Assembly (NCBI RefSeq): GCF_001622165.1
Contig: NZ_LVWG01000035.1
Coordinates: 20,566-84,565, forward strand
Length of the DNA stretch: 64,000 nt
Direction of reading: 5' to 3'
From: Pelodictyon luteolum
GTDB taxonomy: Bacteria; Bacteroidota; Chlorobiia; Chlorobiales; Chlorobiaceae
Below the pieces are notes generated by a model. It saw nothing but the letters and a program-made list of their open reading frames with translations, had not been told where the DNA came from and ran no database searches. Position 1 is the first letter of the stretch, and every line of letters starts with the position of its first letter. The translations under genes and the position numbers were made by a program. Of this stretch, positions 1-64,000 are shown one piece after another.

Positions 1-1486
1 TTTCAATATCGGGATCGAACCGCGTTGTAAGGCGCAGCACCAGGCGGGAGCCTTCATCAATGGCCTCAAGCGATTCGACGTTCCGCCGGTGCCCCCGTTC
101 AAGGCCGTTGGCAATCCGGAGGATCCCAGACAAAACGTCCACCGCAGCGCGGTGTTTTGCCTTGAGGGAGGCATATCCGGGGTGCTTGTCCGAAGGAGGA
201 GATTTGCGGTGGTAACGGGCGACGTTTGCAATGACGGCGGTTTCGGAAGGAGAGAATCCGCGGAGTTCACCGTTGAGTATGATGTACTGCGAATGCTTGT
301 GGTGTGAGGAAATGGAAATGAAGGTCCCGATGTTGTGCAGGAGTGCTGCATATTCGAGCAGCTCGCGGTAATGGCCGTCGAGTCCATGGAGCGAGGCGAG
401 ACCGTCGAACATCTGCAGGCTGATGCGGGCGACCTGCTCCGAATGCGCCTGGTTCCAGCCACATCGGAATCCGAGTTCTCTGGCGCTTTCCATGCGGATA
501 TCAAGCTCGGGGTCAGGGCAGCGGCGGGGACTGGAAAGCGGACACTGCTGCAGATAGTGCAGCACCATCCCTTCGCGGAGCGAGGAGTCCGATACCACGA
601 TTTCCTGCAGGTTGAAGAGCCGGAAAATCATGTTGACGAGAATGAGCCCGGGGACGATGAGGTCCACACGCTTCTCGTCAAGACCTGTCATCTTCCGCCG
701 CTCAACGGAGCCAAGCGGGATCACCGCCCGGTAAAGCGATTCGAACTCGGCACGGGTGAAGGAACTGCTGTTGAGCGACCCCTCGCCATCAACGCCGTTC
801 ATGGACTGGATCATGCGGGCGATGTTCTCTGCTGTACCCGAAGATGCGATGGCACGATCGACCCCGATAGCCTCGGCAGCCTCAAGCGCAGAGACCATCT
901 CTGCTCCAAAAAACTGTTCAAGCAGCTTGATTTCACGTGCAGTGACGGGGTCGTGGCCGATGAAGCGTTCGAGCATTCGGGCTACGCCTATCTTGCGGCT
1001 CTCAAGCAGCCGTACACCCTGTTTGTTGGCGATGATGAACTCGACCGATCCGCCTCCGATGTCGAACAGAAGATCGTAGCGGTCGCGCAGTGCGACGGCG
1101 TTACGCACCCCGTAGTAGATGAATTCAGCCTCTTCAAGGCCGGAGATAACCTTTACTTTAAGACCTGTTTCGTCGCGGACCCGCTGGAGGAAATCCTGCT
1201 GGTTTTTGGCCTCGCGTATGGCGCTTGTGGCAAAGGCAAGGATGTTTTCACGCTCCACGCCCTGCTGGGCGGCAAGGACAAGGAAATTCTTCAGTGCGGC
1301 GATGCCATCACGCATGGAACCCTCATCAAGCATTTTCGTTGAAATGCTTCCACGGCCTATGCAGATCATGTCCTTCACCCGGTCGATTTCAACAATCCCC
1401 TTTCCGGGACTGTCCTCGACAATGACCATGTGGAAAGAGTTCGTACCCAGGTCGATGGCAGCAACCCTCATGGCGTCGTCCGGCAT
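1..1486 (-). CDS. ppx: Ppx/GppA exopolyphosphatase (3' end runs off the window)
   Basis: Manual translation: MPDDAMRVAAIDLGTNSFHMVIV (ASKHA motif), AFATSAIREAKN, and C-terminal LHNIGTFISISSHHKHSQYII...VARYHRK. Absent from the ORF track because its stop lies outside the window. Confidence 0.92.
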   Translation of the reverse strand, partial: MPDDAMRVAAIDLGTNSFHMVIVEDSPGKGIVEIDRVKDMICIGRGSISTKMLDEGSMRDGIAALKNFLVLAAQQGVERENILAFATSAIREAKNQQDFLQRVRDETGLKVKVISGLEEAEFIYYGVRNAVALRDRYDLLFDIGGGSVEFIIANKQGVRLLESRKIGVARMLERFIGHDPVTAREIKLLEQFFGAEMVSALEAAEAIGVDRAIASSGTAENIARMIQSMNGVDGEGSLNSSSFTRAEFESLYRAVIPLGSVERRKMTGLDEKRVDLIVPGLILVNMIFRLFNLQEIVVSDSSLREGMVLHYLQQCPLSSPRRCPDPELDIRMESARELGFRCGWNQAHSEQVARISLQMFDGLASLHGLDGHYRELLEYAALLHNIGTFISISSHHKHSQYIILNGELRGFSPSETAVIANVARYHRKSPPSDKHPGYASLKAKHRAAVDVLSGILRIANGLERGHRRNVESLEAIDEGSRLVLRLTTRFDPDIE

Positions 1487-1678
1487 ACTGGTACTAAGGA
1501 TAGGGATTCAGTGAAGCGTGCTTTTGCCCTCGGGGAAGGCATGCCTGCAAGGTACTGAATTTTAACAAAAAAGACGGGCGGGAGAGTTGGAAATTTCGAT
1601 GTATATTCCGCCTCAGTCCCCCTTTCCGCTGTGGGTGGAAAGCACCGTTTTCATGAGCCATTGAACCTCCCGTTTCAA

Positions 1679-2335
1679 ATGGAACACAACGACCGCCTGG
1701 GCCTGCGCTATGAAGTCGCCCGGAAAGCCATCCATCTGTCATCGCTGGCGATCGCAGTCATCTACTGCCATATCACGCGCGAGCTGGCGCTTATGCTCCT
1801 TGTCCCCCTGTTTCTTGGATTCTTCGCCGTCGACCTCCTGAAAAACTTCAAAGGCCCGGTGGCCGACTGGTACCACGGGACGTTCGGCTATATGCTCCGC
1901 GAGCATGAACTTGAAGGTGAGAAACCCCACATGAACGGAGCAACCTGCATCACTCTCTCGGCCCTCATCCTCGTCATCTTCTTTCCTAAAATCATCGCCA
2001 TCACCGCATTTTCAATGGTGGCCGTATCCGACACCATGGCCGCCCTCGTCGGAAAAACCCTCGGCCGGCACCGCTTCGGACACAAAAGCCTTGAAGGAAG
2101 CGGCGCGTTTTTCCTCTCAGCACTCGGCATCGTCGCCGTCGTCCCCAACATTGACCCGCTGGCAGGTGTCCTGATGGCCTTAGTCGGAACAGTTGCCGAA
2201 GCGTTTGTTTTCCGCATTGCCGGTTTCAGGATCGATGACAACCTGAGCATTCCGATTGCTGCCGCTGCGGCAGGCATGCTCTACTACACCATCTTCATCC
2301 CCGAAGCAATCGAGATCCTCTCCATCTGCCGATAG
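1679..2335 (+). CDS. CTP-dependent prenol/dolichol kinase-like membrane protein (CTP_transf_1 / VTE5-like)
   Basis: RKAIHL, DTMAALVGK..G, KSLEGS, DDNLSIP motifs; multi-pass hydrophobic; start placed at ATG 1679. Confidence 0.75.
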   Translation: MEHNDRLGLRYEVARKAIHLSSLAIAVIYCHITRELALMLLVPLFLGFFAVDLLKNFKGPVADWYHGTFGYMLREHELEGEKPHMNGATCITLSALILVIFFPKIIAITAFSMVAVSDTMAALVGKTLGRHRFGHKSLEGSGAFFLSALGIVAVVPNIDPLAGVLMALVGTVAEAFVFRIAGFRIDDNLSIPIAAAAAGMLYYTIFIPEAIEILSICR

Positions 2336-2350
2336 ACGGACTAAGCACCC

Positions 2351-3298
2351 ATGCAGACCTGCATCACCGATTCAGCCGAGGAAGCAGCCAGAATCCTCAA
2401 CGCCGGAAAGATCGTCGCGTTCCCCACTGAAACCGTTTACGGGCTCGGAGCCGGCATCGATTTTCCTGAAGCGGTTGAAGGGTTATTCCGGGCAAAAGGC
2501 CGACCCTCCGACAACCCGCTCATCGTACACGTCAGCAGTGTCGAACAGGTGGAGATGGCAGCAGCCAGGGTCACAACGGACGCACGGCGACTGATGGAGG
2601 GTTTCTTCCCCGGGCCGCTCACCATCGTCTTCCCTAAAAGCCCGAGGGTGCGCCATTCGGTCACGGCAGGGCTCGAGACCGTCGGAATCCGCTGCCCCCG
2701 CCATCCCGTAGCCCGCCTGTTCCTCTCCCGCTGCTGCTGCCCTGTCGCAGCGCCTTCAGCAAACCGCTCGGGCCGCCCCAGCGCAACCACATGGGAAGCT
2801 GTCAGGGAAGACCTCGACGGCCGCATCGACGCCATCCTCAAGGGGGAACCGAGCCGGATTGGCCTTGAATCGACCATAGTAGACTGCACCGGCCCTCACC
2901 CCGTCATGCTGAGAGCCGGAGCTGTCAGCCTGGAAGAACTGCAGAGCATCGTGGCGTCAACCACCGCCGCCCGCCCGTTGGAAGAGGGAGAAACCCCGAA
3001 AAGCCCGGGACTGAAATACCCCCACTACGCACCGGAAGCCGAAATCATCCCGATCGAGAAAGGAGATATGCCCTCTCCAGAAGGACGCGCTGCATATATC
3101 GGAACCGCGCCGCCACCGAGAGGCATGGCATTCGTCGAGCAGTGCATTGACCTTGAAACATACGCACGGAGCCTCTTCCACTTCTTCAGGGAGTGCGACC
3201 GCCGGGCAATAAGCACCATCTACTGCGAACTGCCCCCGACGGCCGGCATCGGCCGCGCCCTTCTTGACCGCATCAAGCGCGCAGCAGGGCACAAGTAA
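2351..3298 (+). CDS. sua5: L-threonylcarbamoyl-AMP synthase, Sua5 type (YrdC plus SUA5 domain)
   Basis: VAFPTETVYGLGA, KGRPSDNPLIVH, AAPSANRSGRPS, SPGLKYPHYAP. Confidence 0.95.
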   Translation: MQTCITDSAEEAARILNAGKIVAFPTETVYGLGAGIDFPEAVEGLFRAKGRPSDNPLIVHVSSVEQVEMAAARVTTDARRLMEGFFPGPLTIVFPKSPRVRHSVTAGLETVGIRCPRHPVARLFLSRCCCPVAAPSANRSGRPSATTWEAVREDLDGRIDAILKGEPSRIGLESTIVDCTGPHPVMLRAGAVSLEELQSIVASTTAARPLEEGETPKSPGLKYPHYAPEAEIIPIEKGDMPSPEGRAAYIGTAPPPRGMAFVEQCIDLETYARSLFHFFRECDRRAISTIYCELPPTAGIGRALLDRIKRAAGHK

Positions 3299-5353
3299 TC
3301 AGAACGTCCACAGGCAACCGACATGCAGCGAAGCCGGAGAGTCCGTACTGCGCAGGTCGGAACCGCTGCTGTAAACATCCCTGTCGGTATACGTCGTAAC
3401 CTCATAGCGAGCCGCAAGATTCAGGTTCGCTTCAGCTCTCCAGGCAGCAAGGAAAAACATCGATTTTCCCCGTCCGTTGTATGCTCCGAGGTCGAACTGC
3501 ATCGGAAGACCATCCTCATATGCATAGATCTGCGCGTCGGAGCTGTCGGTATTGAACACGGTTCCGCGCCACTTCAGGCTGAGCCTTCCGGTGGCATAGT
3601 TCAGCTGTTCATAGACCAGCCAACCGTTGTAGGAACTGGGGGCTGCATAGTACTCCTTCGAAACCCGCTTGAGTTCGCCGCGGGTACGGGTACTGAACCC
3701 TTTCAGCACTTTCAGGTCGCAATCAAGCCGGATCCTGTCCGTCACGACTGGCAGCGGGGCATAGCCAGCGACACAGTCCTCCCCACCAGTGGCACACTGT
3801 GCAGATGACGCCTCCTCCTTCTCTTTGTGCTGCAGCTGCATCGTCCATGTGAGGGTTGGTGAAGCCTTCCACACCGTAAACAAACGCATATCCTGCCCCT
3901 CCGAAGGGTAGGGATAGTATGCGGGACTCAGAAGCGGAAAACGAAACCAGTCGAAGTACGCACCAACCTGTACCCGCCGGCTCAGTTTCGCATCGATGCC
4001 GACATAATAACCCTCTTCGTTCATCGCATTGTCAGCCCGTTCGGCAAACGCCCCGGCAAAAGGAGAATAATAGCGGTCCCCGTAGTTGCGCACTGCCGCT
4101 ACCGCACTCACCCCGTGCAGCGGCTCGTATGATACGCCGCCGATCCATGAAGCCGCTTCGGGCTTTTGGGAAAAGGCCGCTTCCATGAACATCCCGAACT
4201 TTCCGGACGCAAGAGCGGCCTCAAGACCCACGAGATCGCCTGAAGAGGCTTCGTCAGGAGAAAAACCGGCGTCAACCAGCGACTCCAGCGGCTCGGAATA
4301 CCGGTAGTGGACCATGCTTGCACCAATCCGCCCGTTCACTCCGGGAGCGCTGAAGTTCCATAAAAGGTTGGCGCCAGAAGCCTCCTCCCGCACCCCGTCC
4401 TGACGGGAAATCTCCAGTTCCGTGCGATGGTAGCCCGACTCGTCAAAACTGGTGATGAGCTCAAGATCACTGACTCTTCCATCCACGCGGTTGGAGGCGG
4501 TGAACGCCGTAACCTCGAAATCACCGGGCCGAAGGGTTGCCGCCGCACCCTGCAGGAACCCGTACTCGGCGCTCGAACTATAGGGCGAAAGTCGCCGGGA
4601 ATGCAGCCGCACGCTTCCGGCAGGATCGGAGCCTTTTGAAAAATACCGGTTCTGGCCCATCAGAAGTCCTTCACCGAAATTGAGGGTGTAGTTGCCGACA
4701 ACGGCGCTTTTGACGATGCCGATGTCGTAAGCATTGAGGCTGAAGGAGGTGAAGTCGTCAAGGTCCGGCTCCCCCACGTCCTTTTCCTGAACCACGCTAG
4801 CCTTCAGGTGCGGGATGGCAAGCTGAAAGCGATTGTAGAGTTTATAATTGTCGCCCTCATAATCACCGATCGTGATGCCCTGCCGCTCGGGCATTTCAGT
4901 ATAGTAGCGACTGTAGAAGGATCCTTCGATCTGGTCGCGGAGAGCCTCCCGACGCAGCATGAGGTCCTTTTCAAAGACAATGTAGGGGATCATCCGCGCG
5001 GCCTTCTCCCTGCCGACGAGGGCAGCGAGGTCCGATTCGTTGCGGATGGGAGTCCTGCGGCGAGCGGAGAGAATAGTCTGGGCGTCGGTGTTCGTCAGCC
5101 AGGGCAGCTGGAGCAGGTCTTCGGCTGTAGCTTCATTCAGCGGGATCTTCTGCCGTTTAAGATCGGCAAGGTCTTCAAGGAGGGGTTCAAGGTTGCCCTC
5201 TGGTTCGAGGGCACCGAAGACGGACTCAAGCTCGTCCGAATCAGCGGCTTCGGCTGCCTCAGGCGGCCGGGCCAGAAGCACGATGAAAAGATAGCCGGCC
5301 ATCACCCGCATGGCGTGACCGTTTTCCCTGTTGTGAAAAAGTCTCATTGCCAT
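3299..5353 (-). CDS. ComEA-like helix-hairpin-helix domain fused to a probable outer-membrane beta-barrel
   Basis: N-terminal hydrophobic segment; IPLNEATAEDLLQLPWL HhH_3-like motif; beta-strand-like body; C-terminal aromatic end (LWTF). Start uncertain (5353, 5347 or 5311). Confidence 0.7.
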   Translation of the reverse strand: MAMRLFHNRENGHAMRVMAGYLFIVLLARPPEAAEAADSDELESVFGALEPEGNLEPLLEDLADLKRQKIPLNEATAEDLLQLPWLTNTDAQTILSARRRTPIRNESDLAALVGREKAARMIPYIVFEKDLMLRREALRDQIEGSFYSRYYTEMPERQGITIGDYEGDNYKLYNRFQLAIPHLKASVVQEKDVGEPDLDDFTSFSLNAYDIGIVKSAVVGNYTLNFGEGLLMGQNRYFSKGSDPAGSVRLHSRRLSPYSSSAEYGFLQGAAATLRPGDFEVTAFTASNRVDGRVSDLELITSFDESGYHRTELEISRQDGVREEASGANLLWNFSAPGVNGRIGASMVHYRYSEPLESLVDAGFSPDEASSGDLVGLEAALASGKFGMFMEAAFSQKPEAASWIGGVSYEPLHGVSAVAAVRNYGDRYYSPFAGAFAERADNAMNEEGYYVGIDAKLSRRVQVGAYFDWFRFPLLSPAYYPYPSEGQDMRLFTVWKASPTLTWTMQLQHKEKEEASSAQCATGGEDCVAGYAPLPVVTDRIRLDCDLKVLKGFSTRTRGELKRVSKEYYAAPSSYNGWLVYEQLNYATGRLSLKWRGTVFNTDSSDAQIYAYEDGLPMQFDLGAYNGRGKSMFFLAAWRAEANLNLAARYEVTTYTDRDVYSSGSDLRSTDSPASLHVGCLWTF

Positions 5354-5379
5354 GGGGGTTAGTCCTGCGTGAAAAAAAA

Positions 5380-6132
5380 TCAGGAACTTCCGGCTAACAG
5401 CCGGAGCTGCTGCACCTCGGTACGCGTAAGATGGCGCCACTGGCCCCGGCGGAGATCACCGGCTGTAAGGCCTGCATAAGCTGCCCTGTCAAGCCGTGTC
5501 ACTTCAAACCCCAGTGTCTTAAACATCCTGCGAACCTGATGGTTCTTTCCTTCGTGTATGCTGATCCAGACCTGTGAGCCGTCTCCCATAATCTTGGCCT
5601 GGCAAGGACTTACCTTCTCCCCGGTGTCTGATAGGCGCATGCCGCCCGTGAGGAGAGGAAGGGACGCCTGCGGGAACGGAGCGTCCAATACAGCAATGTA
5701 CTCTTTTTTCACATTTGAAGAAGGATGCATCAGTTTATTTGCCAGCATCCCGTCATTGGTGAGGAGAAGCACGCCGGTGGTTTTGCGGTCAAGACGACCG
5801 ACCGGATAGACCCGTTCATTGACATCAATGAAATCGAGCACCATCTCACGGTTCCGCTCATCACTGCTGGTGGTGATGACATTGCGGGGCTTGTTGAAGA
5901 GGATGTATATCTTCCGGCCCTCAGGCTGGGCGAATTTCGATCCGTCGACAATCACCTCATCCTTTCCCGGCACCACCTTCACGCCGGGCTCAGTGGCCAG
6001 AACGCCGTTGATGGTGACCCGACCCTCGAGAACCATCTGGTCGGCGGCCCTGCGCGAGGCTATCCCGCACATGGCCAGATACCGGTTGATCCTTACCGCC
6101 TCATTCTGTTTCTTCTCCACGCTGTTCCCCAT
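5380..6132 (-). CDS. rluB: 23S rRNA pseudouridine synthase (RluB/RsuA family, S4 domain)
   Basis: VRINRYLAMCGIASRR S4 domain; YPVGRLD catalytic motif; EGKNHQVRRM. Confidence 0.9.
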   Translation of the reverse strand: MGNSVEKKQNEAVRINRYLAMCGIASRRAADQMVLEGRVTINGVLATEPGVKVVPGKDEVIVDGSKFAQPEGRKIYILFNKPRNVITTSSDERNREMVLDFIDVNERVYPVGRLDRKTTGVLLLTNDGMLANKLMHPSSNVKKEYIAVLDAPFPQASLPLLTGGMRLSDTGEKVSPCQAKIMGDGSQVWISIHEGKNHQVRRMFKTLGFEVTRLDRAAYAGLTAGDLRRGQWRHLTRTEVQQLRLLAGSS

Positions 6133-6742
6133 CGATTGTTTCCTGTGCTCCGCCGTCAAAGGGTTCCCCTCCGCTGTCCGGCTGTGATAGATATTCCTGT
6201 TCCTCGTGCTCGCGGAGGATCTCCTGGATCTCGCGAAGTTTCGGCAGGTCTTTGAGTGATGAAAGATGGAACAGGTCGAGGAACTCTTTCGTGGTTCCAT
6301 ACTGCAGGGGCTTGCCGGGGGAATCGGCACGACCCCGCACTTCGATAAGCTCGCGCTCCAGAAGCCGGTCAATGGCATAATCGGGGCTCACCCCGCGGAT
6401 CTCCTGGATTGACCCCTTGGTCACCGGCTGGTGGTATGCGATGACGGAAAGCACCTCCAGGATGGAACGTGATAGACGGCGCCGGATTTTTGGCGACTCC
6501 AGCTTCCGCAGGAGTTCTGCGTACTCGTCCCTCGAAAGGAACCGGTAGCCGCCGGCAAGCCGGTGGATATGGAACGTCCGCCCCGTCTCCAGATACTCGG
6601 CGTTCAGCCGCTCAATGATCTCCTGCAGCTCGCCCGAGTCAAGGGAGGTACCGGTCACCTGCCGTATGGTCTGGAGGGTCACCGCCTCCTCGGAAGCGAA
6701 GATCACCGCTTCGATCTCTTGGTGCAATGCACGTTCCTGCAT
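6101..6742 (-). CDS. scpB: SMC-Scp complex subunit ScpB
   Basis: EAVIFAS, LEVLSVIAYHQPVTK, GKPLQYGTTKEFLDLF. Confidence 0.95.
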   Translation of the reverse strand: MQERALHQEIEAVIFASEEAVTLQTIRQVTGTSLDSGELQEIIERLNAEYLETGRTFHIHRLAGGYRFLSRDEYAELLRKLESPKIRRRLSRSILEVLSVIAYHQPVTKGSIQEIRGVSPDYAIDRLLERELIEVRGRADSPGKPLQYGTTKEFLDLFHLSSLKDLPKLREIQEILREHEEQEYLSQPDSGGEPFDGGAQETIDGEQRGEETE

Positions 6743-6798
6743 CTCTTTCGGGGAAGCTTCGGTTGGCAGAACGACGGCTGCGCCGCCCAACGGCGGTA

Positions 6799-7569
6799 CT
6801 ACCTTTTGCGGGCCGTCGAAAAGTTGTGGTCGAGGCAGATACCCTCTTCGAAATTGTACCAGAGTTCCTGGCAGGGGAAATTGCACTCGTAAAAGGCTTT
6901 TCCGATAATGACCGAATCGACTCCGCAGTACTGCAGACCGGCAAGACGCCGGAGATCCTCGGAACTGGTCACGCCGCCCGAGGCGGTCACCTTCATGCCC
7001 GCCAGTTCGGCAAAGCGCCTGGTGGTCTCATAGCCGACACCCTGGAGCATGCCGTCGCGCGTAATGTCTGTGTAGATGATTCGCTCGATGCCCATATCCT
7101 TCATCCTCTGGGCCAGCTCGAAGTCCTTCAGGTGGGCGCTCTCGGTCCACCCCTTTATCTTCGGCACGCCGTTGACGGCATCGATGCCGACGACGATCTT
7201 CGATGCGCGCCAGGTTTTCATGAGGTCGCCAACGAGTTCAGGGTTCGTCACGGCAGCCGAGCCGATGACCACCCGCCCGACTCCCATGTCGAGGTATCGC
7301 TTCACATCGTCTGCCGAACGGATGCCGCCGCCGACCTGTACGGGAATGTCGAGTTCTTCGACAATCTGGCGGATCCTTTCAAAATTGACCATCTCTCCTG
7401 TCAGGGCGGCGTCAAGATCGACGATATGGAGCATCTTGGCGTTCTGCTTGCGCCATATGATGGCCATGTCAAGGGGATTGTCAAGGTAGATCTTCTGCTG
7501 ACTGAAATCGCCTCTCGTCAGCCTGACGCACTTTCCGTCCTTTATGTCTATAGCGGGAATAATCAGCAT
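6799..7569 (-). CDS. hisA: ProFAR isomerase HisA
   Basis: MLIIPAIDIKDGKCVRL, QVGGGIRS, YTDITRDGML, ASGGV. Confidence 0.96.
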   Translation of the reverse strand: MLIIPAIDIKDGKCVRLTRGDFSQQKIYLDNPLDMAIIWRKQNAKMLHIVDLDAALTGEMVNFERIRQIVEELDIPVQVGGGIRSADDVKRYLDMGVGRVVIGSAAVTNPELVGDLMKTWRASKIVVGIDAVNGVPKIKGWTESAHLKDFELAQRMKDMGIERIIYTDITRDGMLQGVGYETTRRFAELAGMKVTASGGVTSSEDLRRLAGLQYCGVDSVIIGKAFYECNFPCQELWYNFEEGICLDHNFSTARKR

Positions 7570-7611
7570 GGCGGGTCGCAGCAATACATAGGTTAAAAGG
7601 GGATGCAGATC

Positions 7612-8217
7612 CTAGCACTCCGCGAAATTCCGAAGCACCTGCAAACCAGCTTCGGAGCTCTTTTCGGGGTGAAACTGCACCGCAAAAATACCATTTTTTT
7701 CAATGGCGGAACAAAAGTTTTTTCCCGCGAACCAGGTCGTCGAGGCCATGCTGGAGGCCTCCAGAGGATCGCAGTAGTACGAGTGTACGAAATAGAAGAA
7801 AGAGTGGTCCTCAATGCCCCGGAAAAGGACGCTATCCTTCTGGAGGTCGATGGAGTTCCAACCGATCTGGGGAATCTTGTCTGTATCGCTCTTGAAATGC
7901 CGGACACTGCCCGGAATGAGTCCGAGGCCGCGGTGCGAACCCATCTCTTCGCTTTCGGAAAGCATCAGCTGCATGCCGAGGCAGATGCCGAAAAGGTGGC
8001 CGCCTTTATCGACATGCTCGGAAAGTGCGTCAGTGAACCCGAGGTGGTCGAGCGCCTCGATGGCCTGGCCAAACGCGCCGACACCCGGAAGCACGACCTT
8101 TCTGCAGCCAGCCATTTTGGCGGGATCGCTGCTGACGGTTGCCGGAATGCCGAGATAATCGAAGGCCTTCTGCACCGAACGGAGGTTTCCGGCGCCGTAA
8201 TCAGCTATAAACACCAT
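7612..8217 (-). CDS. hisH: Imidazole glycerol phosphate synthase glutamine amidotransferase subunit
   Basis: DYGAGNL, LPGVGAFG, GICLGMQ, FYFVHSY, QFHPEKS. Confidence 0.97.
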   Translation of the reverse strand: MVFIADYGAGNLRSVQKAFDYLGIPATVSSDPAKMAGCRKVVLPGVGAFGQAIEALDHLGFTDALSEHVDKGGHLFGICLGMQLMLSESEEMGSHRGLGLIPGSVRHFKSDTDKIPQIGWNSIDLQKDSVLFRGIEDHSFFYFVHSYYCDPLEASSMASTTWFAGKNFCSAIEKNGIFAVQFHPEKSSEAGLQVLRNFAEC

Positions 8218-8362
8218 GTGCACGCAATCCCCGGGAAGGGCGGCCAGAGCCGCTGTCCAACCCCATTTTTTAATTCAATTTTTAATCCGTATTATGTTAG
8301 CTTTTGCGCCCCGCCAAAAAAAAGTACCGGACTCCATAAACCCATACGAAACCGACGAACCA

Positions 8363-9208
8363 ATGTATAGAATTGTTTCCTCAATTTTCTTAGCTGAAAA
8401 TATCAAAAAATTGGAAATTGAGGCGCCGAGGATCGCCAAAAAGAGAAAAGCCGGCCAGTTTATCATGTTGCGCGTCACTTCGCATGGAGAAAGGGTGCCC
8501 TTGACCATTGCCGGCTCCGACCCTGAAAAGGGAACCATCACCCTCATCGTCCAGGGAATGGGGAAATCCACCAGGGAACTCAACGCCCTGGAGGCAGGAA
8601 ACTCGATAGCAGACGTCGTCGGACCCCTCGGCACCCCCTCCCACATTGAGAACTTCGGCACAGCAGTCAGCATCGGAGGAGGTGTGGGCACGGCCATCGC
8701 CTACCCGACCGCAGTCGCCCTCAAAGAGGCGGGAAACCACGTCATCACCATCAACGGTGCCCGTTCGAAAGAGCTCGTCATCCTTGAAAAGGAAATGAAC
8801 GAGGTCTCCGACGAAGCCTATATCACTACCGATGACGGCTCGTACGGTTTCCACGGCTTCGTCACCCAGAAACTGCAGGAACTCATCGACTCAGGCCGCA
8901 AGATCGATTACGTGCTCGCCATCGGACCCATTCCGATGATGAAGGCCATCGCCGAAGTCACCCGTCCCTACGGCATAAAGACCGTCGTCAGCCTCAACCC
9001 CATCATGGTCGACGGCACCGGCATGTGCGGCGGCTGCAGGGTCACGGTAAAGGATGAGATCAAGTTTGCCTGCGTCGACGGACCGGAGTTCGATGCCCAC
9101 GAGGTCGACTTCACCAACCTCGCCGACCGCAACAGGATCTACCTCTCTGAAGAGAAAGAGTCGGCTGAAGGCACAAGCCACCGTTGCCACCTGCACATGG
9201 ATAAGTAA
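8363..9208 (+). CDS. nfnA: NfnA/SudB-like FAD- and [2Fe-2S]-containing subunit
   Basis: AGQFIMLR, ERVPLTIA, GGGVGTA, DGTGMCGGCRV...FACVDGPEF. Confidence 0.85.
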   Translation: MYRIVSSIFLAENIKKLEIEAPRIAKKRKAGQFIMLRVTSHGERVPLTIAGSDPEKGTITLIVQGMGKSTRELNALEAGNSIADVVGPLGTPSHIENFGTAVSIGGGVGTAIAYPTAVALKEAGNHVITINGARSKELVILEKEMNEVSDEAYITTDDGSYGFHGFVTQKLQELIDSGRKIDYVLAIGPIPMMKAIAEVTRPYGIKTVVSLNPIMVDGTGMCGGCRVTVKDEIKFACVDGPEFDAHEVDFTNLADRNRIYLSEEKESAEGTSHRCHLHMDK

Positions 9209-9265
9209 AGCGGCGACGAGAAGAGAAGGGTACTCTGCACAATCATTTTCCAACTGAACACAACC

Positions 9266-10717
9266 ATGGACGCACAACATATCACGAATAAAGAACGCCT
9301 GGCCATTCCCCGCCAGCCGATGCCGGCGCAGGATCCAGAAGTCCGCAACAAAAACTTCCGCGAAGTCAACCTCGGCTACACCCCTGAACTTGCCCGGCAG
9401 GAAGCGCTCCGCTGCATCCAGTGCAAGGACCCCATCTGCATCCAGGGATGCCCTGTGAACATCAAGATCGATGAATTCATCAAGCTGGTCGCCGAGGGCG
9501 ACTTCCTTGGAGCTGCCAGAAAGGTAAAGGAAGACAACGTCCTTCCCGCCGTCTGCGGCAGGGTCTGCCCGCAGGAAGACCAGTGCGAAAAGGCCTGCGT
9601 CATCGGCAAGAAACACGCGCCTGTCGCCATCGGCAACCTTGAGCGCTTCGTCGCCGACTGGGAACGCGAACACGGTGAGCCGGATCTTCCGGCCATCAAG
9701 GCTGCGACAGGCAAGAAAGTCGCCGTCATCGGCAGCGGCCCGGCAGGACTATCCTGCGCCAATGACCTGATCCGCCAGGGGCACAGGGTGGTGGTGTTCG
9801 AAGCGCTCCATGAGCTCGGCGGCGTGCTCATGTACGGCGTCCCTGAGTTCCGCCTTCCCAAAGAAATCGTGAAAACGGAAATTGAGGGGCTCAAGAAAAT
9901 GGGCGTGGAATTCCAGACCGACGTGGTCGTCGGCCGTTCAGTCACCATCGACGAACTGATTGAGGAAGAGGGCTTCGATGCCGTCTTCATCGGCGTCGGC
10001 GCAGGACTTCCCTGGTTCATGGGCATCCCCGGCGAAAACCTCGTCGGCGTGCTTGCGGCCAATGAGTTCCTCACCCGCGTCAACCTCATGAAGGCCTATG
10101 ACTTCCCCGCCGGCAGCGACACTCCGGTGTTTGACTGCAGGGGCAAAAACGTCGCAGTCTTCGGCGGTGGCAACACCGCGATGGACGCGGTCCGTACCGC
10201 AAAAAGGCTCGGAGCCGAACACGCCTATATCGTCTACCGCCGTTCGGAAGCAGAGATGCCTGCGCGGGTCGAGGAGATCCACCACGCGAAGGAAGAGGGC
10301 ATCGAGTTCCTGCTTCTCATGAACCCGCTTGAGTTCCTCGGAAATGACCGCCACTGGCTGACCGGCGTGAAATGCATCAAGATGGAGCTCGGCGAACCCG
10401 ATGAGTCCGGCCGCCGCCGCCCTGTTCCTGTTGAGGGTTCCGAGTTCATCCTTCCGCTCGACATGGCCGTCATCTCCATCGGCAACGGCTCGAACCCGCT
10501 CATCAAGCAGACCACTCCCGACATCGAAGTCAGCAAGCGCGACACCATCATTGTCGACATCAACACGATGGCGACCTCAAAAGAGAACGTCTATGCCGGC
10601 GGCGACATCGTCACCGGCGGTGCCACCGTCATCCTCGCCATGGGCGCAGGGCGTACGGCAGCCAAGGCGATCCACGATAAGCTCATGGGTACGGCAGTAA
10701 ACCACAACGAGTGGTAA
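9266..10717 (+). CDS. nfnB: NfnB/SudA-like (GltD-family) flavo-iron-sulfur subunit
   Basis: RCIQCKDPICIQGCPVNI, CGRVCPQEDQCE, GSGPAG, GGGNTAMD, YRRS, AGGDIVTG; directly after the nfnA-like gene. Confidence 0.85.
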   Translation: MDAQHITNKERLAIPRQPMPAQDPEVRNKNFREVNLGYTPELARQEALRCIQCKDPICIQGCPVNIKIDEFIKLVAEGDFLGAARKVKEDNVLPAVCGRVCPQEDQCEKACVIGKKHAPVAIGNLERFVADWEREHGEPDLPAIKAATGKKVAVIGSGPAGLSCANDLIRQGHRVVVFEALHELGGVLMYGVPEFRLPKEIVKTEIEGLKKMGVEFQTDVVVGRSVTIDELIEEEGFDAVFIGVGAGLPWFMGIPGENLVGVLAANEFLTRVNLMKAYDFPAGSDTPVFDCRGKNVAVFGGGNTAMDAVRTAKRLGAEHAYIVYRRSEAEMPARVEEIHHAKEEGIEFLLLMNPLEFLGNDRHWLTGVKCIKMELGEPDESGRRRPVPVEGSEFILPLDMAVISIGNGSNPLIKQTTPDIEVSKRDTIIVDINTMATSKENVYAGGDIVTGGATVILAMGAGRTAAKAIHDKLMGTAVNHNEW

Positions 10718-10727
10718 CCCACCCGCT

Positions 10728-11633
10728 TCAGACACCTCCAAGCAGTATGCTCCAGAGGCTCAGAGTCATAAAAGAGAGAATGATGCCAAGAGCAACCATC
10801 AACCCGGCAAGCGGCGGGTTGATGTCATGCTCGGCGGCAATGATGCCCGCAGTTATCATCGGCGGCATCGCTGCTTCAAACAGCATCACCTCCACCCCCG
10901 GCCCACGTACCCCGACAATTCCCAGATAGAACATCGCGAGCACAAGCGGTGCAAGCACCAGCTTGAAGCCGAGACCAAGCGCGAGATTCCGTCCGTTCCC
11001 GCCGAGATGACCGGGATGGAACGAAAACCCCACTGAAAAAAGCGCCAGCGGAGCAAGCGTGTCGCCAAGGCGGGCGAGCACAGCAACCAGCCACGGCGGA
11101 TAGGCAACGGGCATGAGGAAGAGCGCCAGAAGAAGCGCGATGAATGGCGGAAAGAGGATAATACGTTTAAGGATGGCCGGAAGCGAAGGGCGTCCATCCG
11201 AATAGATGCCGGCCACGGTGATGCCGAGGGTCGAGAGCACCATGAACGAGCCCAGCTGGTCGACGATGATGCCATATGCAATGCCTTCACGCCCATAGAA
11301 CGCCTCAATCATCGGCAATCCTAGAAAAGAGGTATTGCCGAGCCCGCCTGTCAGGATAAGAGCCCCCACCGTTTTACGCGGCAGACGGAGGGCCTTGCCG
11401 ACAGCGAAGAAAAACACCGCCGCAATGAGAAAATGCAACCACGGCATTGATGCCAGAACGGAAACGTCCCCCGTAAGCCGCAGATCGTGAACATAGAGAA
11501 GGGTCAGCGCAGGAAGAGACACCTGGATGATGAAGCTGTTGAGGACCAAGGGAGTAACGGCGGGCAGACGGCCGAGCTTCCTTGCGGCTATGCCGAGAAG
11601 GAAGCAGACGATGATGAGCGTCAGGTTGTGCAC
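10728..11633 (-). CDS. AEC (auxin efflux carrier) family transporter
   Basis: GNTSFLGLPMI, LAPLALFSVG, EAAMPP; about 10 TM segments. Confidence 0.88.
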   Translation of the reverse strand: MHNLTLIIVCFLLGIAARKLGRLPAVTPLVLNSFIIQVSLPALTLLYVHDLRLTGDVSVLASMPWLHFLIAAVFFFAVGKALRLPRKTVGALILTGGLGNTSFLGLPMIEAFYGREGIAYGIIVDQLGSFMVLSTLGITVAGIYSDGRPSLPAILKRIILFPPFIALLLALFLMPVAYPPWLVAVLARLGDTLAPLALFSVGFSFHPGHLGGNGRNLALGLGFKLVLAPLVLAMFYLGIVGVRGPGVEVMLFEAAMPPMITAGIIAAEHDINPPLAGLMVALGIILSFMTLSLWSILLGGV

Positions 11634-11657
11634 CGGGGAGCAGAGATGGGATACATG

Positions 11658-12740
11658 CTAGGATTTCGGGCTTGCCGACGCATTCGCCACCATCCCCTCA
11701 CGGAAACGATCTTCAGGAACCGATGCCACCAGATCACCTTCTTTGAGCCCCTCAAGCACTTCGACATAGGTGAGGTCCGAGGCTCCGGTCCGGATCGGCT
11801 GCTTCTTCAGCCGGCCTTCATCGATTTTCCAAATGTAGCTGTCGGTACCCTCCCGGAACACCGAGCCTTTCCGTACAAGGAGCGATCTGTGCTTGACATT
11901 GAAAATTATGTTGGCTGTTGCCGTCATACCGGCCTGCACCGCACCCTTTGGCATATCAGCCACAAGATAGATCTTCGAGGTCTTCGTCACCCTGTCAGTC
12001 ATCGGCACGACCCTCGACACTGAAGCCGAAAAACGGCGCTCGGGGTATGCGTCGAACACCACAGCCGCATTCTGGCCGGGCCGGACCCGGGGAACATCGA
12101 GTTCATCGATTTCAACGACGACCGCATATCCGCTTGTGTCGACCACCGTCGCCACAAGGGCACCAGATGAGACATAATCACCCTTCTTCACATCCTGCAG
12201 GGTCAGCACCCCCTTGAACGGGGCGCGAACCGTCAATTTTTTCAGGTCATCTTCAACCATTTTCAGCCGGAACGCCTTCTGGCGCTGAAGCTCCGCGGCC
12301 TGCACCCGGGCTTTTTCCGCCCGATCGAAATCCTGTCGCGACACAGCGCCCTCCCGGAACAGGTTCTCTTTACGTGAAAAATCAAGCTCGGCATCCTTCA
12401 TGGCGGCATCCTGCTCCCTCAAAGCGGCCCGGGCCTCCCTGACGGCAAACTCGGGTCGAGGGCTCTCAAAGGAAAGGATCGTCTGGCCAGTTTCGACCAT
12501 CTCACCCTCCCGTGCACCGATAAAGCTGACCGTCCCGGAATATTCAGCTGAGAGGTTCGCCACCGCGTCAGCCTCCACGTAGCCTGTCGCATACACCGCC
12601 TGCACCAGCTCCCGGTACTCAACCCTGAGGGCATCGACCTCCACGGTGCCACCCTTCAGCAGGAGGTAGGTAACCGTCATGATAAACAAGGCGCCAAGGG
12701 CGATCGAGTATTTCGGGAAGATCTTCTGTAGGGACTGCAT
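11658..12740 (-). CDS. Efflux periplasmic adaptor (MacA/HlyD family)
   Basis: N-terminal anchor, ATGYVEA, lipoyl halves, coiled coil, VRAPFKG, IDELDVPRVRPGQ, GMTATA. Confidence 0.9.
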   Translation of the reverse strand: MQSLQKIFPKYSIALGALFIMTVTYLLLKGGTVEVDALRVEYRELVQAVYATGYVEADAVANLSAEYSGTVSFIGAREGEMVETGQTILSFESPRPEFAVREARAALREQDAAMKDAELDFSRKENLFREGAVSRQDFDRAEKARVQAAELQRQKAFRLKMVEDDLKKLTVRAPFKGVLTLQDVKKGDYVSSGALVATVVDTSGYAVVVEIDELDVPRVRPGQNAAVVFDAYPERRFSASVSRVVPMTDRVTKTSKIYLVADMPKGAVQAGMTATANIIFNVKHRSLLVRKGSVFREGTDSYIWKIDEGRLKKQPIRTGASDLTYVEVLEGLKEGDLVASVPEDRFREGMVANASASPKS

Positions 12741-12906
12741 GGACCTGTTCAAGGTTGATTGAGTGTTTTTAAAGTTACACCTTTTCGCCTTTTTCTCCAT
12801 TGCGACCTTGGTTTTTCCATAATTTTATCAATCTTTAAAAACCTAATTCCCCCCCGGCCGCACCCGTCGGCCGTTTTCGTTCAGGAACACTTAACAGGCA
12901 GTCATC

Positions 12907-13320
12907 ATGGGAGATAACGAAGGTATCGACAAAAGCTTTCTCGACACAGTCAAATTCGATGCGAAGGGACTGGTCCCGGCCATCGTACAGGACCATGAAA
13001 CAGGCAAAGTCCTCATGATGGCCTGGATGAACCGCGAGAGTCTGGAGATGACGCTCGAGCGCAAAAAAGCCTGCTACTGGAGCCGTAGCCGCAACAAGCT
13101 CTGGCTGAAGGGCGAATCATCGGGTAACATGCAGGACGTGTACGACATCCTCATCGACTGCGACGGCGACACCCTCATCCTGAAAGTCTCCCAGATCGGC
13201 GGAGCCTGCCATGTAGGCTACCACTCCTGCTTCTACCGCAGGGTTCTGGAGGACGGCAGCATGGAAATCTGCGACACCCTGATGTTCGATCCTGAAGAGG
13301 TCTATGGCAAAAAAAGCTGA
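12907..13320 (+). CDS. hisI: Phosphoribosyl-AMP cyclohydrolase
   Basis: [39 protein letters not shown]. Confidence 0.97.
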
Positions 13321-14053
13321 ACCTATGGCAACCCCTGCAAAAAAAACTGCCGAATCGCTCAACCTCACCAAATCGAGGTCGTCTATCCAGCAGATGTTCG
13401 ACGAAGTCGCACCGACCTACGACTTCCTCAACCACCTGCTCTCACTCGGCATTGACAACTACTGGCGGGCTGCGGCGACCAGCCGTGCCCGGAAGCTGCT
13501 TTTGAACGTGCCGGCACCGCGCATCCTCGACGTCGCAACCGGCACCGGCGACCTTGCTGACGCTATGACGAAAATCCCCAATGCGAAAGTCAGCGCACTC
13601 GACCTCTCCCCCGAGATGCTCACCATCGCCCGCAGAAAGTACCCTTCGATCGAGTTCACCCAAGGGTGCGCCGAAGAGCTGCCATTCAAGGACGCCAGCT
13701 TCGACATCGTCTCTGCAGGGTTCGGTGTGCGAAACTTCGAAGACCTCAAGAAAGGGATGCAGGAGTTCCACCGGGTCTTGAAACCCGGAGGCCATGCGCT
13801 GATCATCGAGCCGATGATTCCGCGCACTCCGATCCTTAAGGACCTCTACCTCGTCTACTTCAAGAAAGTGCTGCCGAAAGTAGCCGGGCTTTTCAGCCGC
13901 TCGACCTTCGCCTACGACTACCTCCCCCACTCGGTCGAGCAGTTCCCGCAGGCTGAAGCCTTTACTGCCATTCTGAAGGAAAGCGGATTCAGCGCCGCCG
14001 AATACCGTCCCATGACCTTTGAGACTTCCATCCTCTATATCGCAGAAAAATAA
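13304..14053 (+). CDS. menG: Demethylmenaquinone methyltransferase (UbiE/MenG)
   Basis: [53 protein letters not shown]. Confidence 0.92.
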
Positions 14054-14094
14054 GGCAATCCGGCCACTTAACCTTATTTATTTCTGGATAATCT

Positions 14095-14134
14095 GATATT
14101 TCCTTGACGACAGTTATGAAATCAAGGAAATATC
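14095..14134. promoter_or_regulatory. Perfect 13-bp inverted repeat upstream of the porin promoter (operator or hairpin)
   Basis: GATATTTCCTTGA-N14-TCAAGGAAATATC, followed by TATAAT at 14138-14143. Confidence 0.55.
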
Positions 14135-14174
14135 ACGTATAATTCCATCTCGTAAGAGCTTTTTTTATATATAG

Positions 14175-14198
14175 CGTTATGTATTAGAGTAAATAACG
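14175..14198. promoter_or_regulatory. ModE-type operator in front of the porin gene
   Basis: CGTTATGT-ATTAGAG-TAAATAACG; the CGTTATGTA half is the exact reverse complement of TACATAACG in the modD box. Confidence 0.7.
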
Positions 14199-14200
14199 TA

Positions 14201-15370
14201 ATGCGCAACCAAACCTCCATGGCCATAAAAAAAACACTGATCATTTTATCCGCCCTTGCCGCAGCAGGATGGGGCCGGGAAGCAGCCTCCGCCAGCGAGA
14301 TCGAATGGAACTGGAAAGGCGAGGCCCTCTACCGCTACGAATCCAGCCGCCTTGATGGCGACTCCCGATTTGACGGAAGCCACCGCATCGGCCTCCACTT
14401 CGGCACATTCCCGAAAATCAACGACGAAATCAAGGGCGGCATTGAAGTTGCAACAGGCGCCAGCAACCCGACATCGCGCCTTTATGTCCTTGGAAGCGGC
14501 GATGCCTTCAGCATGAGCGACCTGATGCTCAACCAGGCCTACCTGGAAATCCGTCCGCTCTCCTACGGGCTTGAAGGCAACGCGGCCCTGAGCGCCGGCA
14601 AGCGCGACGTCAGCGAGTGCCTCGTGAGGGTCAATGACCTGCTCTGGGACACCGATGTCACCCTCGAAGGCCTTACCCTCCAGTACGGCAGGAACGGCAA
14701 GAAGCTGCAGCAGGGACTCAGCGCCACCGCTGGCTACTATATCCTTGGAGAGGTGAGTGAAACGGCCACTACAGACAAAACCGTAACTGACGACCCCGCA
14801 CTCTGGACAGCACAGCTCGCCTGGAGCGGCAAATCGGGCGGAGTCGACTATATGCTCGGGAGCAGCTACTACAAATACCTGAACATCGAGGGGTCCAGCA
14901 TCACCTGGACCTACGGAGACAAACTGTTCGGCAACACCGGCACCAGCGGCACCAGCGGAAAGCTGACCTACGATTACGATATCATTGAAATCTTCGCCAA
15001 CGCAGGCGGGAAATTCGGCAGCGGACTCCCCTGGAAGGTTTACGGACAGTATGCCAGCAACATCGCCAGCGGCGTGGACAATAATGATACCGCCTACCTC
15101 GTCGGCGGAACGCTGGGCAAAGCCGACAAGGTTGGAAAATGGTCTCTGGATGCCAACTACTGCTACCTTGAAAAAGACGCCCTTATTGGAGCATTCACCG
15201 ATGGAACCCGCTTCAAGGGCGGAACTGATGGCCAGGGCATCAAGCTCACCGCCCAGTACCAGCTCATCAAGGACCTGAATGTTGCCCTGAAATACTATAA
15301 CCACGAAAAAGTCATAGATTCAGGAAACCACTACCAGCTCTGGCAGGCCGACATGCTCGTCAAGTTCTAA
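14201..15370 (+). CDS. Putative outer-membrane porin (anion/phosphate-porin-like)
   Basis: Signal peptide (KKTLIILSALAAAGWG..ASA), amphipathic beta-strands, C-terminal QADMLVKF; start 14201 or 14219. Confidence 0.8.
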   Translation: MRNQTSMAIKKTLIILSALAAAGWGREAASASEIEWNWKGEALYRYESSRLDGDSRFDGSHRIGLHFGTFPKINDEIKGGIEVATGASNPTSRLYVLGSGDAFSMSDLMLNQAYLEIRPLSYGLEGNAALSAGKRDVSECLVRVNDLLWDTDVTLEGLTLQYGRNGKKLQQGLSATAGYYILGEVSETATTDKTVTDDPALWTAQLAWSGKSGGVDYMLGSSYYKYLNIEGSSITWTYGDKLFGNTGTSGTSGKLTYDYDIIEIFANAGGKFGSGLPWKVYGQYASNIASGVDNNDTAYLVGGTLGKADKVGKWSLDANYCYLEKDALIGAFTDGTRFKGGTDGQGIKLTAQYQLIKDLNVALKYYNHEKVIDSGNHYQLWQADMLVKF

Positions 15371-15405
15371 GCCGAAGCCGCATATAGCAATCATGCATAA
15401 TCGCA

Positions 15406-15435
15406 CTAAAGGCTGCCCGCACAGGCAGCCTTTAG
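15406..15435. terminator. Hairpin between convergent porin and ligA (likely bidirectional terminator)
   Basis: CTAAAGGCTGCC-CGCACA-GGCAGCCTTTAG followed by CTTTC. Confidence 0.7.
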
Positions 15436-15479
15436 CTTTCTGCCGAAGCATTCTGGACTCGGAGAGGACGTTCAGGAGT

Positions 15480-19057
<3,578 letters not shown>

Positions 19058-19075
19058 GCAGAGATCAGGTTTAAC

Positions 19076-19798
19076 TCATTGGGAGAGGACTGCGCGGCCA
19101 TCCCGAAGCATCCGGTCGCTCTCGATCTTTCCGTCGACGAGATGGATCCGCCGTCCGGCCCGGTTGGCGAACTCCTCGTCATGGGTCACCACAATCACGG
19201 TCTGGCCAAGTTCACGGTTCAGGCGTTCGAACAGCTGGTACACCTTGTCGGCGGAACGGGAATCAAGGTTGCCGGTCGGCTCATCGCCAAGCAGCACCTT
19301 CGGCTCGTTTGCAAGCGCACGGGCAATGGCCACTCGCTGCTGCTGTCCACCGGACAGCTGGCTCGGTTTATTGGTGTATTTATCCTGCAGCTCCACCATG
19401 TCGAGCAGGGCCATGGCACGCTCCCTCGTCTCCTTACGGGACAGGCGGCCGCCAATCAGCATCGGCATGCTCACATTCTCCACGGCGTTGAACTCCGGAA
19501 GCAGGAAGTGGAACTGGTAGATGAACCCGATCTTGCGGTTCCGGATCCGGGTCATCTCCTTCTCTTCCGTTTCGGTGATATCCTCCCCGTCAAGAAAGAC
19601 CCTGCCGGAAGAGGGCTTGTCGAGCCCGCCCATGATGTAGAGCAGGGTCGATTTTCCGGACCCCGAAGGGCCTGTGATGGAAACGAACTCTCCCGCCGTT
19701 ATCCGGAGGGAGAGGTTCGGAATGATCGTCTGGCGGACATCGCGCGACAGCTCAAGCTCCCTCTGTATGTGTTCAAGTCGGAGAATTTCGTCGGCCAT
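19076..19798 (-). CDS. ABC transporter ATPase, LolD/MacB-like
   Basis: [48 protein letters not shown]. Confidence 0.9.
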
Positions 19799-19867
19799 CA
19801 CTCGGTGTTTATTTTTGTCGCTCCTGATGAAGATACGAACAAAAAGGGACTGACGGGAACCGATAAA

Positions 19868-20938
19868 TCAGTCCGCCACAGCTGGCCTCCCTTCGGCATC
19901 AGAAAAGAAACGCTTCCGGAGGCCAAGCGACACATTGACGAGGCCGATGAGCACCGGCACCTCCACAAGAGGCCCGATGACCGCGGCAAACGCCTCCGGC
20001 GAATGGATACCGAACACGCCGACAGCCACTGCAATGGCAAGCTCAAAGTTATTGCTCGCCGCAGTAAAGGAGAGTGTCACCGTTTTCTGATATCCGGCGC
20101 CCGCTTTCTTTCCAACGAAAAACGAGGTGAAGAACATCAGTACGAAATAAATGAACAGCGGAACTGCGATGCGTACCACGTCCATCGGGATTGCGACGAT
20201 ATAAGCACCTTTCAGCGAAAACATCGCAACAATGGTGAAGAGGAGGGCTATGAGGGTAAGGGGGCTTATGCGCCGGATGAACTCCCGCTGATACCACTCC
20301 GATCCCTTCCAGCGGATGAGAAAAAAGCGGGAAAGGAACCCTGCAGCGAAAGGTATGCCGAGATAGATGGCGACCGAAGCGGCAATTTCGCCGATGGTGA
20401 TATGGACGCTGAACGAGGAGAGCCCGAGCCATCCCGGCAGCACCGTCAGGAAAAACCATGCATAGAGCGGGAAAAACAGCACCTGGAAGATCGAGTTGAA
20501 CGCCACGAGCCCTGCGGCATACTCCCTGTCACCGCCGGCAAGGTCGTTCCAGACGATGACCATGGCGATGCAGCGGGCAAGACCGATGAGGATCAGGCCC
20601 GCCATATAGTGCGGCATGCCGGAGAGGAACAACACCGCAAGCGCGAACATCAGAAGCGGTCCGACGAGCCAGTTGAGAAGCAGCGAGAGGGAAAGTATCT
20701 TCCGGTTGGCGAACACCTCACCGAGTTCCTCATAGTGCACCTTCGCCAGCGGAGGATACATCATCACGATGAGTCCTATGGCGATGGGGATGTTGGTCGT
20801 CCCGGACTGGAAACTCCCGATGAATGCCGGAACGGCGGGAAAGGCCCAGCCAGCGGCAACACCTGCTGCCATGGCCAGGAAAATCCAGAGCGTCAGGTAG
20901 CGGTCGAGAAACGAAAGCCTGCCGGAAATCTTATTCAT
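19868..20938 (-). CDS. acr3: ACR3-family arsenite efflux transporter
   Basis: [52 protein letters not shown]. Confidence 0.96.
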
Positions 20939-21368
20939 GAGGGTCTCCCTTGATATCGTTACGATAGAACTCCCCGAAACCCTGTTTGATAAGGTCGCGG
21001 ACGCTGCGGAACACTTTCAGCACCTCCTCTTCCGTCCCGGACGCCCCGGCAGGGTCTTCAAACCCGATGTGCAGGCGTTTTCCTACCCTTCCGCTAAACA
21101 CCGGGCATGACTCATTGGCCCCGTCGCAGACCGTCACAACGTAATCGAATGGACGGGAAAGGAACCCGTCAACGCTTTTGGGAGAAGCTCCGGAAAGATC
21201 GATGCCCTCTTCAGCCATGACCTTCACGGCCATAGGATGCACCGTTCCGGAGGGTTCGGTGCCTGCGGAATAAACCTCAAGATCCAAGTCGAACGAACGG
21301 AGAAACCCCTCGGCCATCTGGCTTCGGCATGAGTTTCCCGTACAGAGAACCAGCACTGACGTTTTCAT
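20931..21368 (-). CDS. arsC: Thioredoxin-coupled arsenate reductase (LMWP family)
   Basis: [32 protein letters not shown]; within the ars cluster. Confidence 0.92.
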
Positions 21369-21390
21369 GATCGAGATGCAGTATTTATAG

Positions 21391-22416
21391 TTAGAGAACC
21401 AGATTGAACATATAACCGACGAGCACAATCCCCGAAGCGACCACCCCTGCGAACACGGCAATCAGCCTGGGCTTGAGAACCTTCCGGAGGATTATCATCT
21501 CCGGAGCCGAAAGGGCGATGACGCTCATCATGAATGCCATTACCGTGCCGAGAGCCGCGCCTTTTCCGAGCAGGGCCTGCACTACGGGAATGATCCCTGC
21601 AGCGTTCGAATACATCGGCACACCGATGAGGACGGCTGCAGGCACCGACCACCATGCACTCTGGCCCATGAGCGAGGCCATGAAGTTTTCAGGCACATAG
21701 CCATGAATGCCGGCACCAAGCCCGACACCGAGGAGGATGAACAACCACACTCTTCCAACGATTTCCCGGACATGGCCGAGCCCCTCACGCATCCGCTGCG
21801 GCCACTCCATCCGCTCAGGAATGCCCGATCCGGCATCGGCGCTCCCCTGCAGTTTCCGCACCCACTCCTCGAGGTGTTCTTCCATCCGGAGCCGACCGAT
21901 CACCAGACCGGCAATCACGGCAACTCCCAGGCCCATAGCCATATAGAGCAGCGCCACCTTCCAGCCGAACATCCCGAACAAAAGCGCCAGGGCGACTTCA
22001 TTGACCATCGGTGCCGATATCAGAAAGGAAAAGGTCACGCCGAGCGGCACGCCAGCCTGCAGAAACCCGATGAAGAGCGGCACGGCCGAACACGAACAGA
22101 ACGGTGTTACGATGCCGAGCGCTGCGGCAAGCATGTTACCTACCCCGAGACGGCGCCCCGAAAGCATGGCCCGGGTCCGCTCCGCAGAGACAAACGTATG
22201 CACCACACCCATCAGAAAAACCACTGCCGTAAGAAGCATCAGCACTTTCGGCACCTCGTACAGGAAGAAATGCAATGCTTCACCAAAAGGCACGGACCGG
22301 CTGAGGCCGAGCATTCCGACCAGCACCTCCGCACCTCCCTCGAGCCTCAGGTAGAGAAACACCCAGAGAAGGGCCGCCAGAAGTAACCCTCCCCACCACA
22401 ACAGCGACTGTTTCAT
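21391..22416 (-). CDS. arsP: ArsP/DUF318-family permease
   Basis: TPFCSCSAVP, FSFLISAPMVNE, IGVPMYSN, FMMSVIALSAPE. Confidence 0.85.
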   Translation of the reverse strand: MKQSLLWWGGLLLAALLWVFLYLRLEGGAEVLVGMLGLSRSVPFGEALHFFLYEVPKVLMLLTAVVFLMGVVHTFVSAERTRAMLSGRRLGVGNMLAAALGIVTPFCSCSAVPLFIGFLQAGVPLGVTFSFLISAPMVNEVALALLFGMFGWKVALLYMAMGLGVAVIAGLVIGRLRMEEHLEEWVRKLQGSADAGSGIPERMEWPQRMREGLGHVREIVGRVWLFILLGVGLGAGIHGYVPENFMASLMGQSAWWSVPAAVLIGVPMYSNAAGIIPVVQALLGKGAALGTVMAFMMSVIALSAPEMIILRKVLKPRLIAVFAGVVASGIVLVGYMFNLVL

Positions 22417-22429
22417 GCCTCTCTCCCCC

Positions 22430-22714
22430 TCAGCAGCAGGATGAGCCCGAAGAACCCTTGCAGCAGCACCCTTTGGCTTTCGGCCGAAGCAGCGAATGCA
22501 GTTCATCAGCTGAAGGTACCCTGCCCGCCGAGCGGACCTCACCATCGACCACAAGTGCCGGGGTGGAGAGCACATTGTAGGACATGATCTGCTGAATGTC
22601 CTGCACCTTTTCGACCTCAGCCACAATGCCGTCTGCAGCAATGGCAGCCTGTACCGCATCGGCAAGCTGGTTGCATTTTGCGCAACCGGTTCCGAGAATT
22701 TTTACCTGGATCAT
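22430..22714 (-). CDS. Small thioredoxin-like redox disulfide protein with a Cys-rich tail
   Basis: ILGTGCAKC, STPALVVDG, C-terminus GCCCKGSSGSSCC. Confidence 0.88.
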   Translation of the reverse strand: MIQVKILGTGCAKCNQLADAVQAAIAADGIVAEVEKVQDIQQIMSYNVLSTPALVVDGEVRSAGRVPSADELHSLLRPKAKGCCCKGSSGSSCC

Positions 22715-22746
22715 AGTGTTCTCCTGTCTTCTGTTTAAAAAAGTTA

Positions 22747-22762
22747 ATCGCAAATGAACGAT
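22747..22762. promoter_or_regulatory. Putative ArsR operator, internal copy
   Basis: ATCGCAAATGAACGAT (ATCG-N8-CGAT); resembles the copy upstream of arsR. Confidence 0.6.
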
Positions 22763-22807
22763 TATTGGAATCAAAAAAAACAAACCACATCAGAAGCTGC
22801 GCCTAAA

Positions 22808-23152
22808 TCAACGGCAGTCGCATGATTCCGCACCCTCTATCTTAAAAAAAACCGCAAAGAGCTCCTTCGCCTCTGCCCACTTTTCACGGTTGATGCAATA
22901 ACGGACCTTTGGTGGATTGATCTCTCCCTGAATGAGGCCGGCCTCGAGAAGCGCCTTCAGATGCTGCGAAATCGTGGACTGCGCCATCGGAATCAACGTA
23001 GTCAGCTCTCCGGTGAAACAACAGGCCTCCTGCTGCAGCAACTGGAGGATGCGGATACGCACCGGGTGGCTGAGCGCTTTGGCCAGTACCGCCAGCGTTT
23101 CTTCCCCACGGCTGTAGTCGACCGGGGTCAACGATCTTTTCATTCTCTCCAT
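22808..23152 (-). CDS. arsR: ArsR/SmtB-family repressor
   Basis: KALSHPVRIRIL, ACCF, STISQHLKAL..AGLI, C-terminal SCDCR. Confidence 0.9.
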   Translation of the reverse strand: MERMKRSLTPVDYSRGEETLAVLAKALSHPVRIRILQLLQQEACCFTGELTTLIPMAQSTISQHLKALLEAGLIQGEINPPKVRYCINREKWAEAKELFAVFFKIEGAESCDCR

Positions 23153-23168
23153 ATCAATCAATTAGTTC

Positions 23169-23184
23169 ATCGTAAATATACGAT
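23169..23184. promoter_or_regulatory. Putative ArsR operator upstream of arsR
   Basis: ATCGTA-AATA-TACGAT palindrome. Confidence 0.65.
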
Positions 23185-23415
23185 AAGTAAATCAAGAAAA
23201 CAAGAAGTACCTCTACAAATTTCGTCAAGGAAGTGGACCGGCCATACCATATATTATACTGATCATGAAATCGGCAGGAACGCTGTCTTCAACACTGAAA
23301 CCCAAGCAGAACCTAAACAATTAATGGCTATTGGGTTTTTTCCTTAATTATTTATCTTAATAGCAGGACGTACTCCCCAATTCCGGACATGGAGCTCCGG
23401 CTTTTCTGGGTTTAT

Positions 23416-23439
23416 CGGTATGCAAACGATTACATAACG
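23416..23439. promoter_or_regulatory. ModE-type operator upstream of modD-modABC
   Basis: CGGTATGC-AAACGAT-TACATAACG; fits the TATAT-N7-TAYAT ModE consensus geometry; 26 bp before the modD ATG. Confidence 0.78.
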
Positions 23440-23465
23440 CTTTTTGACGGAAAACAAATAGTCGC

Positions 23466-24317
23466 ATGATACTCTACCAACTCCCTGATACTGATATCGA
23501 ACGATTCATCGAAGAGGACGTCCCCTATGGAGACCTCACTACTGCAGTGCTCGAAATAGGTGAACAGCCCGGAAGAATCACCTTTACGACAAGGCATGAA
23601 ACAACCCTCTCCTGCACTGAAGAGGCCGGGCGGATACTTGAGCGCTGCGGCGCACGGGTAACCCTCCTTACCCCGAGCGGCACCGGTGTCCCATCCGGCA
23701 CCATGTTCCTTTCGGCGGAAGGATCGGCCTCAAGCCTGCATGCTGCATGGAAAGTGGCCCTGAACATACTCGAGTATGCCTCGGGCATATCCACGAGAAC
23801 CGCCGGCATCGTTACAAGCGCCCGGAGCGCCAACCCGGCCATCAGCATCGCAACCACCAGAAAGTCGTTCCCCGGGACGAAAAAAGCCGCCATCAAGGCC
23901 ATCCTTGCAGGAGGCGCAACCCCGCACCGGCTCGGGCTGTCGGAATCCATCCTGGTATTCCGCCAGCACACGGAGTTCATGGGCGGCCTCGACCGCTTAT
24001 TGGAGCGTCTCCCTGAAATAAAGAAACAGGCTCCGGAACACAAGATTCTGGTGGAGGCCGACGGACCCGAAGAGGCGCTCAGGATTGCCGCTGCCGGAGC
24101 CGATGTCGTGCAGGTCGACAAACTCTCACCGGAACGCCTTGTGGATCTGGTCCATGCCATCAGAAATATTGCTCCCGACATCAAGATCTCGGCCGCAGGC
24201 GGCATCACCCCTGAAAACGCAGGCATCTATGCTGCAACCGGCATCGACATCATCGTGCTCTCATCGGTCTATTTCGGAAAACCCGCAGACATTGCTGCCG
24301 CCATGCAGTGCATATAA
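23466..24317 (+). CDS. modD: ModD protein (NadC/QAPRTase-like)
   Basis: EDVPYGDLTT, TTRKSFPG, HRLGLSESILVFRQH, AAGGI; first gene of the mod operon. Confidence 0.88.
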   Translation: MILYQLPDTDIERFIEEDVPYGDLTTAVLEIGEQPGRITFTTRHETTLSCTEEAGRILERCGARVTLLTPSGTGVPSGTMFLSAEGSASSLHAAWKVALNILEYASGISTRTAGIVTSARSANPAISIATTRKSFPGTKKAAIKAILAGGATPHRLGLSESILVFRQHTEFMGGLDRLLERLPEIKKQAPEHKILVEADGPEEALRIAAAGADVVQVDKLSPERLVDLVHAIRNIAPDIKISAAGGITPENAGIYAATGIDIIVLSSVYFGKPADIAAAMQCI

Positions 24318-24344
24318 GCCAAGAAACAGCAAATAACGAACCCC

Positions 24345-25118
24345 ATGCAGTCCCAATCAACCCGCCCACTTGCAGGCACTCTTCTGCAGATTGCATTCAT
24401 CTGCCTTATGCTCTTCACAGGCCCCCTGCATGCGATGGCAGGCGAGCTGCGACTCAGTGCAGGGGCCGGCATGCGCGATGCCCTCAAGGAACTGACGTCA
24501 CGTTATTCAAAACAGCATCCCGGAACAATCATCATCAGCAACTTCGCCTCCTCAGGAACGCTGGCAGGCCAGATCATGAACGGAGCTCCGGTGGATATCT
24601 TCATTTCAGCCAACAGGAAATGGATGGATTTCCTCAAAACAGAGAATGCCGTTGACCCGGCAAGCATACAGCTCTTTACCAGAAACACTCTGGTCTTTAC
24701 CGGGACGGGCGCAACGAAGGTCCTGATGATGCAGGACCTCGTGAAGCTCAATAAAATCGCCATCGGGAGCCCGGGCAGTGTGCCGGCCGGCGACTATGCG
24801 ATGTCGGCCATAACCGGCGCAGGGCTCCGGAGCAGACTGGAGGGAAAGCTGGTCATGGCCAGGGATGTACGGGAGTGCCTGATGTATGCAGAGCTCGGTG
24901 AAGTGGACGGCGGATTTGTCTACGCAACCGACGCTATCCTTGCCAAGAAGGCAACCACCCGCTTCGAAGTACCGCAAAAGCTTTACCCCCCGATCGAGTT
25001 CCCTATGGCTTTGACCCACAGCGGGGCAAAAAACAATGAAGCCCGAGCGTTCCTCCTGTACCTCCGCAGCCCCGAAGCCCGAACGGTCCTGAAGAAATAC
25101 GGATACAAGGTCAACTGA
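24345..25118 (+). CDS. modA: Molybdate ABC transporter substrate-binding protein
   Basis: Signal peptide, SAGAG, FASSGTLA, GAPVDIFISA, SVPAGDYA, GFVYATDA. Confidence 0.93.
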   Translation: MQSQSTRPLAGTLLQIAFICLMLFTGPLHAMAGELRLSAGAGMRDALKELTSRYSKQHPGTIIISNFASSGTLAGQIMNGAPVDIFISANRKWMDFLKTENAVDPASIQLFTRNTLVFTGTGATKVLMMQDLVKLNKIAIGSPGSVPAGDYAMSAITGAGLRSRLEGKLVMARDVRECLMYAELGEVDGGFVYATDAILAKKATTRFEVPQKLYPPIEFPMALTHSGAKNNEARAFLLYLRSPEARTVLKKYGYKVN

Positions 25119-25128
25119 AAGGGGACTC

Positions 25129-25818
25129 ATGATGCAGCTCACCACCCAGGATATCGAAGCCATACGGCTCTCACTGCAGATTGCCCTGACAGCGACCATC
25201 GTTTCCCTTCCTCCCGGCTTTATGGTGGCGTGGTTGCTCTCATTCAGAAACTTCAGGGGGAAAGTGCTGCTTGAAGTCTTCATCAACCTGCCGCTCACCC
25301 TGCCGCCGGTCGTCATTGGCTACTTCCTCCTGTTGATGCTCGGCCGCAACGGATGGCCGGGCAGACTGCTTGATGCTGCCGGAATCCAGCTTGTCTTCAC
25401 CTGGCAGGCTGCCGTCATTGCCGCCGCGACCATCGGATTTCCCTTGATGGTGCGATCCATCCGGCTCGGCATGGAATCCATCAACCCCCAGATCATCGAC
25501 GCGGCAAAAAGCCTTGGCTCGTCGAAGCCCGATATTCTCTTCACCATCGTTCTTCCCCTCTCGCTGCGGGGAATCCTTGCGGGCTCTTCACTCATGTTCG
25601 CCCGAAGCCTCGGCGAGTTCGGCGCCACCATCATGGTGGCAGGCAACATCCCCTTCGTTACCCAGACCATTCCACTCGCCATCTATGAATATGCCAGCTC
25701 GCCGGGAGGTACAGGGATGGCAATGACGCTCTGCATCGTCTCGGTCACCATCTCCGTCATCGTACTCTTCCTGCACGAATCGCTTACCCGAAGGATACAG
25801 AGGGAGGCAGAGGGATGA
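25129..25818 (+). CDS. modB: Molybdate ABC transporter permease
   Basis: LPLTLPPVVIGY, FARSLGEFGAT, QTIPLAIY. Confidence 0.95.
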   Translation: MMQLTTQDIEAIRLSLQIALTATIVSLPPGFMVAWLLSFRNFRGKVLLEVFINLPLTLPPVVIGYFLLLMLGRNGWPGRLLDAAGIQLVFTWQAAVIAAATIGFPLMVRSIRLGMESINPQIIDAAKSLGSSKPDILFTIVLPLSLRGILAGSSLMFARSLGEFGATIMVAGNIPFVTQTIPLAIYEYASSPGGTGMAMTLCIVSVTISVIVLFLHESLTRRIQREAEG

Positions 25819-26870
25819 GGCTCCGATTTGATGTCAAAAAATCGCAGGGAAGTTTCACGCTCGATGCTTCAGCCGACATTACCGGGGAACGGATCGGCAT
25901 CTTCGGCCGTTCCAGCAGCGGGAAATCCACCCTCATTCACCTTCTTTCCGGTCTGCTCGAGCCGGACAGGGGCGAAATCTTCCTTGATGATGACTGCCTT
26001 TTCAGCAGCAGGGACCACATCAACATATCTCCCCACCGCCGCCGCATCGGCCTGGTCTTCCAGCAGGCAATGCTCTTCCCCCACCTCAGCGTAAAAAGCA
26101 ACCTCTACTACGGATGGCGCCGCTGCCCTAAAGAGCTCCGCAGGGTCGATCCGGAAGAACTCACCTGCACCCTGAAACTTGAAGGACTGCTGGAGCGGGG
26201 TGTAGGGAACCTTTCAGGGGGAGAGCGTCAGAGGGTTGCGCTTGGCAGAGCAGTGCTCGCCAGCCCCCGCCTGCTCGTCATGGACGAACCCCTCTCGGCA
26301 CTCGACGACACACTCCGTTTTCAGGTCATCCCTTACCTCCGGAGCGTCAGCGAGCAGTTCCGGATACCCTGCATCTTCATTTCGCATTCGGTCCTTGAAA
26401 TGCAGCTCATGGCAGAGCGCATACTGCTGGTGGAAAACGGATCCGTAACCGGCCCGGCAACCCCAGACGAACTCGCCCGCAAAGCCATGGCAACCAGCCG
26501 ACGGGGCTATGTAAACCTCCTGCAGCTCTCAGGCCCAGCATGCAGTTCCGGCCTGTACCGCTACCCGTGGGGCGATGGGCAGCTGGTCATTTCAGACGGA
26601 AGCAACACCAACTCGTCGCTCTTCGAGCTCTCCTCACGGGACATCATCCTCTTCAGGAAACACCCGGAAGCCATCAGCGCCCGAAACATGCTCGAATGCC
26701 GTGTCGAGGAGCTCTTCAGCTCCGAAAACAGAGTCGGCGTTGTCCTGCGTTCAGCAAACCGAACCCTTGTTGCCGAAATAGTCCGGTCAGCTGCCGAAGA
26801 GCTGGATATCACCATTGGAACAACAGTCTTTGCGGCAATCAAGGCATCGGCGTTCCGCCGCCTCCTCTGA
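25815..26870 (+). CDS. modC: Molybdate ABC transporter ATPase with C-terminal TOBE/Mop domain
   Basis: GRSSSGKS, LFPHLSV, LSGGERQRVA, ISARN, IKASA. Confidence 0.95.
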   Translation: MRLRFDVKKSQGSFTLDASADITGERIGIFGRSSSGKSTLIHLLSGLLEPDRGEIFLDDDCLFSSRDHINISPHRRRIGLVFQQAMLFPHLSVKSNLYYGWRRCPKELRRVDPEELTCTLKLEGLLERGVGNLSGGERQRVALGRAVLASPRLLVMDEPLSALDDTLRFQVIPYLRSVSEQFRIPCIFISHSVLEMQLMAERILLVENGSVTGPATPDELARKAMATSRRGYVNLLQLSGPACSSGLYRYPWGDGQLVISDGSNTNSSLFELSSRDIILFRKHPEAISARNMLECRVEELFSSENRVGVVLRSANRTLVAEIVRSAAEELDITIGTTVFAAIKASAFRRLL

Positions 26871-26901
26871 AGCACCTCAACGTTTTATTTCCCTCCGGAG
26901 T

Positions 26902-26936
26902 TGGCTACCTTTATGGCTACCTTTATGGTAACCTTA
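26902..26936 (+). repeat. 12-bp tandem direct repeat, about 3 copies
   Basis: TGGCTACCTTTA TGGCTACCTTTA TGGTAACCTTA. Confidence 0.8.
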
Positions 26937-26955
26937 TAGACAGACAGCAAACCTG

Positions 26956-27702
26956 ATGCATGCCATGACCCAACCCGGAAAAAAAGTCTGCTTCATGACC
27001 GGAGCCACCGGCCGGCTCGGCAGTGAAATCGCACTCTCCGTAGCAGGCCAGGGCTACACCCTTTTCTTCACCTGGCACGCCAGCGAGCCCAAAGCAGAGG
27101 AACTCCTCGAGAAAATCCGCTGGGTCAGCCCCGAGTCGGAGATGGTGCACTGCAGCACCTCAAGCGCCAAAGAGATCCAGGCTGCCTTTGCCGCTTTCCG
27201 TAAGCGATTCGACCGGCTCGACCTTCTCATCGCCAGCGCCTCCAATTTCTACGCCACACCTCTCCCCGGCGTCTCCGAAGAGGAGTGGGACAGTCTCGTC
27301 GACACCAACCTCAAGGGTACATTCTTCACCATGCAGGAGGCGTCCAGAATCATGCAGAAACAGCCATTCACCAGCCGCATCATCACCATGGCCGACATCT
27401 CCGCCGACCTGGTATGGAAAAGCTTCGCTCCCTACACCGTGGCAAAGGCGGGCGTGGTACACCTGACGAAAGTGTTCGCCAAAACCTTTGCACCAAACAT
27501 CCTCGTCAACGCCATTGCGCCGGGCACCGTCACCCTCAACCCCGGCAAGGACATGGATTCTGAAGAAGAGATGGTGGCACGCATACCGCTCCGCCGCCTC
27601 GGCGACCCGCTTGACATCGTAAAAGCCGTCCTTTTCCTCCTCGAAAGCGACTACATCACCGGGCAGGTCATCACCGTGGACGGAGGCCGGATGCTCTGCT
27701 GA
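26956..27702 (+). CDS. SDR oxidoreductase, pteridine reductase (FolM/PTR1)-like
   Basis: [37 protein letters not shown]. Confidence 0.8.
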
Positions 27703-27776
27703 CATTTTTTCCAACCCCCTTCGGGAGATTTCATATATTGCACTGAATCGGTCCCTACAACTTTTTTTCTTCACCT

Positions 27777-28052
27777 ATGCAACAGGAAGTCCCGGTCATC
27801 ATCCACGCCAAAGGCGACACCGACGCACAAAGGAACCCGGCTGGCGACGGCCGAATCCCGGAGTCCATCCGCGAAATCAGCGACTCGCTGTCCGATGCAT
27901 TCTCCCGGTTCAGGGAGAGCGAATCCTACGACAGGATCCTTGAAGGCGCTGAACAGACCAAAGACTACATCCGGCAGAACCCCGGACCCTCGCTACTCTA
28001 CGCACTCGGAGCCGGCGTGCTCCTCGGGCTCATACTCGGCAAACGCAGGTAG
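27777..28052 (+). CDS. DUF883/ElaB/YqjD-like tail-anchored membrane protein
   Basis: C-terminal YIRQNP..SLLYALGAGVLLGLILGKRR. Confidence 0.8.
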   Translation: MQQEVPVIIHAKGDTDAQRNPAGDGRIPESIREISDSLSDAFSRFRESESYDRILEGAEQTKDYIRQNPGPSLLYALGAGVLLGLILGKRR

Positions 28053-28053
28053 T

Positions 28054-28431
28054 ATGCAGAAGAGCGATAAACAGCTACAGCAGGAAGACCGGAAAACCGG
28101 TGTTTCAAGACTCCTCGACGAAACAATCTCGTCGACCTTCGACGATGTCAAGACCATCATCGACGCACGCATGGAGCTTATGAAAATTGAGCTTTCCGAG
28201 AAGATTGCGCTGCTGGCGGCCGTACTCGTCATCTCGCTGATACTCCTCGGTGGTACCGCCTACCTCGTGACCACCGTGGCGCTCTTCATCGGGGAACTCT
28301 CCGGCCGCACCTCGCTGGGATTCCTCTCGGTCAGCCTCGTATTCATAGGCTGCTTCATTTATTTCACCCGTTTCAGGCCAAGTGTCCTGAAAGAGTGGAT
28401 CCAGAAATTCATCATCTCACTCTATGACTGA
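28054..28431 (+). CDS. YqjE-like (phage_holin_3_6 family) membrane protein
   Basis: ARMELMKIEL followed by two TM helices; follows the DUF883 gene. Confidence 0.75.
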   Translation: MQKSDKQLQQEDRKTGVSRLLDETISSTFDDVKTIIDARMELMKIELSEKIALLAAVLVISLILLGGTAYLVTTVALFIGELSGRTSLGFLSVSLVFIGCFIYFTRFRPSVLKEWIQKFIISLYD

Positions 28432-28849
28432 ACAGAACAAGCACCTGGAAAACGTCCAGGAACGCATCGCAGCACTCCATGAAACGATAGCCGAACGCGA
28501 ACAGGACATCAGGGATCGGGCCAGGAAGTTCCAGCACGAGCTGGAACAGGAGATATCCCCTGTTGAAATAGTCAAACGCCACCCGTGGCAGGCTGTTCTT
28601 GGAGCACTCGCAACAGGCTTCCTCACCGGCAGGATACTCAGAAGCCTCTCATCCGGACCAACCGATGAAGCAGCCGCCGAACCAGCTGTCCCGGCAAGGC
28701 TTGTCTCCGTAACACGCCCCGACAGTGCCATGCGCGATATCCGCCTCGAACTGATCCGTTCGGCAAAAGACCTCGGCATCAACTACCTCCAACGATACAT
28801 CGAAGGCAAACTCAAGAAAACGCCCACTCCCCCCTCCAGCTCACACTGA
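28424..28849 (+). CDS. Hypothetical YqjK/DUF3618-like protein
   Basis: N-terminal coiled coil, VKRHPWQAVLGALATGFLTG; overlaps the previous gene. Confidence 0.65.
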   Translation: MTEQNKHLENVQERIAALHETIAEREQDIRDRARKFQHELEQEISPVEIVKRHPWQAVLGALATGFLTGRILRSLSSGPTDEAAAEPAVPARLVSVTRPDSAMRDIRLELIRSAKDLGINYLQRYIEGKLKKTPTPPSSSH

Positions 28850-29001
28850 CCCCCTCTTCCGGCGGCGGTAATTCAAAAGGGCATCAGCGACTTGTCAGGG
28901 AAATTCCGTACCTTCCCTTATCCCTTTTAAGCCCATTGTGCACCCCTCTGGATGCACGAAAACCACAACCGCCGCAATGCGCCGTCATTGCACTAGAGAT
29001 T

Positions 29002-32000
29002 ATGACCATCAAGAACACCCTGCCCGAGGCCCTGAACAAAGAACATTTCTACGTCAACAGAAAAGCCCGGCAGCTCTTCCACCTGACCGACCCCGACTTT
29101 CTTGCCCTGCCCTCAGTTGGACCCGACAGCCTCAGAACTGCTGAAAAGCAGGCGAGTATCATCAACGAGTACCTGAAAAAAGAGAAGGGTGAAGCCGTTA
29201 AACCCGTCCTTCCCGCCCAGTTCCACGGCATGAAGCTGCTGCACGAGCTCTTCCACTTCGTCATGGCCCGTGCCATCGCCCGCCGTGAACCCGACATGCT
29301 CGAAAAAGCCTACAGGCGCTTTTCCGACGAGATTTCTCTGGAGCAGTCCGACCAGTACCTCGCCCGGTTCCTATCCACATTCCCGACCATAAAGATCTTC
29401 ACCGGCAGCGAAACTCCCGCCGAGGCCCTGCAGCAGAACTCCCTGCGGCTTAACCTGCTTGAGGAGTCCTTCCTCGTCTGGCTGAACAACCAGAACCCCG
29501 CACTCGAGCCGTTCTCCCTGCTCCTCAGCGACAGTGAACTGATGCGCCAGGAAGCCTACCGGAAGCTGATTCTCTCGCTCCAGTCCTCCATGCAGGCGAT
29601 GGGCCCTGTCGGACCCGACAACGAAGACCTCGCCGAACTGCTTACCCGCCCAATGCGCCACTCGCCGGACTCGATCCTCGAGCAGCTCCGCTACATCCGG
29701 CTCAACTGGTCGGAACTTCTGGAAGGATCTCCATTCTGGAGCATGCTTGCCGGAGCCATCGAACTCATCGAAGATGAAGACAAGTACCTCTTTTTCCAGC
29801 GTATCTCCGAGGAACAGGAAGGGCGGCATAGCAGCGCATTTTTCGACAAGGACGCATGCGTACCCGACTACACCACGCTTGGCGACGGGCCTGCCAACTA
29901 CTCCAGCGACTCCTCATGGATGCCGGAGGTGGTCATGCTCGCCAAAAGCACCTATGTATGGCTAGACCAGCTCGGCAAGACCTACGGCCGCGCCGTACAC
30001 CGCCTGCAGGACATCCCCGACGAAGAGCTCGACCGCATCTCGGGGCAGGGCTTCACGGCGCTCTGGCTGATCGGCCTCTGGCAGCGAAGCCACGCATCGC
30101 GTGAAATCAAGCAGATGCAGGGCAACCCTGAGGCGAAAGCCTCGGCCTACGCACTCGAGAAGTACGACATATCCGACGACATCGGCGGCTATGAAGGCTA
30201 CCTCAACCTCCGCCACCGTGCCATGCAGCGCGGCATCCGCCTTGCCAGCGACATGGTGCCGAACCATACCGGCATGGACTCGGAACTGGTGCGCGAGCGC
30301 CCTGACTGGTTCCTCTCCGCATCCACGCCCCCCTACTATAACTACTCCTACACGGGACCGAACCTCAGCCCCGATACCCGTTACACCATCCAGCTTGAAG
30401 ACGGCTACTGGAACAGGACCGACGCAGCAGTCACCTTCAAGCGGATCGATCACATGAACGGCGATACCCGCTACATCTACCACGGCAACGATGGCACCAA
30501 CATGCCGTGGAACGACACCGCCCAGCTGAACTTCCTTTCCGCGGAGGTCCGCGAAGCGGTCATCCAGCAGATCCTCCATGTAGCAAGGATGTTCCCGATC
30601 ATCCGCTTCGACGCCGCCATGGTGCTCGCCAAGCGCCACATCCAGCGCCTCTGGTTCCCGCTGCACGGCCACAGCGCAGCCGTCCCTTCCCGCTCCGCCT
30701 ACGCCATGAGCATGGCCGAGTTCGATGCCGCCATCCCCGAAGAGTTCTGGCGCGAAGTGGTCGACCGCATCCATGCAGAAGTTCCCGACACGCTGCTCCT
30801 TGCCGAAGCGTTCTGGATGCTTGAGGGCTATTTCGTCCGCACCCTCGGCATGCACCGCGTCTATAACAGCGCGTTCATGCACATGCTGAAGAAAGAGGAT
30901 AACGCCAGCTACCGCTACCTCATCAAAAACACACTGGAGTTCGACCCCGAGATCCTGAAGCGTTATGTCAACTTCATGAACAACCCCGACGAAGACACTG
31001 CCATCGCGCAGTTCGGAAGGGGCGACAAGTACATCGGCGTCTGCATCGTCATGCTCACCGTTCCCGGCCTGCCGATGTTCGGCCACGGCCAGGTGGAAGG
31101 GTTCACGGAGAAGTACGGAATGGAGTATGCAAAAGCATATTATGACGAGCACCCTGACGAGCATCTCGTCTGGCGCCACTATCAGGAAATCTTCCCGATC
31201 ATGAAGAAGCGTCCGCTCTTCGCCGAGGTGCAGAACTTCTACCTGTACGACGTCTACGCACCCGAAGGGTCGGTCAACGAAAACATCTTCGCCTACTCGA
31301 ACATGCTTGGCGACGAGCGGGCACTTGTCATCTACAACAACAGTTTCGAGCGGGCTACCGGCTGGCTCAAGACCTCGGTAGGCTACCTCCGTGATGGAGG
31401 AATCCGCCAGAGCTCACTTGGCGACGGCCTGGCCCTCGGCCATGAAGACGACCTCTACGTCATCTTCCGCGACCACGCCTGCGGCCTCGAGTTCATCCGT
31501 TCCGCTCGCGAAATCCGTGAAAACGGCCTCTTCATGGCGCTCGACGGCTATAAGTACAACGTCTTCCTCGACTTCCGCCAGGTCCGCCCATCGCGCCTGA
31601 AACCTTACGACCAGCTGGCACGGGAACTTGACGGCCGCGGCACGCACTCGGTTGAGAGGGACGTCTTGGCAATCAGCCTCTCGCCCCTCCACCGCATGGT
31701 GCAGGCGGCTCTTGAATCAGCTCCGAAGCCCACACTGCTGGAAGCGGATGCTGCAGCATTCCAGTCTGTTGCCTCCACGCTCCTTACCGACCTCTCCCGG
31801 CAGTTCAGCTCTCTTATGGAAAAGCCGCTCAGCGTCCCCCAAGGGCTGGATGTGAAGGCCGCCCTGCTCTTCATGCAGGCCGCTGAAATCGAAGCCGGGC
31901 TAGGCAATGAGCCCGCCACCCGGAAACTCCGCACGACCCTTGCCATGAACGAAGACGACATCCCTGTCTACGGAACCCTTGTCGCCCACTGGATCCTGCT

Positions 32001-32499
32001 CGACGCTGTTCAGGAGATGCTTAGGGCCGGCGGCGAACTCCAGCAGAACCTCATCGACGACTGGCTGCTTCAGGACACCCTCCGCAGCATTTACGCTGAA
32101 GGATCCCTCTGCTCGGTATCCGGGGAAGGTATCGCCGAACTCATGGCATGTCTTGCGGCACCGGTCGGCGAAACAACTACCACTGATCCGGCTTCCGGCG
32201 TCATCCAGGCCATGCAGGCGATGCAGGAGAGCGGATCGCGCCATCTCGCCGATATGCTGCAGCTCGAGGAGCATCACAAGAAGTACTGGTTCCGCGAACA
32301 CCGCTTCAGCATGCTCACCGCATGGCTCACCCTCCGCTTCATGCTTACGGTAGAAGATCCAATGCTGCAAACTGGTGCATCTACCGCCGACATCACGACC
32401 TTCGACAACGTCGATCGTTGGAATGCCGCCCTCGAATCACTCGACATGCGGGCGTTCCTCGCCGGCTATGAACTGGGTGCGTTCTTCAAGATGGAGTAA
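29002..32499 (+). CDS. Large alpha-amylase family (GH13) glycosyl hydrolase
   Basis: DMVPNH, RFDAAM, LLAEAFW, NNPDED catalytic regions; start placed at ATG 29002. Confidence 0.9.
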   Translation: MTIKNTLPEALNKEHFYVNRKARQLFHLTDPDFLALPSVGPDSLRTAEKQASIINEYLKKEKGEAVKPVLPAQFHGMKLLHELFHFVMARAIARREPDMLEKAYRRFSDEISLEQSDQYLARFLSTFPTIKIFTGSETPAEALQQNSLRLNLLEESFLVWLNNQNPALEPFSLLLSDSELMRQEAYRKLILSLQSSMQAMGPVGPDNEDLAELLTRPMRHSPDSILEQLRYIRLNWSELLEGSPFWSMLAGAIELIEDEDKYLFFQRISEEQEGRHSSAFFDKDACVPDYTTLGDGPANYSSDSSWMPEVVMLAKSTYVWLDQLGKTYGRAVHRLQDIPDEELDRISGQGFTALWLIGLWQRSHASREIKQMQGNPEAKASAYALEKYDISDDIGGYEGYLNLRHRAMQRGIRLASDMVPNHTGMDSELVRERPDWFLSASTPPYYNYSYTGPNLSPDTRYTIQLEDGYWNRTDAAVTFKRIDHMNGDTRYIYHGNDGTNMPWNDTAQLNFLSAEVREAVIQQILHVARMFPIIRFDAAMVLAKRHIQRLWFPLHGHSAAVPSRSAYAMSMAEFDAAIPEEFWREVVDRIHAEVPDTLLLAEAFWMLEGYFVRTLGMHRVYNSAFMHMLKKEDNASYRYLIKNTLEFDPEILKRYVNFMNNPDEDTAIAQFGRGDKYIGVCIVMLTVPGLPMFGHGQVEGFTEKYGMEYAKAYYDEHPDEHLVWRHYQEIFPIMKKRPLFAEVQNFYLYDVYAPEGSVNENIFAYSNMLGDERALVIYNNSFERATGWLKTSVGYLRDGGIRQSSLGDGLALGHEDDLYVIFRDHACGLEFIRSAREIRENGLFMALDGYKYNVFLDFRQVRPSRLKPYDQLARELDGRGTHSVERDVLAISLSPLHRMVQAALESAPKPTLLEADAAAFQSVASTLLTDLSRQFSSLMEKPLSVPQGLDVKAALLFMQAAEIEAGLGNEPATRKLRTTLAMNEDDIPVYGTLVAHWILLDAVQEMLRAGGELQQNLIDDWLLQDTLRSIYAEGSLCSVSGEGIAELMACLAAPVGETTTTDPASGVIQAMQAMQESGSRHLADMLQLEEHHKKYWFREHRFSMLTAWLTLRFMLTVEDPMLQTGASTADITTFDNVDRWNAALESLDMRAFLAGYELGAFFKME

Positions 32500-32567
32500 A
32501 GAGATCGCCCCGAAACCGCAGTACCCAGCCAGCCATCGGGCAGCAAACAAAAGATTACCGAACTGAT

Positions 32568-32600
32568 GGGCCCTTGTCAACAGGGGCCCGTCTCTCTTTT
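32568..32600 (+). terminator. Rho-independent terminator after the GH13 gene
   Basis: GGGCCCTTG-TCAA-CAGGGGCCC then GTCTCTCTTTT. Confidence 0.7.
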
Positions 32601-32696
32601 ATGGCTGCACTCCAGGGTATCGGCACTGAATGCCGGATGCTGTCTCTCTGAGAGGCTCCGCAGGCAGCATGACGTAAAGTTCCTGTCAGGTTGAGC

Positions 32697-32744
32697 AGAG
32701 AGAGAGAGAGCGCGCGCGCGCGAGCGCGTGTGGGTGGGTGTGTG
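32697..32744. repeat. Compound microsatellite (AG)7(CG)6 followed by a TG/TGGG-rich tract
   Basis: AGAGAGAGAGAGAG CGCGCGCGCGCG AGCGCGTGTGGGTGGGTGTGTG. Confidence 0.9.
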
Positions 32745-32756
32745 AGGGATGGACAT

Positions 32757-32795
32757 AAAAAAAACCGCCTCATGCATGATGCTTGAGGCGGTTTT
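32757..32795 (-). terminator. Terminator of petCB (possibly bidirectional)
   Basis: AAAACCGCCTCA-N11-TGAGGCGGTTTT, with an A8 run (U8 on the minus strand). Confidence 0.8.
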
Positions 32796-32856
32796 GTACG
32801 GTGTTCGATAATCAACGCTCAATGGGGGTTATCTGAGAGACAACCCCCACGACAGC

Positions 32857-34122
32857 TCAGAGGGCGCTGTATTCAGCGTAGACCCTGTAGGTGTTGATTA
32901 TGAGGAACGCAAGGACCAGGAGACCGAGGATCGTGAACATCGGGCTCTTCTCTTCTTTCGAGGCCTTCCTGTCAAGGAACGGCACGGCACCCCAGACAAC
33001 GGCACCGATGGTGAAGAGGATGATGGCAAAGAGTTCGCCGCCTTCAAACGTGAAGTCTTTCAGAAGCTGGAACTGTGCCCAGAAGTACCATTCCGGCTTG
33101 ATGCCGACAGGAGCCGAACCAAGCGGATCGGCCTGTACACCGATCTCCCACGGGAAGACAGCGGACAGATAGACCAGAAGGCCGAAGCCGAGCAGCCATC
33201 CGATGGCATCTTTGGCAAGGAAGGTCGGGAAGAACTTCTCATAGCCTTTGATCATGCCGGACTCCTTGTAACCGATCGGAGCAGAGGTGCCGAGCACCTG
33301 CACCAGCATAAGGTGGGCTGTGAGGACAAGAAGAAGCAGGCCGGGAAGCAGGACCACATGAAGCGAGAACATCCTGGTCAGGGTCTCGGGGCTGACCTCT
33401 TCGCCACCGCGGAGGATGTCGACGAGAATGGCGCCGCCGGGCATGACCTTGGGAACTTCAGTGCCGACCTGGGTCGCGAAGAATGCAAGTTCGTTCCAGG
33501 GGAGCAGGTAGCCGGTGAAACCGAAACCAAGGCTCAGAACGAGGAGCACGAAACCGCTGACCCACATCAGCTCACGCGGTTTGCGGTAGGACTTCATGAA
33601 GAAGGTGCTGAACATATGGATGAAGGCCATGCCGACCATAAGGTTGGCGGACCATGCATGAATCTGGCGGATGAGCCAGCCGAACGGCACTTCCTTCTGG
33701 ATGAACACGAACGAGGAGAACGCTTCGCTGCCGGTCGGTTTGTAGTACTGGAGAAGAAGAAGACCGGTAAGGACCTGGATCATGAAGAAGAACAGGGTGA
33801 GGCCACCGAAGTAGTACCAGAACGACAGGCGGTGCTTCGGAACCTCTTTTTTCTTCAGGTAGGCGATGACGGGCTCAAGAACGTAGAAACGCTCCTGGAA
33901 CCAGGCAGCAACGGGGCTGACCTTCGCATCCTTGAACGGATTCGGGTCAGCGCGCTCTACCGGAGGTTTGTAGACTCCGCCCTGTGCAGCGGCGGGTTTT
34001 GCGGCCGCAGGTGCGGCAGGCTTCGGTGCTCCCGGAGCTGCCGGCTTGGCGGCACCCGGTGCAGCGGGTTTCGGCTTCGGCGGAACGTTCCCCGCACCGG
34101 CATTCTGATTGTTTTCAGCCAT
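32857..34122 (-). CDS. petB: Cytochrome b of the cytochrome bc complex
   Basis: [45 protein letters not shown]. Confidence 0.96.
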
Positions 34123-34159
34123 ATTTCCAGACTCCCTTGTTTTTCAGCAATAGTTTAGG

Positions 34160-34705
34160 TTACACGATCGAGATAATGAGGTCTTCGCCTTCGACCCGGA
34201 CGCCGTAAGGGGCGAGGGGAAGCGGCTGCGGACCCGAGATGATTTCGCCAAGCTGGGTGTACTTCGCACCGTGGCAGGGGCAGAAGATCTCATTGTCTTT
34301 GTCTTCCCAGCGGACAAGGCAGCCGAGGTGCGTGCAGACTGCGCTGCAGGCGGTCAGTTTGCCGTTGTCGTTGATGACGATGACCTTGTCCTTATTGAAA
34401 GCATAGATCTTGCCGGTGTTCACAGGAACTTCAGAAGCCTTGCCTACGACCATTTCCTTGACCTCCTTGATTTCTCGGACGGGGGGAATGATGAATTTGA
34501 CGACGGGGTAGAGGGTCGAAACAGCAACGGCCGCGCCGATACCGCCGACGACCTTGCCGAGGAAGCCCCGGCGTTCGAAATCGACACCCTTGAGACCTTC
34601 TTCGCGTGCTTTGCCGCCGGAAACCGCTCCAGAGGAAGAGGCCGGTGCACCATCTCCAAGGGCGCCCATCCTGGACGGGCTCTTGAAATTACCTTGTTGT
34701 GCCAT
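34160..34705 (-). CDS. petC: Rieske iron-sulfur protein
   Basis: RRGFL Tat-like motif, CTHLGC, CPCHG. Confidence 0.96.
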   Translation of the reverse strand: MAQQGNFKSPSRMGALGDGAPASSSGAVSGGKAREEGLKGVDFERRGFLGKVVGGIGAAVAVSTLYPVVKFIIPPVREIKEVKEMVVGKASEVPVNTGKIYAFNKDKVIVINDNGKLTACSAVCTHLGCLVRWEDKDNEIFCPCHGAKYTQLGEIISGPQPLPLAPYGVRVEGEDLIISIV

Positions 34706-34893
34706 TACAATGTATCTCCTTTTAAAAGCTATTGTTATGAAGTAAGAAAACAGTTGCCGGAGCGGCCTCTGTCACTATCGGGTCGGCTCTGGCCTACAAC
34801 CGCCTCTGGCTTCGTCGGAATGAAGCGCGGCCTGGTTCAGCTTGCCTGCAATATAGCGGGTAGACGCCGAACAAATTCTGAATTTACCAAATT

Positions 34894-36036
34894 CTACCTT
34901 GTAAACCAATCCAATTGATCTTTAATATAATTATACCTCTGGTACATAATCGACTCCTCCCCGTCACGCCAAATGCGGCTCCGCGTAAAGAATCGCATGA
35001 AGCGCGATTCGAGCCGTACGGGACTGAGGAACTCCGATATCCCGCGAAGGCCGGTGTGATGTTCTCCCTCAAAATCAAGGGTGATGCTGGATGAAAAACG
35101 GAGATAAAACGGTCCGGCATCAAGCACCCGTTCCTGATCGACCCTCATCCCGACATCGCCATCCTGGATACCAAGCACCCGTCCGTGCGGCGGAGCGAAG
35201 AACCCCCGGGTAAACCCGCTCTCGCTGAAGTCGGCGCTGTCACGTACAACGGAGGCACCGCTCCGGTTATCGTTCAGCATAAGAAGCGTCAGCGGCCTGT
35301 AGGCCGGGTCACGGAAGAAGATCACATAGTAGATCACATCCACCCTGTCGGAAAACGCCCGCCCCCAGTACCAGCGGGAAATATACTCCTGCATCGGCAT
35401 GGTACCGAGATTATGGTCGTGGTACCCTGTGGCCCGGACATCGATGGTTCTCGGAAGGATGGAAGGGCGCGCATCATAGAGCTGCACCCGCCCCCGAACC
35501 TCGGCCCTCGGAACCCGGAGCAGCCACTGATGACAGGGCACCGCCCCGTCATTGTTGCCGTCCCTTCGCCGGTAATCCACCCTCCTGCATGCACTGAACG
35601 TCAGTTCAGCCTGCACGGACTTTCTTCTGGCAGGGAAATCGAAATCTATGGAGAGCCGGTACTCGTCCTTCAGCGGATCATAACTGAACCTGTTCTTTTC
35701 GAAAGCGGCACCGATGGCGCTCCTTGAGCTCTCAAAAAGCTCCCGGCGTCCTTCGCGGATGAAGTTGAGCGTCTCGCGGCCATGTTCGTAAAGCTGGAAA
35801 CTGAAGCCGGCATAATCGAGAGGAGCCGGGGCCCCGTCGCGCCCGTCCGTACCCCGGTTGCGCCATCGCTCATAATGCTCCTGGTAGGAAGGGGAAAACG
35901 GAAAGCCGGCGAACCAGATGACGACGATGGAGATGCCGCTCTCCGGGTCTTCGATGTCGAAATACCACCATTCATAGGCGCCGGGGTCCTGCAGGTCATG
36001 CCATCGCTCCTCTGCCGGCTCAGTGGTGATGTTCAT
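34894..36036 (-). CDS. crtC: Carotenoid 1,2-hydratase (hydroxyneurosporene synthase family)
   Basis: PGAYEWWYFD, GYHDHNLG, WYWGR; upstream of petCB. Confidence 0.82.
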   Translation of the reverse strand: MNITTEPAEERWHDLQDPGAYEWWYFDIEDPESGISIVVIWFAGFPFSPSYQEHYERWRNRGTDGRDGAPAPLDYAGFSFQLYEHGRETLNFIREGRRELFESSRSAIGAAFEKNRFSYDPLKDEYRLSIDFDFPARRKSVQAELTFSACRRVDYRRRDGNNDGAVPCHQWLLRVPRAEVRGRVQLYDARPSILPRTIDVRATGYHDHNLGTMPMQEYISRWYWGRAFSDRVDVIYYVIFFRDPAYRPLTLLMLNDNRSGASVVRDSADFSESGFTRGFFAPPHGRVLGIQDGDVGMRVDQERVLDAGPFYLRFSSSITLDFEGEHHTGLRGISEFLSPVRLESRFMRFFTRSRIWRDGEESIMYQRYNYIKDQLDWFTR

Positions 36037-36347
36037 ATCGGGTATCGATGGGGTTCAGGCTCCGGAAGCCGGCATGCGGCTGAATGGAGGGAAAAGAGAA
36101 TTTTGAAATAATCCTGTTGACAGGCAATGCCCGTTGGTGCATAAGATATAGCGAACGCAGAAAGAGACCTGCAAAAAAAACGCTGACGAACTCGGTGGAA
36201 GTATACTGGACGCATAAAGCCTTCTTTCCATCGGAATGTAATGGTTTTGTCCCCATTCTGATTCCTTTAATTTTCCCCTGGCACCCAGAGCACCGCTGCA
36301 TCAACGGCACCGGTTCAGAGAGCATCCCCACTGGAGACCCGAAAAGC

Positions 36348-36374
36348 CAAAACCCCTGGGTTTCAGGGGTTTTG
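36348..36374 (-). terminator. Terminator hairpin downstream of tRNA-Phe
   Basis: CAAAACCCCTG-GGTTT-CAGGGGTTTTG. Confidence 0.75.
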
Positions 36375-36410
36375 CGGGACATCAATGCGTGTCGCCCGAT
36401 ATAGAGTGAG

Positions 36411-36483
36411 TGGACAGAGAGGGAGTCGAACCCACGACACATGGATTTTCAGTCCATTGCTCTACCAACTGAGCTATCTGTCC
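36411..36483 (-). tRNA. tRNA-Phe (GAA), CCA not encoded
   Basis: GGACAGA/TCTGTCC acceptor stem, D arm GCTC-AGTTGGTA-GAGC, anticodon arm ATGGA-CTGAAAA-TCCAT, T loop TTCGACT. Confidence 0.97.
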
Positions 36484-36593
36484 ATCGTTCATTCTCGCTA
36501 GAGAGGCAAAATATAGGAAGTTTTTCAAAACCCCCAAACAGGAAAACAAAAAAAACGGAGCCCGTGACCGGGCCCCGATTTGGACAACCTGGT

Positions 36594-38102
36594 TCAGGCC
36601 GGCACCGTGATGCACTCCATCCCCTTCCTGATGCGGCGAAGCACCGCTTCCCGGCCGAGCACTTCAAGCATGTGGTAGAGGCTGGGGCCGAAACTGACGC
36701 CGGAGGCAAGGATACGCAGAGGATGGATGAGGACTGCCGCCTTCAGGCCCTTCGGTTCGACAAAAGCCTTAAGGGCCGCTTCGATGGCCTCCGAAGTGAA
36801 CTCAGGAAGCACTTCGAGCGTCGGGAGGAACTCCGAAAGCAATGCGTTGGTATCGGGAGTCCAGCGTTTCTTGACCGCCTCTTCCTCCCAGGCATCGGGT
36901 TCAAAAAAGAAGTAGGATGAAAAAGTCACGAACTCGTGCTCGAAGCCGACGCGCTCGCGCATCAATTCGATCACCTGACGGAGGTAGGCGTCGCTGGTGA
37001 TTACCTCACGCTCGAGCATGGTCTCTTTCAGAGAAAGCTCATTCTGGAGCAGCGGACGGATGGTGTCGATGATTTTCTCGGCAGGCCGGTTCTTGATGTA
37101 CTGCTTCTCGAGCCAGTTGAGCTTGTCGAGGGTGAAGATGGAGCCTGCCTTGCCGACACGCTCGAGACTGAATTTCTCAATCAGCTGCTCCATGCTGTAG
37201 ACTTCCTGTTCACACCCTTCGCCCTCGTTCCATCCGAGAAGGGCGATGAAGTTTATGATCGCCTCCTTGCTGTAGCCCTTCTGGATATAGTCCTCCACGG
37301 CAACGTCTCCCTGACGCTTGCTGAGCTTGGAGCGGTCGGGGTTGAGCAGAAGCGGAAGGTGAGCGAACTTCGGTGGCTCCCAGCCGAAGAACTCATAGAG
37401 CAGAAGATGCTTCGGCATAGAAGGAAGCCACTCCTCGCCGCGGATAATGTGGGTAAACTCCATCAGGTGATCGTCGATGACGCTCGCAAAATGGTAGGTC
37501 GGGAACCCGTCGGACTTCATCAGCACCTGGTCGTCGATGGTGGCTGAATCAAACTCGATGGGGCCGCGGATTATATCCTCAAACCAGACAGAAACATAGT
37601 CAGGCACCTTCATGCGGATAACATAGGGTGCTCCGGAGGCGAGCATTTTCTCGGACTCGCTGCGGGGCATAGAACCGCCCATATCCTCGGGAAGCCATTT
37701 CCGGTTGTACTTCGGCTGAAGTCCCTGCTTCATCTGCAGCTGGCGGTTCTCCTCAAGCTCCTCGGACGTTGCAAAACAGTAGTAGGCATTCCCTTCTTCA
37801 AGAAGCTGCCGGCAGTACCCGGCGTAAAGCTCAAGACGATCGGACTGGAGGTAGGGGCCGAAGTTACCGCCATGCACAGGGCTTTCATCCGGCAGGAGCC
37901 CGGCCCACTCAAGGGTCTTGATGAGGTTCTGCTGCGCCCCTTCAACTTTCCTGCTCTGGTCGGTGTCTTCAATCCTGATGATGAAGTCACCGTTCATTTT
38001 TTTTGCGAACAGGTAGTTGTACAGCGCTGTGCGGAGCCCTCCGACATGAAGATACCCTGTTGGAGACGGAGCAAACCTGGTTCTGACCCTTTTACCGACC
38101 AT
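36594..38102 (-). CDS. gltX: Glutamate--tRNA ligase
   Basis: [32 protein letters not shown]. Confidence 0.98.
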
Positions 38103-38352
38103 GTGCATTGGCTGTTAAAAATTTGACAATGAGTTGACGCAGTACCGCCCCCACCCTCTTGGCTTCCTCCAGCTCGACGAGGGGCGAGGGAAGGGGGCGC
38201 CCGATCGTAAGAGCTTTGAATTTAAGAAAAACTACCTGTTTTTGCACAGTGAAGCCCCCTTGCAAATAAACTTTTTGCTTTCCATCGCAGTTTTACTTTT
38301 AATTACTTGTAACGTCGTAAGTTACATTTTACTGTAACACCAAACACACTCC

Positions 38353-40341
38353 ATGCCTGAAACACCCGTGAAACCGCCGGGGGACAACCGTTCCCGCAAC
38401 AAATTCAAACCCGTCCGTGAAAGCGGAGATGAACCGGGCTGGATGCAGGGCAACGGAACAGGGCCCCAGGGAAAACTCCCGCGGATTCTGATTATTGTAA
38501 TGCTCGGAGTGATTGCGTTCTTCGCCATCGCCCGATTCGCGCCTCCGCCCGCCGGGCCCGAAATCATCTACAACAGTTACCGCTCCCTTATAGAAAGTCA
38601 GGCCATATCGGAAATCGACGTCCAGACCCTCGAAGACAAGTCGGTCATCCTCAAAGGCCGCCTCAAGGAAGCAGCAAAACTGCAGCTCACCGACAACACC
38701 ACGGTGGAGAGTGACCGGTTTTCGGTCCGCCTCCCATCATTCGACGTCGAACAGGTAGACATGCTCGCCGAAAAAGGGATCCGGGTCAAGGTTGAAGAGG
38801 GTCGCGGGGGCATCTACACCATCCTCATGCTGTTCCTCCCCTGGATCATCTTCGGCGCCATTTATTACTTCTTCTTCATCCGTCGGATGAACGGGCAGAA
38901 CGCCGGACAGGCAAAAAACATCTTCAGCTTCAGCAAGAGCCGGGCTAAACTGGTCAGCGAGTTCGACGTGAAGACCACCTTCAAGGACGTTGCCGGCGTG
39001 GATGAAGCGGTCGAGGAGCTTCAGGAAACCGTCGAGTTCCTCACCAATCCTGAAAAGTTCCAGAAAATAGGCGGCAAGATCCCCAAAGGAGTCCTCCTTC
39101 TCGGACCTCCCGGTACAGGAAAAACCCTGCTTGCCAAAGCGATAGCCGGTGAAGCGAAGGTTCCATTCTTCTCGATATCGGGCGCGGACTTTGTCGAAAT
39201 GTTCGTCGGCGTAGGTGCGGCCAGAGTGCGCGACCTCTTTGAGCAGGCCAAGAAAAACTCTCCCTGCATCGTATTCATCGACGAGATCGACGCAGTAGGC
39301 AGAAGCCGCGGAGCAGGGCTCGGCGGAGGGCACGACGAACGCGAACAGACCCTGAACCAGCTCCTCGTCGAGATGGACGGGTTCACCACAAGCGACAATG
39401 TCATTCTGATTGCCGCGACAAACCGGCCCGACGTGCTCGACACAGCGCTGCTCCGTCCCGGCCGCTTCGACCGCCAGATCACCATCGACAAACCCGATAT
39501 ACGCGGCCGGAAAGCAATCCTCGACATCCACACGAAAAAGACTCCGCTCGACCCGGACGTCGACATATCCATCATCGCCAAGAGCACGCCGGGATTTTCA
39601 GGTGCCGATCTGGCAAACCTTGTCAACGAATCCGCCCTGCTTGCCGCACGCCTCGGCCAGGAGATGATCACCGCGGAGGACTTCGAACAGGCCCGCGACA
39701 AAGTGCTGATGGGCCCTGAGCGCAGGAGCATGTACATTTCAGACGACCAGAAAAAGCTGACGGCATACCACGAAGCCGGCCACGTCCTTGTGGCGCTCCA
39801 TACCAAAGGCTCGGACCCGATCCACAAAGTCACCATCATTCCGCGCGGCCGCAGCCTCGGCCTTACCGCCTACCTCCCGCTTGAGGACCGCTACACCCAG
39901 AACAGAGAGTACCTCGAAGCCATGATTACCTACGCACTCGGAGGACGGGTGGCAGAAGAGATCATCTTCCAGGAGACCAGCACCGGCGCGGCCAATGACA
40001 TCGAGAAGGCAACAGAAATCGCAAGGAAGATGGTACGGCAGTGGGGCATGAGCGAAAAACTCGGACCCATCAACTACGGCGGCAGCCATAAGGAGGTCTT
40101 TCTCGGCAAGGACTACTCGCATGTGCGTGAGTACAGCGAGGAAACCGCCCTGCAGATCGACGTGGAAGTTCGCAGCATCATCGTCCGGTGCATGCAGAAC
40201 GCCGAGAGAATTCTCCGGGAGAACACCGAAATGCTTCACCGGCTTGCAGGAAGGCTCATCGAGAAAGAGTCACTCGGCGCAGAGGAGATCGGAGAGATAA
40301 CAGGCATTCATCAGGAAATACTGAAAATGACGGCCGAATAA
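38353..40341 (+). CDS. ftsH: ATP-dependent zinc metalloprotease FtsH
   Basis: Two TM helices, [24 protein letters not shown]. Confidence 0.98.
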
Positions 40342-40721
40342 TGGACAGCATCATTCTGCAGAACATCATCATGCTCTTCATCGGCCTGCTGGCAGGCGTG
40401 CTCTCCGGCATGTTCGGAATCGGCGGGGGAATCATCATCGTTCCCGCCCTGGTGCTGATCCTCGGCATGACCCAGCAGACCGCCAGTGCAACCTCTCTCG
40501 TGGCACTGCTCCTACCGGTAGGCATACTCGGAGTGCTGGAATACTATCGGGAAGGACGGATATCGATGGATAATATCTGGCTCGGACTTCTGCTCGCCGC
40601 CGGACTCTTTATAGGGGCGTACTTCGGAGCGAAAATCGCAACACACCTGTCGGGGACAGTCCTCCGACGTGCGTTCGCGGTGTTCACAGGAATTGTCGCC
40701 CTTCGTCTATGGTTTAAGTAA
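40341..40721 (+). CDS. Short TauE/SafE (TSUP) family membrane protein
   Basis: AGVLSGMFGIGGGIIIVPAL, ATSL, GAYFGAKIA; TAATG overlap with ftsH. Confidence 0.82.
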   Translation: MDSIILQNIIMLFIGLLAGVLSGMFGIGGGIIIVPALVLILGMTQQTASATSLVALLLPVGILGVLEYYREGRISMDNIWLGLLLAAGLFIGAYFGAKIATHLSGTVLRRAFAVFTGIVALRLWFK

Positions 40722-40755
40722 CTGTCGCACCACCAATAACCCAATCCACCTCACT

Positions 40756-41064
40756 ATGGGAACCACTACCACGAAAGCCGATCTGGTCAATGTCATTGCC
40801 CACAGAACCGGCCTGACGAAGAATGAGACCGAGTCGGTGGTTGATGCGCTGTTCGAAGGCATCATCGACTCACTCAAATCCGGTCGGCGCATTGAAATCC
40901 GGGGATTCGGATCCTTCAACATCCGCTACAAGAACCTCCGGCAGGCCCGCAACCCCAGGACCGGCGAAAAAGTGACGGTCGAGGCGAAAAACGTCCCGAC
41001 CTTCAAGATTTCCAAAGAGTTCAAGCAGGCCGTCAGCGAAAGCCTGAAATCCACCATATCCTGA
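40756..41064 (+). CDS. hup: HU/IHF family DNA-binding protein
   Basis: TKADLVNVIA, IEIRGFGSF, ARNPRTGE, VPTFK. Confidence 0.92.
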   Translation: MGTTTTKADLVNVIAHRTGLTKNETESVVDALFEGIIDSLKSGRRIEIRGFGSFNIRYKNLRQARNPRTGEKVTVEAKNVPTFKISKEFKQAVSESLKSTIS

Positions 41065-41106
41065 GTCTCATACACTGGCGGCCAGCGGCCGCCGGATAGG
41101 CACCAT

Positions 41107-41499
41107 TCAGAGCTCAAAGGGATCGTCGATGATCTCCAGGGAAACTTCTTTGCCGTGATCAACAAACCCGATCCTTATGTAATGCAGGTTTTCGGGCAGA
41201 AAGATGTCAGCGCCCTTTTCTGCCGCGTGCAGGATGATGTGGCCCTTGTGGTGACCCAGCTCTTTTGCCAGATCTCCCCACTTCTTCAGGACGATGTTCG
41301 TATAAGACTCCCCCACCCTCAAGGCGACCTGCCCGCAGTCGGTCAGGTCGCTGATGAGATCAGGTGCTGAAATCAGCGACATCTCCTTGCCAACCCAGAT
41401 GCTCAGCAGTTCACAGTGGAACGGCAGAAACACCGAATTGCGGATTACAAGCCCCTTCCTGCCGCTCTTTACGGCGTCGGTAAAACTCTTCATAGCCAT
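41107..41499 (-). CDS. Hypothetical protein (130 aa)
   Basis: Fills the intergenic space downstream of the antiporter gene; globular composition; no family recognised. Confidence 0.7.
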   Translation of the reverse strand: MAMKSFTDAVKSGRKGLVIRNSVFLPFHCELLSIWVGKEMSLISAPDLISDLTDCGQVALRVGESYTNIVLKKWGDLAKELGHHKGHIILHAAEKGADIFLPENLHYIRIGFVDHGKEVSLEIIDDPFEL

Positions 41500-41532
41500 G
41501 CGTCCCTTGTTTTATACGGGGGTTCGTTAGTA

Positions 41533-42936
41533 TCAGAAATTGAAGAACAGGAGCCAGAGCCCGATAAAGATCGGGATCAGGAATGGAATGGAATACTTGT
41601 AGATGTACTCCACGAAATCCGGCACATCGGCTTCAGCCTGCGCGGCAATGTTCTTCACCATGAAGTTCGGGGCGTTGCCGATGTAGGTCATCGCTCCAAA
41701 AAAGACGGAAGCCACGGAGATAGCCATCAGGTAAATGTCTGAACTGACATCACCGGCAACAGGTGAACCGGTTCCTGCGGCGAAGGAGCGGATCTGGGCC
41801 ACAGCATCCGGTGCATTGATATCAAGACCGAATTTGCCTAGGGCACCGGCCAGAAAGTTCAGGTAGGTCGGCGCATTATCGAGCACGCCCGAGAGCGCAC
41901 CGGTCATCCAGTAGAAACGTGTCACCGAAAAATCTCCGGCATGCGAGCTGGCGTACTCGCCGATCAGCTGGAGGGCGGGAATCATGGTGGCAAAAATGCC
42001 GATGAAGAGGAATGCAACTTCCTTGATCGGCTCGAAGTTGAACTCGTTGCCCTTGAGTGCCTGGCTGTCAGCGGTCTTGTAGGCCACGATGGCAACCGTA
42101 CCCATAATCACTTCACGGATGCCGAAGGGCACACCGAGCAGCTCCTGCAGGCTTGGGAAGCCCGCAATGACGGCAGAGTCGAGGAAAACCGCGACAATGA
42201 TCATGCCGAGATAGAGGAAGTTGCGCGTTCCGGTGATGGAGATACCTCCATTCTTGGCAGGCTCCTGCACCCCGCCGTCTCCGGAGCGCATGTCAAGCAC
42301 CATGAAGACGAGTACCAGAGCGACGACAGCGACGACCCAGGGAAGCCATACCTTCGAAATAACCCAGAAGAACGGAACTCCCTTGAGGAACCCGAGAAAC
42401 AGCGGCGGATCGCCGATGGGGGTCAGCCCGCCACCGATATTGCTTACAATGAAGATGAAAAAGACGATGTGGAACGCCTTCAACCGACCTTCGTTGATGC
42501 GCATGTAGGGGCGGATGAGCAGCATCGAGGCTCCCGTGGTGCCGATGACGTTCGACAGCACCGCGCCGAAAAGAAGAAGGAGGCCGTTGACGAGAGGTTT
42601 ACCCCTGCGCTCGATATGGATCAGGATGCCCCCTGAAACGATGAAGAGGGAGGCGACGAGGGCAATGAAGGAAATGTACTCCTCAAGGGTATGAAGGAGG
42701 GTTTGCGGACCGTGCTCCATCATGAAGGCGTAGTAACCAGCAACAATCGCGCCAAGCCCTACAGCAACCTTGGGATAATGGTGTTCCCAGAACCGGCGGT
42801 AGAAAAGCGGTCCAGTGGCAATCATGAGAAGCAGAAAAACGAAAGGCAGCACCAGCCATACGGGAGGCATGTGGAGCAGGCCTGAAACTGCTGCGGCAGC
42901 CGAAACTGCCGCATCCTGATGTTCAGCTAAAGCCAT
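41533..42936 (-). CDS. Putative sodium:proton antiporter (IT superfamily)
   Basis: IGTTGASMLLIRP, GDPPLFLG, LDNAPTY, GAMTYIGNAPNFMVK. Confidence 0.85.
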   Translation of the reverse strand: MALAEHQDAAVSAAAAVSGLLHMPPVWLVLPFVFLLLMIATGPLFYRRFWEHHYPKVAVGLGAIVAGYYAFMMEHGPQTLLHTLEEYISFIALVASLFIVSGGILIHIERRGKPLVNGLLLLFGAVLSNVIGTTGASMLLIRPYMRINEGRLKAFHIVFFIFIVSNIGGGLTPIGDPPLFLGFLKGVPFFWVISKVWLPWVVAVVALVLVFMVLDMRSGDGGVQEPAKNGGISITGTRNFLYLGMIIVAVFLDSAVIAGFPSLQELLGVPFGIREVIMGTVAIVAYKTADSQALKGNEFNFEPIKEVAFLFIGIFATMIPALQLIGEYASSHAGDFSVTRFYWMTGALSGVLDNAPTYLNFLAGALGKFGLDINAPDAVAQIRSFAAGTGSPVAGDVSSDIYLMAISVASVFFGAMTYIGNAPNFMVKNIAAQAEADVPDFVEYIYKYSIPFLIPIFIGLWLLFFNF

Positions 42937-43470
42937 TTACTCCCCCTCGAATTCAGTGAGAGAAAACACCTTATAGCCTTTTGCAAGAATCTTCGCTTCG
43001 CCACCGATGTCCGGCAGGTTCACAATGAAGGCCATCTCGGAGACCACACCGCCAACCTTTTCAACCAGAGACGCAGCGGCAAGCGCCGTTCCGCCGGTTG
43101 CGAGCAGGTCGTCGACGAGCAGCACACGCGCTCCCTTTTCGAGGGCGTCGATGTGAATTTCAATCTTGTCGGTGCCGTACTCCAGCGCATACTCCTGCGA
43201 CACGGTGTCGGCGGGAAGCTTTCCGGGCTTGCGGACCGGAACGAACCCCTTTCCGAGCGCATAGGCAAGCGCACTGCCGATGATGAAGCCACGGGCCTCG
43301 ATACCAACGATCACATCAAAATCAACACCGTTCTCCAGATAGCGCTGGGTCAGGTTGTCAATGACGAGCCGGAACCCGACGGGGTCCTTGATGAGGGTGG
43401 TGATGTCACGGAACATGATGCCCTTCTTCGGGTAGTCGGGAATCGCACGGATGCGGGACTTTATCGGCAT
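42937..43470 (-). CDS. apt: Adenine phosphoribosyltransferase
   Basis: IPDYPKKGIMFRDIT, RKPGKLP, YALEYG, VDDLLATGGT. Confidence 0.98.
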   Translation of the reverse strand: MPIKSRIRAIPDYPKKGIMFRDITTLIKDPVGFRLVIDNLTQRYLENGVDFDVIVGIEARGFIIGSALAYALGKGFVPVRKPGKLPADTVSQEYALEYGTDKIEIHIDALEKGARVLLVDDLLATGGTALAAASLVEKVGGVVSEMAFIVNLPDIGGEAKILAKGYKVFSLTEFEGE

Positions 43471-43509
43471 GGGAGGTTGCGGTTAAGTTTAAGCTGATAA
43501 ACGGAACCT

Positions 43510-44826
43510 TCAAGATAACAGTCTCGCATGTAATTGCAAACCATCGCCGAGCCCCTCAACCCTTACCGGCAGCTCTCTTCCGGCAAGCGGCTCTCCGCCG
43601 GCGGCAGCGGGCACGACGACCCTCAGATACTCGGGAGTGTAGCCGCTGAATCCCTCTTCAAAGAGCACCATCTGCTTGCTGCCTATCCGGGAGAGTGCGA
43701 ACGTGCGGGCCTTCCGCTCCCCAAGTTCGACGAGCAGTGCACTCCGCCGGGCAGCCTCCTTCGGGCTCACCCTCTCCCGTTCACCATCGGCAACCTGTCG
43801 CTGGAGAAGGGTACCGGGACGAACCGAACAGCTGAAGACATGGAGGTAGCTGAGCGGAAGCTCTCCGATGAAGCCATACATCGCCTGAAAATCCCCCTCC
43901 TCCTCGCCAGGGTACCCCACCATCACATCGGCACCAACCGCACACCCCGGGAGAACATCATGCAAAGAGTGCACCGCACGGCGATAATCATCGGTCGTGT
44001 AGCGCCGGCGCATTGCCTTAAGCACGGAGTCCGAACCGCTCTGGAGCGGCAGGTGGAAGTGCGGGACGATCCTCTCTGATGCGCCAACGACCCGGAGCAG
44101 GTCCTCATTCAGCATATCGGGCTCGAGGGAACTGATGCGGATGCGCGACACCGGCACATCCTCGAGCATCCGGAGAAGAGCGGCGAAATCCACCCCCCGG
44201 CTCAGGTAATCCCCGGTATTGACCCCGCTGAGCACGATCTCCCGGTACCCCGAATCGGCAAGCCGGCGGGCCTGGCGAAGAACCTCTTCGGGTTCGATGG
44301 AGCGAGAACGCCCCCGTGCGAGAGGAATAGTGCAATACGCACACATGTAGTCGCACCCGTCCTGAATTTTCAGGAACGCCCGTGTCCGACCCGAGCCTGG
44401 CGGGAGGGAACACCCCGGAGAGGCCGTACGGAGACGAGACAACGGCCCTGCGGCCACTGCCGGCAGAGCGGACCTACCAGCCTCAGCAACCGCCAAATAG
44501 CGATCAAGCTCGAACTTCTCTTTGTTGCCGAAAACCGCATCCACACCCTCAATCCCCCCGAGCACCTCGGGACTCAGCTGGGCGTAGCAGCCGATCACCG
44601 CAACCCGGCTGTGTGGATTGCGGCGGATGAGGCGCCTGATTTTCTGGCGGCACTTCTGTTCAGCCTGCCCCGTGACCGCGCAGGTGTGAATGATTAAGAG
44701 ATCTGCGCCCTCTTCGGGACCGCACGCCTCCCAGCCCCCATCAACAAGGCTCTGGAGGATGGAGGATGATTCTGCGTAGTTCAGCTTGCAGCCAAGCGTC
44801 ACCGCCGCAACTTTCTTTTTACTCAT
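43510..44826 (-). CDS. mtaB: tRNA t6A37 methylthiotransferase
   Basis: TLGCKLNYAES, HTCAVT, KIQDGCDYMCAYC..P.ARG, LHVFS. Confidence 0.92.
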   Translation of the reverse strand: MSKKKVAAVTLGCKLNYAESSSILQSLVDGGWEACGPEEGADLLIIHTCAVTGQAEQKCRQKIRRLIRRNPHSRVAVIGCYAQLSPEVLGGIEGVDAVFGNKEKFELDRYLAVAEAGRSALPAVAAGPLSRLRTASPGCSLPPGSGRTRAFLKIQDGCDYMCAYCTIPLARGRSRSIEPEEVLRQARRLADSGYREIVLSGVNTGDYLSRGVDFAALLRMLEDVPVSRIRISSLEPDMLNEDLLRVVGASERIVPHFHLPLQSGSDSVLKAMRRRYTTDDYRRAVHSLHDVLPGCAVGADVMVGYPGEEEGDFQAMYGFIGELPLSYLHVFSCSVRPGTLLQRQVADGERERVSPKEAARRSALLVELGERKARTFALSRIGSKQMVLFEEGFSGYTPEYLRVVVPAAAGGEPLAGRELPVRVEGLGDGLQLHARLLS

Positions 44827-44865
44827 GATGTTTCACAACCATTACGACAAGAACTCTATAACAAA

Positions 44866-44930
44866 CCAATTACGACCCAATTACGATCCCATAATGATCC
44901 CATATGATCCAATAACGATTCGATAACCAT
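44866..44930. repeat. Array of six degenerate ~11-bp direct repeats (CCAATWACGAT)
   Basis: CCAATTACGAC CCAATTACGAT CCCATAATGAT CCCATATGAT CCAATAACGAT TCGATAACCAT; a further partial copy at 44839-44848. Confidence 0.75.
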
Positions 44931-45010
44931 TCAGCTGCCACTAGCCCACCGTATAGCAACGTTAAAGAAACACAAAAAAACAGCACTGCACCTGCGACAC
45001 GATACACCAT
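44870..45010 (-). CDS. Possible 46-aa single-pass membrane protein
   Basis: MVYRVAGAVLFFCVSLTLLYGGLVAAEW...; the C-terminus is read from the repeat array, so it may be spurious. Confidence 0.3.
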   Translation of the reverse strand: MVYRVAGAVLFFCVSLTLLYGGLVAAEWLSNRYWIIWDHYGIVIGS

Positions 45011-45123
45011 GAACACAATAACTGAATATGATTGAGCAATATTCCCTTGCAGACAAAATTGCATTCTTCTATATTTCGTTTGTCCATTGACAACATATTC
45101 CACGAACAATAATCATAGACACT

Positions 45124-45570
45124 ATGGCACAGGATGTAACATCACCGGATAAATATGATCGCTTCATTCAGAAAATCGATCATTTCCAGTCGCTGGTTGA
45201 AGAGAAAAAGAACCTGCAGGCAAAAATAGCACAGATGCGGGATGAGTTCAATGCAACAATCCGCCCCCTCGAAAACGATCTGGCCGGCATCATCCGCAAT
45301 CTTGAAACCAACCTGTCGCGCCTGGAAAGCGGCGCTCCCGTGAAAGCCAGCTCCCCGAGGATTTCACGCGGACAGCTCGGCACCGCCGTAAAGGACCTGC
45401 TGCGTGCACATCCAGCAAAAGCCTTCAAGCCGAAAGAGATCGGCGATGCACTGGGAACTACAGGTGGCGCCTTCAGCGTCTGGTTCAACAAATACGGTGT
45501 GCATGACAACGACATCGAACGTATTCCTACCGGCAAGGAAGGCAAACGGTTCCTTTACAAAATCAAGTAA
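45124..45570 (+). CDS. Hypothetical protein: N-terminal coiled coil plus basic winged-helix-like C-terminal domain
   Basis: Heptad-like residues ~15-68; C-terminal AVKDLLRAH-PAKAFKPKEIGDALG-FSVWFNKY-ERIPTGKEGKRFLYKIK. Confidence 0.8.
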   Translation: MAQDVTSPDKYDRFIQKIDHFQSLVEEKKNLQAKIAQMRDEFNATIRPLENDLAGIIRNLETNLSRLESGAPVKASSPRISRGQLGTAVKDLLRAHPAKAFKPKEIGDALGTTGGAFSVWFNKYGVHDNDIERIPTGKEGKRFLYKIK

Positions 45571-45590
45571 GAACAAACGGTTTCATACTG

Positions 45591-45618
45591 GAAAAAGCGC
45601 GCTTCTGTGCGCTTTTTC
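45591..45618. terminator. Bidirectional terminator between the hypothetical gene and rodA
   Basis: GAAAAAGCGC-GCTTCTGT-GCGCTTTTTC. Confidence 0.75.
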
Positions 45619-45621
45619 TGT

Positions 45622-46848
45622 TCAGTAGCCGAGGTTGCGCTTATTATGGAAAAAGTTGAGAGCCAGGCCAACCATGATCATATTCCCGACAAGCGAAGAT
45701 CCCCCATAAGAAATAAACGGAAGCGGCACGCCGATGACAGGAATAAGACCAAGCGTCATGCCGATGTTGATGATGACATGAATCAGAAGCAATGAAACAA
45801 AACCGGCAAGCGTCAATTCGACAAAACGGTTTTTGATTGAAAAGATAGCCCAGATGAGGCGAAGCGTGAGGGCGGCGAACAGCATGATCAGCAACGCCGA
45901 ACCGATGAAGCCGAACTCCTCGGCAATGACACAGAAAATGAAATCCGTCCACTGTGCCGGAATGAAGCGCAGCTGGGTCTGGGTCCCCTCAAGAAATCCC
46001 TTTCCAAACAGCCCTCCCGAACTGATTGCAATCTTTGCCTGCAGCGCATTATAGCCCGCTCCCTGCGGGTCCGACATCGGGTCAAGGAAGGTCTGGATCC
46101 TTTTCATCTGGTGCGGCTTGAGGATCTCACCGGCAAACCGGTGCACAAACAACCCTGCAGCGAGACCCGAACCAACCACGGCGAGCTGATGTGGCTTGAA
46201 CCCCTGCTTCTGCACCATCATCGCCGCAAGCAAAAGCACACTGAGCCCCACGACAAACCATACGCTGAAAAAACCTGTCAGGAGGAGAAGCAGGGGTACG
46301 ACGAGGATCATAAGGATGTAGATGTCGAACCCCGCCATGATGATCATCGGCGCAATGAAGGAAAGGGCGGTCAGGGTGGTGCCCATGTCCGGCTGCAGCA
46401 TGATGAGCACTGCGGGAAAGATCGGTATGGCAAGGGCTGTCAGAAGATGCGGAAGGGAATGGATGTCGGTCTCGTCGTCTGAGAGGAAGCGTGCGAGAGC
46501 GAGAATGGTGGCCATCTTGGCGATCTCGGAGGGCTGGAAACTGAAGAGCCCTATCCGCACCCAGCTGGTCTGGCCGGCGATCTTTCTGCCGAAGATCAAT
46601 ACCGCAACAAGCATCAGCATGCCAAGGATGTAAAAGATGTAGGAACCATCCTTGATGACACGCACATCGTTGAAGTAGACGAACATCATCGCTACCACCC
46701 CGACAAGCGCCCAGGTCAGCTGACGATAGAAAAGCGTGGTATCGCCCGACCCGTTCGTCGCGCTGTAGACCGCCATGAGCCCGAACACCACAAGTCCGGC
46801 GAGCGGTCCCAGAAGCCAGTAATCAACTCCATGCTGTTTCATCATCAC
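45622..46848 (-). CDS. rodA: Rod shape-determining protein RodA (SEDS)
   Basis: [43 protein letters not shown]. Confidence 0.96.
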
Positions 46849-46941
46849 GCGTCGCCTTTCAATTTTTCATTGTCTCCGTAAACCTTAATTTAGTATAGTA
46901 AACATTCACAGCACCCGCCAAAAATAACAAGGCTCTCCTTC

Positions 46942-47859
46942 ATGCCATCATCTTCATTCTCCTGCGGTTTCGCCAGCATCATCGGACCGCCGAATGCAGG
47001 CAAGTCCACCCTCATGAACGCGCTGCTCGACTGCAAGCTCTCCATCGTCACACCGAAGCCGCAGACCACCCGTAAACGCATCACCGGCATCTATCACGAC
47101 GAGCGGATGCAGGTCGTCTTCCTCGACACCCCGGGCATCATGGAACCCATGCAGAAGCTGCACGAAGCGATGCTTCTGGCAACCCGCGACACCCTTCGAG
47201 ACGCCGACGTCATCATAGCCATGCTCCCCTTCAGGAAAAAAGAGGGGCCCTTTGATCGCGATTTTGCCTCAACACTCCAGAACGACTGGCTGAAAACCGC
47301 AGGCAAACCCGTCGTCGCCGTCTTCAACAAGAGTGACCTCGTCACCCTTAAAGAACAAAGCGAAGCCGAAGCCTTCATCAGGGAGGCGTGGAACCCCGCC
47401 GCCGTGCTGAGCATCTCGGCCTTGAAGGGGGTAAACCTCCCGGAGCTCCTCGAAGCCCTACGGCCTTTTCTTCCCATGAACCAGCCGCTCTACCCCGAAG
47501 ATGCGCTGAGCACTGCACCCGAGAGGTTCTTCGTGAGCGAAATCATCCGCGAGAAGATCTTCCTCCTTTACGGCCGCGAGGTCCCATACTCGGCCGAGGT
47601 CGTCGTCGACGAGTTCCGTGAACAGCATGAGAATGACCCCTCCCGCAAAGACCTCATCCGCTGCTCCGTCATTGTAGAGCGCGATACCCAGAAGCAGATC
47701 CTTATCGGCCACAAAGGCCAGGCCCTCAAAAAGCTCGGTCAGACCGCACGTACTGAAATCGAGGAGCTGCTCGGCCGCCCGGTCTTTCTCGAGCTCTTCA
47801 TCAAGGTCCGCCCTGACTGGCGAAAAAAACATACCCTCCTGAAATCATACGGCTATTAA
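46942..47859 (+). CDS. era: GTPase Era
   Basis: [29 protein letters not shown] domain. Confidence 0.97.
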
Positions 47860-47931
47860 AATAAGGAGCAGTAGCCGCGACGACCCGAAATATGCAGCCC
47901 TCTCTTCAGGGTCCTTTTTTGATGGAACGCA

Positions 47932-47966
47932 GAAAAGCCCTCCACCTGTAAAGGGGAGGGCTTTTC
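47932..47966. terminator. Bidirectional terminator between era and rpsA
   Basis: GAAAAGCCCTCC...GGAGGGCTTTTC. Confidence 0.8.
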
Positions 47967-47995
47967 TCATTGTTGTATCGAGGAACGGGCGGGGC

Positions 47996-49768
47996 TTACT
48001 GCCTGTCGCCTTTCCTGTCGGATCCCTTCGGCTGGGGTTCCAGCTCGGCGGTAGCGTCCTCGATCTCCTTTTTCTCGTTCGGATGAGCCTGAAGGTACGA
48101 CTCGATCTCCTCCTTGCTCTTGTCCTTGAAGTACTCGAGTGCGGAGAGGATGATGCGCTTGTTCTCCTTGTCGAACTCAATGACGCGGAGCGGAAGCTCG
48201 TCGCCGGCCTTGAAGGAGGTGTGGATGTCCTTCACTCCACCCTGAAGAAGATGGGTCACCGGAACAAAGCCATCGACATCACCCGGAAGGATCACAATGA
48301 CGCCCTTCTCGATGATCTGCGAGACCTGGCCCGGGGTTTCAGCACCGACAGCGTACTGCTGCTCGAAGCCACCCCACGGATCGGGGTTGATCTGCTTGTG
48401 GCCGAGGGCGATGCGGCGTGCGTGCACGTCGAACTTCAGCACCTTGACATCGAGCTCCTGGTTCTTCTTCACCAGTTCGCTCGGGTGGCGGATCTTCTTT
48501 GTCCATGACAGGTCGGAAATGTGCACCAGACCATCGACACCTGCCTCGAGCTCGACAAAGACGCCGAAGTCGGTGATGTTGCTGACGGTGCCCTTGTGAA
48601 GCGACCCTTCAGTGTACTTCTCGCTGAGAGCGATCCAGGGGTCCTCGTTGACCCGCTTCATGGAGAGCGAAAGCTTGGTATGATCCTTGTCGATGTTCAG
48701 AATCACGCACTCGACTTCCTGTCCGAGGGTGACGAACTGACCCGGATGCTTGATATGCTGCGTCCAGCTCATTTCGGAGATATGGACGAGGCCTTCGATG
48801 CCCTTCTCGATCTCGACGAAAGCGCCGTAATCGGTGATGGAGACAACGCGGCCCTGAGCTTTGGAGCCCACAGGGTATTTGAGTTCGATGTTTTCCCAGG
48901 GGTGCGCCTCAAGCTGCTTCATACCGAGGGAGACACGCTTGGTGTTCTCGTCGAAACCGACGACAACGACCTTGATCGGCTGATCGAGCTCAACAACCTC
49001 GGAAGGATGGTTGATGCGGCCCCAGGTGATGTCGGTGATATGGACGAGACCGTCGAGACCGCCGAGATCGACGAAGATACCGAAATCGGTGATATTCTTG
49101 ACCGTGCCCTCGAGCACCATGCCGACCTTGATGTTGGCAAGCATTTCCTCGCGGCGTGCAGCGTACTCCTCCTCAAGAATGACCTTGTGGCTGACGACGA
49201 TATTCTGGGTGACGGGGTTGATCTTGACGACCCTGAAGTCCATGGTCTGGCCGACAAGTGCGTCGAAATCGCGGACAGGTTTGACATCGATCTGCGAGCC
49301 GGGAAGGAAGGCCTCCACGCCGGAAAGCGAAACCGTCATGCCGCCTTTGACGCGGTTGATGATCTTGCCGTTGATGATCGTGTCGTTCTCGATTGAATCG
49401 TAGATCTTGTCCCAGATACGAAGGACGTCGGCTTTCTTCTTGGAGAGGATGAGCTGGCCCATCTTGTCCTCGATGTTCTCGAGGTAGACCTCGACATCGT
49501 CGCCGACCTTGATTTCATCATCATCGCGGAACTCGAGCAGGGAGACGATGCCTTCCGACTTGAATCCGACGTCGATGGTGACGTCCTTGTTGGAGATCGA
49601 GACGATGCGTCCCTTTACGATCTCGTCTTCGGTGATTTCATTGAGCGTGCTGGTGTACAGCTGCTCCATCTGGGAAAGCTCTGCGGGCTCGTAGTGAGCA
49701 AAATACTTGATTTTCTTTCTCGCGGGTTTTTCCTTGACCGTTTTTTCGACTGCTACAGTTTCTAACAT
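47996..49768 (-). CDS. rpsA: 30S ribosomal protein S1
   Basis: Six S1 repeats ([35 protein letters not shown]). Confidence 0.98.
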
Positions 49769-49865
49769 GCTTTTTTCCTTTCTCTCAGGTGATTTCCGGG
49801 CCTGCCGCGAGAGATTTCGGCAGGGGGTTTCAGGGTTGATTAAAAATTACTATCGGAAAAACCCG

Positions 49866-50582
49866 CTAAGAGCGGTTTTCCCGTTCTTTCTCTACAGCCA
49901 TTCCATATACCATCTCGACCTGCTCATCGATTGAGAGTGTCGAAGTATCGATCTTTACGGCATCGGGATGCTTCCGGAGGGGAGCAAGCTCCCGCTCGGC
50001 ATCAGCACGGTCCCGTTCAACAATCTCCCGCTCGAGGGACTCGAGATCCGGCAGGCCGGTCCCGTCGGGGGACTTCGCCTGGAGTTCGAGCAGCCGCCTC
50101 ATGGCCCGCTGGCGGGCATCGGCGACAAGAAAAATCTTCAGTTCGGCTTCCGGGAACACAACGGTGCCGATATCGCGACCGTCCATCACAACCCCGCGGC
50201 CGCGGCCAAGCGTCTGCTGCATGACGAGGAGGGTGTCTCGGACCGGCTTCAGGGAGCTGATGAAGCTCACCTCACGGCTCACCCTGTTGTCTCGGATTTC
50301 ACGGCTGACGTCGCGCCCCTCAAGCAGGACCCGGTCGCCTTCAAACGCAATGGAGATTCCTTCAAGGATTCCAGCCACCTTTTCGGGTGCCTGTTTCAGG
50401 GTGTCGAGCAGTCCGTTTTCGATCGCCTTCAGGGCCACCGAGCGGTACATCGCCCCGGTATCTATGTAGGTGTAGCCAAGCTTTCCCGCCACCTTCCTCG
50501 CTGTCGTGCTCTTGCCCGAAGCGGCCGGTCCGTCAATGGCTATGATGATCCTGTGGGTACTGATTTCGCCGTTCTCCTGCAT
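49866..50582 (-). CDS. cmk: Cytidylate kinase
   Basis: [35 protein letters not shown]. Confidence 0.97.
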
Positions 50583-50690
50583 TTTGAATTAGCCTGCTAT
50601 TTTATAAAATAAATTTGCTTTTTCCAAACATAATGGTTAGATGAAAAGGCCTTATATTTACGTCCGTTTTGAATCAAAATATTTCTCCAT

Positions 50691-51782
50691 ATGGCACTCC
50701 GCTGCGGCATCGTCGGCCTCCCCAACGTCGGCAAATCAACCCTCTTCAACGCCATCACCGCGAAACAGGCGGAAGCGGCCAACTACCCGTTCTGCACCAT
50801 TGAACCCAATGTCGGCACGGTCCTCGTGCCCGACCCCAGGATGCAGGCGATTGCCGACGTTGTCAAGACACCTACTCTGGTACCGACCACCCTTGAAATC
50901 GTCGACATCGCCGGCCTCGTCAAAGGCGCCAGCAAAGGCGAAGGGCTCGGAAACCAGTTCCTCTCGCACATCCGCGAGGTCGACGCCATCGTCCACGTAG
51001 TCCGCTGCTTCGACGACCCCGACATCATCCATGTTGAAGGAAAGATCGACCCCCAGGACGACATCAACACCATAGATACTGAACTCATGCTCGCCGACCT
51101 CGAGGGCATGGAGAAAAAGATGGAGAAGCTCCGCAAAAATGCCCGGAAGGAAAAAGAGCTCATCCTGCAGGTCGAGCTCGGAGAGAAAATCATCAAGGGC
51201 CTTTCCGACGGCATCCCTGCCCGCAGGATCATTGAAACCCCCGAAGAGGCCGAGGCGGCCAAGCAGTTCTTCCTTCTCACGTCCAAGCCGCTCCTCTATG
51301 CGGCCAACGTCGGCGAGAACGACCTGCCGGGCGGCAACGGGTACACGAAACTGGTTGAAGCCATAGCGGCCGAATCCGGCTCGAAGATGCTCATCATCAG
51401 TGCGAAAACCGAAGCCGAGATCGCCGAACTCCCGGTGGAGGAGCGCCCGGAGTTCCTCGAGAGCCTCGGCCTCGAGATGTCGGGCCTCGACCGCCTTATC
51501 CAGACCGCCCACGACCTTCTCGGTCTGCAGGTATACTTTACGGCCGGCGTCAAGGAGGTCCATGCATGGACCATCCGCAAAGGTGCAGCCGCACCTGAAG
51601 CCGCAGGAGCGATCCACAGCGACTTCGAGAAGGGGTTCATCCGTGCGGAGGTGATGTCGTGGCGCGACCTCGTCGAGCTCGGTTCCGAACAGAAGGTGAA
51701 AGAGGCCGGCAAGCTCCGCAGCGAAGGCCGGGACTACATCGTCAAGGACGGTGACGTCATCGTCTTCCGCTTCAACGTTTAA
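50691..51782 (+). CDS. ychF: Ribosome-binding ATPase YchF
   Basis: [37 protein letters not shown]. Confidence 0.98.
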
Positions 51783-51796
51783 CCGAGGCACCCCCC

Positions 51797-52612
<816 letters not shown>

Positions 52613-52716
52613 GGACCCGGAAGGTATCGCCCCGGCACTTTCAAACCATTCCATTTCTTCTTACTTTCACTTGCGGCAAATCCGCCGGGATCATTCATCC
52701 TATCAAGAGTGCAAGC

Positions 52717-53679
52717 GTGAAAGTAAACCTCGACAGAAACTCCTCCGGCTTCTGCATCGGCGTTCAGGGAACCATCCATGTCGCTGAAGAAAAGCTCCGG
52801 GCCGAAATCGGCCTCTACTCTCTCGGTGACGTAGTCCACAACGAAGTGGAGGTAAAACGCCTTGAAAGCCTCGGGCTCGTGACCATCGATGACCAGGCAT
52901 TCCGGGAGCTCAGAGACGCACCGGTCCTCATCCGTGCGCACGGCGAGCCCCCCTCGACCTACGAAACAGCCAGAGCAAACAACCTTGAAGTCACCGACAC
53001 CACATGCCCCGTCGTTGCCAAACTGCAGCGTACGGCGCGCCAGCTTTATCAGCTAGGCTATCAGGTCGTCATCTACGGCAAACCGGTTCACCCGGAAGTA
53101 ATCGGCATCAACGGCCACGCCTCCAACAGCGCTGTCATCATCAAGCATGCCGACCTCTCGGACCCTGCCGAAACGGCACCGCTCGACCTCTCAAGGAAAA
53201 CGGCGCTCATCTCGCAGACCACCATGGATGTCCCCGGGTTCTACCAGCTCAAGGAGAACCTCGAAGCCCTGTTCCGCAATGCAGGAAACCCTCAGGAAAA
53301 ACCATGGACAGAGGTGCGGGACATCGACATCACGCTCGGTCTCACCGGCATGCAGCCGACTGCCCCCCATGTATACAAGGACACCATCTGCCGCCAGGTC
53401 TCAAGCCGCAACAGTAAACTGCACGACTTCGCCCTTTCGAACGACTGCATCATCTTCGTTGCCGGAAAGAAAAGCTCCAACGGCCAGGTACTCTACAACA
53501 TATGCCGCGACGCCAACCCCCGAAGTTATTTCATTGAAGATACCGGGGACCTCGACGAAGGCTGGCTGAAAGAAGCAAACGGCTCCCCGGTCGGAAGCGT
53601 CGGAATCTGCGGAGCCACGTCCACCCCTATGTGGCTTCTGGAAAAAGTTGCCCGTCACATTGAATCACTGGAGCGATGA
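52717..53679 (+). CDS. ispH: 4-hydroxy-3-methylbut-2-enyl diphosphate reductase
   Basis: GFCIGV, VVHN, IRAHG, DTTCPVV, DTIC, KKSSN, GATSTP. Confidence 0.95.
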
Positions 53680-55640
53680 ACACCATATCCCTCATCATCA
53701 ACGGCCTACCCGTGAGGGCCGCGCGGGGCACCACCATCCTTGCCGCAGCGGCCGACGCCGGCGTTACGATCCCCACCCTCTGCCACAGTGAACGACTGGA
53801 ATCCACCGGATCCTGCTGGATGTGCATCGTGGAGCTGAAAGGCCGGAACCGCTTTGTGCCGGCCTGCAGCACCACCGCAACGGACGGTATGGAGATCGAG
53901 ACCGAAAACGCGGACATCGACAAGATGCGGCGGGAGAGCCTCCAGCGCATCCTTGACCAGCATACCGGCGACTGCCAGGGTCCATGCGAAACATCCTGCC
54001 CTGCCGGCTGCAATATCCCGGGGTTCATCGACGCCATCGCAAACGGCAACGATCGACGGGCCATTGAAATCATCAAGGACTCCATCCCCCTTCCGGCCAT
54101 GCTCGGAAGGATCTGCCCGGCACCCTGTGAGGAAGAGTGCCGCCGGAACGGAGTAGACGAACCGGTCTCCATCTGCGCCCTCAAGCGCCATGCCGCCGAC
54201 ATCGACATTGCTTCGGAGGAACGGTTCATTCCCCCGCCCGCGCCGGAAACCGGCAAAAAGGTTGCCGTCATCGGTTCCGGCCCCGCCGGCCTCAGCGCGG
54301 CATACTACCTCCGAAAGGGGGGCCACCGTGTCACCGTCTTCGAAGCCGAACCGGAGCCCGGCGGCATGATGCGACAAGCCATTCCCCGATTCCGGCTGCC
54401 CGAGTCAGTGATCAGGGCCGACATCGCCCCGCTCGAAGCCATGGGCGTGGAGTTCCGCTGCGGCACCGCCTTCGGAAGGGATGTCACCACTGAAGAGCTG
54501 AAGAAGGACTACGACGCCCTGCTCCTTGCCGTCGGAGCGCAGCTGTCCGCCCGGCTCGGCATCCCCGGTGAAGATTCTCCGGGGGTCATCTGCGGCATCA
54601 GTTTCCTGAAAAAAGCCGCTCTCGGCGAAAAGCTGGAGATCGGCAGAAAGGTACTCGTCATCGGAGGCGGCAACACGGCCATCGACGCAGCACGGACCGC
54701 CCTCTGCCTCGGCGCAGAGTCGGTGGAAATCATCTACCGCCGCTCGACTGAAGACATGCCGGCCAACCGGCCGGAAATCCGGGAAGCGCTTGCCGAAGGA
54801 GTGAGGATCACCCCGTACACCGCTCCCCTCTCTATCGAGTCATCCGACGGGCAGCTGGTTCTCACCGCCCTCAGAATGGAAGCCGGAACCCCGGACAAAA
54901 GCGGCAGGCAAAGGCCTGTACCGGTTGCTGGCTCCGACTTCACCATCACGGCCGATACCCTCATTACGGCCATCGGCCAGGAGATTGATCGGGAGATTTC
55001 AAAAGCAGCCGGACTGCATCCGTTCCAGAACAACCGCATGCCCGTCGATCGACACACGCTCCAGTCCACCGAAGGGTGGATATTCGCTGCCGGTGACTGC
55101 GTGACGGGAGCCGACATTGCCGTCAAAGCCGTGGCGGCGGGAAAAACAGCCGCACATTCAATCGAGCAGTTCCTCGCCGGCAAGGAACCCTCGTCCCCCC
55201 CTCGCCCGTTCAACTCATCCTACGGGCCGAGACACGAAGCGCCCGATGCACTCAGGGCAAATGCATCAGCTGAAAGCAGAATCCCCATGCAGGAAATCGG
55301 ACACGAGATGAGAACCGGGGGGTTTGAAGAGGTCGCAAAGGGTTACAGCCCGGATGAAGCCCGCAGAGAGGCCCTGCGCTGCATGCAGTGCCGCTGCAGC
55401 GACATCAATACCTGCCGCCTGCGCGAACTGGCCACCCGCTACCGGCCGGAAACGCAGCCCATCAAAACAGAACACCGCGGATTCAGCCGCGAAATACTTG
55501 GCGGAATACGGGTTGAACGGGAGAAATGCGTGGACTGCGGCATCTGCATCCGCACACTGCAGGAAGAGGGAAGCGGCCGGATGGAAGTCATTGCGGGAAA
55601 CTGCCCCACAGGAGCGCTCTCAGTGGCCAAACAGGGCTGA
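53676..55640 (+). CDS. GltD/SfrB-like flavo-iron-sulfur oxidoreductase with N-terminal [2Fe-2S] and C-terminal [4Fe-4S] domains
   Basis: IPTLC..GSCWMC..PAC; [11 protein letters not shown]; [12 protein letters not shown]; GSGPAG; GGGNTA; RCMQCRC; KCVDCGIC...CPTGAL. Confidence 0.88.
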
Positions 55641-55880
55641 GATGAAGTGAAGTGCGGTTGTGAACTGCTGCCAGAGCTGCCCAAAAAGGGGTGAGACCCC
55701 AGCGCCGGTAACAGAGAGGTAGGCGGCGTAGAGCACCACAAAGGCTGCCGCAACCAGCACAACCTGTACGACCTTCTTCAGGATGAACATCAAAACGAAC
55801 GCAAGCACTGCGATCGAGAGCACCACAGCCACGGCGAACAGCGCAGGGTGCTGGGAAAAATATGCGACAATCTGCTCCAT
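55620..55880 (-). CDS. Hypothetical small membrane protein
   Basis: Two hydrophobic helices; directly downstream of lpxB. Confidence 0.65.
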   Translation of the reverse strand: MEQIVAYFSQHPALFAVAVVLSIAVLAFVLMFILKKVVQVVLVAAAFVVLYAAYLSVTGAGVSPLFGQLWQQFTTALHFISALFGH

Positions 55881-55918
55881 CAAGCCACTCCTCACTCCCC
55901 CCGGTAACGGGGGGGTTC

Positions 55919-57067
55919 TCATTGCTTTAGATAACCGGCGAGCACCTCGCGGACGTTCTCGGAGGGCGACAGGCTGGCAAGTCCGGAACGTGCCCGAAGC
56001 AGCTCCTCACGCATGGACCCGAGTGCCTGAGGCTCATCAAGCAGGCGCGTTGCCTCACGGAATATCCCCTCAGCCGATGCCGCACCCTGAATCAGTTCTG
56101 GAACCGCCTGCTCCGCGGCACCGAGTCCCTTTGCGACAATGTTGGCCAGCGAAATGCTCGTCAATTTCACCAGATGGCGACCGATCGTGTAGTTCAGCCA
56201 TCCGGTCCGGTAGATGACGATCATCGGCATGCCGAAGCATAGCGACTCGAGGGTCGCCGTGCCGGAAGTCACCAGGCCAAGGTCACTCTGCTGCATCACT
56301 TCATAGGCACTGCACTCCACGACCTTTACCCCCGGATGGTCCCGGAGAGCATCAAACTGCTGCGGGTCGAGCTGCGGGGCCCGGCCGAGCAAAAAAACCA
56401 CGTTACGTGTCTCAGCCAGCATTGCTGCCGCGCCGGCCATTGAGGGAAAAATGTGGGCAAGCTCCTGGCGGCGGCTGCCGGGAAGGAGACCGACAAGGAG
56501 GGTGCCGTCCGATATGCCGTGACGGCGCAAGAACGCCTCCTTCGGCTCACCCGGCACCTCCTGAAGCTCCTCCACCACCGGACTGCCGACGAACTCGGCC
56601 TTTATGCCGTGCCGGAGGAAGAAGTCGACCTCAAAACGGAATATGACGAGCAGGCGGTCGACATACTGCCGTATCGCCTCCACCCTGCGCTCCTTCCAGG
56701 CCCAGACCTGGGGGGAGATGTAGTATACCACAGGGATTCCCTGTTCATGCAGGAACTTTGCAAGCATGAGGTTCATGCCCGGATAGTCGACAAGCAGCGC
56801 CACATCGGGTTTTTCACGGACGATGGCCGCCTTGATGTCACGGATTGCCCTACGAAGGAATCGCGCGTGCAGGAGCACGTCGACAAAGCCCATGATGCTC
56901 ATCTGCCGGGTATCGTACAGCAGACGGGCGCCGAGCGCCTTCAGCCTGTCTCCCCCCACACCGAACACCTCTGTTTGAGGGGCCAGCTCAAGCAGCTTTG
57001 CCACCGGACCCGATGCATGCAGGTCGCCGGATACTTCGCCGGCAAGGACAAACAGCTTCTTTGGCAT
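55919..57067 (-). CDS. lpxB: Lipid-A-disaccharide synthase
   Basis: AGEVSGD, VDYPGMN, YYISPQVWAW, LLPGSR, TSGTATLE. Confidence 0.97.
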   Translation of the reverse strand: MPKKLFVLAGEVSGDLHASGPVAKLLELAPQTEVFGVGGDRLKALGARLLYDTRQMSIMGFVDVLLHARFLRRAIRDIKAAIVREKPDVALLVDYPGMNLMLAKFLHEQGIPVVYYISPQVWAWKERRVEAIRQYVDRLLVIFRFEVDFFLRHGIKAEFVGSPVVEELQEVPGEPKEAFLRRHGISDGTLLVGLLPGSRRQELAHIFPSMAGAAAMLAETRNVVFLLGRAPQLDPQQFDALRDHPGVKVVECSAYEVMQQSDLGLVTSGTATLESLCFGMPMIVIYRTGWLNYTIGRHLVKLTSISLANIVAKGLGAAEQAVPELIQGAASAEGIFREATRLLDEPQALGSMREELLRARSGLASLSPSENVREVLAGYLKQ

Positions 57068-57136
57068 CAATGAGGGATCAATGATTAATCAATGAGGGAG
57101 GATTGATGAAGGATTGACAATGATGAGGGAAGATTG
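57067..57136. repeat. Degenerate 11-bp-period repeat upstream of lpxB
   Basis: TCAATGAGGGA TCAATGATTAA TCAATGAGGGA GGATTGATGAA GGATTGACAAT GATGAGGGAAG. Confidence 0.65.
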
Positions 57137-57238
57137 CTCCGGAACATTGTATGTACGGGGGGGAAACTGTATTTTGTGAAAGATTTTAGGGAATCCATCA
57201 CGGATTTTCATTTCCCATTATATTAAAAACGATACAGA

Positions 57239-58621
57239 ATGCAAGTCAAATTCGGCACTGACGGATGGAGAGCGATCATTGCAAAAGACTATACTTTCGA
57301 CAACCTTAAACTCGCAGCACTCGCCAGCGCACGCTATTTCCTGAACCACCCGCTGAAGGCAAAAGGGGTCTGCATCGGCTACGACACCCGCTTCATGTCA
57401 AAGGAGTTTGCCCGTTACACCGCCGAGGTGTTCTCCTCACAGGGCCTCAGGGTGTTTCTTGCCGACAGCTTCGCTTCAACGCCGGCCGTCTCGCTCTACA
57501 CCAAAGCCAAGCAGCTGGCCGGTGGCATCGTCATCACCGCATCGCACAACCCCGCCATATACAACGGATTCAAGGTCAAGGCCTCCTACGGCGGCCCGGC
57601 CAGCCCGGAAGTGATCTCTGAGATCGAGTCCTATCTGCCGCTTGTCGATCCTGCTGCGGACATCAAGGCGGACCCGAAGCTTATCGAACCGGTCGACATG
57701 AAAGGATTCTATGTCAACTACCTCGAAGCCCACATCGACCTCAAGCTGATCCGGCAGTCACGCATCAAGATCGCTCACAACGCCATGTACGGCGCTGGTC
57801 AGGACATCATCACCCGCCTTTTCGACGAGTCAATGGTGAACTGCTACCACTGCAGCCAGAACCCCGGCTTCGGCGGCATCAACCCCGAACCGATTCCCCC
57901 CTACATTGAAGAGTTCGTTGAATTCTTCCGCGAGGTGGAGACCGATGTGGCCATCATCAACGACGGTGACGCAGACCGCATCGGCATGCTTGATGAAAAA
58001 GGGGAGTTCGTCGACTCCCACAAGCTCTTTGCCATCATCCTGAAAGACCTTGTCGAAGAGAAGCACCAGCATGGCGAAGTGGCAAAGACCTTTGCGTTGA
58101 CGGATGTCATCGACAGGATCTGCAAGAAACACGGCCTCATGATGCATGAGCTGCCGGTCGGATTCAAGTATGTCAGCACCCTCATGGCTACCCGCGACAT
58201 CCTCATCGGCGGCGAAGAGTCCGGAGGCATCGGCATCACGGCATTTCTTCCCGAACGCGACGGCATCTATATCGGCCTGCTCATCCTCGAAATGATGGCC
58301 CGCAAGGAAAAGACCCTCTCACAGCTTGTACAGGAGCTCTACGACGAGTACGGCTTCTTTGCATACCGCCGGCTCGATCTCCATGTCAGCGATGTGAAGA
58401 AACAGGCAATCATCGACAAAGCGGCAACGGGTACCCTTCCCTCGATTGCCGGCTACCCTGTCGTGAAGTTCAGCGATCTGGACGGCTACAAATACCATTT
58501 TGAAGGAGGATGGATGCTGATCCGACCCTCAGGCACGGAACCGATCCTCAGGATCTACTGCGAAGCCGACTCCCGGGAAAAGGTTGAAAAGGTGCTCGCT
58601 TTCACTTCAAAACTCGCCTGA
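57239..58621 (+). CDS. Phosphoglucomutase/phosphomannomutase family protein
   Basis: KFGTDGWR, TASHNP, NDGDADR, GGEESGG, RPSGTEP. Confidence 0.95.
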   Translation: MQVKFGTDGWRAIIAKDYTFDNLKLAALASARYFLNHPLKAKGVCIGYDTRFMSKEFARYTAEVFSSQGLRVFLADSFASTPAVSLYTKAKQLAGGIVITASHNPAIYNGFKVKASYGGPASPEVISEIESYLPLVDPAADIKADPKLIEPVDMKGFYVNYLEAHIDLKLIRQSRIKIAHNAMYGAGQDIITRLFDESMVNCYHCSQNPGFGGINPEPIPPYIEEFVEFFREVETDVAIINDGDADRIGMLDEKGEFVDSHKLFAIILKDLVEEKHQHGEVAKTFALTDVIDRICKKHGLMMHELPVGFKYVSTLMATRDILIGGEESGGIGITAFLPERDGIYIGLLILEMMARKEKTLSQLVQELYDEYGFFAYRRLDLHVSDVKKQAIIDKAATGTLPSIAGYPVVKFSDLDGYKYHFEGGWMLIRPSGTEPILRIYCEADSREKVEKVLAFTSKLA

Positions 58622-58695
58622 GCGACCATCGAGGGCGGCGCATACGGAGGGCACCGCCCTCGAAACATAGAACAGGTCCTTAGGGGACAGGACAG

Positions 58696-59238
58696 ATGAC
58701 ACCGAGGGAAGAACAGTTCAGGGACATCGTACAAGAGCACCAGGAGATGGTGGTGAATACCTGTTACCGTTTCGTCTTCAACCGCGAGGACGCGGAAGAC
58801 ATTGCCCAGGACGTGTTTATAGAAGTGCACCGTTCGCTGGAACGGTTCAGGGAGGACTCGAAGCTCTCAACCTGGATCTACCGCATTGCCGTCACCAAAT
58901 CCCTCGACCACCTCCGCCGGCTGAAACGTAAAAAACGGTTCAGTTCGCTGAAGCGGATGATTGGAGCGGAAGATCCGGCAATCAACATCGCGGCCCCTTC
59001 GAGGGACAACCCCGAAGAGGCCCTTGAGGACAACGAACGCATACAGGTGCTGCAAGTGGCACTCGATGCCCTGCCCGACAGCCAGAAAACCGCATTCCTG
59101 CTCAGCAAGCAGGACGGATACAGCAATCAGGAGATCGCCGACATCATGGAAACGTCGGTCTCGGCGGTGGAATCCCTGGTGCACCGGGCAAAGAAAAAGC
59201 TGCAGGAGCTGCTTGAGGACTATTACCGGCGCCACTGA
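58696..59238 (+). CDS. ECF-family RNA polymerase sigma factor
   Basis: [27 protein letters not shown], region 4 [26 protein letters not shown]. Confidence 0.95.
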
Positions 59239-59309
59239 AATGAAGGTGTGCGAGCCAGCACAAGTTTTTTACAGACCTGTCGTCAAATAAAAGAAACACC
59301 AAGGATACG

Positions 59310-59711
59310 ATGCCCCGAATGAGCCATAACGACATGCATACAAGAGAAGAAGTGAAGAGGACCATGGCCGTCCTTGATGGAATCCGGCCGATCGAGGTGC
59401 ACCCCGGTTTCCGGGTGCGGCTGATGCAGCGCATAGAGGAGGAATCGAATGCCGGCGCCCTTACTGCCAACGGCATCGCGTCCCGGTTGAACTACCGGTT
59501 CGCCCTCATGCTTCTGCTCATCATCATCAATCTGGGCTCCGCACTGGTCGTTCTGCTCCAGAACGCAGGCGACTCAGCTCCGGCCATCAGCGAAATACTG
59601 GGGAATTTCGGCGATGAGTATTCAAGTTCAACGTTTGCCTATTACCAGGAGCCGGCCCCCTACGCCGGGGAACCCCTCGAAGCAGCACCTGCAGACCTGC
59701 AGGCTCCCTGA
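59310..59711 (+). CDS. Putative single-pass anti-sigma factor-like protein
   Basis: Directly after the ECF sigma; PGFRVRLMQRI cytoplasmic segment, one TM helix. Confidence 0.65.
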   Translation: MPRMSHNDMHTREEVKRTMAVLDGIRPIEVHPGFRVRLMQRIEEESNAGALTANGIASRLNYRFALMLLLIIINLGSALVVLLQNAGDSAPAISEILGNFGDEYSSSTFAYYQEPAPYAGEPLEAAPADLQAP

Positions 59712-59782
59712 GGGGAGCTCCGCCACAAACGGATGGCGTCCCCCCCCCTGCCGGGCACCCTCAACATGACTTCACCGATACC

Positions 59783-60298
59783 ATGAACTTCCTTACAACA
59801 AAACGGCTCGTTACCACTGCCCTCATCCTGCTCGTCATCCTGAACGTGACCCTGCTCAGCGTACTCTGGTGGCAGAACACCCATGCCCCGGCACCACGGC
59901 CGGTGACCCTCACCCGCGAGGTGAGCCGGCAGATCTACTTCCAGCTCCCGCTCTCCCTCAGCCGCAGACAGGTTGCCGACTTCAGGGAGCTCCGCCGTCA
60001 GCACTTCCAGACAGTCCGCCCCCAGATACAGGCCATCGGATCACTGAAGCAGCAGCTTGTAGAAGAGTCCTTCAAGGAGGCCCCCGACACCATGAAGATC
60101 ACCGCGCTTGCCACAGAGCTCGGCAACCACCAGGCGGTAATAGAGCGTGAACTCGCCCATCACTTCCATGAACTCGCAATGACCTGCACGCCCGCCCAGC
60201 GTGACTCACTCAAATCCATGCTCGGACAGCTCGCAATCCGCAAAATCACCATGCACGAAGAGCACTGGCGGAGCACTCCGGCTGAAGCAACCCGGTAA
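59783..60298 (+). CDS. Spy/CpxP/ZraP-like periplasmic heavy-metal sensor family protein
   Basis: N-terminal anchor; LSLSRRQ and CTPAQR (LTxxQ-like) motifs; His-rich helices. Confidence 0.75.
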   Translation: MNFLTTKRLVTTALILLVILNVTLLSVLWWQNTHAPAPRPVTLTREVSRQIYFQLPLSLSRRQVADFRELRRQHFQTVRPQIQAIGSLKQQLVEESFKEAPDTMKITALATELGNHQAVIERELAHHFHELAMTCTPAQRDSLKSMLGQLAIRKITMHEEHWRSTPAEATR

Positions 60299-60326
60299 AA
60301 CAGCGACCAACCCACTCCTAAACAAC

Positions 60327-61148
60327 ATGAAAAAAGTTCTCAACTGGCGCATCTTCATCAGCCTCGGGCTCGTCACCTCGTTTATGATGCTCCTCGTCTC
60401 CGGCATCGTGCTCTTCATCGCCCCTCCCGGAAGGGTGGCGAACTGGACCGGATGGCAGCTTCTCGCTCTCAGCAAGAGCGAATGGCAGGACCAGCATACC
60501 ATTTTCGGATTCACCTTCGCCCTGCTGTCGGTGTTCCACCTCTTCGTCATCAACTGGAAGGCGTTTGTCAGTTACATCAAGGCCAAAGCCACCAGCGGGC
60601 TCAGCCATCCGCTTGAGCTCGTATCCATTCTCCTGCTCACCATCCTTTTCGGTGTCGGAACCGCACAGCACATGCAGCCGTTCTCAGCTATCACCACGCT
60701 TGGCGAACAGCTTAAAGGATCATGGGAAAGCAGCATCAGGCAGCCACCCGTCGCCCATGCCGAAACAATGACGCTTGAAGAGCTCGCCCAGCAGCCCTCT
60801 GTCGGCAAAAGCGCAGAAGAGATCCTCGAAACCCTCCAGAAAGCCGGCCTTAAGGCGTCCTCAACATCCGAAACCCTCGGTGAAATAGCCCGAAAGAGCG
60901 GCATCTCGGCCGAGCAGGCATACCAGCTCCTTGCCCCGGCGAACAAGGAACTGCAGAAAGAGGGGTTCGGCAGAAAGACACTGCTTGAGGTAGCCGAAGA
61001 AAACGGCGTTTCGGCTGCATCGCTGCAGCTCGCCCTTGAAGCGAAGGGTATGAAGGCAGAGCCATCAGACAGCATGAGAAGCATTGCCGAATCCAACGGC
61101 ATCAGCGTTCAGGAACTGCGCCAGCGTGTAGAGGAAATCCTGCGCTAG
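60327..61148 (+). CDS. DUF4405-domain membrane protein with repeated C-terminal modules
   Basis: [31 protein letters not shown]; four TL.EIA...G.S..L-like repeats. Confidence 0.75.
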
Positions 61149-62665
61149 ATGCGCCGGATCCTGCCTCGCAGTTTTTCGATGAGGAGCCCGGATTCCTGAG
61201 GAAACATGAGGGCAGAAAAGAGCACGTAGAGACCGAGCAGTGCGATTTTGAAGCCGGGTCCAACCCAGGGCCCGGCAGGAAGGAACACAATGGCAGACAT
61301 GCCGACCCAGCCGGCCCCGATACCCCCGACAAGCAGGAGTGAAAGTTTCCCCCAGTCATGCTGCACCGGGTATGCACGCAGGGAATAATAGGCCATCATC
61401 ATGCACATCACCACCGTACCGGCAACGATGGCATAAGCCGCCCCCTCCATCCCCGAAACGGGAATCAGCCACCAGCAGAAAAAGCCGGTCACCGATGCTC
61501 CGGCAAAGGTCACGACCGGGAGGTACCGGGTCGTCCCTGTGATGAGGATACCGGCCGAGAGGTTTGTTGAAACCATGTCGAACACATAGCTCAGAAAAAT
61601 CCACGGCAGCACCGAAAGACCTATCCAGTAGCCCGGCGGCAGCAGGTAGAGTGAACCCCCGTAGTGGTAACGAACCAGGTCCGGAACGAAAAAGGTCGCT
61701 GCAAGCGCCATGAACATGGTAAGCATGGTCGAAATGCTGAGCACGTGGCGGAACAAGCGTTTGGCGTCGGGGTCGCTGGAGTGCTGGAGGAAAAACGGCT
61801 GCCATGCGAACCTGAACACCTGGATAAACAGCTGCAGCACCACCCCGAACGCTACTACCCTGCCGTAGATACCCACCACATCGGAGGCCTCGAGCCCTTT
61901 GCCATATATCCTCTCGATATCGCCCGAGGGCATGCGGATCAGGATGTTGCGGTCTATGAGGTGTATGAGGAGGCCTGCAATGCCGGTCGGCACATAGGGA
62001 AGTCCGATACGAAGCATATCGCGAAGGTCGGCGAAAGAGAACGCCGCCCGAAGGCGCCGGAGGACGGGAATGAGCAGGATGAGGGTAAGGAGGGAACCAA
62101 GAATATTGGAGAGAAATGCACCGCCGAGGCCCGCCTGCAGGGGCCCGAGGAGGATGAAGGCACTGATGACAACGGCCACGACGCCCGCGATGCGCGCCAC
62201 GGCAAATCGCACCGCCTGGCGCTTGAGGCGAAGCTCTGCAAAAGGAATCACAAGCAGGGTGTCGATCCAGAGAATCACGGCCGCATAGCGGATGAATGGC
62301 TGCTCGGCGGGCGAGAGGCCGATCATGGAGGAAACCGATGGAGCCAGCAGAAAGAGTATCGCGGTAAAAAGGGTTGCGGTCGTAAAGAGTGAGATGAAGG
62401 CCGTCGAGAACAGGCCCCGCTCATCCTTCTGCAGGCGGATCGCATCGGAAGCTGTCTTCAGGTACGAGGTTTCAAGCCCGTAGGAAAAGATGACGTTGGC
62501 GATGGCGATATTGGCGTACACCAGGGTCTGGATGCCGTTGTCGAAGGTAGAGAGCTGGTTGGCATAGAGCGGGACGAGCAGATAGTTGAGGCTGCGGGCC
62601 AGAATGGTGCTCGTCCCGTAGATGACGGTATCCTTGAAGAGAAGCTTGAGCTTTCCAAGCAGCAT
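61145..62665 (-). CDS. Polysaccharide biosynthesis / flippase (Wzx-like) protein
   Basis: [36 protein letters not shown]; about 12-14 TM segments. Confidence 0.85.
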
Positions 62666-62684
62666 TGATGGTGCTCCTCTCGGC

Positions 62685-63038
62685 CTAGGCCTCTTCTGAA
62701 ACGCCGGACTTCCCGGCACCTTCCGCGCTGCCGTTTTCGGCTTCACGGCGGCGGCGCACAGCATCCGCGTCAACTTGGAACCGGCCGTCTTTCTCCATGA
62801 CGGGAATTTTCGAGATCACCTCGCGCAGGTGGGCCTGGGCCTCCTTCTGCTGCTGCTTGAGCTTTTCGAGTTCCGTGCCCGAAAGGCCGACGGGGTTGTC
62901 AGGGTCAATGAGTGAAGACTTGAAGGATTCAATTTCCAGAGACTGCTCCTTTTTCATGTACCCGACGAACTTCCTGAGCAGAAAGATGAAGAAAAAAAAC
63001 ACCAGCAGCGAAAACACCATGATGGGGATCCAGCTCAT
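62685..63038 (-). CDS. Hypothetical single-pass membrane protein
   Basis: N-terminal TM helix, then a charged coiled-coil-like region. Confidence 0.7.
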
Positions 63039-63151
63039 AATCGCAGCACTCTGTTTGATGAAGAAAACGGTAGTTATTGCAATGTAGCCGATATTCCTTT
63101 TTATTGAAAGTACAACTCAGGTTCTTTTGGCGAACCCCGCAAGACAAATCC

Positions 63152-64000
63152 ATGAATCGAGCAGCAGCCCCCGATACCATCACCGAAAAAGGCCGCCGGA
63201 TCCTCCTGCAGGAAGCAGGAGCCATCAGCCGGATGGCCGAACGCCTCGACGACAGTTTTTCAAGTGCAGTGAGCCTTCTTGCAGGCTGCAAAGGCAAGAT
63301 CATCATATCCGGCATGGGCAAGTCGGGCATCATCGGCCAGAAAATGGCGGCCACCATGTCCTCGACCGGATCGACGGCAGTCTTCCTCCACCCGGCCGAA
63401 GCCGCCCACGGTGACCTTGGCATCGTCCAGAAGGAAGATGTTGTCATCGGCCTGTCCAAAAGCGGCACCACCGAGGAGCTGAACTTCATCATTCCCCCGC
63501 TCCGTCAGATCGGGGTAAAAATCATCGCCCTGACCGGAAGCCGTCGTTCTTTCCTCGGTGAAAACGCTGACATCACGCTCGACACCGGCATCGACACGGA
63601 AGCCTGTCCCTACGATCTGGCGCCGACCACCTCCACAACAGCCATGCTCGCCATGGGAGACGCCCTGGCCATTGCCCTCATGGAGGAAAAACAGTTTACA
63701 CAACGCGACTTTGCCCTCAGCCACCCAAAAGGGGCGCTAGGACGGCGCCTGACCGTCCGTGTCAGCGACATCATGGCAAAGGGAGATGCGGTACCAGTGG
63801 TTCACGAAAGCGCATCCATTGCTGAGCTGATCCTTGAAATGACCTCCAAGCGTTACGGAGTCAGTGCCGTTGTTGATAGCGATGGTCGCCTGAAAGGGAT
63901 CTTCACCGACGGCGACCTCCGCCGCCTTGTCCAGAAAGGCGAAGAGTTCCTCTCCCACAGCGCAGGAGAGGTCATGACGGCAGGCGCAAAAACCGCCGGG
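63152..64000 (+). CDS. kdsD: KpsF/GutQ arabinose-5-phosphate isomerase (3' end runs off the window)
   Basis: Manual translation MNRAAAPD...ISGMGKSGIIG, FLHPAEAAHGDLG, LSKSG.T.E, APTTSTTAMLAMGDALA, HPKGALG, CBS domain. Confidence 0.93.
   Translation, partial: MNRAAAPDTITEKGRRILLQEAGAISRMAERLDDSFSSAVSLLAGCKGKIIISGMGKSGIIGQKMAATMSSTGSTAVFLHPAEAAHGDLGIVQKEDVVIGLSKSGTTEELNFIIPPLRQIGVKIIALTGSRRSFLGENADITLDTGIDTEACPYDLAPTTSTTAMLAMGDALAIALMEEKQFTQRDFALSHPKGALGRRLTVRVSDIMAKGDAVPVVHESASIAELILEMTSKRYGVSAVVDSDGRLKGIFTDGDLRRLVQKGEEFLSHSAGEVMTAGAKTAG

Follow-up and report, generated by a model that had tools for sequence, protein, structure and literature searches.

The porin gene analyzed here, which lies in a 64,000-nucleotide stretch of DNA (the window), probably encodes an extra porin placed behind the switch of the molybdate importer and made when molybdenum is scarce, as judged from its sequence and from that of its relatives. 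Little dissolved molybdenum is available in the sulfidic water in which green sulfur bacteria use Mo-nitrogenase to fix nitrogen, and the usual view dismisses the outer-membrane passage of molybdate as occurring "through general porins"; a porin coregulated with modABC would thus be a concrete and testable first step of molybdenum acquisition, and this gene would be an added member of the ModE regulon. This analysis established the motif together with its conservation and its uniqueness in the genome, as well as the porin fold, the existence of a modE gene, and the status of the porin gene as a paralogue. From these we infer the binding of ModE, the direction of regulation, and the substrate. 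The features of the locus are collected in table 1.

Table 1. Predicted features of the accessory porin locus and the modDABC operon (positions are those of the window)
Feature	Position	Strand	Basis or remark
Perfect 13-bp inverted repeat, GATATTTCCTTGA-N14-TCAAGGAAATATC	14095..14134	.	Compensatory changes in Chlorobium sp. N1
TATAAT, -10-like hexamer, with weak -35 ATGAAA (14116-14121)	14138..14143	+	GTATAnT core kept in G034 and G043
Short hairpin followed by T7 run, immediately 5' of the box	14149..14166	+	AAGAGCT plus T-run common to Prosthecochloris loci
Predicted ModE operator (Mo-box), 24-bp dyad CGTTATGTA-N6-TAAATAACG	14175..14198	.	Best consensus match genome-wide
Accessory Porin_5 outer-membrane porin, 383 aa, signal peptide, C-terminal ...VKF	14219..15370	+	Pfam PF16930
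GC-rich hairpin AAAGGCTGCC-N6-GGCAGCCTTT between the porin gene and convergent ligA	15408..15433	.	Sequence
Predicted ModE operator before modD (CGGTATGCA-N6-TACATAACG)	23416..23439	.	13/16 consensus; kept in G034, G043, and L140
modD-modA-modB-modC molybdate ABC importer operon	23466..26870	+	NCBIfam TIGR01334, TIGR01256, TIGR02141, and TIGR02142, all above cut-off

The whole porin box reads CGTTATGTATTAGAGTAAATAACG, with the halves CGTTATGT-ATTAGAG-TAAATAACG. The original prediction, made from the letters of the window, had assigned to it the same 24-bp geometry as the box before modD (CGGTATGCAAACGATTACATAACG; in halves, CGGTATGC-AAACGAT-TACATAACG) and had noted that one half-site recurs on the opposite strand; both observations were confirmed, the left half-site of the porin box (CGTTATGTA) being the reverse complement of the right half-site of the modD box (TACATAACG). 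Within the 64-kb window, the pattern CGNTAT-N12-ATAACG with at most one mismatch occurred only at these two sites (0.28 expected), and the count of the relaxed dyad pattern was reached in none of 100 shuffles. The genome-wide motif scan that had been proposed was performed with an independent consensus, chosen against circularity, by scoring the 2.15-Mb genome at the 16 specified bases of the E. coli ModE consensus CGnTATATA-N6-TATATAnCG (quoted in PMC545781). The porin box matched 14 of the 16 bases and was the single best site in the genome, sites of this grade being expected 0.2 times per locally shuffled genome; three sites scored 13/16, namely the modD box, a box on contig C32 in the nif/modE region, and one apparently unrelated site. 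Compared with a control pattern, the motif was enriched across 81 genomes, and it was also observed 5' of modA in G033, G036, and P. vibrioformis DSM 260 (G027), the last of which carries it directly 5' of both its modA genes and has modE as well. A chance occurrence of the porin box was rejected on the basis of the window and genome scans and of the box-free starts of the housekeeping homologues described below. The dyad is a predicted ModE operator of the E. coli type, and control of the accessory porin by ModE is well supported and, in our judgment, very probable.

The box had been placed 2 bp before the first ATG of the porin. This distance was correct for the start of the listed open reading frame (ATG 14201), but that ATG was not conserved in the orthologue alignment and was rejected as the start, since the orthologues begin at the MKKTL position; the conserved start is ATG 14219 (MAIKKTL..., signal-peptide-like; MAIKKTLIILSALAAAGW...), which is probably the true one. 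Thus, 20 nt separate the end of the box from the likely start codon, its centre lies 32 nt before that codon, and its placement relative to the gene is the same as that of the modD box, which lies 26 nt 5' of the modD ATG. An activator site of class I or class II, centred at -41.5 or farther 5', would put the transcription start inside the porin open reading frame; the box must thus overlap or follow the promoter, which is the repressing position that the original prediction had assigned to it and is unlike the placement of an activator. Repression of the porin at high molybdenum is likely. Since ModE is generally known to activate some promoters in E. coli (moaA and dmsA), we also considered that ModE at this box activates the porin when molybdenum is plentiful, or that the dyad has no function or is the site of a different regulator. 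However, an activator position is geometrically excluded by the 20-nt distance, the porin and modD boxes have their placement in common, and conservation together with genome-wide uniqueness speaks against a fortuitous dyad; these readings are highly improbable.

The TATAAT described upstream of the box was indeed present and may be a promoter element of the porin, and the A/T-rich box itself could contain a -10 element. The perfect inverted repeat lies upstream of this hexamer, and in Chlorobium sp. N1 its dyad was preserved by compensatory changes on both arms. That the repeat is merely the terminator of the upstream methyltransferase gene is doubtful, because in the metagenome-assembled relative L140 this gene was replaced and the repeat was retained with the porin; it may serve as a further operator or as a structural insulator. 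No Moco riboswitch or other relevant known RNA element was matched in Rfam between 13900 and 23600 at E <= 1. Downstream of the porin gene, the GC-rich hairpin is likely a terminator, which would render the gene monocistronic; a computational scan did not flag it. In the region between the porin gene and modD, an arsenic-resistance set was observed on the minus strand (window 19868-23161), composed of arsR, an ArsP-type permease gene, and a gene for an ACR3/SBF-family transporter; in L140 this set has shrunk to arsR and a thioredoxin-like gene, so that the distance from the porin to modD is 2.7 kb. A 516-aa open reading frame on the minus strand (window 17507-19057), between ligA and an ABC ATPase gene, had no NCBIfam match at E <= 1e-5.

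As the original prediction had stated, no modE is present in the 64-kb window. The search of the genome that it called for revealed one full-length copy, the only modE of the genome, on contig C32 (G000:C32:148272-149084). Its product scored 104 bits with TIGR00637 (above cut-off), matched HTH_1 and two TOBE/Mop domains as well as NF007957 (E 1.5e-46), and is thus composed of a winged helix (the ModE N-terminal domain) and two Mop domains; the gene that follows is moaA. Three more ModE boxes were observed 3 kb upstream of modE, just after nifK-nifE-nifN-nifB-ferredoxin. Two of them precede a gene for a 132-aa c-type cytochrome with a CSSCH motif, and the third precedes a gene for a 743-aa signal-peptide protein, a divergent TonB-dependent receptor (TIGR01783, E 4.8e-25, below cut-off; FhuA barrel, E 1e-6) that had been missed in the original prediction, as had the extra status of the porin beside a housekeeping copy and the doubtful first ATG. 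Each of the five ModE boxes of the genome, at the porin, at modD, twice at the cytochrome, and at the receptor, ends 9-26 nt ahead of a start codon. The nif-adjacent boxes with the cytochrome and receptor genes, followed by modE and moaA (G000:C32:145242-149084; L008 7243-11085), form a candidate module for energised outer-membrane molybdenum uptake.

We addressed the evolutionary characteristics of the box by analyzing the relatives of the porin. We detected porin homologues in 76 of the 81 Chlorobiaceae genomes that were sampled, and the genome analyzed here carries a second, housekeeping Porin_5 copy (G000:C18:26201-27277) that is 42-43% identical to the porin of the window. In a maximum-likelihood tree, the window porin grouped with other extra copies in a clade of strong support (100/99), within which three subclades were visible. 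The Chlorobium subclade (ii) comprised this genome, G034 (96% protein identity to the window porin), MAG L140 (90%), and Chlorobium sp. N1 (G043; 78%); one box was present in all four members, and modDABC lay 2.7-9.6 kb away. In these three relatives the porin box was kept while the flanks diverged, the box of Chlorobium sp. N1 matching 15 of the 16 consensus bases, and in L140 a transposase remnant replaced the upstream gene, whereas the inverted repeat, the -10-like hexamer, the T-run, and the box were all kept. The Prosthecochloris subclade (i), consisting of P. vibrioformis DSM 260 and two metagenome contigs, showed two boxes in each of its three members; its locus, between thiM and a PAS histidine kinase gene, is unrelated to that of subclade (ii), and the proteins of the two subclades are about 50% identical. 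The conservation upstream of orthologues that the original prediction had proposed to check was thus found in all orthologues identified and extended to this sister subclade. AAGAGCT followed by a T-run was observed just 5' of the proximal box in subclades (i) and (ii), which suggests that the operator was ancestral to both and was not gained twice. Between the two boxes of P. vibrioformis DSM 260 (L015 2600-2631), and also in L146 and L156, a palindrome with a T-run (AGCCTTAAAAAAAGAGCTCTTTTTTTAAGGCT) was observed; this element resembles a terminator between the distal and the proximal operator.

Subclade (iii), consisting of L144, L145, G033a, and G036a, had no box in any of its four members. 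A variant box was considered for G036a and G033a, in both of which a 23-nt near-dyad was found upstream, and was rejected, as no canonical site of the 24-bp geometry was present there. In L144 (3001-6855), the porin heads a cluster of genes for a soxJ-like flavocytochrome flavoprotein, a c-type cytochrome, soxY, and soxZ, and in G036a (L012 1429-3989) a flavoprotein gene follows the porin, with nothing further within the fetched locus; the Sox context of the subclade rests on these two loci, the ones among the four whose flanks were read. The L144 porin of this box-less subclade may be the channel through which thiosulfate crosses the outer membrane.

Outside this clade, boxes were absent from the 300 nt upstream of 78 housekeeping porin genes and from the ~800 kb of their loci as a whole, no ModE box was found near the porin start in about 120 housekeeping homologues, and no box lay near a porin gene in the 15 Chlorobaculum genomes with listed box coordinates; among the metagenome loci, the sole out-of-clade box (L174) was 1.2 kb from the porin. 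ModE boxes were also sought before the ~50%-identical housekeeping copies of Prosthecochloris and were not found, a different conserved upstream sequence being present instead: in L017-L028, a strongly conserved block, CCGTAACAGTTCCTTAACAAAACGAGTGGTAGATTAGCT ... AAACCAGAAAACATAAT, which is not a ModE dyad. Among the roughly 150 species of Chlorobiaceae, no more than about 5 carry a boxed porin, corresponding to about five species-level lineages; it is thus an accessory adaptation that is not essential for molybdenum supply.

The original prediction had described the protein as anion-porin-like, a description that was not borne out. The porin matched Pfam PF16930 (Porin_5) with 87.1 bits (cut-off 22; E 1.4e-24), and Porin_O_P (PF07396) gave no match. 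A search of PDB sequences with the porin yielded no homologue, and the LbtU siderophore porin model (NF033652) was rejected at 26 bits against a cut-off of 90. AlphaFold2, run with a 56-sequence alignment, confidently predicted a 16-strand barrel (pLDDT 87.2, pTM 0.84); the protein has a hydrophobic helix at its N-terminus and ends in ...MLVKF, with an aromatic last residue. When this model was compared with the PDB by Foldseek, the best match was the barrel of OmpM1 (E 1.6e-14, TM 0.63), followed by OprB, MOMP, PorB, and OmpF/PhoE, and neither OprP nor OprO was among the best 50 structural matches. The modelled fold, which matched 16-strand porins, is that of a general porin. An OprP-like anion porin was rejected, since neither sequence nor fold supported it and the lumen-facing arginines of strands 1-2 were lost, not gained.

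The predicted pore of the accessory clade has clearly been remodelled. R37, R54, N88, D330, and G356 are invariant in 77 other family members, and in the accessory clade they are replaced by L/F/M, by S (Y in one member), by L/V/M, by T, and by A/S, respectively. In addition, the Chlorobium subclade lacks R52, R58, and R60, which belong to an alternating arginine row on strand 2, and has lost many acidic residues in its loops. An arginine-ladder anion filter would show the reverse of this loss of arginine, as read from the alignment. Net charge was also considered as an argument for anion selectivity and was set aside; the boxed window porin (-10) is less negative than the housekeeping copy (-25), but the boxed Prosthecochloris copies (-23) make the argument only partly consistent.

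These features bear directly on the substrate. Thiosulfate, the substrate of Sox, has the same charge as molybdate and a similar shape, and the Chlorobium porin, with its predicted coregulation with modABC, is loosely linked to modDABC on the chromosome. Because the two gene contexts of the clade point to two tetrahedral dianions, thiosulfate and molybdate, each required in the periplasm by the neighbouring system, molybdate is a plausible, if unproven, physiological permeant, and on balance we consider it somewhat more likely than not. More tentatively, and as a possibility that we do not favor outright, the accessory clade as a whole may represent outer-membrane channels specialised for tetrahedral dianions, with a ModE-switched pore for molybdate or tungstate and a Sox-linked pore for thiosulfate, both derived from a general porin by loss of the lumen network R37/R54/N88/D330. 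If so, the ModE-switched branch would be the long-missing dedicated entry pore for molybdate and tungstate, and the Sox-linked and ModE-linked subclades would offer a natural comparison for what suits a porin to one oxyanion.

It is also conceivable, though rather unlikely, that ModE control is real but that the pore is not a specific one; under molybdenum limitation the cell would exchange its porin for, or supplement it with, a pore whose constriction is wider or carries less charge, and which admits many small solutes and not molybdate in particular. The general-porin fold agrees with this, as does the existence of a sister subclade that serves another pathway, Sox, and the lost lumen arginines and loop acidic residues suggest a weakened constriction field rather than a binding site. 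Nevertheless, a non-selective gain in permeability offers no obvious need for ModE control to be maintained across 50% protein divergence, and both contexts of the clade concern tetrahedral dianions. Less probable still is a substrate other than molybdate, either a molybdenum or tungsten species characteristic of sulfidic water, such as thiomolybdate, tungstate, or a molybdenum complex, or a sulfur oxyanion for which ModE control would reflect a coupling to nitrogenase or to sulfur metabolism and not the entry of molybdate. The host is a sulfide-dependent phototroph with a Sox-linked sister subclade of its porin, and the boxed TonB-dependent receptor and c-type cytochrome hint at uptake beyond free molybdate; however, the coregulated modA encodes a molybdate-type binding protein (TIGR01256), and no tungstate-specific genes were seen in the 64-kb window.

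Taken together, the explanation towards which we lean, with modest confidence, is that a ModE-repressed accessory porin is induced with modDABC and raises the permeability of the outer membrane for molybdate. Molybdate-bound ModE would occupy the box at or just downstream of the porin promoter and block transcription, and when molybdate becomes scarce ModE would leave the box. The resulting derepression would coinduce modDABC, the TonB-dependent receptor cluster beside modE, and the extra Porin_5 channel, which is paralogous to the housekeeping porin and remodelled relative to it. Through this channel, molybdate, and probably tetrahedral dianions that resemble it, such as tungstate, would cross the outer membrane more readily, and periplasmic ModA would then capture the molybdate.

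The predicted system resembles known ModE systems in several respects. The 24-bp dyad CGnTATATA-N6-TATATAnCG is that of the ModE/modA operator of E. coli and of the MopA/MopB Mo-boxes of Rhodobacter capsulatus, the regulator has the winged helix-turn-helix plus di-Mop architecture of E. coli ModE, and, as at the modA operator of E. coli, the motif stands before a molybdate ABC importer and would overlap the promoter or transcription start. Unlike the systems of E. coli and R. capsulatus, the target here is an outer-membrane porin, the host is a green sulfur bacterium, and the system is known from sequence alone. Studholme & Pau 2003, which reportedly describes ModE sites in green sulfur bacteria, was outside our search of the literature on ModE-controlled outer-membrane proteins, and that search found no ModE-controlled porin.

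The housekeeping Porin_5 of Chlorobiaceae (C18:26201-27277) shares the family and the predicted 16-strand barrel with the accessory porin; it differs in having no ModE box and in keeping R37, R54, N88, and D330, at all of which the accessory clade has other residues. In regulatory logic, the closest parallels are PhoE of E. coli and OprP/OprO of Pseudomonas, which are likewise extra porins under a regulator of oxyanion scarcity and are coinduced with a high-affinity ABC importer, as is predicted here; however, the regulator is PhoB in those systems and ModE in this one. The accessory porin further differs from OprP/OprO in belonging to Porin_5 (PF16930) with no Porin_O_P match, and in having no arginine/lysine ladder and having lost conserved arginines. 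In Pseudomonas aeruginosa, a T6SS-secreted ModA and the outer-membrane protein IcmP have been proposed as a dedicated outer-membrane route for molybdate, according to the part of the literature cited in PMC11734730. That route uses a secreted binding protein and a receptor, whereas the route predicted here is a regulated diffusion channel.

Follow-up and report, generated by a model that had tools for sequence, protein, structure and literature searches.

The gene at positions 45124-45570 of the window, by which we mean the whole stretch of 64,000 nucleotides of Pelodictyon luteolum DNA that was analysed, is a real conserved gene under purifying selection, and the 148-aa protein that it encodes belongs to an undescribed, clade-restricted family of the Chlorobiaceae. 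We give a probability of roughly one half to the reading that the protein is a lineage-specific nucleoid-associated protein, which functions like H-NS, MvaT, Lsr2 or Rok and is unrelated to all four. This role is indirectly supported by the predicted architecture of the protein and by the losses of the gene in H-NS-bearing lineages.

A stand-alone gene between mtaB and rodA

The coding sequence of the 148-aa protein (45124-45570, forward strand, stop codon at 45568-45570 included) was taken from the list of open reading frames and its translation. Its ortholog in Chlorobaculum tepidum is CT0291, which is annotated as hypothetical and of which no mention was found in the searchable literature or in the supplement to the study of the vesicle proteome of C. 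tepidum. On one side the gene is flanked by a divergent open reading frame for an mtaB-like radical-SAM methylthiotransferase (43510-44826, reverse strand; Pfam UPF0004 and Radical_SAM in the ortholog), on the other by a convergent gene of the rodA/ftsW family (45622-46848, reverse strand, stop codon at 45622-45624; Pfam FTSW_RODA_SPOVE in the ortholog), and era is next after rodA in the gene order. The position between mtaB and rodA is the same in every ortholog, including the most divergent member of the family (45% identity), and the synteny of the three genes is kept in 79 of 91 loci, the remaining loci being interrupted by contig ends. The RodA protein encoded in the window shares 95% identity with RodA from another genome of the same genus.

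An RpoD-type promoter, which is conserved in the orthologs, was recognized upstream of the gene (45047-45075, forward strand). It consists of a -33 box TTGCAG (45047-45052), a spacer of 17 nt and a -7 box TATATT (45070-45075), and it agrees with the RpoD consensus TTG-N17-23-TA[ATC][ATC][AT]T derived from dRNA-seq of C. tepidum (bioRxiv 10.1101/172254). In the orthologous loci, the conserved promoter takes the form TTGCA(G)-N17/18-TATATT and lies about 50 nt 5' of the start codon; it occupies an identical position in all 22 hand-aligned loci, and of 77 distinct upstream regions from orthologs, 74 contain TTG-N16-18-TATATT. Judged from the sequence, transcription would start near 45082 and yield a leader of about 40 nt. 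The preliminary description had pointed instead to a perfect TTGACA at 45087-45092. The scan did find this hexamer on the forward strand, followed after 18 nt by AATCAT (45111-45116), as a consensus-like element spanning 45087-45116. However, the element is not conserved, the matching positions of the orthologs carry unrelated sequence, and because it is absent from the orthologs we rejected it as the functional promoter; the conserved one is TTGCAG-N17-TATATT. In part of the family, the -33 box is bracketed by an AT-rich inverted repeat, AATAT ... ATATT, with centres about 21 bp apart. This repeat is of low complexity and is missing both from the promoter of the window and from the Chlorobaculum-type promoters. 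Apart from the core promoter, the orthologous upstream regions yielded neither an operator nor an AT-rich target motif.

On the downstream side, a scan and RNAfold identified an intrinsic terminator (45591-45619) that is common to the gene and to the convergent rodA and is made up of an A-tract, a GC stem, a TTCT loop and a T-tract. RNAfold predicts the structure GAAAAAGCGCGC-TTCT-GTGCGCTTTTTC with a stem of 12 pairs, and since this hairpin is flanked by an A-tract as well as a T-tract, the terminator is taken to be bidirectional. The same succession of A-tract, GC stem and T-tract (AAAAAGCGC...GCGCTTTTT) is present in 22 of 22 orthologous loci examined. A conserved promoter of its own and a conserved terminator thus make the gene an autonomous monocistronic unit. 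The open reading frame together with the hairpin and T-run ahead of the rodA stop codon bears out the earlier description of a stand-alone 148-aa gene with its own terminator.

The divergent intergenic region between the mtaB start codon (44826, reverse strand) and the gene (44827-45123) has a GC content of 0.37-0.42, compared with 0.57-0.64 in the flanking genes, in line with the AT-richness of the upstream region noted before. All intergenic regions of the orthologs are likewise AT-rich (0.25-0.39) and mostly 165-200 bp long, compared with 297 bp here. On the mtaB side, outside the conserved unit, TRF detected an imperfect tandem repeat with units of 10-11 bp (44866-44932). Neither the closest relative nor any other orthologous locus has the array. 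It belongs to a population of about 100 short-period arrays in a genome over which 254 short tandem arrays with period peaks at 11-12 (77 of them at period 12) and with unrelated units are scattered. As a binding site of the protein the array was rejected, since it is not conserved and arrays of this kind occur genome-wide.

The gene was found in 85 of 122 Chlorobiaceae genomes. Median pairwise dN/dS is about 0.11, with values of 0.12 for the N-terminal helix and 0.07 for the winged helix, and the protein tree recovers the supported clades of the RodA tree. From the synteny and from the agreement with the RodA tree it follows that the gene is ancestral to Chlorobiaceae and has been inherited vertically. 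This inheritance bears on the possibility, raised in the preliminary description, that the protein is a relic centromere-binding adaptor which acts on the adjacent repeat array, or, put more broadly, a mobile-element relic such as a partition adaptor. Such an origin would be in keeping with the presence of the 10-11-bp array 190 bp upstream and with a weak likeness of the helix-turn-helix to domains of the terminase/HTH_23 type and of phages. The array, however, is of the unconserved, genome-wide type described above, neither a ParA/TubZ-type partner nor a homolog in plasmid or phage records or in PHROGs was found, and the gene is chromosomal, with a fixed synteny, a tree congruent with that of RodA and a dN/dS of 0.11 that reflects purifying selection. 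We regard an origin from a mobile element as highly improbable and reject the reading as a centromere-binding adaptor of the array.

Predicted architecture and family assignment

AlphaFold2, run with a 37-sequence alignment, returned a single-chain prediction with a mean pLDDT of 82. The predicted structure starts with a long amphipathic N-terminal helix (residues 10-68, 45151-45327, forward strand; pLDDT 89-97), which is presumed to serve as a dimerisation or oligomerisation module. Its hydrophobic residues follow a 3-4 spacing, with heptad breaks near the invariant K28 and P48; D9, K10, D12, D19, F21, L31 and L60 are the other invariant residues of the N-terminal part. The helix is followed by a flexible linker, predicted as disordered and rich in Gly, Ala, Pro and Ser (residues 69-81, 45328-45366, forward strand; pLDDT below 50 for residues 70-76), which forms the indel-rich part of the alignment, variable in length, and ends in a conserved K-x-G/S-R-G arm; R82 and G83 directly after it are invariant. 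The remainder (residues 82-147, 45367-45564, forward strand) is predicted to fold as a basic winged helix-turn-helix with three helices (82-95, 103-110 and 114-125) and a beta-hairpin wing (131-136/142-147). Modelled alone, this domain reached a pLDDT of 88.5 and a pTM of 0.76. Its invariant residues are R82, G83, S118, W120, N122, K123, R133, G140, K141, R142 and Y145, among which S118, N122 and K123 are placed in the recognition helix and R133, G140, K141 and R142 in the wing. The net charge of the C-terminal domain is +6 in the protein of the window; over 37 members of the family, the median is +7 for this domain (pI about 10.1) and -2 for the N-terminal helix (pI about 5.2).

When the full-length and the domain-only models were compared with the PDB using Foldseek, only winged-helix proteins of the MarR/ArsR type were found among the best 50 matches. 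The best of them are the DNA-binding lobes of MarR, MepR, SarZ, PcaV and SlyA (TM 0.6-0.71, rmsd 2-3 Å over about 64 residues). AlphaFold2 and Foldseek thereby agree with the layout that had been read from the sequence, namely a coiled-coil-type helix, a linker and a basic helix-helix-helix-wing domain, and the domain-only model gives the C-terminal domain as a winged helix-turn-helix in the predicted structure as well.

The protein could not be assigned to any described family. Pfam, NCBIfam, PHROGs and PADLOC gave no model match, but only coiled-coil noise and generic helix-turn-helix hits below threshold, for example to Terminase_5, HTH_23 and Homeodomain. The winged-helix model of Rok (WH_Rok, PF23159) did not match anywhere in the whole genome even at E<=1, while the Bacillus subtilis control passed the cut-off, and it was also absent from the Pfam scan of the protein at E<=10. 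The Rok structure was not among the best 50 Foldseek matches in the PDB for either model, and a profile search of the PDB at E<=10 retrieved no chain of Rok, H-NS, MvaT or Lsr2. Matches to RecA in the latter search owed their score to the summing of six hits, each worth about 4 bits, along concatenated RecA chains and were discarded. The H-NS domain (PF00816) had no match in this gene or elsewhere in this genome, and the Lsr2 domain (PF11774) was found in 0 of 61 Chlorobiaceae genomes, this one included, with a positive Corynebacterium control. The MarR models PF01047 and PF12802 did not match the protein and are absent from the 25 families to which most of the 37 members gave matches. Alignment with the Chlorobium H-NS proteins by hhalign gave a probability of 7%, and a homology of the N-terminal helix to the N-terminal domain of H-NS, which might have allowed hetero-oligomers, was not found.

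Homologs were retrieved from Chlorobiaceae only. In a set of 5.8 billion proteins, 96 homolog clusters were found at E<=6e-38, all of them from this family, and a profile search of the same set added nothing outside it. With phmmer, a search of 1.84 billion representatives returned about four representatives at 50% identity, again all from Chlorobiaceae. The 74 named loci belong to Chlorobium, Chlorobaculum and Prosthecochloris; in the sister families and in the rest of the phylum the gene is absent. The phyletic distribution, which the preliminary description had named as a point to check, is therefore that of a single bacterial family. Weak matches outside the protein family were to repeated HTH_23 modules and to actinobacterial MarR/TrmB-like winged helices, and those in other Bacteroidota proved to be the N-terminal winged helix of RNase R. 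Paralogs on plasmids or phages were not found, unlike in the case of H-NS and Rok, a point that speaks against a silencer role.

The likeness to known DNA-binding systems is thus one of construction. Rok of B. subtilis is a xenogeneic silencer with an N-T-R minor-groove triad, whose binding to AT-rich DNA has been shown experimentally and whose C-terminal domain is a winged helix (PDB 5ZUX/5ZUZ). In both Rok and the 148-aa protein, an N-terminal coiled-coil helix is joined by a flexible linker to a winged helix at the C terminus (in the latter protein by prediction), and both are small proteins of restricted lineages, encoded by stand-alone genes with which some lineages can dispense. The two share no sequence kinship, however, the neutral Q-rich linker of Rok is absent here, and no plasmid-borne short version comparable to sRok was found for the 148-aa gene. 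From the Rok-like reading put forward in the preliminary description, the layout is upheld by the AlphaFold2 model, whereas kinship with Rok is contradicted by the PF23159, Foldseek and PDB profile searches.

Proteins of the H-NS-like class consist of an oligomerisation domain, a linker and a DNA-binding domain, with an acidic N-terminal part and a basic linker and C-terminal part (PMC6936261). The 148-aa family appears to follow the tripartite plan of H-NS, MvaT and Lsr2 in its modelled structure, and its N-terminal part is acidic (-2) and its C-terminal part basic (+7). In addition, the conserved Arg-Gly element K-x-G-R-G beside the DNA-binding fold recalls the Q/RGR hook for the minor groove. 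In contrast to H-NS and Lsr2, the predicted DNA-binding domain is a winged helix. Members of the H-NS-like class build higher-order oligomers through two separate self-association sites, with which the heptad breaks at K28 and P48 would be compatible, and they preferentially bind and repress DNA that is AT-rich or horizontally acquired.

The winged helix itself has its best-matching geometry in the MarR family (MarR, MepR, SarZ, SlyA, PcaV), of which the DNA-binding lobe is the only part that superposes. MarR proteins have their winged helix embedded between dimerisation helices at the N and C termini, which form a ligand pocket, and members of the SlyA type act at H-NS-silenced AT-rich promoters. 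The 148-aa protein is built differently: a single long helix comes first, and the winged helix, a free domain at the C-terminal end, is tethered to it by a disordered linker. That the domain most resembles MarR, i.e., a type of sequence-specific regulator, counts against the role of a nucleoid protein and suggests the main alternative, which we take seriously but consider less likely. The protein might be a dimeric transcription factor that recognizes a specific sequence and controls a small regulon, probably autoregulated and possibly acting on the mtaB promoter or on a Chlorobiaceae-specific trait. Its coiled coil would then only dimerise, its losses in some Chlorobium lineages would follow from loss of the trait under its control, and shared ancestry or ecology would have produced the association with H-NS as a by-product. 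Besides the MarR-family winged helices as closest structures, the invariance of the putative base-contacting residues is as expected for a conserved specific target, the AATAT ... ATATT repeat around the -33 box of the gene itself occurs in part of the family, and a gene that diverges from its neighbour is an arrangement common among regulators. Set against this, the inverted repeat has the low complexity and the gaps in distribution mentioned above, a winged helix on a disordered linker behind a long helix does not correspond to the MarR build, and the protein has no ligand-binding domain.

Recurrent loss and the distribution of H-NS

According to the preliminary description, no silencer of this kind was known in green sulfur bacteria, a statement that holds for this genome, which has no H-NS, and has to be qualified for the family. 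Among the 122 Chlorobiaceae genomes, PF00816 exceeded the Pfam cut-off in 47, of which 45 are Chlorobium, with one to four copies each. The corresponding proteins are about 100 aa long and combine a coiled coil at the N terminus with the motif YRKSxxETWVGRGPKPxWV, and by these features they are true short members of the H-NS family. Their genes are located in ordinary chromosomal contexts at several loci. They resemble the 148-aa gene in occurring as stand-alone chromosomal genes of the same bacterial family and in coding for proteins of similar size with an N-terminal coiled coil and a basic C-terminal domain. They differ from it in that their sequences are unrelated, that they are almost confined to the genus Chlorobium and that their distribution is largely complementary.

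This complementarity is pronounced. Among the high-quality genomes, H-NS is present in 22 of the 24 without an intact copy of the 148-aa gene, compared with 15 of the 68 with a copy (odds ratio 39, Fisher p 1.8e-9), and at least one of the two genes is present in 90 of 92. The mean number of H-NS copies is also higher in genomes without the gene (1.76) than in those with it (1.06, p 0.002). Genomes that keep both genes number 17, and a Prosthecochloris lineage (G082/G290) that has neither is the sole exception among the losses. The C. tepidum genome, which carries CT0291, is free of H-NS.

In genomes in which the gene is missing, rodA is directly followed by mtaB, with a gap of 5-82 bp in most of them, and the differing junction sequences indicate separate clean deletions. 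In two further genomes the copy is frameshifted or truncated; both of them are metagenome-assembled, so that an assembly error is possible. A reconstruction on a maximum-likelihood tree of RodA from 90 genomes, which rests on a single gene adjoining the locus and assumes loss only, indicated that the gene was lost or degraded 10 times independently. For 9 of these events the reconstruction already places H-NS at the parent node, and those sister lineages in which the gene was retained are also H-NS-positive, which implies that H-NS was gained before the gene was lost. Of the branch length at risk, H-NS-positive lineages make up only 22-35% (binomial P between 8e-6 and 6e-4, depending on how ambiguous nodes are resolved). 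Since losses occurred almost only in H-NS-bearing lineages, the gene may be an unrelated counterpart of H-NS, and the evolutionary pattern suggests that the two are interchangeable.

A relaxation of selection beside H-NS was not found. In the retained copies, omega is 0.09 in H-NS-positive and 0.12 in H-NS-negative genomes, which argues against a simple full redundancy of the two genes, as the latter would predict relaxation. The persistence of strong purifying selection in copies beside H-NS would fit a transcription factor. Taken together with the 17 genomes that have both genes and the one lineage that has neither, these unrelaxed copies stand against the role of a nucleoid protein. The association with H-NS could also reflect a hidden variable, such as the ecology of the H-NS-positive Chlorobium clades or a higher gene turnover in them. 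On the other hand, a transcription factor would have to be reconciled with 9 of 10 losses on an H-NS-positive background, which is hard to ascribe to chance, as well as with the lack of a co-inherited target, mtaB and rodA being unchanged after deletion of the gene.

The pattern of loss also bears on a further alternative, in which the protein would, like RacA, MatP or Noc, serve as an adaptor in chromosome segregation or cell division and anchor DNA to the machinery of elongation or division. The gene adjoins rodA in every genome that has it, the invariant polar residues D9, K10, D12, D19 and K28 resemble a specific protein-protein surface, and one automatic JGI annotation names an SMC-interacting protein. 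This name is, however, best explained by generic coiled-coil similarity. Moreover, the gene and rodA converge on the terminator that lies between them and are therefore not co-transcribed; deletion of the gene leaves rodA and mtaB intact, the gene has been lost about ten times, and the association with H-NS does not fit such a role. An adaptor of this kind appears improbable to us.

Proposed role and significance

A job that overlaps with that of H-NS is the simplest account of the loss pattern, and it fits the construction of the protein. In the nucleoid-protein reading that we favour, the N-terminal helix would form dimers and probably higher oligomers, and there could, as in MvaT, be two interaction sites, set apart by the heptad breaks at K28 and P48. 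The tethered winged helices would contact DNA through the recognition helix (S118, N122, K123) and the basic wing (R133, K141, R142), and the Arg82-Gly83 arm ahead of the first helix of the domain might also contact DNA and could enter the narrow minor groove of AT-rich stretches. Oligomers might then coat or bridge AT-rich DNA, including the AT-rich promoter region of the gene itself, and dampen transcription. Possible targets are present in this genome, which has a GC content of 56.3% and contains 15 islands below 45% GC that measure up to 9 kb. As the genome is without H-NS, the 148-aa protein would be its sole candidate for a protein of the H-NS class. The gene would be expendable wherever a horizontally acquired H-NS performs a similar job.

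We tentatively go one step further and propose that the protein may be the founding member of a non-homologous family of H-NS-type silencers or DNA-bridging proteins, which was ancestral in Chlorobiaceae and was displaced in several Chlorobium lineages after the horizontal acquisition of H-NS. According to the model, such a protein would unite a kinked coiled coil with a MarR-like winged helix that carries an Arg-Gly minor-groove arm. A restriction to one lineage would not be unusual in this context, as Rok, Lsr2 and MvaT are likewise lineage-specific in their own clades. To our knowledge, few unrelated families of xenogeneic silencers have been recognized (H-NS, MvaT, Lsr2 and Rok), each of them found experimentally in a model organism, and we know of no xenogeneic silencer that has been assigned in most phyla.

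Even if the protein should turn out to be an ordinary regulator, it would still be a conserved, clade-defining protein with predicted DNA binding in ecologically important phototrophs. If, however, the role as a silencer is true, Chlorobiaceae would provide a natural, replicated case in which one silencer family has taken the place of another, with CT0291 of C. tepidum as a genetically tractable model, and, should the H-NS-like function hold, the repeated loss after the gain of H-NS would constitute a reusable signature for silencer analogs elsewhere. The 148-aa protein would then represent a new silencer family and a candidate for chromosome organisation and silencing in the Chlorobiaceae.

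H-NS family genes in the Chlorobiaceae

True H-NS family genes (PF00816 above cut-off) are encoded by 47 of the 122 Chlorobiaceae genomes, almost exclusively within the genus Chlorobium, and the search with PF00816 found none in the window's own genome. The encoded proteins of about 100 aa combine an N-terminal coiled coil with the motif YRK..TWVGRGPKPxW. Carriers have one to four copies at various ordinary chromosomal loci, as in L127 (G094:C1:554509-554616), L117, L120, L124 and L125, where the neighbours include trpB, an LptF/G-like permease, a tail-specific protease and an RlmI-like methyltransferase. About 1 kb away from the H-NS gene of L124 (G142:C12), a lysine/alanine-rich ORF of 91 aa (approximately 2577-2849, minus strand) was observed, which contains histone-H1-like repeats (AKPAVKTEAKADAKAEKKAPKKAVKK...).

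The Prosthecochloris lineage represented by G082 and G290 is the only one that lacks both H-NS and the 148-aa gene. There, the gap between rodA and mtaB (loci L031 and L032) measures 288-369 bp and is packed with several unrelated short tandem repeats, namely GGTAATA x9, GTTGATTTGTTGA.., GGTCCTATA.. and TTCACGA x3.

Base composition and short tandem arrays in the window's genome

The GC content of the window's whole genome is 56.3%, and 15 islands of 1-9 kb each fall below 45% GC; these could represent horizontally acquired regions. Across 2.15 Mb, TRF detected 254 short tandem arrays, with a sharp surplus at periods of 12 (n = 77) and 11 (n = 22). Examples are found at C13:43030-43167, at C21:55251-55323 and upstream of the 148-aa gene at 44866-44932 of the window. 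The units of these arrays all differ from each other, one of them being CCGTCACTCCAT x11.5.

Gene order and promoter of the 148-aa gene

The synteny of the 148-aa gene is fixed except in a Prosthecochloris-like MAG (L013/L063, G050:C31), where era, encoded on the opposite strand, comes after the gene and rodA is found farther along, a local rearrangement. In the subgroup of orthologous promoters with a spacer of 17, the -33 box (TTGCAG, 45047-45052 in the window) lies between the two AT-rich arms of an inverted repeat, AATAT(C) ... (G)ATATT, with about 21 bp separating the arm centres (for example in L003, L006, L008 and L015). The repeat is missing from the window's own promoter (equivalent positions 45038-45063) and from the Chlorobaculum-type promoters. 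Some members of the family could use it as an operator, or it could be a chance product of AT-rich sequence.

Winged helix and its recognition helix

Beyond the Chlorobiaceae, the profile gave weak matches (E-values from 4e-6 to 9e-4) to RNase R from other Bacteroidota, for example the ORF at 2512-4746 of L114 (G264:C4), and these map to the enzyme's N-terminal winged helix. The resemblance is that of a generic winged helix and does not amount to homology over the whole protein.

Residues 112-117 (window 45457-45474), where the recognition helix begins, read TTGGAF in the window's protein, whereas at least 90% of the orthologs have TKGTxV. T and G here take the place of K113 and T115, respectively, both of which are nearly invariant; the substitutions may have changed the DNA contacts in the window's species.
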